This document shows positions 1 to 6,185 of a stretch of DNA of 6,185 nt, piece by piece. Location: the IMG/VR virus record IMGVR_UViG_648276662_000013; one strand, given 5' to 3'. The notes beneath the pieces were generated by a model. The model saw only the letters and a list, made by a program, of their open reading frames with translations. It had not been told where the DNA came from and made no database searches. How positions within the stretch are numbered: position 1 is the stretch's first letter; each line of letters starts with the position of its first letter. The position numbers and the translations under genes are program-made. Source of the stretch: a virus. Taxonomy: Duplodnaviria > Heunggongvirae > Uroviricota > Caudoviricetes.

Positions 1-1194
1 GAGCAGATGCGTAATCTTATTACAGCATTCCCAGAAGAGTTTGAGGAAGTCCGTAAAGGGATGAGTTATGTCGATGATGCTCAAAGGGATGATTATGGCA
101 ATCTGGCGCTCAAAGCACAGGTAGCCTCATCGCTTGGTCAGGGCGCATTTGGCAGGTTCATGATGGATAATGAGCAGGAGATGCGTCGTTTAGGTATCCC
201 TCCAGAAACTATTGCGGAAATGCAGGTTAATGACCCGCAGGGCTTCCAGCATTTCGCAGGTAATCTGGCGCTGTTTTCTCTCGGTCATGAGAAGTATTTC
301 GATATCAAAGATCAAATGGAAGGTCGGGATATTGAGCGTGGCAAGTTGGCAGAGACAATCCGCAGCAATCAGGCTGGCGAAGCACTTCAGGCGAGAGGGC
401 AGGATATTAGCCGAGCAAATGCGTTAACGTCAGCATATGCACCAACAGCAGCAATGCAGAATTACAATCAGTACGCGCAAATGTTAAAGGCGGATCCAGA
501 GGGGGCGGCGGCATTTGCGGCAGCGGCTGGAATTAATACAAACGCCAAAAAATTAATGAGTGTTAGAGAAAACGATGATGGCACTGTCACAAAATACTAC
601 ACAGACGGAAGTGAAGAGCAGGGAAAACTAAACCAGCCAATATCTGGAGATGGGTTTCGTCCAATAGCTTTGCCAACAGCCCAAAAGATCATGGAAAAGT
701 CGCCAGAAGGGGCTAAAAAAGCTGCTGGATTTGCATACAGGGTTAGGGATGCTCTTGATTCAATAGATACACTGAAAGACCAGCTTAGCCCACAGCGAGT
801 GGCGATCATTAATAATGCTTTGGGTAATGGGACGCTGGCTAACTTAACGCTCAGCCCAGCAGAGCAGCAATACGTTGTTAATGCTAATGACGCAATAATG
901 GCAATACTCCGTCAGGAAACAGGGGCATCTATCCTACCAGCTGAAATGTCCAAATATTATCAAATGTATTTCCCTCAGCCTGGTGATTCCACAAAAACCA
1001 TTGATACCAAGCGCCGGAAGATGGAAAACCAGTTCAATTCGCTGAAAGCTGCTTCTGGTCGAACTTATGATGCTTTGCGGGTTATTTCAGCAGTTGACAG
1101 AGGAACTGCTTCTTCGTCGCAGACATTGCCGCAATCTGAGCAGGTATCACAGCCAGCAGCCAGCAGTAACTTTTCTTCACTATGGGGTGATTAA
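1..1194 (+). CDS. 5'-partial hypothetical protein (at least 397 aa in window), hydrophilic with no TM segment and a Ser/Gln-rich C-terminal tail; candidate phage virion/internal (DNA-ejection-type) protein, product is inference only
   Basis: Open frame runs from base 1 with no in-frame stop before the first ATG at 7, so the gene probably starts upstream of the window. Stop TAA 1192-1194 overlaps the next ATG 1194-1196 (TAATG), indicating an operon with translational coupling. ORFs 212..427(+) and 597..809(-) inside it are short shadow ORFs. Confidence 0.8.
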   Translation, partial: EQMRNLITAFPEEFEEVRKGMSYVDDAQRDDYGNLALKAQVASSLGQGAFGRFMMDNEQEMRRLGIPPETIAEMQVNDPQGFQHFAGNLALFSLGHEKYFDIKDQMEGRDIERGKLAETIRSNQAGEALQARGQDISRANALTSAYAPTAAMQNYNQYAQMLKADPEGAAAFAAAAGINTNAKKLMSVRENDDGTVTKYYTDGSEEQGKLNQPISGDGFRPIALPTAQKIMEKSPEGAKKAAGFAYRVRDALDSIDTLKDQLSPQRVAIINNALGNGTLANLTLSPAEQQYVVNANDAIMAILRQETGASILPAEMSKYYQMYFPQPGDSTKTIDTKRRKMENQFNSLKAASGRTYDALRVISAVDRGTASSSQTLPQSEQVSQPAASSNFSSLWGD

Positions 1195-3299
1195 TGGCTA
1201 AAGCATGGAAAGATGTTATCGCCTCTCCACAGTATCAGGCGTTAGCACCAGAACAAAAAGCGCAGGCTCAGGAGCAATACTTCAATGAAGTCGTGGCCCC
1301 GCAAGCCGGAGAAAGTGTAGAGCAGGCTAAGCAGGCTTTTTATGCTGCCTATCCACTACCATCAACGAATGAAATAGACCGATCCCAATCAGCAACTCAA
1401 AATATTCAACATACATCATCTGATAATTCTCTTGCGTCAGGGTATGCAAAGTTAGCTACTCAGCAAAGAGAGGGGCTTGAGCGTTCAGCAGAACAGGGAG
1501 CCAGTCTTGGGGCTGCGATGCGCGATGCTATAACAGGCGAAAGCCGAATGACTCCAGAGATGGAGAGACTGCAAAATGTCGCCTCTGCCCCAGAATTGAA
1601 CTCACTAAGCATGGATGCCCTAAAGGCTGGATGGTCTCAACTTTTCGGCTCTGACGCGTCTCAGGAAAAGATTCTTCAGGGAATGGGGGCGACATTAAGG
1701 CAGGATGAGAAGGGGAATACTATCGTTTCTCTGCCATCAGGTGATTATGCCCTGAACAAGCCGGGTTTATCACCGCAAGACCTGACCTCGTTTCTTGCTA
1801 ATGCGTTGGCGTTTACACCAGCGGGCAGGGCTGGAACGGTGCTTGGTGCCATAGGAAAATCAGCAGCTACAGATTTAGCACTACAGGGAGCCACCAGCCT
1901 TGCTGGTGGAGAAGATATTGATCCGTTACAAACGGTAATTTCTGCTGGCATTGGTGGTATTGGTAAGGGGCTGGAAAATACAGCGAGTGCGGTTTCGAGG
2001 GCTGTTCGTGGTGATATGTCGCCTGAAGCAAAGGCTGCTGTCGACTTTGCATCGGAAAGAAATCTGCCGTTAATGACCAGTGACATGCTGAAAGATAAAA
2101 CCTTTATGCAGAGTCAGGCTCAGACATTAGGCGAAAGAGTTCCTTTTTTTGGAACCGGTAAGAATCGGCTGAATCAACAACAAGCACGAGAAAATTTAGT
2201 CAGAACATTTAGCGATGGTCTGGGTGGCATTTCTGATAAACAGCTTTATGAATCTGCGACTAAAGGGCAACAAAAATTCATTGAGGCAGCAGGAAAGCGA
2301 TATAACCGCATAATTGACGCTATGGGGGATACCCCTGTCGATCTCTCAAACACGGTAAAAGCTATCGACAATCAGATTGCCGTGTTAAGCCGCCCGGGCA
2401 AATCTCAGGATAGAGCCGCGGTAAAAGTCTTGCAGCAATTTAAAGACGATATCACCAGCGGACCAAATGACCTGCGTCTGGCGAGGGAAAACAGAACCGA
2501 TCTTCGAAAGCGATTTATGGCGTCATCTGACACTGTTGATAAAGATACGCTCCAGAAAGCCAGCGATATTATCTACAAGGCATATACGGCGGATATGAAA
2601 AAAGCCGTAGCCAAAAATCTTGGAGCAGACGAAGCCATTAATATGGCAAGGGTTGATCGCTCATGGTCTAAATTCAATGACATGATGGGAAGAACGCGCG
2701 TTCAAAAGGCAATAGCCAGCGGCAAGGCCACGCCTGAGGATGTAACAAAACTCGTTTTTAGCCAAAGCCCATCAGAACGTTCTCAGCTTTACAGGCTTCT
2801 GGATGACAATGGTAGGCAAAACGCACGAGCAGCCATAGTTCAGAATGCTGTAGATAAGGCGACTGATCCGTCTGGAAATATCAGTGTTGAGAAGTTTATT
2901 AATGCGTTACACCGGAACAGGAAGCAATCAGCAACTTTCTTTAAAGGCGTACATGGAAAGGAACTGGACGGCGTTATTAAATACCTCAACGATACAAGAC
3001 ACGCGGCAAAAGCGAACGTTCAAAACTTAAATGGTCAGCAGCTTTATGGATTGTTAGTTGGTGGTGGCATCATAAACGCAGCAGTATTAGCGGGGATGCT
3101 AAAAACGGCTGCGTTTGTTGTTCCTGCTGCTGGTGCCGTAGGCGGAGCAGCGAAGGCATACGAAAGCCCTGTTATACGAAATGCCTTGTTACGTCTGGCA
3201 AATACGCCAAAAGGTAGCACAGCATATGACAGAGCGATCAGTACGGTCACACAATCGCTCACCAGAGTCGCACAGGCATCACAAAAAGAATCTCAATAA
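1194..3299 (+). CDS. 701-aa hypothetical protein: Ala/Gln-rich N-terminus, Gly/Ala-rich middle, C-terminal ~37-residue hydrophobic helical hairpin; candidate membrane-inserting virion/ejection-type protein (function not established)
   Basis: 2.1 kb ORF whose ATG overlaps the upstream stop, with a G-rich SD-like GGGGTG at 1184-1189. Hairpin LYGLLVGGGIINAAVLAGML-KT-AAFVVPAAGAVGGAA is residues 617-653, about nt 3042-3152. Stop TAA 3297-3299 is followed by a hairpin + T-run. Antisense ORFs 1745..2086, 1867..2052 and 3044..3262 are shadows. Confidence 0.85.
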   Translation: MAKAWKDVIASPQYQALAPEQKAQAQEQYFNEVVAPQAGESVEQAKQAFYAAYPLPSTNEIDRSQSATQNIQHTSSDNSLASGYAKLATQQREGLERSAEQGASLGAAMRDAITGESRMTPEMERLQNVASAPELNSLSMDALKAGWSQLFGSDASQEKILQGMGATLRQDEKGNTIVSLPSGDYALNKPGLSPQDLTSFLANALAFTPAGRAGTVLGAIGKSAATDLALQGATSLAGGEDIDPLQTVISAGIGGIGKGLENTASAVSRAVRGDMSPEAKAAVDFASERNLPLMTSDMLKDKTFMQSQAQTLGERVPFFGTGKNRLNQQQARENLVRTFSDGLGGISDKQLYESATKGQQKFIEAAGKRYNRIIDAMGDTPVDLSNTVKAIDNQIAVLSRPGKSQDRAAVKVLQQFKDDITSGPNDLRLARENRTDLRKRFMASSDTVDKDTLQKASDIIYKAYTADMKKAVAKNLGADEAINMARVDRSWSKFNDMMGRTRVQKAIASGKATPEDVTKLVFSQSPSERSQLYRLLDDNGRQNARAAIVQNAVDKATDPSGNISVEKFINALHRNRKQSATFFKGVHGKELDGVIKYLNDTRHAAKANVQNLNGQQLYGLLVGGGIINAAVLAGMLKTAAFVVPAAGAVGGAAKAYESPVIRNALLRLANTPKGSTAYDRAISTVTQSLTRVAQASQKESQ

Positions 3300-3303
3300 C
3301 TGG

Positions 3304-3326
3304 TTAGCCATGGATGGCTAATTTTT
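3304..3326 (+). terminator. Candidate intrinsic terminator of the + strand two-gene operon
   Basis: Perfect inverted repeat TTAGCCAT-GG-ATGGCTAA (3304-3321) followed by TTTTT (3322-3326), starting 5 nt after the stop of the 701-aa gene. Stem is only moderately GC-rich; it overlaps the stop of the convergent minus-strand gene. Confidence 0.5.
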
Positions 3327-3668
3327 GTTCTTTGCTCTCATCCATAGGTAAAGAAGGGAAAGAACAAGACAAAAAACAGAGAATAGATAACCTACCTCAT
3401 ATGGTGCGCCAAAAAAATTAGCTATTGATACGGGCAAAAAAGCTGAAGCGATCAAAATTGAAAGGCAAAAAATAAGCCCAGTAATATAGTTTATTAAATT
3501 CTTAAATGAGAAACGTTTTGCTTGATTTACGGTCTTAACGAACGATCGCTTAACGACGGATAAAAGCAAATAGATGGCGACAGTTGCTAATGCCCCTTTC
3601 CACCAGTCTGGATATAGTTTTGCGACAATCAGACCAAGTAAAACCATGATGACAGCCTGAGCATTCAC
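3318..3668 (-). CDS. Small polytopic membrane protein (about 116 aa from the GTG start, 4 predicted TM helices); candidate superinfection-exclusion/immunity-type accessory protein
   Basis: ORF track gives 3318..3737 (139 aa) from an ATG with no SD. An in-frame GTG at 3666-3668 is preceded by GGGAGG (complement of 3675-3680) with a 6-nt spacer, so it is the more likely start. Four hydrophobic stretches: AQAVIMVLLGLIVAKLY, ALATVAIYLLLSVV, LINYITGLIFCLSILIASAFLPV, VGYLFSVFCLVLSLLYLWM. The 3' two-thirds (about 3320-3560) is visibly AT-rich versus flanks (not computed). A 420-nt stop-free frame in AT-rich DNA is unlikely by chance. Confidence 0.6.
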   Translation of the reverse strand: MNAQAVIMVLLGLIVAKLYPDWWKGALATVAIYLLLSVVKRSFVKTVNQAKRFSFKNLINYITGLIFCLSILIASAFLPVSIANFFGAPYEVGYLFSVFCLVLSLLYLWMRAKNKN

Positions 3669-3783
3669 ACCAACCCTCCCTTTAGCTTTGTTTAGAATGG
3701 CAATCATCATATATCCAAGACATGGCATTTGGTACATAGCTTGGGTCGGGATTTCAAATCCGCTCCCAGTTGATGGGGCCGTT

Positions 3784-3794
3784 ACAGTACGCGC
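3784..3794. repeat. Degenerate copy (core only) of the (CG)n-core motif: ACAGTACGCGC
   Basis: Matches the core of the 3854-3877 motif, same orientation. Confidence 0.35.
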
Positions 3795-3853
3795 ATATCC
3801 GCTTTATGTGAAACAGGAAGATTTTTCTGATATCACTGCCACAGCAAAACACC

Positions 3854-3877
3854 AATTTCGTGACCAGTACGCGCGCG
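3854..3877. repeat. Copy of a ~24-bp motif AATTTCGTGACCAGTACGCGCGCG (alternating purine-pyrimidine CG core)
   Basis: Near-identical to copies at 4141-4163 and 5772-5796. Lies in non-coding DNA. Confidence 0.7.
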
Positions 3878-3885
3878 AGGGGTAT

Positions 3886-3909
3886 CAGTTGCAAAATTTT
3901 TTGCAACTG
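3886..3909. promoter_or_regulatory. Perfect 24-bp palindrome CAGTTGCAAAA-TT-TTTTGCAACTG; candidate dimeric-protein operator or cruciform/hairpin
   Basis: 11-bp arms are exact reverse complements with a 2-bp centre. Sits exactly between motif copies at 3854-3877 and 3915-3930. No U-tract after the stem, so not a canonical terminator. Confidence 0.5.
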
Positions 3910-3914
3910 CGTCC

Positions 3915-3930
3915 GACCAGTACGCACACG
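3915..3930. repeat. Partial copy of the (CG)n-core motif: GACCAGTACGCACACG
   Basis: Core GACCAGTACGC identical to the 3863-3873 part of the full copy; about 52 bp downstream of it, same orientation. Confidence 0.5.
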
Positions 3931-4140
3931 ATGGCGGGGAGCACCATAAAACTGTTCTCTACATAAGACAGAGTGGTGGTGATGTGTTGATTATCGGCGT
4001 ATATGCGCACAGGACGCGCTATGACGATGTTTTATGCGGGTACACTAATCACATGTATCTGGTGTGATAAATCGCGTTACATGACCTCTCATGTTGTGCT
4101 GGTGGTTATCACGACTTTCTGAATCTGGCCTTTGCCTGAT

Positions 4141-4163
4141 ATTTTGCGACAAGTACGCGCGCG
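4141..4163. repeat. Copy of the ~24-bp motif: ATTTTGCGACAAGTACGCGCGCG
   Basis: AAGTACGCGCGCG core plus TTT-GCGAC 5' part, same orientation as other copies. Lies about 30 bp beyond the 3' end of the minus-strand 73-aa gene. Confidence 0.7.
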
Positions 4164-4191
4164 TAGCATCGACAGCATACACATTGGATAT

Positions 4192-4413
4192 TCATTTTGT
4201 GACCAATGCGATAAGTAGCGGGATAAGAATTGATAAAATCAACAGGACGATGATCCACTTTTGATTTTCACTGGCCTTATCTCTATTTTCATCAATCTTA
4301 TCAATAATTCGACGCTCCAAGCCGTGCATATCACCGCGAATGGCAATCATCTCATTGCGAACATCCGAGAAGTGGTTGGCTTGATGTTCAATGTGTGGCG
4401 TTCTGCCTTTCAT
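4192..4413 (-). CDS. 73-aa tail-anchored membrane protein (charged N-terminal ~50 residues, single C-terminal TM WIIVLLILSILIPLLIALV); XhlA-like by recall, or possibly a small holin/toxin-like membrane effector
   Basis: Strong SD GGTGAGGA (complement of about 4422-4429) 6-7 nt upstream of ATG (complement of 4411-4413). Lies 79 bp downstream of, and co-oriented with, the RHH gene. Coiled-coil N-terminus, conserved Trp before a single C-terminal TM resembles the XhlA family (Pfam PF10779) from memory; not verified. Confidence 0.7.
   Translation of the reverse strand: MKGRTPHIEHQANHFSDVRNEMIAIRGDMHGLERRIIDKIDENRDKASENQKWIIVLLILSILIPLLIALVTK
4194..4210. repeat. Degenerate copy of the motif 5' half: ATTTTGTGACCAATGCG
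   Basis: TTTTGTGACCA matches the 5' half of the full motif. About 53 bp downstream of the 4141 copy, mirroring the ~52-bp spacing of the 3854/3915 pair. Overlaps the stop codon of the 73-aa gene. Confidence 0.35.
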
Positions 4414-4492
4414 GCCTGATCCTCACCTATCGTCACCACCTGCTGGTGTATAAAGGTATTGGCCCAAGCAGCTTTCCAATGGGCACTCATGT

Positions 4493-4948
4493 TTATACGC
4501 TGACCTTACAATCAATCACCGCTTTTAACTTTTCAGCATTGCTTCCCTGACGCTTCCACGCGCTGTAAATATCTTTATCCCACGCTTTACCAGCTTTTGT
4601 TTGATAGCCTGCTTCATTGATCCGTTCAGCTATCACACGCCCATTATCAAATCCCTGTTGGATGGTATCGGCAATGATCTTTATAACTGCCGTTTCGTTA
4701 TATGGCTTTGGTGGGATGTTCGGCTTTCCGGCAATAAGCGACGCAGCGGCTTTTTCCATGCGCTCCACCAGCCCAAGCATTCGTGAATCAATAGACTTTT
4801 CCGGCTGTCCCAGCTTCATGCGAATCGCATCAACAAGCCAGGAGGTTTTATCCCCTCCAGAAGCGAGAACAGACCGATTAAACTCATCCTGCAATTCAGA
4901 TGGGATGCGGAACGCGACCAGATTAGATTTGCTCATTGCAAAGACCAT
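4493..4948 (-). CDS. Ribbon-helix-helix (CopG/Arc/MetJ-type) DNA-binding protein with an uncharacterised ~100-aa C-terminal domain; candidate repressor/regulator of the divergent control region
   Basis: N-terminal NLVAFRIPSELQDEFNRSVLASGGDKTSWLVDAIRMKL fits the RHH pattern (beta-strand with alternating hydrophobics, helix A, G-x-T/S turn, helix B). Neither ATG (complement of 4946-4948 or 4934-4936) has a clear SD, so the start is uncertain and could be leaderless. Opposite-strand ORFs 4601..4786 and 4617..5021 are Ser/Cys-rich shadows. Confidence 0.75.
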   Translation of the reverse strand: MVFAMSKSNLVAFRIPSELQDEFNRSVLASGGDKTSWLVDAIRMKLGQPEKSIDSRMLGLVERMEKAAASLIAGKPNIPPKPYNETAVIKIIADTIQQGFDNGRVIAERINEAGYQTKAGKAWDKDIYSAWKRQGSNAEKLKAVIDCKVSV

Positions 4949-4963
4949 ATCAGTGAGTAATAT

Positions 4964-4998
4964 CCATACAGTATACCACTGTATAACACTGTTATACG
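4964..4998. promoter_or_regulatory. Operator-like decamer repeats/palindrome in the divergent promoter region
   Basis: ATACAGT-ATACC-ACTGTAT inverted repeat (4966-4984) plus tandem related decamers CACTGTATAA / CACTGTTATAC (4977-4997), immediately upstream (minus strand) of the RHH gene start. Confidence 0.5.
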
Positions 4999-5050
4999 CT
5001 CAAATATCAGCCAGAAAATAACGGGCCAATCACAAATCTATCGCTGTGTT

Positions 5051-5101
5051 GTTGGTTCAGAGCTGGGCTGTGTTGGTTCAAAATGAGTTGATGTTGGTTC
5101 A
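5051..5101. repeat. Three direct copies of 9-mer GTTGGTTCA at exact 21-bp phasing (iteron-like)
   Basis: Copies at 5051-5059, 5072-5080 and 5093-5101, each preceded by TGTT/GTGTT. The 21-bp spacing is two helical turns. Confidence 0.75.
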
Positions 5102-5144
5102 ATATTTTAGAAAAAACACAATAAAAACAACGCTCTTTACAAAT

Positions 5145-5171
5145 TGAACCAACTGAACCAACTGAACCAAC
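5145..5171. repeat. Three head-to-tail tandem copies of TGAACCAAC, the reverse complement of the 5051-5101 iteron
   Basis: TGAACCAAC x3 at 5145-5153, 5154-5162 and 5163-5171. Separated from the direct copies by a 43-bp AT-rich spacer (5102-5144). Overlaps the -35 region of the rightward gene. Confidence 0.75.
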
Positions 5172-5188
5172 ACCTTTTTGCTTATCTA

Positions 5189-5202
5189 TATAATCTGAGA
5201 GG
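5189..5202 (+). promoter_or_regulatory. Candidate -10 hexamer (TATAAT 5189-5194) and SD (GAGAGG 5197-5202) for the rightward gene
   Basis: Consensus TATAAT, but no good -35 at 17-bp spacing (that position is iteron sequence), suggesting factor dependence. SD is 5 nt before ATG 5208. Assignment is tentative because -10 and SD are almost contiguous. Confidence 0.4.
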
Positions 5203-5207
5203 CAGAA

Positions 5208-5495
5208 ATGATAAGGGACAGGAAAGCTGAAGAGCTGGAGTCAAAAGGGCTATACCGGAGAGCTGCCGCACGATGGGCAGAAGTCATGATGCTGGCAGAT
5301 GGCGATAAAGAACGTGAACATGCAGCAAAAAGACGCTCTGAATGTATCCGTAAGGCGGCACGCCCACCAGCAACTACAGACAGATTCGGAGATTTAAGAC
5401 AGGCAGTTAAGCGGACTCATTCGGCTCTTGGTATGGATGAGGAAGCGAGAGGGTACTTCAGGCGTTATCGCGATAAAGATTGCCAGAGACAGTAA
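5208..5495 (+). CDS. 95-aa basic, helix-rich small regulator; PerC/Pch-family-like transcriptional activator (by recall, unverified)
   Basis: ATG with good SD. N-terminal KAEELESKGLYRRAAARWAEVM resembles, from memory, the conserved core of PerC-family activators (Pfam PF06069). Divergently arranged from the RHH gene across a repeat-rich control region. Confidence 0.7.
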   Translation: MIRDRKAEELESKGLYRRAAARWAEVMMLADGDKEREHAAKRRSECIRKAARPPATTDRFGDLRQAVKRTHSALGMDEEARGYFRRYRDKDCQRQ

Positions 5496-5613
5496 TGCTC
5501 TCTCTCTGTTTTGGCAAATTCCCCCTCACTTTGAAGGGATCGGAGCTATAAAAATGGTGTTATCCGGCTTCCTCAAATTGAGGTTTCCGAAAAAATCAAT
5601 GGGTTAGGTCATC

Positions 5614-5627
5614 GTGCAAATTTGCAC
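5614..5627. promoter_or_regulatory. Perfect 14-bp palindrome GTGCAAATTTGCAC (candidate operator)
   Basis: Exact dyad symmetry in non-coding DNA. Followed 8 nt later by hairpin GCCAACG-CAATTTCT-CGTTGGC (5635-5656). Confidence 0.4.
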
Positions 5628-5771
5628 TCTGCCAGCCAACGCAATTTCTCGTTGGCGAAAATATCAGGTATTTACTGAACGAACGGTCTACCAGTCTATT
5701 CAGTTACCAGTTGCACATGGCTGTTTCATGTGAGAACGGAGGTTTTTTCGGACATCACTATTGGTTACAGC

Positions 5772-5796
5772 AATTTCACGAGCAATACGCGCGCGC
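5772..5796. repeat. Remote copy of the ~24-bp (CG)n-core motif: AATTTCACGAGCAATACGCGCGCGC
   Basis: Same orientation and same AATTTC-N-GA-N-CAATACGCGCGCG architecture as the copy at 3854-3877, about 1.9 kb away in another non-coding stretch. Preceded by hairpin CACATG-GCTGTTT-CATGTG (5714-5732) and a T6 run (5743-5748). Confidence 0.65.
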
Positions 5797-5880
5797 AGGA
5801 CAACAAGCCTGAACATGGTTACACACCTCGATCGTGAGGGATGTAGACAATGGCTTCTGGCCAAAGCACCCGAAAAAACC

Positions 5881-5902
5881 GTGTACATAAGGGTGTACAT
5901 AA
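5881..5902. repeat. Tandem direct repeat GTGTACATAA-GG-GTGTACATAA
   Basis: Two exact 10-bp copies separated by GG, each containing the palindrome TGTACA, in non-coding DNA. Confidence 0.5.
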
Positions 5903-6020
5903 TCAAAAACCGCATTAGAAATAAACCAGCTACAATGCGGCATTGAAGCCAATACTCTACAAACAGATTCAGAACATTGAATAACTCGTAACGCCAATTC
6001 TTACTTTTCAGCCTTCACAA

Positions 6021-6052
6021 ATGCCGCCCACTCAAACAGAGCGGCATTTTTC
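6021..6052 (+). terminator. Candidate intrinsic terminator-like hairpin + T-run
   Basis: ATGCCGC (6021-6027) pairs with GCGGCAT (6041-6047) around a 13-nt loop, then TTTTTCTT. The loop is long for a canonical terminator, and no upstream + strand gene is obvious. Confidence 0.3.
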
Positions 6053-6185
6053 TTCCCCGCAACTTCAATTCTGTTTTGCGTGCCTGCTCCAGATTTTGCG
6101 ATGTTTTTTTGCCCAGCACACTGAGAACGTGAGATACTCACAACTGTATATAAATGGGTCTTCCCCGATCATGGTGGGAAGACTC

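Follow-up and report, generated by a model that had tools for sequence, protein, structure and literature searches.

The 701-aa protein encoded in the window (the whole 6,185-nucleotide stretch of viral DNA analysed here) is best explained, at a probability that we put at roughly 0.6, as an ejection protein of the P22 gp16 family whose C-terminal apolar hairpin serves as an inner-membrane element and whose gene resides in an EcCIMP1-like PICI (phage-inducible chromosomal island) mobilised by P22-like helper phages. The features on which this explanation is built are collected in Table 1.

Table 1. Features of the window, in order of position
Feature	Position	Strand	Basis
P22 gp20-like ejection protein gene, 3' part, codons 92–488	1..1194	+	Inj_translocase, phrog_917
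701-aa P22 gp16-family ejection / 'DNA transfer' protein	1194..3299	+	phrog_770, BLASTP, AlphaFold2, synteny
First conserved apolar Gly/Ala-rich region, aa 196–272	1779..2009	+	family-averaged hydropathy, pLDDT
Gly614 codon, near-invariant, corresponding to P22 gp16 G532 (SieA-escape site G532W)	3033..3035	+	BLAST and multiple alignment
C-terminal apolar Gly/Ala-rich helical hairpin, aa 617–653	3042..3152	+	translation, hydropathy, AlphaFold2, family alignment
Y-E-S...R motif closing the hairpin, aa 656–662	3159..3179	+	conservation in alignments A1 and A2
Terminator-like stem-loop and T-run between convergent genes	3302..3333	+	consensus scan
Small convergent membrane protein, 3–4 hydrophobic spans	3318..3737	-	hydropathy
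PerC-family regulator, usual accessory gene of this PICI family	5208..5495	+	Pfam PerC, E 2.5e-33
GGTGTACATAAT, right copy of the 12-bp direct repeat flanking the island, putative att core	5892..5903		repeat comparison

Family membership of the 701-aa protein

Homology and synteny show the 701-aa protein to be a P22 gp16-family ejection protein that follows a gp20 homologue. The phrog_770 'DNA transfer protein' profile matched it over aa 19–699 (E 2.5e-163), BLASTP found P22 gp16 to be homologous over aa 210–683 (30% identity, E 5e-53), and proteins 93–99% identical to it carry a precomputed Pfam call to PF26808 (Phage_P22_gp16). Copies 70–98% identical to it are contained in complete P22-like prophages; in one case the gp16 of a full E. 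coli prophage, which also encodes gp14, gp7 and gp20, was 97.7% identical. Directly upstream in the window and in the same orientation lies the gp20-like gene (Pfam Inj_translocase, E 1.7e-38; phrog_917, E 9.7e-85), whose stop overlaps the start of the 701-aa gene at position 1194; its frame is open from base 1 of the window, corresponding to codon 92, and the complete gene of 488 aa is present in one matching genome (L003). Remote-homology searches with both long proteins, proposed in an earlier reading of this DNA made from the letters alone, therefore led to the gp16 family and to a gp20-like protein, respectively, and the suggestion of a virion ejection protein made there is strongly supported by the profile, Pfam and BLASTP matches, by the upstream gp20 and by the prophage copies.

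The AlphaFold2 model of the protein was all-alpha with a pLDDT of 82, and values over aa 270–610 were mostly above 90. Every fold match in BFVD was of phage origin (best E 7e-19), those with names being injection proteins or proteins with lytic-transglycosylase domains; a Foldseek search of the PDB returned nothing below E 0.1, and neither sequence nor fold searches of the PDB uncovered a solved structure of a relative. P22 gp16 occupies the same place after gene 20 and is likewise predicted to be all-alpha, and in both proteins TG...YES motifs bracket the apolar Gly/Ala segment. On the other hand, the 701-aa protein is 92 aa longer, its N-terminal ~200 aa are unlike those of P22 gp16, and its gene is found in a PICI instead of a phage. 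It is an additional member of an already known family, of which there are 1399 representatives, with a somewhat unusual genomic home.

Pore-forming colicins are water-soluble proteins with an Ala/Gly-rich apolar helical hairpin of ~40 aa that inserts post-translationally, and they are paired with a small multi-pass membrane protein whose gene is convergent. That the 701-aa gene and its convergent neighbour form such a toxin and immunity pair, the other suggestion of the sequence-only reading, is extremely improbable and effectively refuted: the resemblance is geometric only (a C-terminal apolar hairpin with a convergent small multi-pass membrane protein downstream), and the weak Foldseek matches to the alpha-pore-forming toxin components PaxB (E 0.43) and AhlB (E 0.91) are at noise level, whereas membership of the gp16 family is unambiguous, the synteny is conserved in P22-like virion gene clusters, the BFVD matches are phage-derived, Pfam, NCBIfam and PADLOC gave no toxin or immunity match, the colicin pore-forming domain was found neither by Pfam/NCBIfam nor by the above PDB search, and receptor-binding and translocation domains are absent. 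Colicins also differ in that they share no homology with the 701-aa protein, have a 10-helix bundle unmatched in it, occur in another genomic setting and serve killing rather than DNA delivery.

A conserved apolar hairpin

Translation of positions 3042–3152 in the frame of the 701-aa ORF gave LYGLLVGGGIINAAVLAGMLKTAAFVVPAAGAVGGAA, and an apolar Gly/Ala-rich segment is indeed present there as described earlier. The 50 residues from 611 to 660 include 11 Ala and 9 Gly, and the segment is the most apolar stretch of the protein: its Kyte-Doolittle maxima fall here, at 1.94 (15-aa window) and 1.79 (19-aa window), the runner-up among 19-aa windows reaching 0.95. Helices were predicted by AlphaFold2 at 614–623, 626–630 and 637–656, at low confidence in this part (pLDDT about 47–65 over 611–640). 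As for the claimed KT turn between two helices, its position is uncertain: a polar Asp/Asn column of the family falls near N628-A629 in the multiple alignment, whereas BLAST prefers K637-T638. Glycine-zipper-like spacing, also claimed, is no more than composition gives, as judged from shuffles of the segment (small-xxx-small, 7 compared with 7.6, P = 0.75; GxxxG, 2 compared with 1.4). Nor does the description of the protein as otherwise soluble hold, in view of a second conserved apolar Gly/Ala-rich region at aa 196–272 that had been overlooked. This region has positive family-averaged hydropathy and low charge, contains the top hydrophobic window in 32 of the 102 relatives surveyed, and is modelled with pLDDT below 50 over aa 201–270.

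Against chance, the signal of the hairpin is weak within the single 701-aa protein and strong across the family. Shuffling the whole protein attained its maximum 19-aa hydropathy in 12.5% of cases and yielded a 41-aa window with no more than one charged residue in 3.4%. On the other hand, when 102 diverged relatives (25–60% identical) were aligned, all of them showed an apolar Gly/Ala-rich stretch at the hairpin position (28–41 aa, 0–4 charges), and the most hydrophobic 15-mer of the protein fell within it in 67. The sequence of the hairpin is hypervariable across these relatives, and what is conserved is its apolar, low-charge character. It sits between the two best-conserved motifs of the family, in which the most conserved residues are T601, A604 and G614 before the hairpin and Y656, E657, S658 and R662 after it. 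The latter four are each at least 90% conserved in alignments A1 and A2, and position 614 is Gly in 99 of the 102 aligned sequences and pairs with P22 G532 in BLAST as well as in the multiple alignment; G614, Y656, E657, S658 and R662 are all present in the 701-aa protein. Between two island copies, dN/dS over aa 611–656 was 0.08. Such an apolar Gly/Ala hairpin is a conserved and characteristic feature of the P22 gp16 family.

Membrane element or conduit interface

P22 gp16 is packed in the capsid, leaves through the tail ahead of the DNA and finally forms, at the inner membrane, the distal part of the DNA conduit built from gp7, gp20 and gp16 (PMC10883804, PMC8954989), and putative C-terminal TM helices have been noted for all gp16-like proteins in a review (PMC8954989). 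The hairpin of the 701-aa protein would be a marginally hydrophobic membrane element that inserts post-translationally, possibly working jointly with the first apolar region at aa 196–272. Its Gly/Ala richness would allow the protein to remain soluble in the capsid and to thread through the portal, and it would still be greasy enough to enter the bilayer and to pack tightly once several copies meet; of the flanking elements, Gly614 may act as a hinge and the Y-E-S...R helix as an interfacial anchor. A similar course has been proposed for the largest ejection protein of T7, gp16, which would be soluble in the capsid, refold and insert into the inner membrane via apolar helices, whereas it differs in its length of 1318 aa, its N-terminal transglycosylase domain and its core stack in the capsid, and shows no detectable sequence similarity.

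A classical Sec-type TM helix is not what the hairpin represents, since the best 19-mer in it has an unfavourable insertion energy of +2.6 kcal/mol on the Hessa scale. The hairpin helices are each short (15–20 aa), and the very low hydrophobic moment (0.07 and 0.16) means that the hairpin is without an amphipathic face.

SieA is an inner-membrane exclusion protein, and the only gp16 changes found to escape it in P22 were G532W and P546S, full escape requiring gp16 changes plus changes in the C-terminal region of gp20 (PMC10883804). P546 maps inside the hairpin in both BLAST and the multiple alignment. Since both escape mutations fall in the hairpin segment, the hairpin is probably also a target surface, that is, the surface where inner-membrane exclusion proteins act. 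The need for gp20 changes is fitted equally well by a gp16-gp20 contact and by a membrane site, and the authors of the escape study considered the G532 and P546 sites unrelated to membrane association (PMC10883804).

These observations bear on a rival reading, which we regard as rather unlikely, in which the hairpin is not a membrane element but a protein-protein interface or flexible linker of the conduit, for example the site at which the gp16 C-terminal domain docks on the gp20 tube at its C-terminal end. Alternatively, it would consist of two helices buried together in the soluble fold that precedes ejection. In either case the N-proximal Gly/Ala region would be what binds the membrane. 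Besides the joint gp16 and gp20 changes in SieA escape, this rival reading is favoured by the report, as cited in PMC10883804, of Perez et al. (2009) that P22 gp16 residues 476–609, the C-terminal 134 aa, are dispensable for membrane association in vitro; on that evidence, the hairpin is not the sole membrane-binding element and perhaps not one at all. The positive Hessa energy speaks in the same direction, as does the availability of an alternative apolar region at aa 196–272, and so does the character of the segment in relatives, which is far less hydrophobic in P22 and HS1 (mean Kyte-Doolittle 0.54 and 0.28, 4 charges each); compared with that of P22, the hairpin of the 701-aa protein is 9 aa longer and has a mean of 1.18 and 2 charges. 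However, a hypervariable sequence with conserved apolar, low-charge character is more readily reconciled with a segment facing lipid than with a specific interface, an amphipathic face is absent, and AlphaFold2 did not give confident packing. We retain the inner-membrane element as the preferred reading of the hairpin.

An ejection-protein cargo in a PICI and its convergent neighbour

Upstream of the window, where head or portal genes had been envisaged, genomes matching it at 98–99% carry none of these; they carry PICI genes instead, for integrase, AlpA, antirepressor and primase. In these E. coli genomes the window corresponds to the right-hand third, including the right end, of an EcCIMP1-like PICI of ~17 kb, bracketed by the 12-bp repeat in L001, L003 and L024. 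An integrase, an AlpA-type regulator, a primase and att repeats were found in the matching genomes, and capsid, tail and lysis genes were not; the P22-like virion assembly cluster (portal, coat, gp4/10/26, gp14, gp7) was not around the gene in the best-matching ones, and defence-system libraries gave zero matches among the window ORFs. As judged from these genomes, the ejection genes sit in a phage-parasitic E. coli island, not in a phage.

Experiments have shown that the P22-like phage Kapi1 induces and transduces EcCIMP1, the PICI of E. coli MP1, which also provides superinfection immunity (Pick et al. 2025, PMC11773190). EcCIMP1 shares with the island of the window a backbone of integrase, AlpA-type HTH protein, AntA/B antirepressor, ash, Icd-like protein, TOPRIM-DUF927 primase and PerC (its PerC-like protein is 54% identical to that of the window), small ORFs with identical protein accessions, and ejection-protein genes placed directly after the primase. 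The two differ in site, EcCIMP1 sitting at thrW and the island of the window between yicC and dinD, and in cargo: EcCIMP1 carries gp14-like, gp7-like and gp20-like genes and a 906-aa HK620/CUS-3-type gene-16 protein, followed by a lipoprotein, whereas the other carries only gp20 and a P22/N7-type gp16, followed by the 3–4-TM protein. The gene belongs to an EcCIMP1-like PICI, which encodes its own gp20 and gp16 and would be moved by P22-like helper phages.

It could be argued that the ejection genes are inert passengers, picked up by recombination as a piece of a P22-like prophage, in which case the hairpin would have no role here. They are the sole virion genes of the yicC-dinD island, which is without gp7, gp14 and all head and tail genes, and sister islands hold other cargo at the same place. 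However, gene 16 is intact at 701 codons in all four islands inspected, and the roughly 155 substitutions that separate two island copies give a dN/dS of 0.18. Of 5426 complete E. coli genomes, 216 contain the island-specific junction into gp20, and ejection-gene modules, with two different gene-16 types, have likewise been retained in islands at a second att site, in MP1 and in Edwardsiella. Recombination with functional prophage alleles (94–98% identical) could be the source of the low dN/dS, but taken together we consider this reading quite improbable. RefSeq flags of a 'pseudogene, missing C-terminus' in two islands, which might have meant loss of the hairpin, are annotation artefacts, the ORFs being intact.

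Right after the 701-aa gene, as had been pointed out, comes a convergent gene for a small predicted membrane protein, whose ORF ends 18 bp beyond the gene 16 stop. Its maximal length is 139 aa, RefSeq has 129 aa (start 3707), and prophage copies are called at 109–116 aa. The family is narrow (22 clusters), and searches of Pfam, PHROG and PADLOC gave no match. The terminator-like stem-loop between the two genes is a single site within shuffle expectation for the region, and no promoter signal ahead of the membrane gene rose above shuffle expectation. The gene adjoins gene 16 in both prophages and islands (the same slot is used in prophages L025, L008 and L029), and this slot, between gene 16 and the tailspike/immI region, is the position of sieA in P22. 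The proposal of an accompanying exclusion protein is hence borne out in position but not in homology. Like SieA (PF26849), the product is a small membrane protein with several spans whose gene directly follows gene 16 in convergent orientation; in P22, the escape mutations of gene 16 fall in the homologue of the hairpin. Unlike SieA (164–212 aa), the product is shorter and without sequence or profile similarity to types A and B. As a distant SieA it was rejected, with hhalign profile probabilities of 0.6% for type A and 0.08% for type B (99.5% in the control of type A against type B), BLASTP against SieA giving E 0.99, and the SieA cytoplasmic motif FxRYPxEAxxFNK (PMC10883804) found neither in the 139-aa sequence nor in alignment A3. 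By its position, it is a candidate exclusion factor.

Close relatives at first showed a pattern of a long hairpin with the 3–4-TM gene and a short hairpin with a 1-TM gene. Coupling of hairpin type to the downstream gene was rejected, as the rule is broken by Edwardsiella (short hairpin with the 3–4-TM gene) and by island L024 (long hairpin with a different 146-aa protein); the pattern is due to linkage, the hairpin being only about 150 bp from the gene end.

For the 701-aa protein itself little changes, as it is another gp16-family ejection protein. For the islands, the genes labelled 'hypothetical' or 'DNA transfer' that follow the primase of EcCIMP1-type PICIs encode P22-like ejection proteins, either as the full set or as a subset, and with allelic diversity as in phages, and the slot after gene 16 is one for envelope proteins (the 3–4-TM family here, a lipoprotein in EcCIMP1), which are obvious candidates for the unexplained superinfection immunity of EcCIMP1. 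In the literature full text, nothing linking satellites to ejection proteins was found beyond the EcCIMP1 paper (PMC11773190). We offer, as a doubtful and speculative joint reading, that EcCIMP1-like PICIs load their own gp20 and gp16 into helper capsids and that the 3–4-TM protein is a new inner-membrane exclusion protein, unrelated to SieA, acting on the hairpin region; it is no less speculative that some islands would also load gp14 and gp7. If this were true, satellite particles or helper progeny would carry a conduit chosen by the island, PICI-mediated superinfection immunity against P22-like phages would have a molecular explanation, and satellites would take part in the arms race between ejection and exclusion proteins. 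For the family as a whole, the alignment places the only known gp16 SieA-escape sites, G532 and P546, within the universally conserved hairpin or at its edge; this offers mutagenesis a concrete target for the questions of inner-membrane crossing by the P22-type conduit and of its blockage by SieA.

The gp16-family protein and its island

The 701-aa protein, the gene 16 product of this locus, was identified as a gp16-family ejection protein. It was matched by phrog_770 ('DNA transfer protein') over aa 19-699 (E 2.5e-163) and by P22 gp16 over aa 210-683 (BLASTP: 30% identity, E 5e-53), and near-identical database proteins carry a precomputed Pfam PF26808 (Phage_P22_gp16) record. Relatives in Salmonella and Yersinia (70-75% identical) lie inside complete P22-like prophages, where the gene order is portal, scaffold, coat, gp4, gp10, gp26, gp14, gp7, gp20 and then the relative; copies were also found in complete P22-like prophages of E. 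coli (L029, 97.7% protein identity; L025 type, about 94% DNA identity) and in phage N7 (67.5% identical). An AlphaFold2 model run on a 111-sequence alignment was all-alpha (mean pLDDT 82, pTM 0.62), with residues 270-610 mostly above 90; confidence was low at 62-78 and 201-270 and in the hairpin (pLDDT 47-65 for residues 611-640). Foldseek returned no PDB fold match below E 0.1 and phmmer no PDB sequence relative; the BFVD fold matches were all phage proteins, the named ones being injection or lytic-transglycosylase-domain proteins (best E 7e-19). No toxin, immunity or defence family matched any ORF of the window. Therefore, of the two readings offered by the sequence-only reading, a virion ejection protein was accepted and a toxin with its immunity protein was rejected, the protein being a further member of a known family.

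The window holds six credible ORFs, which are listed below together with other features. The 73-aa ORF has a hydrophobic tail at its C-terminus, a sub-threshold SLATT match (E 0.0096), and is kept in the islands. The PerC-family protein shares 54% identity with EcCIMP1_025 of the E. coli MP1 island EcCIMP1, reported as a repressor, not an activator, of LEE expression.

Features of the window and of the EcCIMP1 island (L037)
Feature	Position	Strand	Remarks
P22 gp20-like protein, C-terminal 397 codons	1-1194	+	open from base 1; Pfam Inj_translocase E 1.7e-38; phrog_917
701-aa protein bearing the hairpin	1194-3299	+	ORF
Second conserved apolar Gly/Ala-rich gp16 region, aa 196-272	1779-2009	+	low-confidence in AlphaFold2
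Small hydrophobic protein	3318-3737	-	ORF; convergent with gene 16, gap 18 bp
Small ORF, function unknown	4192-4413	-	73 aa; phrog_6324 (unknown function) E 1.4e-10
Small ORF, function unknown	4493-4948	-	ORF
PerC-family regulator	5208-5495	+	Pfam E 2.5e-33
EcCIMP1 906-aa gene-16-slot protein	L037:13481-16201	-	
EcCIMP1 lipoprotein after gene-16 slot	L037:12632-13330	-	232 aa; LAGC lipobox

The window matched E. coli chromosomes at 98-99% identity over its full length, and in these genomes it forms the right-hand third of an island of about 17 kb at the yicC-dinD site with a 12-bp flanking repeat. The island encodes an integrase, an AlpA-type HTH protein, an AntA/B antirepressor, ash, an Icd-like protein, a primase (Zn-ribbon/Toprim, with DUF927 or DUF5906 fused to it), small ORFs, gp20, gp16, the membrane protein and PerC. 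Capsid, tail and lysis genes were absent from the island in the matching genomes, and its sole 'structural' genes are P22-like ejection-protein genes: gp20 and gp16 at yicC-dinD, and gp14-like (DUF2824), gp7-like (56% to P22 gp7), gp20 and gp16 in a thrW copy of the same backbone. An Edwardsiella island carries primase, SSB, gp20, gp16 and the gene of the 3-4-TM protein, and in another copy of the island unrelated cargo replaces the ejection genes. The island pattern was seen at L003:4969-21943, L001, L024, L033 and L037. Of 5426 complete E. coli genomes, 216 have the junction into gp20 that is specific to the island, and 226 have the membrane gene. RefSeq calls gene 16 a 'missing C-terminus' pseudogene at L001:16194-18009 and L033:14781-16596; both copies are 99.7% identical to the window with an intact ORF, and the flags look like an annotation artefact. 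The final ~30 bases of the window (6155-6185) differ from all best-matching E. coli genomes and break mid dinD LexA box (AACTGTATATAAAT followed by GGGTCTTCCCC... in the window versus ...AAATACAGTT elsewhere), which an insertion, strain variation or a contig join could explain.

An apolar element conserved across the family

The apolar Gly/Ala-rich segment at 3042-3152 (aa 617-653, LYGLLVGGGIINAAVLAGMLKTAAFVVPAAGAVGGAA) is indeed present and is the hydropathy peak of the 701-aa protein (Kyte-Doolittle 1.79 over 19 aa, next-best window 0.95). Within the single protein it is mildly unusual only, the same maximum being reached by 12.5% of whole-protein shuffles and 3.4% of them producing a window of 41 aa that has no more than one charge. 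The segment is apolar throughout and merely marginal in hydrophobicity (Hessa scale: +2.6 kcal/mol for its best 19-mer), with very low hydrophobic moments (0.07 and 0.16). The glycine-zipper spacing ascribed to it equals expectation from composition alone; the turn that had been put at a KT pair is ambiguous in position, N628 (multiple alignment) or K637/T638 (BLAST); and the remainder of the protein, which had been taken to be soluble, has an apolar segment too, a second Gly/Ala-rich region being conserved at aa 196-272.

The main evidence for the putative hairpin is comparative, and we rate it as strong. An exhaustive family search (E<=1e-3) yielded 1399 representatives, 102 of which, 25-60% identical and including P22 gp16, were aligned. 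An apolar Gly/Ala-rich stretch of 28-41 aa with 0-4 charges occupied the same position in 102/102 sequences, and most of the residues conserved at 90% or more flank it (F583, G593, L598, T601, A604 and G614 on one side, Y656, E657, S658 and R662 on the other). In 67 of the 102 members the protein's top hydrophobic 15-mer sits in this C-terminal stretch; in 32 others the top window is in the aa 196-272 region. Among the hairpins compared, those of the two known SieA-encoding phages, P22 (type A) and HS1 (type B), were the least hydrophobic and most charged, with mean Kyte-Doolittle values of 0.54 and 0.28 and 4 charges apiece, a sample too small to interpret.

SieA-escape sites and the possible role of the hairpin

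In P22, sieA, encoding an inner-membrane superinfection exclusion protein, lies convergent directly after gene 16, and SieA escape needs gp16 G532W and P546S plus a C-terminal change in gp20 (Leavitt et al. 2024, PMC10883804); five diverged phages share a conserved G532 (PMC10883804). In our alignments G532 is the near-invariant Gly614, 3 residues ahead of the hairpin, and P546 falls inside the hairpin segment, at N628 (multiple alignment) or K637 (BLAST). Thus, the gp16 region that genetics defines as the target of an inner-membrane exclusion protein is the hairpin homologue. A review remarks on putative C-terminal TM helices in all gp16-like proteins (PMC8954989), so the feature has already been noticed in general terms.

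We propose, with a probability of about 0.6, that once the protein has been ejected the hairpin becomes inserted in the inner-membrane end of the DNA conduit or lines it, perhaps together with the aa 196-272 region; being Gly/Ala-rich and of marginal hydrophobicity, the hairpin would allow the protein to stay soluble in the capsid. The chief evidence against a membrane role is the finding of Perez et al. 2009, as cited in PMC10883804, that P22 gp16 residues 476-609 are dispensable for in vitro membrane binding, because of which Leavitt et al. regarded the escape sites as probably without effect on membrane association (PMC10883804). The aa 196-272 region may, as the membrane-binding part, reconcile the escape sites with the truncation data. 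The main rival, a somewhat doubtful one, is that the hairpin forms a protein-protein interface with gp20 or is a buried element. That the ejection genes are inert cargo of the island is improbable: besides the genome counts of the gp20 junction and the membrane gene given above, all 4 islands inspected have gene 16 as an uninterrupted 701-codon ORF, and dN/dS between two island copies was 0.18 overall and 0.08 over the hairpin region, low values to which recombination with prophage alleles could contribute. A pore-forming toxin is exceedingly improbable for this gp16-family protein.

The convergent protein had been suggested as an exclusion-protein partner; it does occupy the sieA slot, and it is not itself a SieA, hhalign giving probabilities of 0.6% (type A) and 0.08% (type B of prophage HS1; positive control, type A versus type B: 99.5%) and the SieA motif being absent from it. 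Hydropathy gave 4 spans for the maximal ORF (139 aa) and 3 for the shorter forms (109-116 aa) that prophage annotations call. The family is a small one of 22 clusters, found in E. coli, Salmonella, Yersinia and Edwardsiella; it has no annotation and no match in the phage collection. Members lie directly after gene 16, convergent, in 7 of the places examined: P22-like prophages L008, L025 and L029-L031, Edwardsiella island L027, and L028, whose adjacent gene (705 aa) lacks a Pfam record; the slot holds the annotated 129-aa gene in islands L001, L003 and L033. This slot is a variable 'moron' position. SieA type A fills it in P22, type B in HS1, and the 3-4-TM family in the loci just named; N7 and Salmonella prophages have a single-span protein of 103-106 aa there, a Vibrio phage has an 81-aa TM protein, island L024 a secreted-looking 146-aa protein and EcCIMP1 a lipoprotein, and phage L and a Proteus phage have no convergent gene. 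The apparent coupling of hairpin type to the downstream gene breaks in 2/8 cases and is best explained by linkage. The ~29 first codons of the maximal membrane ORF (MMIAILNKAKGRVGVN..., window 3625-3737) are common to the unrelated 146-aa protein (L024:15169-15609), being either a conserved leader or a sign that the real start is further downstream, as in the prophage calls.

Comparison with EcCIMP1

The island that ends in the window belongs to a published family of phage-inducible chromosomal islands (PICIs), represented by EcCIMP1 of E. coli MP1. The P22-like podophage Kapi1 induces EcCIMP1 and transduces it, and EcCIMP1 contributes to superinfection immunity (PMC11773190). Its locus in MP1 and the window-type islands have several identical small proteins in common. 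Besides gp14-like, gp7-like and gp20-like genes, EcCIMP1 has one for a 906-aa HK620/CUS-3-type gene-16 product, which shows no BLAST similarity to the 701-aa protein; these ejection-type genes are labelled just possible packaging or morphogenesis proteins in PMC11773190, not named there as an ejection-protein set. The lipoprotein is a candidate for the superinfection immunity. A Gly-rich apolar stretch is present in the 906-aa protein as well (aa 799-817, about 100 aa before the C-terminus), and the gp7-like protein of this PICI (L037:17517-18194, minus strand) has a Gly-rich apolar end, IGNVAGAIGGGLIGLVGGL; several ejection proteins of the system thus bear such segments. Across the family the hairpin is an apolar element under selective maintenance that coincides with the SieA-escape region, and the PICI setting and the membrane protein in the SieA slot give it moderate added interest beyond family membership.

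Follow-up and report, generated by a model that had tools for sequence, protein, structure and literature searches.

Small membrane proteins made by resident phages, such as T4 Imm and HK97 gp15, stop DNA translocation across the inner membrane. For P22-like phages, the best comparison is SieA (PHROG 7745; Pfam PF26849), of which types A and B are blockers of DNA entry (Leavitt et al. 2024, PMC10883804). The three SieA types (A, B, and C) are mutually only about 25% identical, mutants that escape SieA are altered in the C-terminal parts of gp16 and gp20, and 85 bp upstream of P22 sieA are enough for functional expression (PMC10883804). A C-terminal cytoplasmic motif, FxRYPxEAxxFNK, is conserved in SieA (PMC10883804). 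The region between genes 16 and 9 has been described as the "ant moron", a hyper-variable and independently expressed segment in which unnamed "unique" genes were drawn, those of the UTI-1 and APEC-1 prophages included (Villafane et al. 2008, PMC2629481).

Here, we analysed a 6,185-nt stretch of DNA, hereafter the window, that carries a small membrane-protein gene in the equivalent slot. The likeness to sieA of P22 (type A) and HS1 (type B) comprises the "ant moron" slot convergent with gene 16 at about 20 nt; a leader, ribosome-binding site, and GTG that are the same in many prophages; a hairpin between the stops; and an AT-rich dip. Both products are small polytopic inner-membrane proteins, by prediction in the case of the four-helix family described here. 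In contrast, SieA has 164-212 aa, three TM segments, and a cytoplasmic loop of about 50 residues, whereas the four-helix protein has 116 aa, four tightly spaced helices, and no FxRYPxEAxxFNK. No Pfam or PHROG match connects the four-helix protein with T4 Imm or HK97 gp15, which belong to other phage groups and genomic contexts. ORF14 of Escherichia phage N7 occupies the same slot in the same orientation behind a similar AAGGAG leader and is also a small membrane protein; however, it is unrelated, with 106 aa and a single N-terminal TM segment. The four-helix family, its start, its topology, and the shared leader were not defined in the "ant moron" paper (PMC2629481). By analogy of position and expression, the four-helix protein is probably an alternative exclusion protein unrelated to SieA. 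The features of the window are collected in Table 1.

Table 1. Features of the window around the membrane gene (positions in the 6,185-nt window)
Feature	Position	Strand	Basis or remark
gp20-type ejection gene, C-terminal 395 codons	7..1194	+	Pfam Inj_translocase, PHROG 917; starts upstream of the window; full gene (488 aa) in L001
Exchanged block	327..3604		C-terminal two-thirds of gp20, all of gp16, and membrane-protein codons 22-116
gp16-type DNA ejection protein gene, 701 aa	1194..3299	+	PHROG 770 "DNA transfer protein"
Hairpin GGTTAGCCATGGATGGCTAATT, 9 bp	3302..3323		Between the convergent stops; T-run on the + strand; terminator-like scan
Membrane-protein CDS	3318..3668	-	116 aa; GTG start 3668-3666, TAA stop 3320-3318
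Predicted TM4, about residues 92-110	3339..3395	-	Hydropathy; AlphaFold helix 90-115; followed by basic C-terminus MRAKNKN
Predicted TM3, about residues 59-84	3417..3494	-	Hydropathy; AlphaFold helix 55-85; includes invariant P79
Predicted TM2, about residues 25-41	3546..3596	-	Hydropathy; AlphaFold helix 22-50; followed by basic loop KRSFVKTVNQAKRFSFK
Predicted TM1, residues 4-19	3612..3659	-	Hydropathy; AlphaFold helix 3-18; ends in KLYP
Leader TGCCATTCTAAACAAAGCTAAAGGGAGGGTTGGT	3669..3702	-	Diverged copy of the P22 sieA leader TGGTATCCTGCACAAAACTAAGGAGGTTGGT (alignment A7)
Upstream extension of the listed ORF	3669..3737	-	In-frame ATGs at 3737, 3728, 3710, and 3707
Shine-Dalgarno box GGGAGGG	3674..3680	-	Read from the sequence; 5 nt upstream of GTG 3668-3666
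Candidate sigma-70-like promoter, weak	3706..3735	-	-35 GTACCA 3735-3730, 18-nt spacer, -10 TATGAT 3711-3706
Gene-free region	3738..4191		Upstream of the ORF; repeats GAC(C/A)AGTACGC(G/A)C(G/A)CG

Start codon and upstream region

The ORF track of the window lists the gene as 3318..3737 on the - strand, with 139 aa. A sequence-only reading had objected that the ATG at 3737 lacks a Shine-Dalgarno box and had favoured the GTG behind GGGAGG instead. Inspection of the sequence bears out the objection, as there is no purine-rich box before this ATG, and the comparison of loci confirms GTG 3668-3666 behind GGGAGG as the true start. The GTG and the ribosome-binding site hold the same position in 20 of 20 loci, which represent eight upstream contexts, and GGAGG or GGGAGG stands at matching spacing in nearly all family loci examined (the box of L037 is weaker, GAGGGAAG). 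Seven of these loci (L005, L020-23, and L026-27) have no in-frame ATG, GTG, or TTG between the preceding stop and the GTG. Additionally, the next downstream ATG is replaced by ATA in L006, L036 and L037 have ATG at the codon equivalent to the GTG, and relatives with 37-39% identity from Serratia, Pluralibacter, and metagenomes have an N-terminus MN(G/A/Y)Q at exactly the GTG residue. The conserved GTG and ribosome-binding site, the contexts without another start, and the N-termini of the distant relatives therefore argue for a product of 116 aa. The RefSeq/PGAP start calls for the membrane gene are inconsistent: the gene of the window starts at 3707 (129 aa), whereas that of an APEC strain has 109 aa and starts at the Met that is residue 8 of the 116-aa form. 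In all, RefSeq mis-starts the gene in three different ways.

The extension at 3669..3737 is most likely an untranslated leader, judging from its variation among loci. Its counterpart differs entirely in the contexts of other loci, and in a four-way DNA alignment of an E. coli island, an E. coli prophage, Yersinia, and Edwardsiella, near-identity downstream of the GTG is lost about 20 nt upstream of it; across the 20 loci, homology sets in at the ribosome-binding site and the GTG. The open frame upstream spans 45 codons in island-type loci, and the other contexts do not conserve the frame; we estimate that 23 codons would stay open by chance with a probability of about one third. A standard promoter scan upstream of the ORF found no site, and the putative promoter of Table 1 comes from a permissive custom scan, in which it scored 8/12.

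The gene-free region farther upstream contains a perfect palindrome at 3886-3909. Its segment 3738-4172 is 94-98% identical over the aligned blocks in island-type loci, with either subtype of the membrane protein. The region had no phage DNA match in INPHARED, and Rfam found no match in the window, this region included.

The four-helix family

Four hydrophobic segments are apparent in the product, with Kyte-Doolittle 19-residue peaks of 1.95, 1.72, 2.47, and 2.10. An AlphaFold model built from 18 diverse sequences also has four helices (3-18, 22-50, 55-85, and 90-115), with a mean pLDDT of 72.8; a first model, from seven sequences, had a pLDDT of 58. As a result, the earlier description of a small four-TM gene converging on the 701-aa ejection gene stands, and the product is predicted to be a small four-helix inner-membrane protein. 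Nine of the 11 K/R residues lie in the loop KRSFVKTVNQAKRFSFK and the tail MRAKNKN, a bias from which the N- and C-termini are predicted to be cytoplasmic. The topology is thus probably N-in/C-in with the basic TM2-TM3 loop in the cytoplasm, and the invariant KLYP(D)WW motif is predicted at the periplasmic end of TM1. Foldseek against BFVD with the four-helix model gave nothing below E = 0.97, and a profile search of the PDB gave generic TM noise only.

A profile search run exhaustively over 1.84 billion representatives returned only seven clusters, and a word-indexed profile search gained a second subtype (type 2) and others. Type 2 has the signature IPVGIAYxIDxFYPSxTERW...FHWCFEKIN and aligns with type 1 in hhalign at 95.9% probability. 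All members share the N-terminus MxxQx(I/V)IIxLLGLIVAKLYP, and K17, L18, Y19, P20, and P79 are invariant across all subtypes (alignment A6). Escherichia, Salmonella, Yersinia, Edwardsiella, Citrobacter, Serratia, and Pluralibacter carry the family. A single match in Bacteriovoracaceae, from a scan of species-representative genomes, was dubious and was set aside. Searches of the ORF against Pfam, PHROGs, PADLOC, and NCBIfam gave noise only (the Pfam set was without PF26849 for SieA and PF26808 for gp16), and no defence family of the PADLOC-DB 2.0 HMMs matched at E up to 1. Among INPHARED phages, neither DNA comparison nor tblastn gave a match for the ORF and its surroundings; the gene is in none of that collection. 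The literature yielded nothing on the protein accessions or on satellites that carry ejection proteins, and no paper was found that describes the four-helix family.

The frame is intact in all homologues, down to 37% identity, across 20 loci and the distant relatives. The dN/dS of 0.11-0.47 (eight alleles) indicates that purifying selection acts on the membrane gene, and together these data point to a real, functional, and conserved gene. The family is old and occurs in at least seven enterobacterial genera, against the recent acquisition suggested in the sequence-only reading.

That suggestion had been drawn from base composition. The gene is indeed AT-rich relative to its neighbours: the GC of the 351-nt CDS is 0.373, against 0.474 for the gp16 gene and 0.459 for the whole window. 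In the windowed GC run, values of 0.345-0.365 at 3301-3600 contrast with 0.44-0.52 on both flanks, and of 5835 sliding windows of 351 nt, the CDS falls within the 48 lowest, all of which overlap it. However, the composition does not single out a recently acquired moron. When the protein (113 usable codons) was re-encoded with codons drawn at the frequencies of the neighbouring gp20 and gp16 genes, the GC came to 0.391 +/- 0.016, against an observed 0.369, a value this low being reached in 10.6% of simulations (p ~0.11). The simulated GC3 was 0.401 +/- 0.044, against an observed 0.336, with 7.9% of simulations this low. The low GC is due to the hydrophobic amino-acid content, mainly through T-rich second codon positions, and the dip is largely a matter of that content and not a mark of foreign origin. 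Comparable dips occur in P22 sieA (0.337 against 0.499 for gene 16) and HS1 sieA type B (0.363 against 0.471).

It is therefore highly improbable that the ORF is non-functional, be it a chance frame or a decaying, recently acquired AT-rich insert. Such a reading would account for the lowest GC of the window, the disagreeing PGAP starts, and the frameshifted or truncated variants found in some genomes (P0017-P0019). It conflicts with the low dN/dS, the frame kept to 37% identity, the invariant ribosome-binding site and start, and a composition that follows amino-acid content. It also conflicts with decayed prophages in which the membrane gene is intact beside a gene 16 cut by IS3.

Relation to SieA

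The leader of P22 sieA, 34 nt before and including the start, is TGGTATCCTGCACAAAACTAAGGAGGTTGGTGTG. It is identical in the Salmonella type-2 locus L032, where the identity with P22 stops exactly at the GTG, and it recurs with one or two mismatches in ten other family loci (type-1 L020-L027 and L030, and type-2 L033). Directly before the start codon, ...CAAAACTAAGGAGGTTGGTGTG is present, exact or with one or two mismatches, in L020-L027, L030, L032, and L033. HS1 sieA type B has the related leader CGGTGTTCTGCTCAAAACTAAGGAG, and the copy in the window, CAAAGCTAAAGGGAGGGTTGGTGTG, is diverged yet alignable.

The proteins behind this leader are another matter. We compared the family with SieA types A and B, and the SieA profiles for hhalign were built by hand. 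BLASTP of the ORF against SieA gave E = 0.99, which is not significant. The hhalign probabilities were 2% for alignment A3 with the type A profile, 0.1% for A3 with HS1 type B, 0.1% for A6 with type A, and 5% for type 2 with the combined A and B profile. As a positive control, tblastn linked SieA type A to type B at E = 1e-19 and gave no link to the four-helix family. P22 SieA matches PHROG 7745 at 9e-109, whereas the ORF has no match. The FxRYPxEAxxFNK motif is present in SieA of P22 (FGRYPGEANGFNK) and HS1 (FNRYPGEARKFNK) and absent from the ORF, which ends in ...LLYLWMRAKNKN. At the sequence level, homology of the four-helix protein to SieA types A and B is thus not detectable. The first codons of P22 sieA and the family are similar (about 62% over 47 nt, MAFFT); we rejected this as evidence because it was statistically unassessed and because hhalign and BLAST gave no significant protein similarity.

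A true SieA homologue that has drifted past detection, a "type D", is unlikely. The mutual identity of only about 25% among SieA A, B, and C (PMC10883804) leaves room for it, as do the common slot, orientation, leader, GTG, and 3' hairpin and the shared character of small polytopic inner-membrane proteins. However, the control that joins types A and B connects neither to the family, the hhalign probabilities stay at 0.1-5%, both the motif and the long cytoplasmic loop are absent, and the identity between P22 and L032 ends exactly at the GTG.

The gene-16 slot, its cargo, and the island

Between the stop of the membrane gene (3318-3320) and that of the convergent 701-aa gene, the distance is 18 nt. 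Wherever flanks were readable, the family member converges on a homologue of gene 16 whose stop is 17-25 nt away; in P22, sieA is convergent with gene 16 at 22 nt. The 701-aa gp16-type gene adjoins the membrane gene in every type-1 locus, and at least three other gp16 types, one of them P22-like with 609 aa, occur alongside type 2. The gp16 of the window is about 29% identical to that of P22 (best 482-residue alignment), and the closest phage gp16 is that of Escherichia phage N7, at 67% identity. The hairpin core GCC(A/G)TCCNTGGC is kept in family loci and beside P22 sieA. P22-like prophages, whether complete or decayed, have the order coat ... 7, 20, 16, the membrane gene on the opposite strand, mnt/arc/ant, and tailspike. 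In these prophage loci, the gene lies between genes 16 and 9 and converges on 16, the location of sieA. These comparisons identify the membrane gene as one cassette type of the sieA slot in the "ant moron". Among the neighbouring slot genes of relatives are those for a YafO toxin, a Clp protease, a peptidase S9, and DUF805.

The element of the window is nevertheless not a P22-like phage, and the likening of this locus to sieA-type loci needs to be divided accordingly. Position, orientation, and the gap of about 20 nt agree exactly with a sieA-type locus, the hairpin is shared, and in many prophages the family also has the leader of P22 sieA, whereas the element of the window is of another kind. 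In E. coli CH4794, yicC and yicG flank an island of about 16.5 kb that shares 99% identity with the window and has the order integrase, AlpA-like HTH, AntA/B, Ash, DUF5906 primase, gp20, gp16, and membrane gene, followed by two small - strand genes and then PerC. Being an island, the element lacks gene 9 and all head genes; compared with the P22-like "ant moron", this moron is detached from tailspike and head genes and sits in an integrase/primase setting. We found no remnants of gp7, gp14, gp26, or gp10 in the island, and a 57-aa gene before gp20 was rejected as a gp7 remnant, having no similarity to any of these four. An Edwardsiella island with a different primase and an SSB carries the same trio of genes 20, 16, and membrane gene. 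The element is a satellite-like int/AlpA/primase island with genes 20 and 16 only, and no complete prophage.

We scanned IMG/VR with the 22-nt leader pattern and obtained at least 120 loci. Among the matches listed, at least 12 unrelated cargo families start at the GTG of the leader, almost all of them having a TM segment or a signal peptide, and most cargo lies 9-25 nt from the convergent gene 16. A 129-aa signal-peptide protein occupies at least about 42 of the loci listed, with MK(Q/K/R)FL...MFLFI start variants counted, SieA type A at least eight, and type 1 of the four-helix family at least six. The same listed matches hold three families with an N-terminal TM segment plus a coiled coil, two small two-TM proteins, relatives of phage N7 ORF14, two signal-peptide proteins, a 149-aa TM protein, and one 140-aa soluble protein. 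The presence of at least 12 unrelated families behind one leader marks the slot as a general moron hotspot, and with so many unrelated cargoes, position alone is insufficient to fix function. The leader pattern offers a cheap harvest of candidate envelope-level exclusion genes from prophages.

This diversity makes it possible, though at clearly less than even chances, that the four-helix protein is an envelope protein with another lysogenic-conversion or defence role and has only the expression slot in common with sieA. It could be, for example, an abortive-infection membrane effector, or act in exclusion of phages that are not P22-like, in protection against toxins or bacteriocins, or, in the island, in interference with a helper phage. 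The many unrelated families in the slot, periplasmic and even soluble ones included, would agree with such a role, as would the lack of similarity to SieA types A and B and the toxin, protease, peptidase, and DUF805 neighbours noted above. On the other hand, gene 16 accompanies the family in every locus, even in islands that keep only 20 and 16, and SieA and the four-helix family were never found together in the 36 relevant loci examined. SieA is the only slot cargo with a tested function, and its types A and B block DNA entry (PMC10883804).

The position of sieA together with the shared expression leader makes an exclusion protein the probable reading, and we put the chances of P22-like superinfection exclusion at DNA entry, by a membrane protein made from the resident element, at about even. 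The resident element would express the protein from GTG 3668-3666, as with SieA, and the protein would insert into the inner membrane, where incoming P22-like phages would be kept from completing the gp20/gp16 conduit for DNA delivery. We counted against exclusion that the leader of the window is diverged, with a weak promoter candidate only, and that the protein has 116 aa, against 164-212 aa for SieA, without the motif or any similarity to SieA types A and B. A smaller and unrelated protein in this slot would be a comparative handle on what is needed to block DNA entry of a podovirus.

Sister islands bear on the coupling of the membrane protein with the ejection proteins. L011, L028, and L029 match the window only at 1-326 and from 3605 upward, and between these ends their gp16 is of another type and their membrane protein belongs to type 2. 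The segment 327..3604 was thus exchanged as one block. This exchange of gp20, gp16, and membrane protein, a single event, is consistent with functional coupling of the membrane protein with gp16 and the C-terminal part of gp20; the linkage to gp16 may also reflect mere adjacency.

A broader scheme would join these observations, and we regard it as rather doubtful: post-gene-16 cassettes for defence at DNA entry, a new class of exclusion protein, and islands with a captured trio. A single conserved promoter-proximal leader, with its ribosome-binding site and GTG, would serve a dozen or more unrelated envelope proteins. In the four-helix protein, the invariant TM1/KLYP module would be the anchor, and the variable body of three helices would be transferred together with gp16 and the C-terminal domain of gp20, the regions targeted by SieA. 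The trio of 20, 16, and slot gene would have been captured by integrase/AlpA/primase islands without other virion genes. Such islands could be satellites of P22-like phages; they would furnish helper virions with the island's ejection proteins and would block the entry of competitors.

Among 5426 complete E. coli genomes, 228 (about 4%) have the type-1 gene, and susceptibility to P22-like phages could be affected in these carriers.

An integrase/AlpA/primase island as host element

The host element of the window is an integrase/AlpA/primase island and not a P22-like prophage. The island has intact genes 20 and 16, which encode gp20- and gp16-type ejection proteins, with the slot gene alongside; the loci concerned are the window, the E. 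coli CH4794 island at yicC-yicG (L001/L003), the Edwardsiella locus (L004), and L037. No other virion genes were found in the island; gp7, gp14, gp26, gp10, coat, and portal were all absent. The trio of gene 20, gene 16, and slot gene is common to two islands with different primases. Such islands, bringing their own ejection proteins, could act as satellites of P22-like phages; a literature search for satellites of this kind returned no paper.

Positions 3738-4191 of the window comprise approximately 450 nt without genes, which the island-type loci keep at 94-98% (aligned blocks, up to 4172). This region had no match in Rfam or in phage DNA. It contains three to five irregularly spaced copies of a short repeat and a perfect palindrome, which look like iterons or operators. 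The N-terminus of orf151 resembles a ribbon-helix-helix (Arc/Mnt-like) DNA-binding domain, and the gene is possibly an island remnant of the immI regulators. At the island end, adjoining yicG, lies the PerC-family gene; PerC/Pch homologues regulate the LEE of pathogenic E. coli.

Features of the window and of comparison loci
Feature	Locus	Position	Strand	Remarks
Repeat GAC(C/A)AGTACGC(G/A)C(G/A)CG	window	3862, 3915, 4148		gene-free region
10-mers related to the repeat	window	3785, 4010		gene-free region
Perfect palindrome CAGTTGCAAAA-TT-TTTTGCAACTG	window	3886-3909		gene-free region
orf73	window	4192-4413	-	small protein, C-terminal TM anchor; PHROG 6324, function unknown
orf151	window	4493-4948	-	weak PHROG 30270 match, residues 5-49
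PerC-family transcriptional activator	window	5208-5495	+	Pfam PerC, E = 2.5e-33
Leader CAAAACTAAGGAGGTTGGYGTG	L009 (P22)	4832-4865
Leader CAAAACTAAGGAGGTTGGYGTG	L032	6069-6102
Leader CAAAACTAAGGAGGTTGGYGTG	L034	5381-5414
Leader CAAAACTAAGGAGGTTGGYGTG	L020-L027, L030
129-aa signal-peptide protein	L034/L035	5412-5801		also many IMG/VR loci
Slot gene of phage N7	L031	5902-6222		106-aa single-TM protein

Mosaic exchange from gene 20 into the membrane-protein gene

Compared with L011, L028, and L029, the window shows a mosaic exchange at 327-3604. One junction falls inside gene 20, past the conserved N-terminal region, and the second lies within the gene for the membrane protein, past its KLYP motif. 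Unrelated versions have replaced what lies between, namely the gp20 C-terminal part in full, gp16, and the body of the membrane protein.

A conserved leader ahead of unrelated cargoes

A leader with ribosome-binding site and GTG (CAAAACTAAGGAGGTTGGYGTG) is conserved in the gene-16-proximal slot ahead of at least 12 unrelated ORF families, mostly envelope proteins, in a sample that includes at least 120 IMG/VR loci (L039 onward). The leader is usable as a probe for harvesting candidate exclusion genes. The start of P22 sieA was called uncertain in 2024 (PMC10883804); the conserved leader sequence supports the GTG start, which would give the 164-aa form.

The commonest cargo among the IMG/VR matches listed was a 129-aa signal-peptide protein (VKQFLAAMFLFISFGATA|ECWVVGDMRG...). 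In L034, its gene is followed by a type-2 four-helix gene; the slot can thus accommodate two cassettes in tandem. Among sequenced phages, N7 has the gp16 closest to that of the window (67% identity). Its slot gene, preceded by a similar AAGGAG leader, encodes a protein unrelated to the four-helix protein of the window.

Follow-up and report, generated by a model that had tools for sequence, protein, structure and literature searches.

Some PICIs contain phage pac or cos sequences, with two functional cos sites in EcCICFT073 (PMC6092414), and the PLE carries a putative mimic of the pac site of ICP1 (bioRxiv 10.1101/2024.04.22.590561). In P22, the pac site is located within the terS gene, and packaging is directed to the 3' end of this gene (PMC8575938). 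Here we describe a 6,185-nt stretch of DNA (the window), which makes up the right-hand end of an E. coli integrative island of ~17 kb and contains a set of short repeats, read here as fragments of terS that may mimic the pac site of helper phages.

The cos sites of EcCICFT073, SaPIbov5/SaPIbov4 and P4 resemble the proposed pac mimics in that a satellite without its own terminase bears the packaging signal of its helper in cis, and EcCICFT073 also resembles the island in having more than one copy, namely two functional ones (PMC6092414). However, these are sites of cohesive-end phages with a cosN nick, whereas the window contains a coding fragment of terS of headful (pac) phages, in up to four or five diverged copies whose function is putative. 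The putative pac mimic of the PLE (Vibrio cholerae) is a further parallel, as a short stretch identical to part of the helper pac region lies near the replication origin of the satellite (bioRxiv 10.1101/2024.04.22.590561). The two cases differ in that the pac region of ICP1 is intergenic, whereas the source of the motif described here lies inside the terS ORF; moreover, the PLE represents a single helper-satellite pair, whereas the ~25 nt of the motif recur across many bacterial families.

The pac sites of P22 (22 bp inside gene 3) and Sf6 are asymmetric, directional signals within a small-terminase gene, and the motif would resemble them in this respect. Leavitt et al. 2013 reportedly placed the Sf6 pac site inside the part of gene 1 encoding the DNA-binding domain of TerS. 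The motif stems from the equivalent portion of Sf6-type terS, a likeness at the level of the gene region. P22 differs in that its gp3 has no detectable homology to Sf6-type TerS, and the idea that P22 pac and the motif are positional homologues was rejected for this reason. A candidate P22 pac site at 3817-3838 (16 of 22 bases) was also discarded, its score being borderline (P about 0.05 in simulated sequences) and the paralogue in unit C matching at 10 of 22 bases. Finally, in SaPIs and PICIs with a terS gene containing an internal pac site, terS-derived sequence of the satellite determines what is packaged (PMC6092414), as proposed here; their TerS is intact and expressed, whereas the island has only non-coding fragments, and searches of it gave no terS.

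Terminase-derived sequences in the window

Four matches to the pattern GACCAGTACGCGCGCG (up to 3 mismatches) were found in the window, at 3862, 3915, 4148 and 5780, all on the plus strand, with 0.01 expected by chance; none of 200 shuffled windows gave four matches, and a search of the 42.9 kb surrounding the window with the same pattern found no further copies. The features of the region are as follows.

3765..3967, plus strand: paralogous block with unit A, alignable to 5690-5891 (which holds unit C)
3784..3797, plus strand: claimed partial copy, about 10 of 12 bases matching, indistinguishable from chance
3805..3942, plus strand: terS-derived unit A, TerS profile positions 38-85, i-E 7e-6
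3854..3877, plus strand: copy A, AATTTCGTGACCAGTACGCGCGCG, exact match to the pattern, (Q)FRDQYAR in the TerS frame
3888..3907, no strand: 20-bp palindrome between A and A2, GTTGCAAAATTTTTTGCAAC, seen directly in the sequence
3915..3930, plus strand: copy A2, degenerate, GACCAGTACGCACACG, SDQYAHDG, 2 mismatches to the pattern
4141..4163, plus strand: copy B, ATTTTGCGACAAGTACGCGCGCG, FCDKYARV, 1 mismatch, only the 8-codon core remaining
4194..4210, plus strand: claimed partial copy, 4 mismatches in 16 bases, indistinguishable from chance
5768..5851, plus strand: terS-derived unit C, TerS profile positions 58-85, i-E 7e-5, with ~20 codons 3' of the motif
5772..5796, plus strand: copy C, AATTTCACGAGCAATACGCGCGCGC, QFHEQYARA, 2 mismatches, ~170 bp from the right end of the island

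The common strand of the copies at 3854, 4141 and 5772 (together with 3915), noted in the original prediction, is therefore real. Of the partial copies proposed at the same time, 3915 (A2) is genuine, and those at 3784 and 4194 match roughly as well as random sequence does. The 3784 stretch stands opposite a non-motif stretch in the alignment of the A and C paralogues, and 4194..4210 overlaps the stop codon of a minus-strand gene of 73 aa; at four mismatches, five unrelated matches occur across the 43 kb locus. A regular spacing of 52-53 bp had been proposed for two pairs: that of A and A2 (53 bp) is kept in orthologues, and the second (B and 4194) is doubtful because the 4194 copy is itself doubtful. 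The blocks around A and C represent ~200 bp of diverged paralogy (local alignment score 73, versus 21 +/- 3 for shuffles).

By its sequence, the motif is the DNA for F-R-D-Q-Y-A-R-A, the most conserved stretch of the Sf6-type small terminase (TerS, PF20901). In real phages, this stretch of ~24 bp codes for TerS residues ~55-63 (F-R-D-Q/K-Y-A-R/K-A), where the DNA-binding domain ends, and in terS genes it marks the border between the DNA-binding module and the oligomerisation module. Viral contigs and genomes yielded 52 distinct coding occurrences of the motif, every one of them in a ~150-aa ORF of the form ...STVFRWL...EFxxQYARAREeQAD..., and the two such ORFs that were tested match PF20901 Sf6_terminase (E 1e-41 and 1e-46). 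P22-like phages of E. coli and Shigella carrying this type of TerS include HK620, Sf6 and HF4s.

A TerS profile built from 59 proteins detected units A and C beyond the 8-codon motif, which supports their homology to terS. Unit A is a decayed fragment of the part encoding the DNA-binding domain; it has a gap of 5 codons and lacks an intact ORF. Of copy B the motif alone remains (i-E 0.16). The presence of an intact terS (an ORF of ~140-160 aa with DNA-binding and oligomerisation domains) was rejected, as stops and frame changes surround every copy and there is no RefSeq gene. None of 50,697 phage records searched at the nucleotide level shares unit A. Shorter stretches correspond closely to known alleles: TTTCGTGACCAGTACGCG of copy A is identical in 18/18 bases to a terS allele of P22-like phages, the L240 type, and copy B matches Sf6 gene 1 (nt 165-183) in 17 of 18 bases and has the rare FCDKY variant in common with the L263-type terS allele. 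After this core, the recovered E. coli P22-like terS alleles read TACGCGAAGGCA and every island copy reads TACGCGCGCG, so that identity to known local helpers ends at 18 bases, which argues against a role of the copies as pac sites.

These findings change the meaning of several earlier observations. The copies are indeed intergenic in the window (RefSeq shows no gene over any of them) and lie in different frames, with no real ORF across them. This arrangement had been taken to speak against a protein-derived repeat, a conclusion that does not follow from it: each copy, read in its own frame, gives the same peptide (QFRDQYAREG, SDQYAHDG, FCDKYARV and QFHEQYARAG). The view of the motif as a DNA-level element is justified in so far as the copies are non-coding here, and would thus act at the DNA level, and are linked to the biology of mobile elements; it needs correction in that the motif is a fragment of the protein-coding gene terS. 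The purine-pyrimidine alternation, previously described as prone to form Z-DNA, is the codon run TAC GCG CGC GCG and is dictated by these codons. All variation among orthologues in the alternating run consists of transitions, the commonest kind of mutation, and the alternation is kept. The apparent Z-DNA-like regulatory motif is therefore terminase-gene sequence, even if its copies are inert.

The island and its variants

The island encodes a P4-type integrase, AlpA, AntA, Ash, a primase-helicase and homologues of P22 gp20 and gp16 (P22-type ejection proteins), together with cargo that includes PerC regulators and toxin-antitoxin cassettes. Searches of the island with Pfam and PHROGs detected no terS, and there were no matches to terminase or capsid genes. 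The island thus has the gene content of a satellite (an integrase and a replication module, with no capsid or terminase genes), and it looks like a parasite of P22-like phages. A literature search found nothing on this island type with ejection-protein genes. Part of the island occurs in 10% of the complete genomes of E. coli; island-bearing E. coli genomes number ~545.

Copies A, A2 and B are situated 1.8-2.1 kb from the candidate att core, and copy C ~170 bp from it; GTGTACATAA repeats adjoin both island ends. A remnant of a tRNA-Thr att site was looked for 3' of unit A and was not found. Comparison with other variants of the island revealed a breakpoint at 4172, by copy B, and others at 5760, 5771 and 5795, essentially at the edges of copy C. 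The cassettes on either side of copy C have been swapped among islands of this family and exactly 5772-5795 has been left in place, which argues against inert debris. An apparent breakpoint directly after A2 in L139, considered as a motif-mediated exchange, proved to be an insertion of the IS66 family.

Sister islands contain a version of the copy encoding FRDKY. In these islands an Ash/Icd-like gene contains a copy, read there in a different frame, which is a point against the pac reading. Moreover, in L164 (a metagenomic P22-like phage contig, IMGVR_UViG_3300045988_004969, to which L216 also belongs) A, A2 and B are found downstream of gene 16 in addition to a terS gene of its own, which would be a strange setting for a pac site if the contig is neither an assembly chimera nor a recombinant.

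Among 15 distinct orthologues, the stretch 3794-3860 is invariant, and copies A and B vary at 3 of 24 and 2 of 23 positions, respectively, compared with 12.7% in the flanks. A2 varies more (5 of 16 positions, all transitions). Over the short evolutionary range of these 15 orthologues there is no signal of purifying selection on the copies, as A and B are roughly as variable as the flanks; this also speaks against the pac reading. The same applies to a fragment of the roi gene (20 residues) in the same region, from which it follows that inert phage debris does build up there.

Isolated copies in other bacteria

The ~25-base piece is also found alone in the intergenic DNA of many other bacteria. 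A survey of one genome per species gave 105 pattern matches in total (~17 expected by chance), of which 89 were evaluable. Isolated copies account for 73 of these, and 68 of the 73 keep no more than 30 positions of the TerS profile, which argues against inert debris. Of the 89 matches found elsewhere than in TerS-like ORFs, 61 fall where there is no long open frame, although such frames cover 79% of the loci. The flanks of the isolated copies are not conserved, and no conserved gene was found downstream of them. Neighbouring ORFs most often belong to the P4-type integrase and primase-helicase domain families. Where an integrase gene is detectable nearby, the motif is downstream and co-oriented in 12 of 13 loci, and where a primase gene is detectable, in 8 of 8 (20 of 21 cases combined), the same arrangement as in the window. 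In islands of the Neisseria type, a 30-nt block with the motif is invariant amid diverged non-coding flanks and adjoins an iteron-rich region.

Possible functions of the motif

Three candidate roles were originally put forward for the repeats: an operator of a regulon under the RHH protein or PerC, promoters read by a dedicated polymerase or sigma factor, and arm-type sites of the integrase. In favour of these proposals are direct repeats in non-coding DNA close to regulators and the ~170 bp between copy C and the att core candidate; they are now largely refuted and retain hardly any probability. The motif occurs also in islands and phages without PerC or the RHH protein of the window. It is asymmetric and has no fixed distance to gene starts, here or in other genomes, which is unlike an operator; no match in a scan for sigma-70-like promoters overlaps any copy; and no copy is present in the int-proximal arm or near attL, and the GTGTACATAA repeats at both ends of the island are better candidates for arm sites. 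A terminator scan gave none at the copies, and an Rfam scan of the whole window (E <= 1) gave no match, including C4/CI antisense RNAs of P1/P4. Integron attC-type sites were rejected as well, since there is no inverted-repeat partner and the only recombinase is the P4-type tyrosine integrase.

We favour, with slightly better than even confidence, the explanation that the copies are mimics of the pac site of a helper phage, capturing the helper terminase for packaging of the island. The copies have their sequence in common with the DNA-binding-domain part of terS in P22-like phages. After induction and replication of the island, helper TerS would bind a copy as it does in its own gene and recruit the large terminase, which would cut nearby. 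Headful packaging would then proceed in the 5'-to-3' direction of the motif and, when started from copy C, cross the att junction toward int. The several diverged copies (FRDQY, FCDKY and FHEQY in the window, FRDKY in sister islands) may fit different helper terS alleles and thereby widen the helper range. Being common to many elements and phage terS genes, the motif may also serve as a short-homology recombination patch, and in the pac model this second use would explain the module boundaries at its edges.

The copies might instead be decaying leftovers of terS, from repeated recombination with phages or from a lost terS of the island, with no present function, the 8-codon core being still similar because it is the most conserved part of the ancestral genes. 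A and C are indeed recognisable as longer pseudogene fragments of terS, A2 is in decay, the copies are no less variable than their flanks among orthologues, the roi fragment represents debris building up in the same region, and the A/C paralogy reaches into arm-like sequence, a sign that two elements may have accreted. We nevertheless regard this origin without function as unlikely, though still deserving serious weight, since it leaves unexplained why about 70 intergenic sites of unrelated bacteria hold the same ~25 nt by themselves, with the rest of terS gone, why their orientation and position relative to int and primase are near-constant, why the 30-nt block is invariant in diverged Neisseria flanks, and why cassette swaps spared exactly the motif. 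In a further alternative, the motif would be kept and spread only as a short homology, at which phage Rad52-type or host recombinases shuffle adjacent modules, with no role in packaging. Of ~10 breakpoints among island variants, about four (4172, 5760, 5771 and 5795) are no more than 12 bp from an edge of the motif (about 0.7 expected), Neisseria-type flanks diverge right after the motif, and in terS it sits at a module boundary. Exchange as the sole function gives no reason, however, why the motif should face the same way and take the same place with respect to int and primase from family to family, or stay as a single copy in an element; the apparent breakpoint in L139 has another cause, and shuffling is compatible with the pac model as its side effect. 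We therefore consider it a rather improbable sole function.

It is still less probable, and in our view very much so, that the copies only interfere with the helper, harming its packaging without serving that of the island, either through minus-strand RNA of A, A2 and B antisense to the most conserved part of helper terS mRNA or as DNA decoys titrating TerS. Harm to helper packaging is common among satellites (PMC6092414), and minus-strand genes running the same way flank A, A2 and B, so that read-through transcription would yield RNA complementary to the motif. In contrast, copy C, the D copies and those of Neisseria and Pasteurellaceae are downstream or upstream of plus-strand genes in sense orientation, and the scans revealed neither a promoter nor an RNA family; a decoy for TerS on an island that replicates would, moreover, be hard to distinguish from a pac site.

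Returning to the pac mimics, a wider generalisation can be offered, more tentatively than the reading of the island itself. The ~25-nt sequence (G)AATTTNNNGAYMARTACGCGCGCG might be the core pac of the whole Sf6-type TerS family, repeatedly captured from helper terS by integrative satellites of Proteobacteria and Bacteroidota and set downstream of, and co-oriented with, the integrase-primase module, with some satellites stacking allelic versions for several helpers. In that case, the motif could serve as a sequence signature by which satellites of the pac type are found, and their helper phages predicted, in many bacterial groups. According to reviews, specific binding of pac by pac-type small terminases is hard to show in vitro (PMC9611059). 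If the motif is the recognised site, the signal of a very large TerS family would be pinned to about 25 directly testable bases, and the transfer of this cargo-bearing island by P22-like phages would be explained. In a synonymous-site profile of 60 Sf6-like terS genes, a modest local peak appears at codons 56-62, which is suggestive and confounded by mosaicism.

The palindrome at 3888..3907 has arms that are kept among the orthologues, and its two central bases vary or flip.

The motif as terS sequence

With up to three mismatches allowed, the 16-mer GACCAGTACGCGCGCG matches the window four times (at 3862, 3915, 4148 and 5780), always on the + strand, against 0.01 matches expected, and four or more matches were obtained in 0 of 200 shuffles. 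The same-orientation family of the original prediction is thereby confirmed. The partial copies that it placed at 3784 and 4194 match at the random level for that stringency, and the 42.9 kb surrounding the window contain no further copy.

Copies of the motif (coordinates include the conserved 5' extension of the GACCAGTACGCGCGCG match) and related segments
3854-3877, + strand: copy A, match with 5' extension; peptide in its own frame QFRDQYAREG
3915-3930, + strand: copy A2, degenerate, match; SDQYAHDG
4141-4163, + strand: copy B, match with 5' extension; FCDKYARV
5772-5796, + strand: copy C, match with 5' extension; QFHEQYARAG
3805-3942: unit A, longer stretch around copy A; TerS profile positions 38-85, i-E 7e-6
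5768-5851: unit C, longer stretch around copy C; TerS profile, i-E 7e-5

A scan of viral contigs with the pattern ATTTNNNGASMARTACGCRCGCG recovered 20 relatives of the island together with 56 unrelated contigs, whose GC content ranges from 36% to 66%. In nearly all of the latter the pattern is coding (...STVFRWL...EFxxQYARAREeQAD...) and lies within ORFs of ~150 residues; the two ORFs tested both matched PF20901, 'Bacteriophage Sf6 terminase small subunit-like' (E 1e-41 and 1e-46). Gene 1 of Sf6 reads ...KHEDFRDKYAKATEARAD at the motif, and 17 of 18 bases of copy B agree with its nucleotides 165-183. The terS allele of one group of enterobacterial P22-like phages (L240-type, EHQEFRDQYAKA) has TTTCGTGACCAGTACGCG in common with copy A (18/18 bases), and a second group (L263-type) encodes FCDKY, the unusual variant seen in copy B. 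This type of TerS is in use by HK620, Sf6 and HF4s. Given the coding contexts, the PF20901 matches and the allele identities, the motif is almost certainly terS sequence. The alternating '(CG)n core' is the codon run TAC GCG CGC GCG of this gene.

A TerS profile built from 59 proteins and searched against the six-frame translation of the window detected units A and C, and only the core of copy B. The segments holding A (3765-3967) and C (5690-5891) form a diverged paralogy of ~200 bp (alignment score 73, versus 21 +/- 3 for shuffled sequence), and units A and C are, as judged by sequence, derived from the DNA-binding-domain-coding part of terS. No Rfam family matched in the window, and a scan for sigma-70-like promoters found none overlapping any copy, which speaks against the suggested promoter role. 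Between copies A and A2 lies a 20-bp palindrome, GTTGCAAAATTTTTTGCAAC (3888-3907), with conserved arms and two central bases that vary by strain (TT, AA or AG, or one base deleted); between some strains the palindrome as a whole is effectively replaced by its reverse complement, being in them its own reverse complement in effect.

The host island and its variants

The window matches the chromosome of Escherichia coli MS 21-1 at 100% identity and represents the right-hand 6 kb of a ~17-kb island that has inserted between the genes yicC and dinD. Products of this island include a P4-type integrase with an Arm-DNA-bind_3 domain, AlpA, AntA, an Ash-family protein, a primase-helicase of the zinc-ribbon/Toprim/DUF5906 type, homologues of the P22 ejection proteins gp20 and gp16, PerC and small proteins of unknown function; neither a terminase nor a capsid gene was detected in it. 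Both ejection-protein homologues are full-length (gp20, Inj_translocase, E 2e-84; gp16, phrog_770; window 7-3299; 16429-20000 of L001, the locus containing the window), and satellites bringing ejection proteins of their own appear not to have been reported before. The 11-bp direct repeat CAGATTCAGAA occurs at both island junctions (window copy 5964-5974), and pairs of GTGTACATAA adjoin both ends (window 5881-5902); in L001 the two kinds of repeat lie at 5676 and 5804-5827. These are likely the att core and the integrase arm-type sites, respectively, and for the latter role, once considered for the motif, the GTGTACATAA pairs are the better candidates.

A survey of 5,426 complete E. coli genomes located the A-B segment in 545 of them and the C segment in 237; a sister island, which resides at tRNA-Thr, has a different integrase. 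Core chromosome, shared by about 4,950 of these genomes, makes up the final ~220 bases of the window, and in this strain the ISL3-family element ISEc53 is inserted just past the right junction (window 6185 onward; L001 22885-24105). The gap that separates perC from the divergent RHH-like gene contains three direct TGTTGGTTCA and three inverted TGAACCAAC repeats, which surround an AT-rich stretch of ~40 bp (5050-5171); this region resembles either an iteron-type origin of replication or a complex operator, and a breakpoint of island variants (5071) lies within it.

In the variants, the sequence to the right of B switches at 4172, 9 bases past the copy. To the left of C a 765-bp gene cassette substitutes from 5771 (in another variant, from 5760) and to the right a cassette with a Doc (death-on-curing) family toxin gene replaces the sequence from 5795, so that C survives as exactly 5772-5795 amid differing neighbours. 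A fifth context is provided by copy D of sister islands, located 3' of the stop codon and hairpin of another perC allele. Overall, about 4 of 10 variant breakpoints lie no more than 12 bp from the edge of a copy (0.7 expected); a breakpoint after A2 in L139 was discounted as an IS66-family insertion. In sister islands, the N-terminal region of an Ash/Icd-like gene also holds a motif copy of 21-23 nt, in a different frame (VYFETSTRAGKRSE).

Copies within the Ash/Icd-like gene
L161, 121-143
L155, 7349-7371
L277, 7001-7021

Isolated copies in other bacteria

A scan of one genome per species yielded 105 matches, against about 17 expected by chance, of which 89 were evaluable after 16 close to locus ends had been set aside. 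Intact TerS-like ORFs hold only 16 of the 89. The remaining 73 are isolated copies: 33 show zero TerS similarity past the motif, 35 keep at most 30 TerS profile positions and 5 keep longer fragments. In a separate tally of all 105 matches, 89 are not in TerS-like ORFs, and 61 of these lie outside any stop-free stretch of at least 120 codons, although such stretches make up 79% of the loci. The hosts include Neisseria, Conchiformibius, Pasteurellaceae, Halomonas, Pseudomonas, Brucella, Bradyrhizobium, several alphaproteobacterial and acidobacterial MAGs, and Flavobacteriia.

Flanks beyond about (G)AATTTNNNGACCARTACGCGCGCG(CG) carry zero information and no gene family recurs downstream of the copies. 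The commonest Pfam domains nearby (150 nearest ORFs, 33 loci) are DUF927, Phage_integrase with Arm-DNA-bind_3, and primase zinc-ribbon and Toprim. Where homologues of the island integrase or primase were detectable, the motif lies on the same strand and downstream in 12/13 and 8/8 cases, respectively, which is also its arrangement in the window. In Neisseria-type islands just 8 TerS codons are left, with a stop codon immediately upstream; the 30-nt block around the motif is the longest invariant run amid diverged non-coding DNA, and is followed at a distance of about 100 bp by an iteron-rich, AT-rich region. An ORF around 2707-2729 of L021 (Brucella thiophenivorans) has the TerS DNA-binding domain only (profile positions 5-70, i-E 2e-28), ends just past the motif, and may encode a stand-alone TerS DNA-binding protein of another element.

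A possible packaging signal

Leavitt et al. reportedly placed, in 2013, the Sf6 pac (packaging-initiation) signal in the DNA-binding-domain-coding part of gene 1. The 22-bp pac site of P22 sits within terS and sends packaging toward the 3' end of this gene (PMC8575938). Some PICIs have phage pac or cos sequences, EcCICFT073 even two functional cos sites (PMC6092414), and PLE has, near its own origin, a sequence mimicking the pac region of ICP1 (bioRxiv 10.1101/2024.04.22.590561). Since pac lies within terS in P22 and reportedly in Sf6, and helper signals are known in terminase-less satellites, we propose, leaning only slightly to this side, that the copies in the window act as pac mimics. TerS of a P22-like helper would bind, and cleavage would follow at, copies on replicated island DNA, which would be required in cis; headful packaging would proceed in the + direction. 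Differing allelic copies would serve differing helpers, and breakpoints at copy edges would arise as a side effect of the short homology that the copies share. Satellites that carry their helper's packaging signal are already known. What appears to be new is a putative signal consisting of a minimal fragment of terS coding sequence, the presence of several allelic copies in one island, the occurrence of the same ~25 nt alone, and with a fixed arrangement, in integrative elements from many groups of bacteria, and a host island with P22-type ejection-protein genes; no description of such an island or motif was found in the searchable literature.

Several observations argue against a packaging role. 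Among 15 distinct orthologous sequences, copies A and B (3/24 and 2/23 positions variable) are as variable as their flanks (12.7%), and A2 is more variable than A, B or the flanks. The recovered E. coli terS alleles have AAGGCA after TACGCG, where all island copies have CGCG, so the exact helper allele was not found among them. The synonymous-site profile of 60 Sf6-like terS genes has no more than a modest local peak, at codons 56-62, and sister islands have the copy in another frame inside the Ash/Icd-like gene. A metagenomic P22-like contig (IMGVR_UViG_3300045988_004969; L164/L216) has A, A2 and B located after gene 16, in addition to its own terS; its terS is 99% identical to that of Sf6 and its genes 10-7 are HK620-like, while the island gp16 gene, the small membrane-protein gene, A, A2 and B are present at 99% identity, and it may be a phage-island recombinant or a chimeric assembly. 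Inert phage debris does occur in the region: a 20-codon fragment at 5550-5609 (KNGVIRLPQIEVSEKINGLG), between perC and copy C, has 98% DNA identity to the roi/antirepressor gene of HK620 and of many lambdoid and Stx phages and is, by its sequence, a recent scrap of phage DNA. Nevertheless, we do not think that the copies are mere debris, in view of the distribution of isolated copies, the integrase/primase arrangement and the 30-nt block of Neisseria.

Positions 3817-3838 (GAAGATTTTTCTGATATCACTG), which belong to the A-B region's longest run without variation (3794-3860), match the P22 pac site (GAAGATTTATCTGAAGTCGTTA) at 16/22 positions, including 13 of the first 14, a resemblance that may be due to chance (window-wide P about 0.05).

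Follow-up and report, generated by a model that had tools for sequence, protein, structure and literature searches.

Apparent small-terminase gene fragments form a co-oriented array, a candidate packaging signal, around a palindrome of an EcCIMP1-type chromosomal island

The packaging signal (pac) of phage Sf6 reportedly lies within the part of gene 1 which encodes the DNA-binding domain of the small terminase, TerS. P22-like phages place pac inside terS, the 22-bp pac of P22 being situated inside gene 3 (PMC9611059, PMC8022706). In vitro work failed to define the recognition sequence of the Sf6-type small terminases (PMC9611059). The EcCIMP1 type of chromosomal island was described by Pick et al. 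2025 (PMC11773190), in whose experiments EcCIMP1 was induced and transduced, at a low frequency, by the P22-like podovirus Kapi1, while a chromosomal marker was not transduced. No terminase or capsid genes could be identified in EcCIMP1 and the authors stated that its packaging mechanism is unknown (PMC11773190).

The window, i.e., the entire stretch of 6,185 nucleotides analyzed here, is part of a phage-inducible chromosomal island of the EcCIMP1 type and not a free phage. Such an island is a satellite of P22-like podoviruses, with ejection-protein genes and no terminase. In the E. coli chromosome, the island genes follow the order int-alpA-antA/B-DUF4222-'ash'-primase-gp20/gp16 ejection genes-...-PerC; the features of the window are collected in Table 1. 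No TerS homologue was detected in the satellite loci by tblastn or among the window proteins with Pfam. EcCIMP1 itself, moved by Kapi1, contains the same non-coding module (3738–4172) with 96% identity, which places the window among elements packaged by a helper and missing a TerS of their own.

About 545 E. coli genomes contain the module at 95–99% identity (544 of the 5426 complete genomes, ~10%). The original prediction had called this region gene-free, in agreement with most of the RefSeq homologues, where no gene is annotated. At least 80% of the module was covered in 523 records and the wider segment 3300–4500 was common to 28 records only. The homology between islands broke off recurrently at 4172 on the one side and at 3663/3665, 3743, or 3754 on the other. 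The body of the small gene at 3318–3737, whose hydrophobic sequence suggests a membrane protein, was swapped for other alleles in related islands with the first ~15 codons kept, and to the right of 4172 two alternative modules occurred: the genes for the 73-aa and 151-aa proteins or, in other islands including EcCIMP1, alpA_1. Since the module is this well conserved and its flanks break off, a non-coding module persists here while its neighbors are exchanged.

Table 1. Coordinates of the genes, repeats, and other features of the window.
Feature	Position	Strand	Remarks
P22 gp20-like ejection-protein gene	7–1194	+	Pfam Inj_translocase 1.7e-38; RefSeq 'phage DNA ejection protein / injection protein'
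gp16-like ejection-protein gene	1194–3299	+	RefSeq 'phage DNA ejection protein / injection protein'
Small hypothetical-protein gene	3318–3737	-	RefSeq start 3707; start abuts the array
Conserved gene-free module holding the repeat array	3738–4172	+	435 bp; gene-free stretch reaches 4191
Degenerate motif copy A, ACAGTACGCGCATATCC	3784–3800	+	..QYAH.. in one frame, as in copy C; read from sequence
Repeat unit B	3816–3882	+	Sub-motif X GGAAGATTTTTCTGATATCACTGCC 3816–3840 and sub-motif Y TTTCGTGACCAGTACGCGCGCGAGGGG 3856–3882; in-frame ..AKHQFRDQYAREG
Inverted repeat CAGTTGCAAAA-TT-TTTTGCAACTG	3886–3909	no strand	11-bp arms; within the 5' half of repeat unit C
Motif copy C, GACCAGTACGCACACGATGG	3915–3934	+	Least conserved copy
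Repeat unit D (..TTTTGCGACAAGTACGCGCGCGTAGCATCGA)	4113–4172	+	14/14-nt match to Kapi1 terS; reads ..FCDKYARVA
Two hypothetical genes, 73 aa and 151 aa	4192–4413, 4493–4948	-	
PerC-family gene	5208–5495		
Repeat unit E	5741–5813	+	Downstream of perC; reads ..YWLQQFHEQYARAGQQA followed by a stop; at another module junction

Several other repeats were noted in the window. Six or seven TTGAACCAAC/GTTGGTTCA repeats (5040–5178) bracket AT-rich DNA separating the 151-aa gene from perC, and a second, inverted copy of the set lies directly downstream of the primase gene; such repeats were also located in EcCIMP1 (L233 2616–2857 and 11296–11403) and in the loci L127 (7701–7821) and L134 (4396–4516). As this layout resembles the ori and crr iteron sets of P4, the repeats probably mark the replication origin and the cis-replication region of the satellite. 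An exact inverted repeat, GTATAACACTGTTATAC (4981–4997, 8-bp arms, 1-nt center), just upstream of the 151-aa gene start is a candidate operator in a divergent control region. Another one, GTCTTCCC-cgatcatggt-GGGAAGAC (6158–6183, 8-bp arms), occupies the extreme end of the window, near the boundary between the island and the chromosome next to yicG. Downstream of perC, 60 nt (5549–5608) are 93% identical to Kapi1 (L138) 13227–13286 in the anti-repressor gene Kapi1_032, this being the sole DNA similarity of the window to the helper at the BLAST level.

The original prediction singled out a perfect 24-bp palindrome between two copies of a (CG)n-core motif. An exact inverted repeat with 11-bp arms is indeed present at 3886–3909 and is the longest hairpin-type repeat of the window; its central TT is not self-complementary, hence the repeat is not a perfect 24-bp palindrome and the wording was a slight overstatement. 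Its rarity within 6 kb was judged correctly: of 2000 first-order Markov randomizations of the window, 0.8% contained a repeat whose arms reached 11 bp or more and whose loop did not exceed 4 nt. Both flanking motif copies, placed at 3854 and 3915, are real and lie on the + strand (the extended motif begins at 3854, and TTTCGT at 3856). The stem of the palindrome is AT-rich; the letters after it are CGTCCGACC (+ strand) and ATACCCCTC (- strand).

Variation of the palindrome was followed in 58 copies of the module from RefSeq, IMG/VR, and metagenomes, samples that are not independent. The center was TT in 16 copies, AA in 29, A in five, AG in four, CT in one, and deleted in three. The left arm was invariant in all copies bearing the palindrome, and the outer 1–2 bp of the right arm carried uncompensated changes, so that the full 11-bp arms were retained in only 21 of 55 copies. 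In three copies (L003, L145, and L172), the palindrome was lost via a clean 53-bp deletion which ends in motif copies B and C, and L003 is an otherwise intact island. The palindrome, included in the EcCIMP1 module, is confined to the lineage of the window and missing from the equivalent motif arrays of divergent satellites. Because otherwise intact islands do without it, the palindrome is not required, and being lineage-specific and dispensable it was rated as accessory or neutral. Quasi-palindrome template switching is a known source of center flips and changes in A/T-run length in hairpin-prone DNA. The flips between TT and AA, the A/T runs of varying length, and the constant left arm fit such a mutational signature, which bears out the proposed cruciform-prone character of the locus and says nothing of function. 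Altogether, the palindrome appears to be a dispensable local feature, ordinary and hairpin-prone.

A role of the palindrome as the operator of a dimeric regulator, or as an RNA hairpin acting in processing or stability of a - strand transcript starting at the 151-aa and 73-aa genes and continuing into the 3318–3737 gene, is quite doubtful. As RNA, the palindrome would form a stable stem (-15.5 kcal/mol, z from -3.3 to -3.7), it combines dyad symmetry, an invariant left arm, and a freely varying center, and it is situated upstream of the start of a - strand gene. However, a scan of 3738–4191 for sigma-70 promoters and terminators gave none, and no second copy of the palindrome or of its half-site exists in the island or in the helper Kapi1. 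The uncompensated outer-arm changes and the deletion in intact islands such as L003 speak against such a role, and so does EcCIMP1, in which the flanking genes differ and the module is the same.

Of the functions suggested for the palindrome, a termination hairpin found no support: the stem is AT-rich, no T/U run follows, and the terminator scan was negative for 3886–3909. With E values up to 1 admitted, Rfam 15 matched no part of the window, and the whole region folded no better than shuffles on both strands (z -1.05 and -1.35). No fit of the IHF consensus WATCARNNNNTTR was seen at the palindrome by eye. The idea of a composite regulatory site stood insofar as the palindrome and the flanking motifs form one composite non-coding element, and the specific functions proposed for it were not supported. 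The conservation expected for the palindrome together with its flanking motif held only in part, given its deletion in three of the 58 homologous copies and its absence from the divergent arrays. The original observation is thus essentially right and its interpretation only partly so; the interest lies in the surrounding repeats, whose origin in a phage small-terminase gene the original prediction missed, the palindrome alone being minor.

Three further candidates for the identity of the region were rejected. A target of the C4/CI immunity RNA of the P4/P1 type is contradicted by the lack of complementarity of at least 9 nt between the C4/isrK RNAs of EcCIMP1 and either the motif or the palindrome, and P4 is devoid of the motif. 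The EHEC sRNA Esr41 belongs to another island, OI-43, and ends in a poly-U terminator. A supposed att site in the alternative left flank is merely the terminator hairpin of the upstream gene.

The surrounding repeats are all on the + strand, reading GACCAGTACGCGCGCG at 3862, GACCAGTACGCACACG at 3915, GACAAGTACGCGCGCG at 4148, and GAGCAATACGCGCGCG at 5780, with a weak copy at 3784. RTACGCRCRCG matched the window five times versus 0.40 matches expected, a count reached by none of 200 shuffles. Window positions 4146–4159 proved identical to Kapi1 18879–18892, inside terS, and the 20-mer TTTCGNGACMAGTACGCGCG, with up to four mismatches allowed, occurred once in the 39.4-kb Kapi1 genome, at 18875–18892 in terS. 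When the Kapi1 terS region was compared with the 21.5-kb EcCIMP1 locus, the three best short matches were the three good motif copies, all falling on one common spot. Unit B was the best tblastn match of Kapi1 TerS in the window, and a TerS-domain profile, itself built from motif-selected sequences, matched unit B at 3844–3876 (i-E 0.0033) and unit E at 5768–5848 (i-E 0.013). Judging from these matches, the (CG)n-core motif is a non-coding, decayed copy of a segment of Sf6-type terS of roughly 55 nt. The identity to the helper extends over 12–18 nt at a single place inside terS with E of about 0.05 per comparison. Sequences derived from terS are expected to share some DNA similarity, pac site or no, as they encode the conserved peptide FRDxYAR.

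The terS segment in question comprises codons about 45–64 (..TVFRWL-x5-FRD(K/Q)YAR..), which close the N-terminal helix-turn-helix DNA-binding domain of TerS. Kapi1 TerS reads ..TVFRWLAKHEDFRDKYAKA.. at this point, and from nt 100 to 240 the terS of Kapi1 does not differ from gene 1 of Sf6. The segment encodes K59, a residue whose mutation lowers DNA binding by Sf6 TerS (PMC9611059). The left arm of the palindrome, GTTGCAAAA, can be aligned to the codons for ..L-A-K.., which read TTGGCAAAG in Kapi1 and GCAAAAC in unit B; the right arm resembles the left one copied in inverted orientation. Approximately 30 nt downstream of the motif in Kapi1 terS/Sf6 gene 1 (L138 ~18917–18938), there is another A/T-rich inverted repeat, TTTCGAA-GAGATA-TTCGAAA, which encodes IFEEIFEI; its offset is about that of the palindrome after copy B, which may be a coincidence. 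In related islands, the copy after perC reads ..WRFLVFRDKYARA followed by a stop.

An intact Sf6-type terS gene (PF20901; an ORF of ~140 aa with the helix-turn-helix, the oligomerization core, and the barrel) was not found, each unit holding ~12–27 recognizable codons. The array is not a whole decayed terS gene either, because only the short segment is recognizable and the rest of the 454-nt region shows no resemblance to TerS. The + strand ORF 3688–3966, which overlaps the start of the - strand gene and contains copy B, is in frame with FRDQYARE, but it was rejected as coding since 1-nt indels and the 53-bp deletion break its homologues. Among the 58 module copies, copy B varied at window positions 3861 and 3865, TTTCG[T/A/G]GAC[C/A]AG being common. 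In the terS frame, these are a synonymous third position of Arg and a Q/K change, hence the variation looks coding-like in non-coding DNA; gene conversion by helper terS or matching to different helpers are possible causes. The best conserved copies of EcCIMP1 (B, D, and F) are of the K type, like Kapi1, and its copy C keeps GACCAG.

Scanning IMG/VR with the 20-mer separated two clean classes, ~24 genuine terS loci vs. ~25 satellite loci without terS. The former encode Sf6-type proteins of 140–200 aa with 35–56% identity to Kapi1 TerS, adjoin terL and the portal gene, and contain the motif once each, encoding FRDQYAR. In the latter, which are EcCIMP1-like, the motif resides in ORFs of 10–54 aa, often in 2–4 copies spaced 26–240 bp apart with no helical phasing. 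The 14 satellites examined had 1–4 copies each vs. 0.08 expected per 19 kb; as the distant satellites were found via the Y motif, its presence there is by construction, and their independent evidence consists of copy number, orientation, position, and the X sub-motif only. In all 14, every copy was co-oriented with the direction int->primase->ejection genes, regardless of the direction of local transcription, as would suit a polar role at the DNA level. In many divergent satellites, the cluster is situated between DUF4222 and the 'ash' region; in the lineage of the window, it follows the ejection genes and recurs behind perC. The motif was not found in P4, which uses cos. BLAST of the module and of the concatenated units against the phage database gave no match, because the matches are too short for a database of 2.3 Gb, and a scan of genome contigs with GACMAGTACGCGCGCG returned chance matches only, in high-GC genomes.

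The most divergent satellite, L199, encodes a gp20-like protein that is only 27% identical, and it has a four-unit array at the same map position as the window. Its genes for a primase, an SSB, a DUF2824 protein, and gp7-, gp20-, and gp16-like proteins are followed by a small - strand lipoprotein gene. One unit of the array translates as TVFRWSLRDAEEFRDQYAREG and had Sf6_terminase PF20901 as its sole Pfam match, over a 20-residue stretch and with a weak E of 0.084. The module of the window matched the distant arrays only in the Y motif (3855–3881 and 4140–4165) and in the X sub-motif (3814–3837, GGAAGATTTTTCTGATATCAC, corresponding to the ..TVFRW.. codons); the palindrome was unmatched.

These distributions bear on the view that the motif copies are neutral relics, i.e., decayed terS debris left by phage recombination, with a palindrome that arose by chance or quasi-palindrome correction and a conservation that only mirrors how recently the island has spread. 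Within E. coli, variation is distributed evenly and no stronger conservation could be measured for the motif cores than for the remainder of the module. This agrees with such a view, as do the degenerate copy C, the loss of the palindrome, and the uncompensated changes in its arms. Nevertheless, we regard neutral relics as unlikely: one short piece of terS alone recurs 1–4 times per island where the neighboring proteins are only 27–54% identical, and the copies always have one orientation and often the same map position, whereas the phage loci have a single copy inside terS.

Some additional features of the satellite loci were recorded. L199 (3871–9021) and EcCIMP1 (L233 5481–10649) encode the whole P22-type ejection set (DUF2824/phrog_651, gp7-like, gp20-like, and gp16-like), in some cases with a lytic transglycosylase domain, and no capsid, portal, or terminase genes, which suggests that the satellite replaces the injected proteins of its helper. 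A GC-rich (61%) IMG/VR contig, L191, has four non-coding ..FRDQYARARE-like copies 150–240 bp apart; this motif array and a genuine Sf6-type terS lie ~5 kb apart on the same strand (1549–2124 and 7063–7485, both -). In EcCIMP1, the C4 antisense RNA (L233 16600–16687, -; Rfam, 81 bits) and isrK (16750–16827, -; 69 bits) sit inside the pseudogene CDS of an 'ash family protein', together with stretches of 38–40 nt common with the immunity region of P4 (P4 8608–8646). Therefore, the 'ash' ORF of these islands probably does not encode a protein but represents an RNA immunity locus like that of P4.

The repeats also leave a trace in the mosaic structure of the islands. Homology between islands ends at 4172 in most loci, 5 nt past copy D and directly 3' of unit D, and at unit E it resumes at 5771 in L126 and ends at 5743 in L134/L136. 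Recombination between B and C removes exactly the 53 bp with the palindrome, and the B type, the center type, and the arm end are reshuffled among haplotypes. As read from these junctions, the short motif homologies demonstrably serve as crossover points for deletion and for the exchange of modules between islands. It is nonetheless very unlikely that the copies are primarily recombination sites, with module swapping among satellites as their selected function: crossover at any repeat is an expected by-product, no dedicated recombinase is evident, and both the terS origin and the single orientation of the repeat would be left unexplained.

Still less probable, to the point of being remote, is an anti-helper RNA, a - strand transcript of the array complementary to the helper terS mRNA and damping helper packaging. 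In the window, the array does lie between - strand genes, from which read-through would yield RNA antisense to terS-like sequence. The copies are, however, sense to local transcription in EcCIMP1, after perC, and in the satellite arrays adjacent to 'ash'; moreover, no promoter was found, and a satellite without its own terS needs that of the helper.

Our preferred reading, whose chance we put a little short of even, is that the array is a terS-derived mimic of pac meant for the terminase of the helper, with the palindrome as an accessory or neutral component of one unit. The satellite would present co-oriented terS fragments as its packaging signal, imitating the pac inside Sf6-type terS. TerS/TerL of the helper would recognize the array and begin headful packaging on replicated satellite DNA, and packaging would run from the array in the + direction. 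The palindrome would be at most accessory, for instance by forming a cruciform or an A-tract bend with a TerS site on either side. Its A4T6 tract lies between copies B and C, which are 53 bp apart, i.e., about five helical turns. Since such a tract would bend DNA and the copies have this spacing, it is conceivable, with lambda cosB and SPP1 pac as analogues, that the palindrome helps to wrap DNA on the TerS ring.

A broader proposal, tentative and with the balance rather against it, is that in terminase-less satellites of P22-like phages decayed terS arrays act as portable multi-copy pac sites for any helper with a TerS of that family, that the core TTTCGNGAC(A/C)AGTACGCG is the recognition sequence of the Sf6-type TerS, and that the A/T palindrome is a bend or cruciform aiding in TerS-ring wrapping. 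If the array is a packaging signal, it explains how a terminase-less satellite is mobilized by P22-like phages, predicts that the helpers are phages with an Sf6-type TerS, and offers a concrete candidate for the DNA recognized by Sf6-type small terminases. The islands carry PerC-type virulence regulators and occur in roughly 10% of complete E. coli genomes, and the array also marks the points of module exchange between them. The island family itself is known (2025), and no description of the array or of its terS origin was found in the literature searched.

Among the known systems, the pac of P22 and Sf6, located inside terS (P22 gene 3; reportedly Sf6 gene 1), is alike in that the motif is Sf6-type terS DNA present once in the Kapi1 terS. 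It differs in that the satellite sequence, a candidate pac, is non-coding, multi-copy, decayed, and outside a terS gene. Terminase sites with multiple boxes are familiar from lambda cosB (R3-I1-R2-R1), SPP1 (pacL/pacR), and the hexamer repeats of P1 pac. The array shares with them the repeated short co-oriented boxes and an A/T-rich bendable segment between two of these (B, the A4T6 palindrome, and C), whereas its spacing is irregular across satellites and the A/T palindrome is missing from most arrays. Intrinsic terminators, regulatory hairpins, and the REP/ERIC families are also short stable intergenic hairpins, unlike which the palindrome has an AT-rich stem, no U-tract or Rfam match, and one copy per island.

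The pseudo-pac sites of generalized transduction likewise show short chance or derived similarity to pac outside a phage genome (PMC8494744). The satellite copies differ from these in that they form clusters, point in one direction, and are conserved from one divergent satellite to another, a pattern more suggestive of selection than of chance. Closest in principle are the satellites that borrow or redirect a packaging signal: P4, whose cos equals that of P2, the cos-type SaPIbov5, the E. coli PICIs with cos and Rpp, and the SaPIs with their own TerS and pac. All need a cis signal acceptable to a terminase, and so does the terminase-less EcCIMP1, moved specifically by Kapi1. The known Gram-negative satellites, in contrast, use cos sites, the redirecting protein Rpp (PMC6739421), or their own TerS, and no case of a terS-fragment array used as pac for a headful P22-like helper was found in the literature searched. 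A satellite that has no terminase and presents a multi-copy array of terS fragments to a headful P22-like helper would be a novel form among those that borrow or redirect a packaging signal.

Follow-up and report, generated by a model that had tools for sequence, protein, structure and literature searches.

The stretch of DNA analysed here (6,185 bases; referred to below as the window) matches the E. coli MS 21-1 chromosome at 100% identity and covers the right part of a 17 kb island between yicC and dinD (locus L001, 4576-21585; the right end falls at about window position 5984). An 11 bp att core repeat (CAGATTCAGAA), found at L001 4576 and at window position 5964, marks the island ends, and GTGTACATA(A) repeats lie beside this core at both of them. 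At attR, two GTGTACATAA repeats (window 5881-5902) accompany the att core CAGATTCAGAA at 5964-5984, and attL, next to int (L001 4576-4770), has matching repeats and the same core. By annotation and Pfam matches the island encodes a tyrosine integrase (int), alpA, an AntA/B protein, an Ash-family protein and a primase-helicase; further genes are homologues of P22 gp20 and gp16, a few small genes, a gene for a protein resembling ribbon-helix-helix (RHH) regulators, and perC. The resident primase-helicase (783 aa, WP_001330359.1) has Zn-ribbon, Toprim and DUF5906 domains. The island is an integrative satellite of the Gram-negative PICI type: int, alpA and pri share one orientation, its size is within 10-20 kb, and it has specific att sites. 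Its gene set and size match those given for Gram-negative PICIs in PMC6092414 and PMC10111431, and perC is reported in some of these satellites.

The features at the right end of the island are collected in Table 1. A divergent gene pair, the RHH-like gene and perC, encloses a 271 bp intergenic region that contains a short repeat close to the RHH-like gene and a larger, highly ordered repeat array close to perC.

Table 1. Features around the repeat array (window coordinates).
Feature	Position	Strand	Description	Basis
RHH-like protein gene	4493..4936	-	147 aa, from MSKSN…; last conserved gene of the satellite family; WP_024174049.1	
Proximal repeat CAGTATACC-ACTGTATAAC-ACTGTTATAC	4969..4997	.	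candidate operator of the RHH-like protein	co-variation with residues 5, 6 and 8
Left iteron set	5051..5101	-	three TGAACCAAC(A), 21 bp spacing (two helical turns)	exact matches
AT-rich spacer	5102..5144	.	43 bp, 21% GC; presumed melting region, by analogy	composition
Right iteron set	5145..5171	+	three head-to-tail TGAACCAAC, 9 bp spacing	exact matches
T-rich/TATA-rich flank ACCTTTTTGCTTATCTATATAAT	5172..5194	+	TATAAT at 5189-5194; candidate perC -10 or part of the origin module	
perC-family gene	5208..5495	+	95 aa; cargo downstream of the array	Pfam PF06069, E 2.5e-33

The array consists of six exact copies of GTTGGTTCA. Three are on the + strand (5051-5059, 5072-5080 and 5093-5101), with a start-to-start distance of 21 bp, and three are on the - strand, reading as TGAACCAAC on the + strand (5145-5153, 5154-5162 and 5163-5171), where they form contiguous tandem units of 9 bp. 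These positions are exactly those given in an earlier note on this DNA, and the AT-rich spacer of 43 bp that it described between the two sets was also confirmed; the spacer is the regional GC minimum and carries a conserved core, AAAACAA-N4-CTTTACAAAT, at 5124-5144. The placement directly upstream of a PerC-like gene is likewise correct, since only 36 bp separate the end of the array from the start codon of perC (ATG at 5208) and the Pfam PerC match is full-length. No further exact copy of GTTGGTTCA occurs in the window or in the whole 17 kb island. The expected number of exact 9-mer copies on both strands of 6,185 bases is about 0.05 by our own arithmetic, and in 200 shuffles that preserved dinucleotide composition the observed number of matches at up to one mismatch was never attained, confirming that the six-repeat array is real and highly non-random. 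In 14 arrays situated next to RHH-like genes, from eight genera, the iterons and their spacing are invariant whereas the DNA between the iterons varies freely; the core AAAACAA-N4-CTTTACAAAT is invariant across the same 14 arrays. Inspection of the spacer by eye gave no convincing match to IHF- or DnaA-box-like motifs, an Rfam scan of the window gave no match, and a literature search with the repeat sequence itself returned only chance primer matches.

About 170 related loci were compared overall. Forty-eight of the loci were anchored on the RHH-like protein and so were sampled independently of the repeat, and viral contigs scanned for a tandem pair of copies gave at least 120 loci, mostly satellites of the same family. 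In many of the viral-contig loci the array comes directly after a primase-helicase gene, and most viral-contig arrays adjoin the primase gene with no RHH gene nearby. Across the ~170 loci, TGAACCAAC tracks the extreme C-terminal tail (…QRKSPRIxGRQ…) of a TOPRIM/DUF927 primase-helicase. For the pairing of tails with iterons each primase match was extended to its stop codon. For each of the nine primases of the RHH-anchored set that end in QRKSPR[IV]xGRQ, a TGAACCAAC array begins 23-82 nt past the stop codon (9/9, counted over loci that are not phylogenetically independent), and in dozens of loci a tandem TGAACCAAC triplet lies about 25 nt past the stop of a DUF927-type primase gene. The cognate tail reads …GYQRKSPRIxGRQINVYVL…, an example of a DUF927-type primase being WP_075362680.1 (NZ_CP148430.1).

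At least six tail types other than QRKSPRI were found, each with its own iteron in the same layout. Tails of the RKTPRI and TRKTLR types go with TGAACCGAC iterons, ESGRVDGKTISINGSQQRF with TGGGATAAC, YKKRTITVDG with AGTGTGTCA, DRFTxGVRTNLELNE with ATGAACA, and YQGRVREDGRQ with GAGACAACA, while the DUF5906 type (L001, L023) goes with CTGTACCA iterons. Near-identical C-terminal domains with other tails (L049 at 79%, L015 at 80%) have other iterons, and the iteron is the same in less similar domains that end in a common tail (L026, L032); since domains about 80% identical diverge in iteron and distant same-tail domains agree, the tail itself is indicated as the specificity determinant. A sequence comparison of the DUF927 C-terminal region with the PDB returned no relative, and the origin-binding role of the tail is a putative one, drawn from the co-variation. 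The last ~25 residues of the primase-helicase look like a swappable origin-recognition code, with at least seven tail/iteron pairs, one comparison of which comes near to a single-residue, single-base difference (RKSPRI with TGAACCAAC versus RKTPRI with TGAACCGAC).

One layout 3′ of the primase gene is common to all iteron types. It starts with two or three tandem iterons, continues through about 50 bp of AT-rich DNA to spaced inverted iterons, and usually ends with a mirror-image second module whose terminal tandem iterons are followed by a T-rich/TATA-rich flank and the next gene. By its structure, the window array is the second module of this layout. Three elements, namely the core AAAACAA-N4-CTTTACAAAT, the tandem triplet and ACACCTTTT, are common to it and to the primase-proximal origins of relatives. 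Both TGAACCAAC copies are present in all five scorable cognate islands (L005, L006, L021, L028 and L030), and also in L129, L147 and L171. In L171 one array (6540-6650) follows the DUF927 primase gene at a distance of 26 nt, and the other (8436-8556) separates the RHH gene from perC. Many PICIs would have a two-module origin that can be split by kilobases of cargo, as in the ori/crr pair of P4. After the second origin module some loci have a conserved non-coding stretch (…tatatagagagaaaaa…ccctcctacattaagaaa…gtcattagcaaaactaataa), a candidate leader or small RNA; it is found 3′ of the primase in L031 and L049 and next to RHH in L016 and L024, and is absent from the window.

The primase of the window island is of another kind. 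The alignment of L001 with L129 and L171 breaks off at 12085 and resumes at 14747, and the intervening 2.66 kb of L001 stands in place of 1.93 kb in these relatives. The swapped segment encodes the primase residues beyond ~341, the helicase, the origin-binding part, CTGTACC iterons and two small ORFs. The L001 primase is 86% identical to those of L129 and L171 over residues 1-351 and unrelated afterwards; since the flanks are collinear, the replication cassette has been exchanged and the distal TGAACCAAC module left behind. The resident primase gene is flanked by CCACCTGTACCACC iterons (L001 13442-13550 and 14555-14660), and these two clusters, 1.1 kb apart with two small ORFs between them, make up another split two-module origin. 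The TGAACCAAC array lies 7.2 kb downstream of the resident primase gene, not immediately 3′ of it as in PICI and SaPI origins, and the resident DUF5906 type goes with CTGTACCA, not with TGAACCAAC. The statement in the earlier note that no initiator gene is in the window holds for the window itself; outside it, there is a primase-helicase gene 7.2 kb upstream of the array, but of the wrong specificity type.

At least 51 complete E. coli genomes have this chimeric configuration, which is found at no fewer than two integration sites. With the array as query, a single place was found in the MS 21-1 chromosome, where genomes with a DUF927 cassette typically have two, and MS 21-1 was not among the 60 matches listed for the DUF927 query. 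The single place implies that this chromosome has no cognate origin and presumably no cognate primase, so that a cognate initiator is absent from the island and apparently also from the rest of the chromosome. Among complete E. coli genomes, the QRKSPRI-type (DUF927) primase occurs in 368 of 5,426 (~7%). Decay of the array is seen in relatives with the same DUF5906 cassette: L173 and strain G5 (H213) share a 108 bp deletion that spans the third iteron, the spacer and the tandem triplet, so that four of the six iterons and the spacer are gone and perC is intact. The junction of this deletion variant, at L173 17628-17670 in islands with a non-cognate primase, reads …GTTGGTTCAAAAT joined to AATCTGAGAGG…. 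The array of L172 is intact and identical to that of MS 21-1 despite the lack of a cognate initiator, and more than 300 E. coli genomes have an intact array before perC. Persistence of an intact array with no cognate initiator could reflect a function independent of the cognate primase, or a recent swap.

The best explanation of these observations, with a probability of about 0.8, is that the array is a complete iteron-origin module of a Gram-negative PICI, read by the DUF927 tail of a primase-helicase and orphaned by a cassette swap. The resemblance to iteron replication origins pointed out in the earlier note is adopted here as the explanation, as opposed sets of three and three iterons flank a spacer of 21% GC. 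The cognate binder would be the C-terminal tail of the TOPRIM/DUF927 primase-helicase, and neither the RHH-like protein nor PerC. By analogy with the PICI, SaPI and P4 paradigms, one initiator-helicase oligomer would bind each iteron set in cognate islands, the 43 bp spacer would melt, the helicase would load itself and the N-terminal primase would prime, firing the origin. One module of such islands lies right after the primase gene, and the second is either adjacent to it or displaced to a position beside the RHH gene and cargo. In the window island, recombination has replaced the helicase/origin-binding part and the adjacent origin with a DUF5906-type cassette carrying CTGTACC iterons, and the TGAACCAAC array before perC would be the leftover second module, with no cognate initiator in the island. 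This module is most likely inactive as an origin unless the cognate primase is supplied in trans.

PICI and SaPI origins are situated just 3′ of the initiator gene, with an AT-rich region flanked on either side by iterons (PMC9371898, PMC6092414), and a pri-ori clone of EcCICFT073, a PICI of E. coli, is able to replicate (Fillol-Salom et al. 2018, PMC6092414). Opposed sets, three and three exact iterons, likewise surround the AT-rich spacer of the window array. It resides in the same type of element, with unidirectional int-alpA-pri and, in some members, perC (PMC6092414), and relatives of the window island carry a homologous module directly 3′ of pri. It differs from these Gram-negative PICI origins in its place beside cargo, 7.2 kb away from the resident primase, and in having no cognate initiator, and a second, displaced module goes unmentioned in the accessible text of PMC6092414. 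In SaPIs, the origin has 6-12 iterons just downstream of rep and a central AT-rich region with at least two opposed iterons on each side; the self-loading Rep helicase recognises these iterons through a winged-helix domain at its C-terminus, with one hexamer proposed per side (PMC9371898). Common to SaPIs and the window array are the opposed iteron sets around an AT-rich region and, here putatively, a C-terminal domain as the reader; SaPIs are unlike it in being Gram-positive, with penta- or hexanucleotide iterons and unrelated protein sequences, and PMC9371898 describes no second displaced module.

The two-module arrangement has a parallel in P4, whose bipartite origin is bound by the alpha primase-helicase. 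The N-terminal primase domain of alpha is homologous (33% identity, E 1e-40), the P4 type-1 iterons form one cluster by the alpha gene (crr) and another at a distance of 4.5 kb, where vis and sid diverge (ori), and tandem and inverted copies surround an AT-rich stretch. The bipartite arrangement is exact in the cognate relatives L171 and L129, and two separated TGAACCAAC clusters are also present in the five scorable cognate islands named above; the window island has only one TGAACCAAC cluster, and its distal cluster no longer matches the resident protein. P4 also differs in its iteron (TGTTCACC) and in helicase and origin-binding parts that lack detectable homology. In iteron plasmids, auxiliary iteron arrays such as incA of P1 titrate or handcuff the initiator. 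These are similar to the window array as extra arrays of initiator sites outside a minimal origin; unlike it, they do not have the design of opposed sets plus an AT core. A second origin module at the cargo end of an island, orphaned by a cassette swap, was not found described in the available literature.

The RHH-like protein has 355 homologues in Enterobacterales. Searches with it gave no Pfam, PDB-sequence or Foldseek match, and a tblastn search of the phage database returned nothing. Its predicted model is moderately confident overall; after an unmodelled N-terminal segment there is an α-α two-helix pattern at the N-terminus, all of low confidence, and the pattern in question is a candidate β-strand followed by the two predicted helices. 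One source names the protein 'Arc-like'. Because sequence matches in the PDB and fold matches are absent, the label RHH rests on the N-terminal pattern, the source name and the operator co-variation described next. Separately, the C-terminal domain (residues 77-145; …IAERLNEAGYQTKAGKAWDKDIYSAWKRQ…) is nearly invariant across Enterobacterales, with a pLDDT of ~90.

A short repeat lies 30-65 bp upstream of the RHH-like gene in all 48 loci. Proteins of the NLA type (SNL[VI]AFR) are accompanied by a GTATAAC/GTTATAC proximal repeat in 22 of 23 loci, and those of the LST type (SLSVTFR) by GTAAGAC proximal repeats in 19 of 19. This co-variation with residues 5, 6 and 8 makes the proximal repeat the likely operator of the RHH-like protein, and the 4969-4997 repeat of the window is likely its autoregulatory operator.

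The same comparison bears on the reading preferred in the earlier note, in which the RHH-like protein or PerC would use the array as a cooperative operator controlling the divergent pair. RHH proteins bind arrays of short direct or inverted repeats, as in the operators of Arc/Mnt and the omega heptads, and the array, with its short direct and inverted repeats, lies in the intergenic region beside an RHH-like gene and adjoins such a gene in 14 loci. Unlike those operators, however, the array repeat does not co-vary with the predicted recognition strand: the TGAACCAAC array is found with both predicted β-strand types of the protein, and it is the separate proximal repeat that changes with them. 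About 30 of the 48 RHH loci have no TGAACCAAC array, and most arrays on viral contigs are by a primase gene instead. PerC fares no better as the binder, as the gene downstream of the array differs by genus and is perC only in E. coli, with unrelated genes elsewhere. An operator for a divergent RHH/PerC switch is thus not supported and is very improbable. An active second origin, or a crr-like enhancer, of the resident DUF5906-type primase is just as hard to sustain: P4 needs two separated iteron clusters (according to its annotation) and the array retains every feature of a working module, but the resident primase type goes with CTGTACCA iterons in both loci that carry it, these have no similarity to TGAACCAAC, two clusters of its own already flank its gene as CCACCTGTACCACC iterons, and relatives with the same primase have deleted the array. 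Repeat sets around a central region also resemble P1 pac, lambda cosB and att arms, and the array is about 800 bp from attR. A partition (centromere-like) site, integrase arm-type sites or a terminase recognition (pac/cos-like) site are nonetheless the least probable of the readings considered. The repeats adjacent to the att core at both ends are GTGTACATA(A) and not GTTGGTTCA, which is absent from attL, and TGAACCAAC co-varies with the primase tail. For a pac/cos-like site the partner is wanting, as the island has no terminase gene; neither its annotation nor Pfam and PHROG scans revealed a ParA/ParB- or ParM/ParR-type pair, and the partition site suggested earlier is unsupported because the island has no ParA/ParB-like gene.

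A promoter responsive to the initiator deserves more weight, as a possible though doubtful addition: the triplet would stand in the -35 position, and the primase domain would activate or repress perC or other cargo. This idea extends the iteron-origin explanation and does not exclude it. For all iteron types a T-rich/TATA-rich flank comes after the tandem doublet or triplet and leads to the next gene, always along the direction of island transcription, and the iteron in the promoter-proximal position changes with the primase type. The ori of P4 is likewise between divergent promoters, and in the window a perfect TATAAT lies 17 nt past the last iteron, with no recognisable -35. A systematic search after terminal tandem iterons, however, found the flank to be a good -10 in just 3 of 13 cases, for which reason the promoter idea was downgraded. 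A scan of 4400-5700 for sigma-70 consensus promoters and terminators found nothing, so that the earlier claim of a triplet overlapping the -35 region is not confirmed: TATAAT is present at 5189-5194, without a complete sigma-70 promoter in this region. That hexamer would imply a transcription start at about 5201, inside the GAGAGG ribosome-binding site, and a leader of ~7 nt, and the relatives that have lost the triplet keep perC intact. The sequence thus gives weak support to the triplet as a putative -35 substitute for perC. If the promoter idea were right, perC would be uncoupled in the window island, or run in trans by the primase of another PICI.

A further suggestion, and a rather unlikely one, is that the orphan module is kept so that the island or perC responds to the QRKSPRI-type primase of another satellite. 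If so, the primase of a co-resident or co-induced PICI might fire the array as an origin, giving hitch-hiking replication; the array might instead titrate or handcuff that primase, in a form of inter-satellite competition like that of an incompatibility determinant; or that primase might switch perC, a homologue of a virulence-gene activator, on or off.

Under the iteron-origin explanation, a striking repeat array is reassigned from a regulatory switch to a replication origin module. Replication cassettes would be exchanged between islands, leaving orphan origin modules before cargo such as perC, and such modules might make satellites that share a cell incompatible or lead to cross-talk among them. 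Current models are not overturned, and the basic architecture was published in 2018.

Several other features of the island and its relatives were observed. The relative L171 (NZ_CP148430.1) is a 12,152 bp circular 'plasmid' record from E. coli Z1323CEC0013, with attP at 9349-9369; it joins the right and left island ends across a 21 bp overlap and, read from this junction, is the excised circular form of this PICI lineage. The chromosome of Z1323CEC0013 also carries the L171 element, and the record suggests that spontaneous excision or replication was captured by the assembly. Window positions 7-3299 encode homologues, full-length in each case, of gp20 and gp16, which are ejection proteins of P22 (PHROG E 1e-142 and 1e-163), an example of late-gene capture that hints at a P22/HK620-like helper. 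A megablast search of the phage database with the window gave only a 52 bp roi-like match. This stretch (5549-5600) belongs to the non-coding DNA downstream of perC and has 98% identity with a portion of the roi/antirepressor (KilA) genes of HK620, H-19B and many Stx phages; it could represent either a shared site or the scar of a recombination event. Three copies of AGTACGC(G/A)C(G/A)CG (3866-3877, 3919-3930 and 4152-4163), contained in longer repeats of 20-23 nt, are located between two small minus-strand ORFs, and similar acaagtacgcgcgcg motifs are found beside the array in Serratia (L005) and Buttiauxella (L014).

Follow-up and report, generated by a model that had tools for sequence, protein, structure and literature searches.

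A PerC/Pch-family gene beside a putative second copy of the replication origin in an EcCIMP1-like phage satellite

Does the small open reading frame at 5208-5495 of this viral DNA encode an activator of virulence genes, and is the repeat array in front of it the operator of a regulatory switch? We followed both questions through the whole stretch of 6,185 nt from a Caudoviricetes record (IMGVR_UViG_648276662_000013), hereafter the window. The gene is placed as follows.

5208-5495, plus strand: perC-family gene, 95 aa, called from an ATG-to-TAA open reading frame, a PF06069 match and the RefSeq name

The open reading frame listing of the window gives 95 codons, from ATG to TAA, at exactly these coordinates. 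The encoded protein matches the Pfam PerC profile (PF06069) with an E-value of 2.5e-33 and 114.7 bits against a cutoff of 22.6, and the alignment runs end to end, with residues 1-89 covering profile positions 1-89 of 90; the profile search that the earlier note had suggested for its PerC/Pch assignment is thus strongly positive. The protein also matches phrog_994 (E 2.8e-37) and several further PHROGs labelled 'transcriptional activator', and almost all of the 105 homologues found in a database search carry PF06069. Invariant in an alignment of 28 sequences are D4, K6-A7-E8, L10-E11, G14, Y16-R17-R18-A19, R22-W23, V26 and C46; in a smaller alignment, which includes EPEC PerC, PchA and EcCIMP1_025, these are D4, A7, L10-E11, K13-G14, Y16-A20 (Y16-R17-R18-A19-A20), R22-W23 and C46. 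Both this N-terminal core and the size of 95 aa fit the PerC/Pch family (about 90-105 aa).

An AlphaFold2 model built on 28 homologues is all-helical (H5-13, H16-29, H33-51, H57-73 and H79-88), with a pLDDT of about 90 for residues 1-50 and lower confidence for the last two helices. A fold search of the PDB with this model returned generic helical hairpins only and no match with E < 1, and a sequence search of solved structures found no member of the PerC family. As the profile match is present and the predicted fold is helical, which the earlier note had expected of a PerC-like protein, the family assignment stands: the open reading frame is a bona fide PerC/Pch-family member, a small, all-helical, non-enzymatic regulator of about 90 aa. 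The RefSeq name at the same locus is already 'PerC family transcriptional regulator', and of 5426 complete E. coli genomes, 983 match a 651-nt query around perC, and in 291 the match spans 80% or more of the query. Gene, family and carrier type are already known, and the gene call adds nothing new.

The surroundings of perC identify the carrier. Apart from the elements discussed further below, the window contains these features.

1..1194, plus strand: 3' part of a P22 gp20-like DNA ejection protein gene whose start lies left of the window (Inj_translocase, E 1.7e-38; phrog_917, E 9.7e-85; the RefSeq homologue in L002, 'phage DNA ejection protein', has 1467 nt)
1194..3299, plus strand: P22 gp16-like DNA transfer/injection gene (phrog_770 'DNA transfer protein', E 2.5e-163; RefSeq 'injection protein' in L001)
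3318..3737, minus strand: predicted membrane protein gene, an open reading frame at the position of sieA in the P22 map
4192..4413, minus strand: gene for a 73-aa protein with a C-terminal hydrophobic helix (phrog_6324, E 1.4e-10; RefSeq hypothetical)
5882..5901, plus strand: two TGTACATA repeats in the right arm, candidate recombinase arm sites, which recur beside the integrase gene at the left end of L002
5964..5984, plus strand: attR core, a 21-nt duplicate of the yicC end (CAGATTCAGAACATTGAATAA), from comparison with K-12 yicC-dinD and L002
5985..6155, plus strand: chromosomal DNA of the yicC-dinD spacer, ending halfway through the dinD LexA box and collinear with the first 171 nt of the K-12 intergenic region
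6156..6185, no strand assigned: end of an ISL3-family insertion sequence, which interrupts the dinD LexA box (exact matches under ISEc53/ISKox3 transposase features)

The carrier is a phage satellite, an EcCIMP1-like PICI of ~17 kb in the 3' end of yicC, beside dinD; what the earlier note had called a 'phage accessory region' has the gene set of a satellite and is inserted at the yicC 3' end. The window holds the right third of the element, and the full order was read from the near-identical loci L001 and L002, the latter 98.9% identical over 99% of the window: tyrosine integrase, small AlpA-type HTH protein, AntA/AntB, DUF4222, Ash, Icd-like protein, primase, two P22-like ejection genes, three small minus-strand genes and then perC, the last gene before attR. 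Gene set and order in both loci match those of EcCIMP1 (L003), and capsid, tail and lysis genes are missing from them. The island ends at 5984, where 5964-5984 duplicates the last 21 nt of yicC, and K-12 has the empty site; in a 12-kb circular record of a sibling element, perC lies just upstream of int. Divergence from the K-12 sequence begins at 6156, and the insertion sequence end that follows lies outside the satellite.

EcCIMP1 of E. coli MP1, described by Pick, Stadel and Raivio (ISME J 2025; PMC11773190), has been shown to depend on the P22-like helper Kapi1 for its excision, circularisation and transduction (PMC11773190). The island in the window is most likely a satellite of P22-like phages of this EcCIMP1 type, and PerC genes are recognised cargo of Gram-negative PICIs. 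For the membrane protein encoded at 3318..3737, neither a family match in Pfam, PHROGs or PADLOC nor sequence similarity to P22 SieA was found, and PADLOC gave no match for the accessory proteins.

Between the minus-strand genes and perC lies an array of iterons in three parts.

5051..5101, plus strand: left arm, three GTTGGTTCA iterons at 21-nt spacing, starting at 5051, 5072 and 5093 (exact matches)
5102..5144, no strand assigned: A+T-rich core of 43 nt, 79% A+T
5145..5171, minus strand: right arm, three tandem 9-nt iterons (TGAACCAAC three times on the plus strand), starting at 5145, 5154 and 5163 (exact matches)

That an iteron array precedes perC, as previously remarked, is borne out by the six exact GTTGGTTCA repeats; with one mismatch allowed, 9 matches are found against 1.46 expected, and 0/200 shuffles reach 9. 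The use that the earlier note made of the array, as part of a regulated switch together with the RHH protein, agrees poorly with its distribution, since siblings carry it beside the primase gene and some elements have it but lack the RHH gene or perC. In L001, L003 (EcCIMP1), L004 and L021, the stop codon of the TOPRIM-DUF927 primase gene is followed after 26-30 nt by the complete array in inverted orientation, and across the aligned copies the iterons are 100% conserved, whereas the spacers between them diverge. In EcCIMP1 both arrays are present and tblastn detects no RHH homologue, and Salmonella islands carry the array without perC. Among 5426 complete E. coli genomes, 547 contain it, at a median of 2 places per genome.

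The origin of a Gram-negative PICI consists of two iteron sets flanking an A+T-rich core (PMC6092414), and plasmid maintenance by such an origin with its cognate Rep was assayed for EcCICFT073 (PMC6092414). The window array has this architecture, with three plus three GTTGGTTCA iterons around the 43-nt core. It is located about 6 kb from the primase gene, away from the canonical place of the origin directly 3' of pri-rep, and in DUF927-type siblings the place 3' of the primase is held by the inverted duplicate. In L002 and L019, which among full-length elements are nearest to the window, the primase has another C-terminal helicase half (DUF5906 type), other iterons, ACCTRTACCA, follow it, and the GTTGGTTCA array is found on the perC side only, so that the perC-side array there would lack a cognate initiator in cis; array number and helicase type were compared in six elements. 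In the perC-side copies sampled (L019 was outside the individual check), all six iterons are exact, with the exception of L014, where a deletion has removed most of the array and the -10 region and has left the perC open reading frame intact. Exact iterons amid diverged spacers and flanks, including those of Salmonella, argue for selection on the repeats. Taking together the primase-side duplicates, the PICI origin architecture and the occurrence without the RHH gene and without perC, the array is best read as an origin-type module, which would be a second, inverted copy of the satellite replication origin and not the operator of an RHH/PerC switch. Derivation of the array from a helper-phage origin was considered and rejected after a search of a phage collection, in which one weak match to a Klebsiella phage was the only result.

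Which protein, then, would act on the DNA between the two divergent genes? The gene facing away from perC and the sites next to it are the following.

4493..4936, minus strand: gene for a putative ribbon-helix-helix (RHH) DNA-binding protein, 147 aa, starting at MSKSN (structure model, weak fold matches)
4967..4997, no strand assigned: candidate operator of the RHH protein, consisting of the overlapping palindromes TACAGTATACCACTGTA and GTATAACACTGTTATAC immediately upstream of its gene

The start of the product was set at MSKSN as in RefSeq and in most homologues, of which there are 369 across Enterobacterales; one carries the name 'Arc-like DNA binding domain protein'. A Pfam scan matched neither the 147-aa protein nor its N-terminal 55 residues alone. 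The structure model combines an extended N-terminus and helices 13-26 and 30-42 with a well-modelled C-terminal helical domain, and its best fold matches, Arc, CopG, TacA, AtaR and NikA, reach a TM-score of about 0.6 over about 43 residues and are non-significant (E > 1); a sequence search of solved structures gave no relevant entry. Judged by the model, an RHH protein is plausible. Of the divergent RHH regulator described before, the divergent orientation is confirmed, while the RHH class is plausible but not proven.

The palindromes at 4967-4997 are conserved between the E. coli and Salmonella islands amid diverged flanks, and their position and conservation make them the better candidate for an RHH operator than the iterons. 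That the RHH gene has separate conserved palindromes of its own also speaks against the switch. As a binder of the iterons the RHH protein was rejected, since both arrays of EcCIMP1 are perfect although a homologue of this protein is absent there. Repeats of ACTGTATA upstream of the RHH gene were tried as a LexA box and discarded, as their half-sites have the wrong order and spacing for CTGT-N8-ACAG.

A second repeated element had been linked to PerC function, namely a dispersed (CG)n motif that might mark its target genes. The motif occurs in a conserved block at 3740-4170 and at a site downstream of perC.

3740..4170, no strand assigned: conserved, apparently non-coding block, common to EcCIMP1 (sequence comparison)
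3817-3838, within this block: P22-pac-like 22-mer
3862-3881 and 4148-4167, plus strand: copies of the (CG)n motif in the block (motif search)
3886-3909, within the block: 11-bp perfect palindrome
3915-3934, within the block: degenerate copy of the (CG)n motif
5780..5799, plus strand: third copy of the (CG)n motif (GAGCAATACGCGCGCGCAGG), downstream of perC

The form [AC]A[AG]TACGCGCGCG occurs at 3865, 4151 and 5783, always on the plus strand. The dispersed motif is real, with 5 matches to TACGCGCGCG against 0.18 expected and none of 200 shuffles reaching 5, but no feature of it points to PerC, and it brackets variable cassettes. In 21 loci compared, the motif is confined to these satellites, at 1-3 copies each, and the blocks it brackets vary among siblings, containing Abi, ImmA/IrrE or a Doc-type toxin-antitoxin pair. 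From this arrangement the motif looks like a set of module boundaries in a cargo/defence hotspot. Rfam and tRNA scans of the window, aimed at the block 3740-4170, gave no match, and the pac-like site at 3817 shares 16 of 22 positions with P22 pac, a score equalled by 20 of 300 shuffles, and is a lead only.

The few nucleotides between the last iteron and the start codon hold the putative promoter of perC.

5189..5201, plus strand: -10 hexamer TATAAT (5189-5194) followed by the ribosome-binding site GAGAGG (5196-5201), read from the sequence

TATAAT is the consensus -10 hexamer, there is no recognisable -35 element, and a promoter scan that requires both hexamers did not call a perC promoter; GAGAGG lies 6-12 nt upstream of the perC ATG. 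The -10 hexamer sits 18 nt past the last tandem iteron, which itself covers the -35 position, and the sequence of the -10 region is identical in all perC-side copies sampled. These elements suggest that perC has a promoter of its own, directly abutting the three tandem iterons.

Whether the protein activates or silences is a separate question. The window PerC is 55% identical to PchE, 54% to EcCIMP1_025, 52-53% to PchA over 88 residues, 44% to EPEC PerC over the full length and 30% to PchD. The value for EcCIMP1_025 is inflated by recombination: the gene is a mosaic whose DNA is 100% identical to EcCIMP1 at about 5125-5274, a block that extends from the array's right half across the promoter to codon 22, and 45-65% identical thereafter, with a breakpoint near codon 23. 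Beyond residue 23 (residues 24-88), the window PerC is 48% identical to PchA and PchE and 38% to EcCIMP1_025.

The behaviour of these relatives differs. LEE1 is activated by PerC and by Pch proteins, of which PchA/B/C are prophage-borne in EHEC O157:H7 (PMC4764244); Pch relieves silencing by H-NS/StpA/Hha and lowers H-NS occupancy at LEE1, and a strict upstream sequence is considered dispensable for regulators of the Pch type (PMC4764244). EcCIMP1_025, the only tested homologue from the EcCIMP1-like satellite type, silences a LEE1-lux reporter dose-dependently in C. rodentium (PMC11773190), and, according to the same paper, LEE1 did not respond to the PerC-like gene of either EcCIEDL933 or EcCICFT073 (PMC11773190). 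PchE is reported to repress curli and flagella (PMC7369912). Given near-equal identities to the activator PchA, the silencer EcCIMP1_025 and PchE, and given that behaviour differs within the family, an activator or silencer role of this allele cannot be inferred from sequence; it depends on allele and target. The word 'activator' in the previous description is therefore not sustained, as a 54% identical homologue silences LEE1 and other PICI PerC-like genes are inert there, and labelling this allele a virulence activator in annotation pipelines is unsafe.

Combining these observations, we consider it likely that a PerC/Pch regulator on an EcCIMP1-type PICI is transcribed from a promoter abutting the iterons of an inverted origin copy and acts in trans on H-NS-silenced promoters. 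According to this model, the TOPRIM-DUF927 primase-helicase, and not the neighbouring RHH protein, would bind the array, and perC would be transcribed from its own promoter next to the tandem iterons, so that its transcription may be coupled to binding of the replication initiator. By analogy with Pch, PerC would act in trans on promoters under H-NS-type silencing by remodelling the nucleoprotein complex, and, depending on allele and target, the outcome could resemble the activation seen for PchA and PerC or the silencing seen for EcCIMP1_025.

Two other readings concern what the protein does. In one, it is a PerC/Pch-type activator of LEE-like virulence genes, itself controlled by a switch that the iteron array would form together with the divergent RHH repressor. 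Its identity to PchA (52%) and to EPEC PerC (44%, full length) is in line with this, as are residues 24-88, which are nearer to PchA than to the silencing homologue, and O26 and O111 strains are among the carriers; many carriers, however, come from urinary, canine, avian and other sources and have no reported LEE pathotype, and, against activation, the homologue from the same satellite type silences LEE1 and the other PICI PerC-like genes are reported to be inert there. For the switch itself speak the RHH-array-perC trio, conserved in the 8 E. coli loci sampled, and a gene order that mirrors P22 mnt / arc-ant, in which an RHH repressor controls a divergent promoter. Yet EcCIMP1 has the array but no RHH gene, Salmonella islands have it but no perC, a duplicate lies at the primase gene, and a separate pair of conserved palindromes at 4967-4997 accompanies the RHH gene, all of which renders this reading quite improbable. 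The opposite direction, proposed for EcCIMP1_025 by Pick et al. (PMC11773190), is that of an ANR-type (AraC negative regulator, Aar-like) anti-activator, which would bind AraC-family activators and/or H-NS and so repress virulence regulons. Residues 5-52 of the window PerC do match NCBIfam ANR_neg_reg (NF033650) with 24.4 bits (E 1.9e-5), a score between those of EcCIMP1_025 (31.1) and of EPEC PerC (18.2) and PchA (13.6), and LEE1 silencing by EcCIMP1_025 would fit. This score, however, lies below the model cutoff of 32 bits for membership, and every PerC-family protein tested gives such a weak match, which therefore reflects shared ancestry of the N-terminal helices and assigns no subfamily. 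As the PerC model covers the whole 89 residues at 114.7 bits and the 54 positions of the ANR profile leave the conserved C-terminal half of the protein outside, we hold an ANR-type role of the window PerC to be unlikely.

The remaining alternatives concern the array. It might be a non-functional relic of modular recombination, with perC as constitutive cargo unlinked to satellite replication: the array persists in DUF5906-type elements, which lack a cognate DUF927 helicase, L014 has largely deleted it, and perC is a mosaic with its breakpoint near codon 23. Since the iterons are exact in the sampled perC-side copies (L014 excepted), including those of Salmonella with diverged spacers and flanks, we view a mere relic with doubt. 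A more far-reaching proposal takes the array as fully functional. Two inverted, complete origin modules, about 2-6 kb apart, would bracket the segment of ejection genes and defence cassettes, like P4 ori/crr, with the perC promoter in the distal copy; binding of DUF927 after helper induction would couple expression or shut-off of perC to replication, and PerC would serve the life cycle of satellite or helper instead of virulence, for instance through relief of H-NS silencing at genes of either element. We put this forward only tentatively, as a possibility of low probability. Our preferred reading remains that of a PerC/Pch regulator acting in trans from a promoter that adjoins an inverted origin copy. 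The gene is an ordinary, known one, and its duplicated-origin context is modestly interesting; a description of a duplicated, inverted origin-type array with the perC promoter on one copy was not found in the cited literature. If confirmed, the origin-attached promoter would offer a simple route from satellite induction to a nucleoid-level regulator, on an island carried by roughly 10% of complete E. coli genomes.

Comparison with known systems places the locus between several of them. PchA/B/C belong to the same Pfam family and have a similar C-terminal half (QAVxRxHSxLGM...FRRY), with the 52-53% identity noted above for PchA; PchA differs in being encoded on the lambda-like prophage Sp4 beside lysis genes, with neither satellite nor iterons adjoining, and in its length of 104 aa with a longer tail. 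EPEC PerC (BfpW), the founding member, encoded on the EAF plasmid, has the invariant core in common with the window protein at 44% identity, but its gene is plasmid-borne, the third of the perABC operon and under PerA control. Closest in context is EcCIMP1_025, which, as the last regulator gene, occupies the same position in the same satellite type, downstream of the same iteron array and promoter, and like the window PerC has a sub-threshold ANR match; what sets it apart is the 38% identity beyond residue 23. The elements themselves also differ, as EcCIMP1 is integrated at a tRNA-Thr gene next to proA instead of the yicC 3' end and carries alpA_1 and a small open reading frame where the window element has the RHH gene.

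PchE, at 55% identity, is encoded on the Sakai Sp7 island, which has integrase, primase, capsid and terminase genes and which, from this gene content, looks like a capsid-forming PICI. On this satellite-like island, pchE is transcribed away from an iteron-rich region after the primase, where tandem and 21-nt-spaced iterons are followed by a TATATA stretch and the operon that includes pchE; as in the window, the region ends in tandem 9-nt repeats, here together with the TATATA stretch. The iteron sequence is a different one (TGCGGGTTA), and pchE is the third gene of its operon.

Two phages complete the comparison. The window order of ejection genes, membrane protein gene, small gene, minus-strand RHH gene and divergent gene resembles 20-16-sieA-orf59a-mnt / arc-ant of P22. 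The closest precedent for the arrays in a satellite is ori/crr of phage P4, where the alpha primase-helicase binds two clusters of iterons. PMC6092414 names P4 alpha together with its cognate site. In both cases, two clusters of the same iteron lie several kb apart in a satellite that has a primase-helicase fusion; in contrast to P4, EcCIMP1-type elements are without sid, psu and delta genes, and the clusters considered here, as known from sequence, are near-identical inverted copies of a complete origin-type module.

The satellite primases (near-identical sibling loci L002, 11843-11946 and 12953-13056, and L001, 167-2923) share an N-terminal zinc-finger/TOPRIM half that is 83% identical, but their C-terminal halves are unrelated and belong to either DUF927 or DUF5906. 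Distinct iterons lie after each primase type, GTTGGTTCA for DUF927 and ACCTRTACCA for DUF5906, a clear-cut example of modules swapped between helicase and origin pairs.

Two further siblings are L014 and L004. In L014 (6365-6415), a deletion fuses the second iteron directly to the ribosome-binding region of perC; gone are the tandem iterons with the A+T core before them, and the -10 hexamer for the most part, and the perC open reading frame is intact. The other, L004 (NZ_CP148430.1, whole record), is an EcCIMP1-like satellite of 12,152 bp deposited as a circular plasmid. It is devoid of ejection genes and its perC adjoins int; the record may represent the excised circular form of the satellite, caught by assembly.

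Among the 21 loci fetched, the (CG)n-core motif occurs in EcCIMP1-like satellites only, and all its copies in the window lie on the plus strand. The segments bracketed by the motif differ in genes between siblings (Abi, ImmA/IrrE, Doc toxin-antitoxin), and it may mark the module boundaries of a cargo/defence hotspot. The motif copies and a palindrome are as follows:

3862-3881, plus strand, (CG)n-core motif
3886-3909, perfect 11-bp palindrome CAGTTGCAAAA/TTTTGCAACTG, inside the block 3740-4170
3915-3934, plus strand, degenerate (CG)n-core motif
4148-4167, plus strand, (CG)n-core motif
5780-5799, plus strand, (CG)n-core motif

The block at 3740-4170, about 430 nt, is conserved between the window element and EcCIMP1; it shows no tRNA, no match to an Rfam family and no gene that convinces. 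Compared with the annotated P22 pac, GAAGATTTATCTGAAGTCGTTA, the 22-mer GAAGATTTTTCTGATATCACTG at 3817-3838 has 16 of its 22 bases in common, 13 of them within the first 14, and is kept in L001 and EcCIMP1. Because 20 of 300 shuffles also attain 16/22, the resemblance provides only a lead towards a putative satellite packaging site.

In its final 30 nt (6156-6185) the window runs into one end of an insertion sequence of the ISL3 family (ISEc53/ISKox3). This element interrupts the dinD LexA box; K-12 has AACTGTATATAAATACAGTT here, and the window departs from it past ...TATAAAT. SOS control of dinD may be altered by the insertion. A 96-nt query across the junction is matched over 80% or more of its length in 61 complete E. 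coli genomes.

In window 1-3299 the satellite encodes proteins homologous to gp20 and gp16, the ejection proteins of P22, and the minus-strand genes that come after them (3318-4936) are laid out as in the sieA-mnt region of P22. Together, these homologues and the shared layout suggest that the satellite captured part of a P22-like helper genome.
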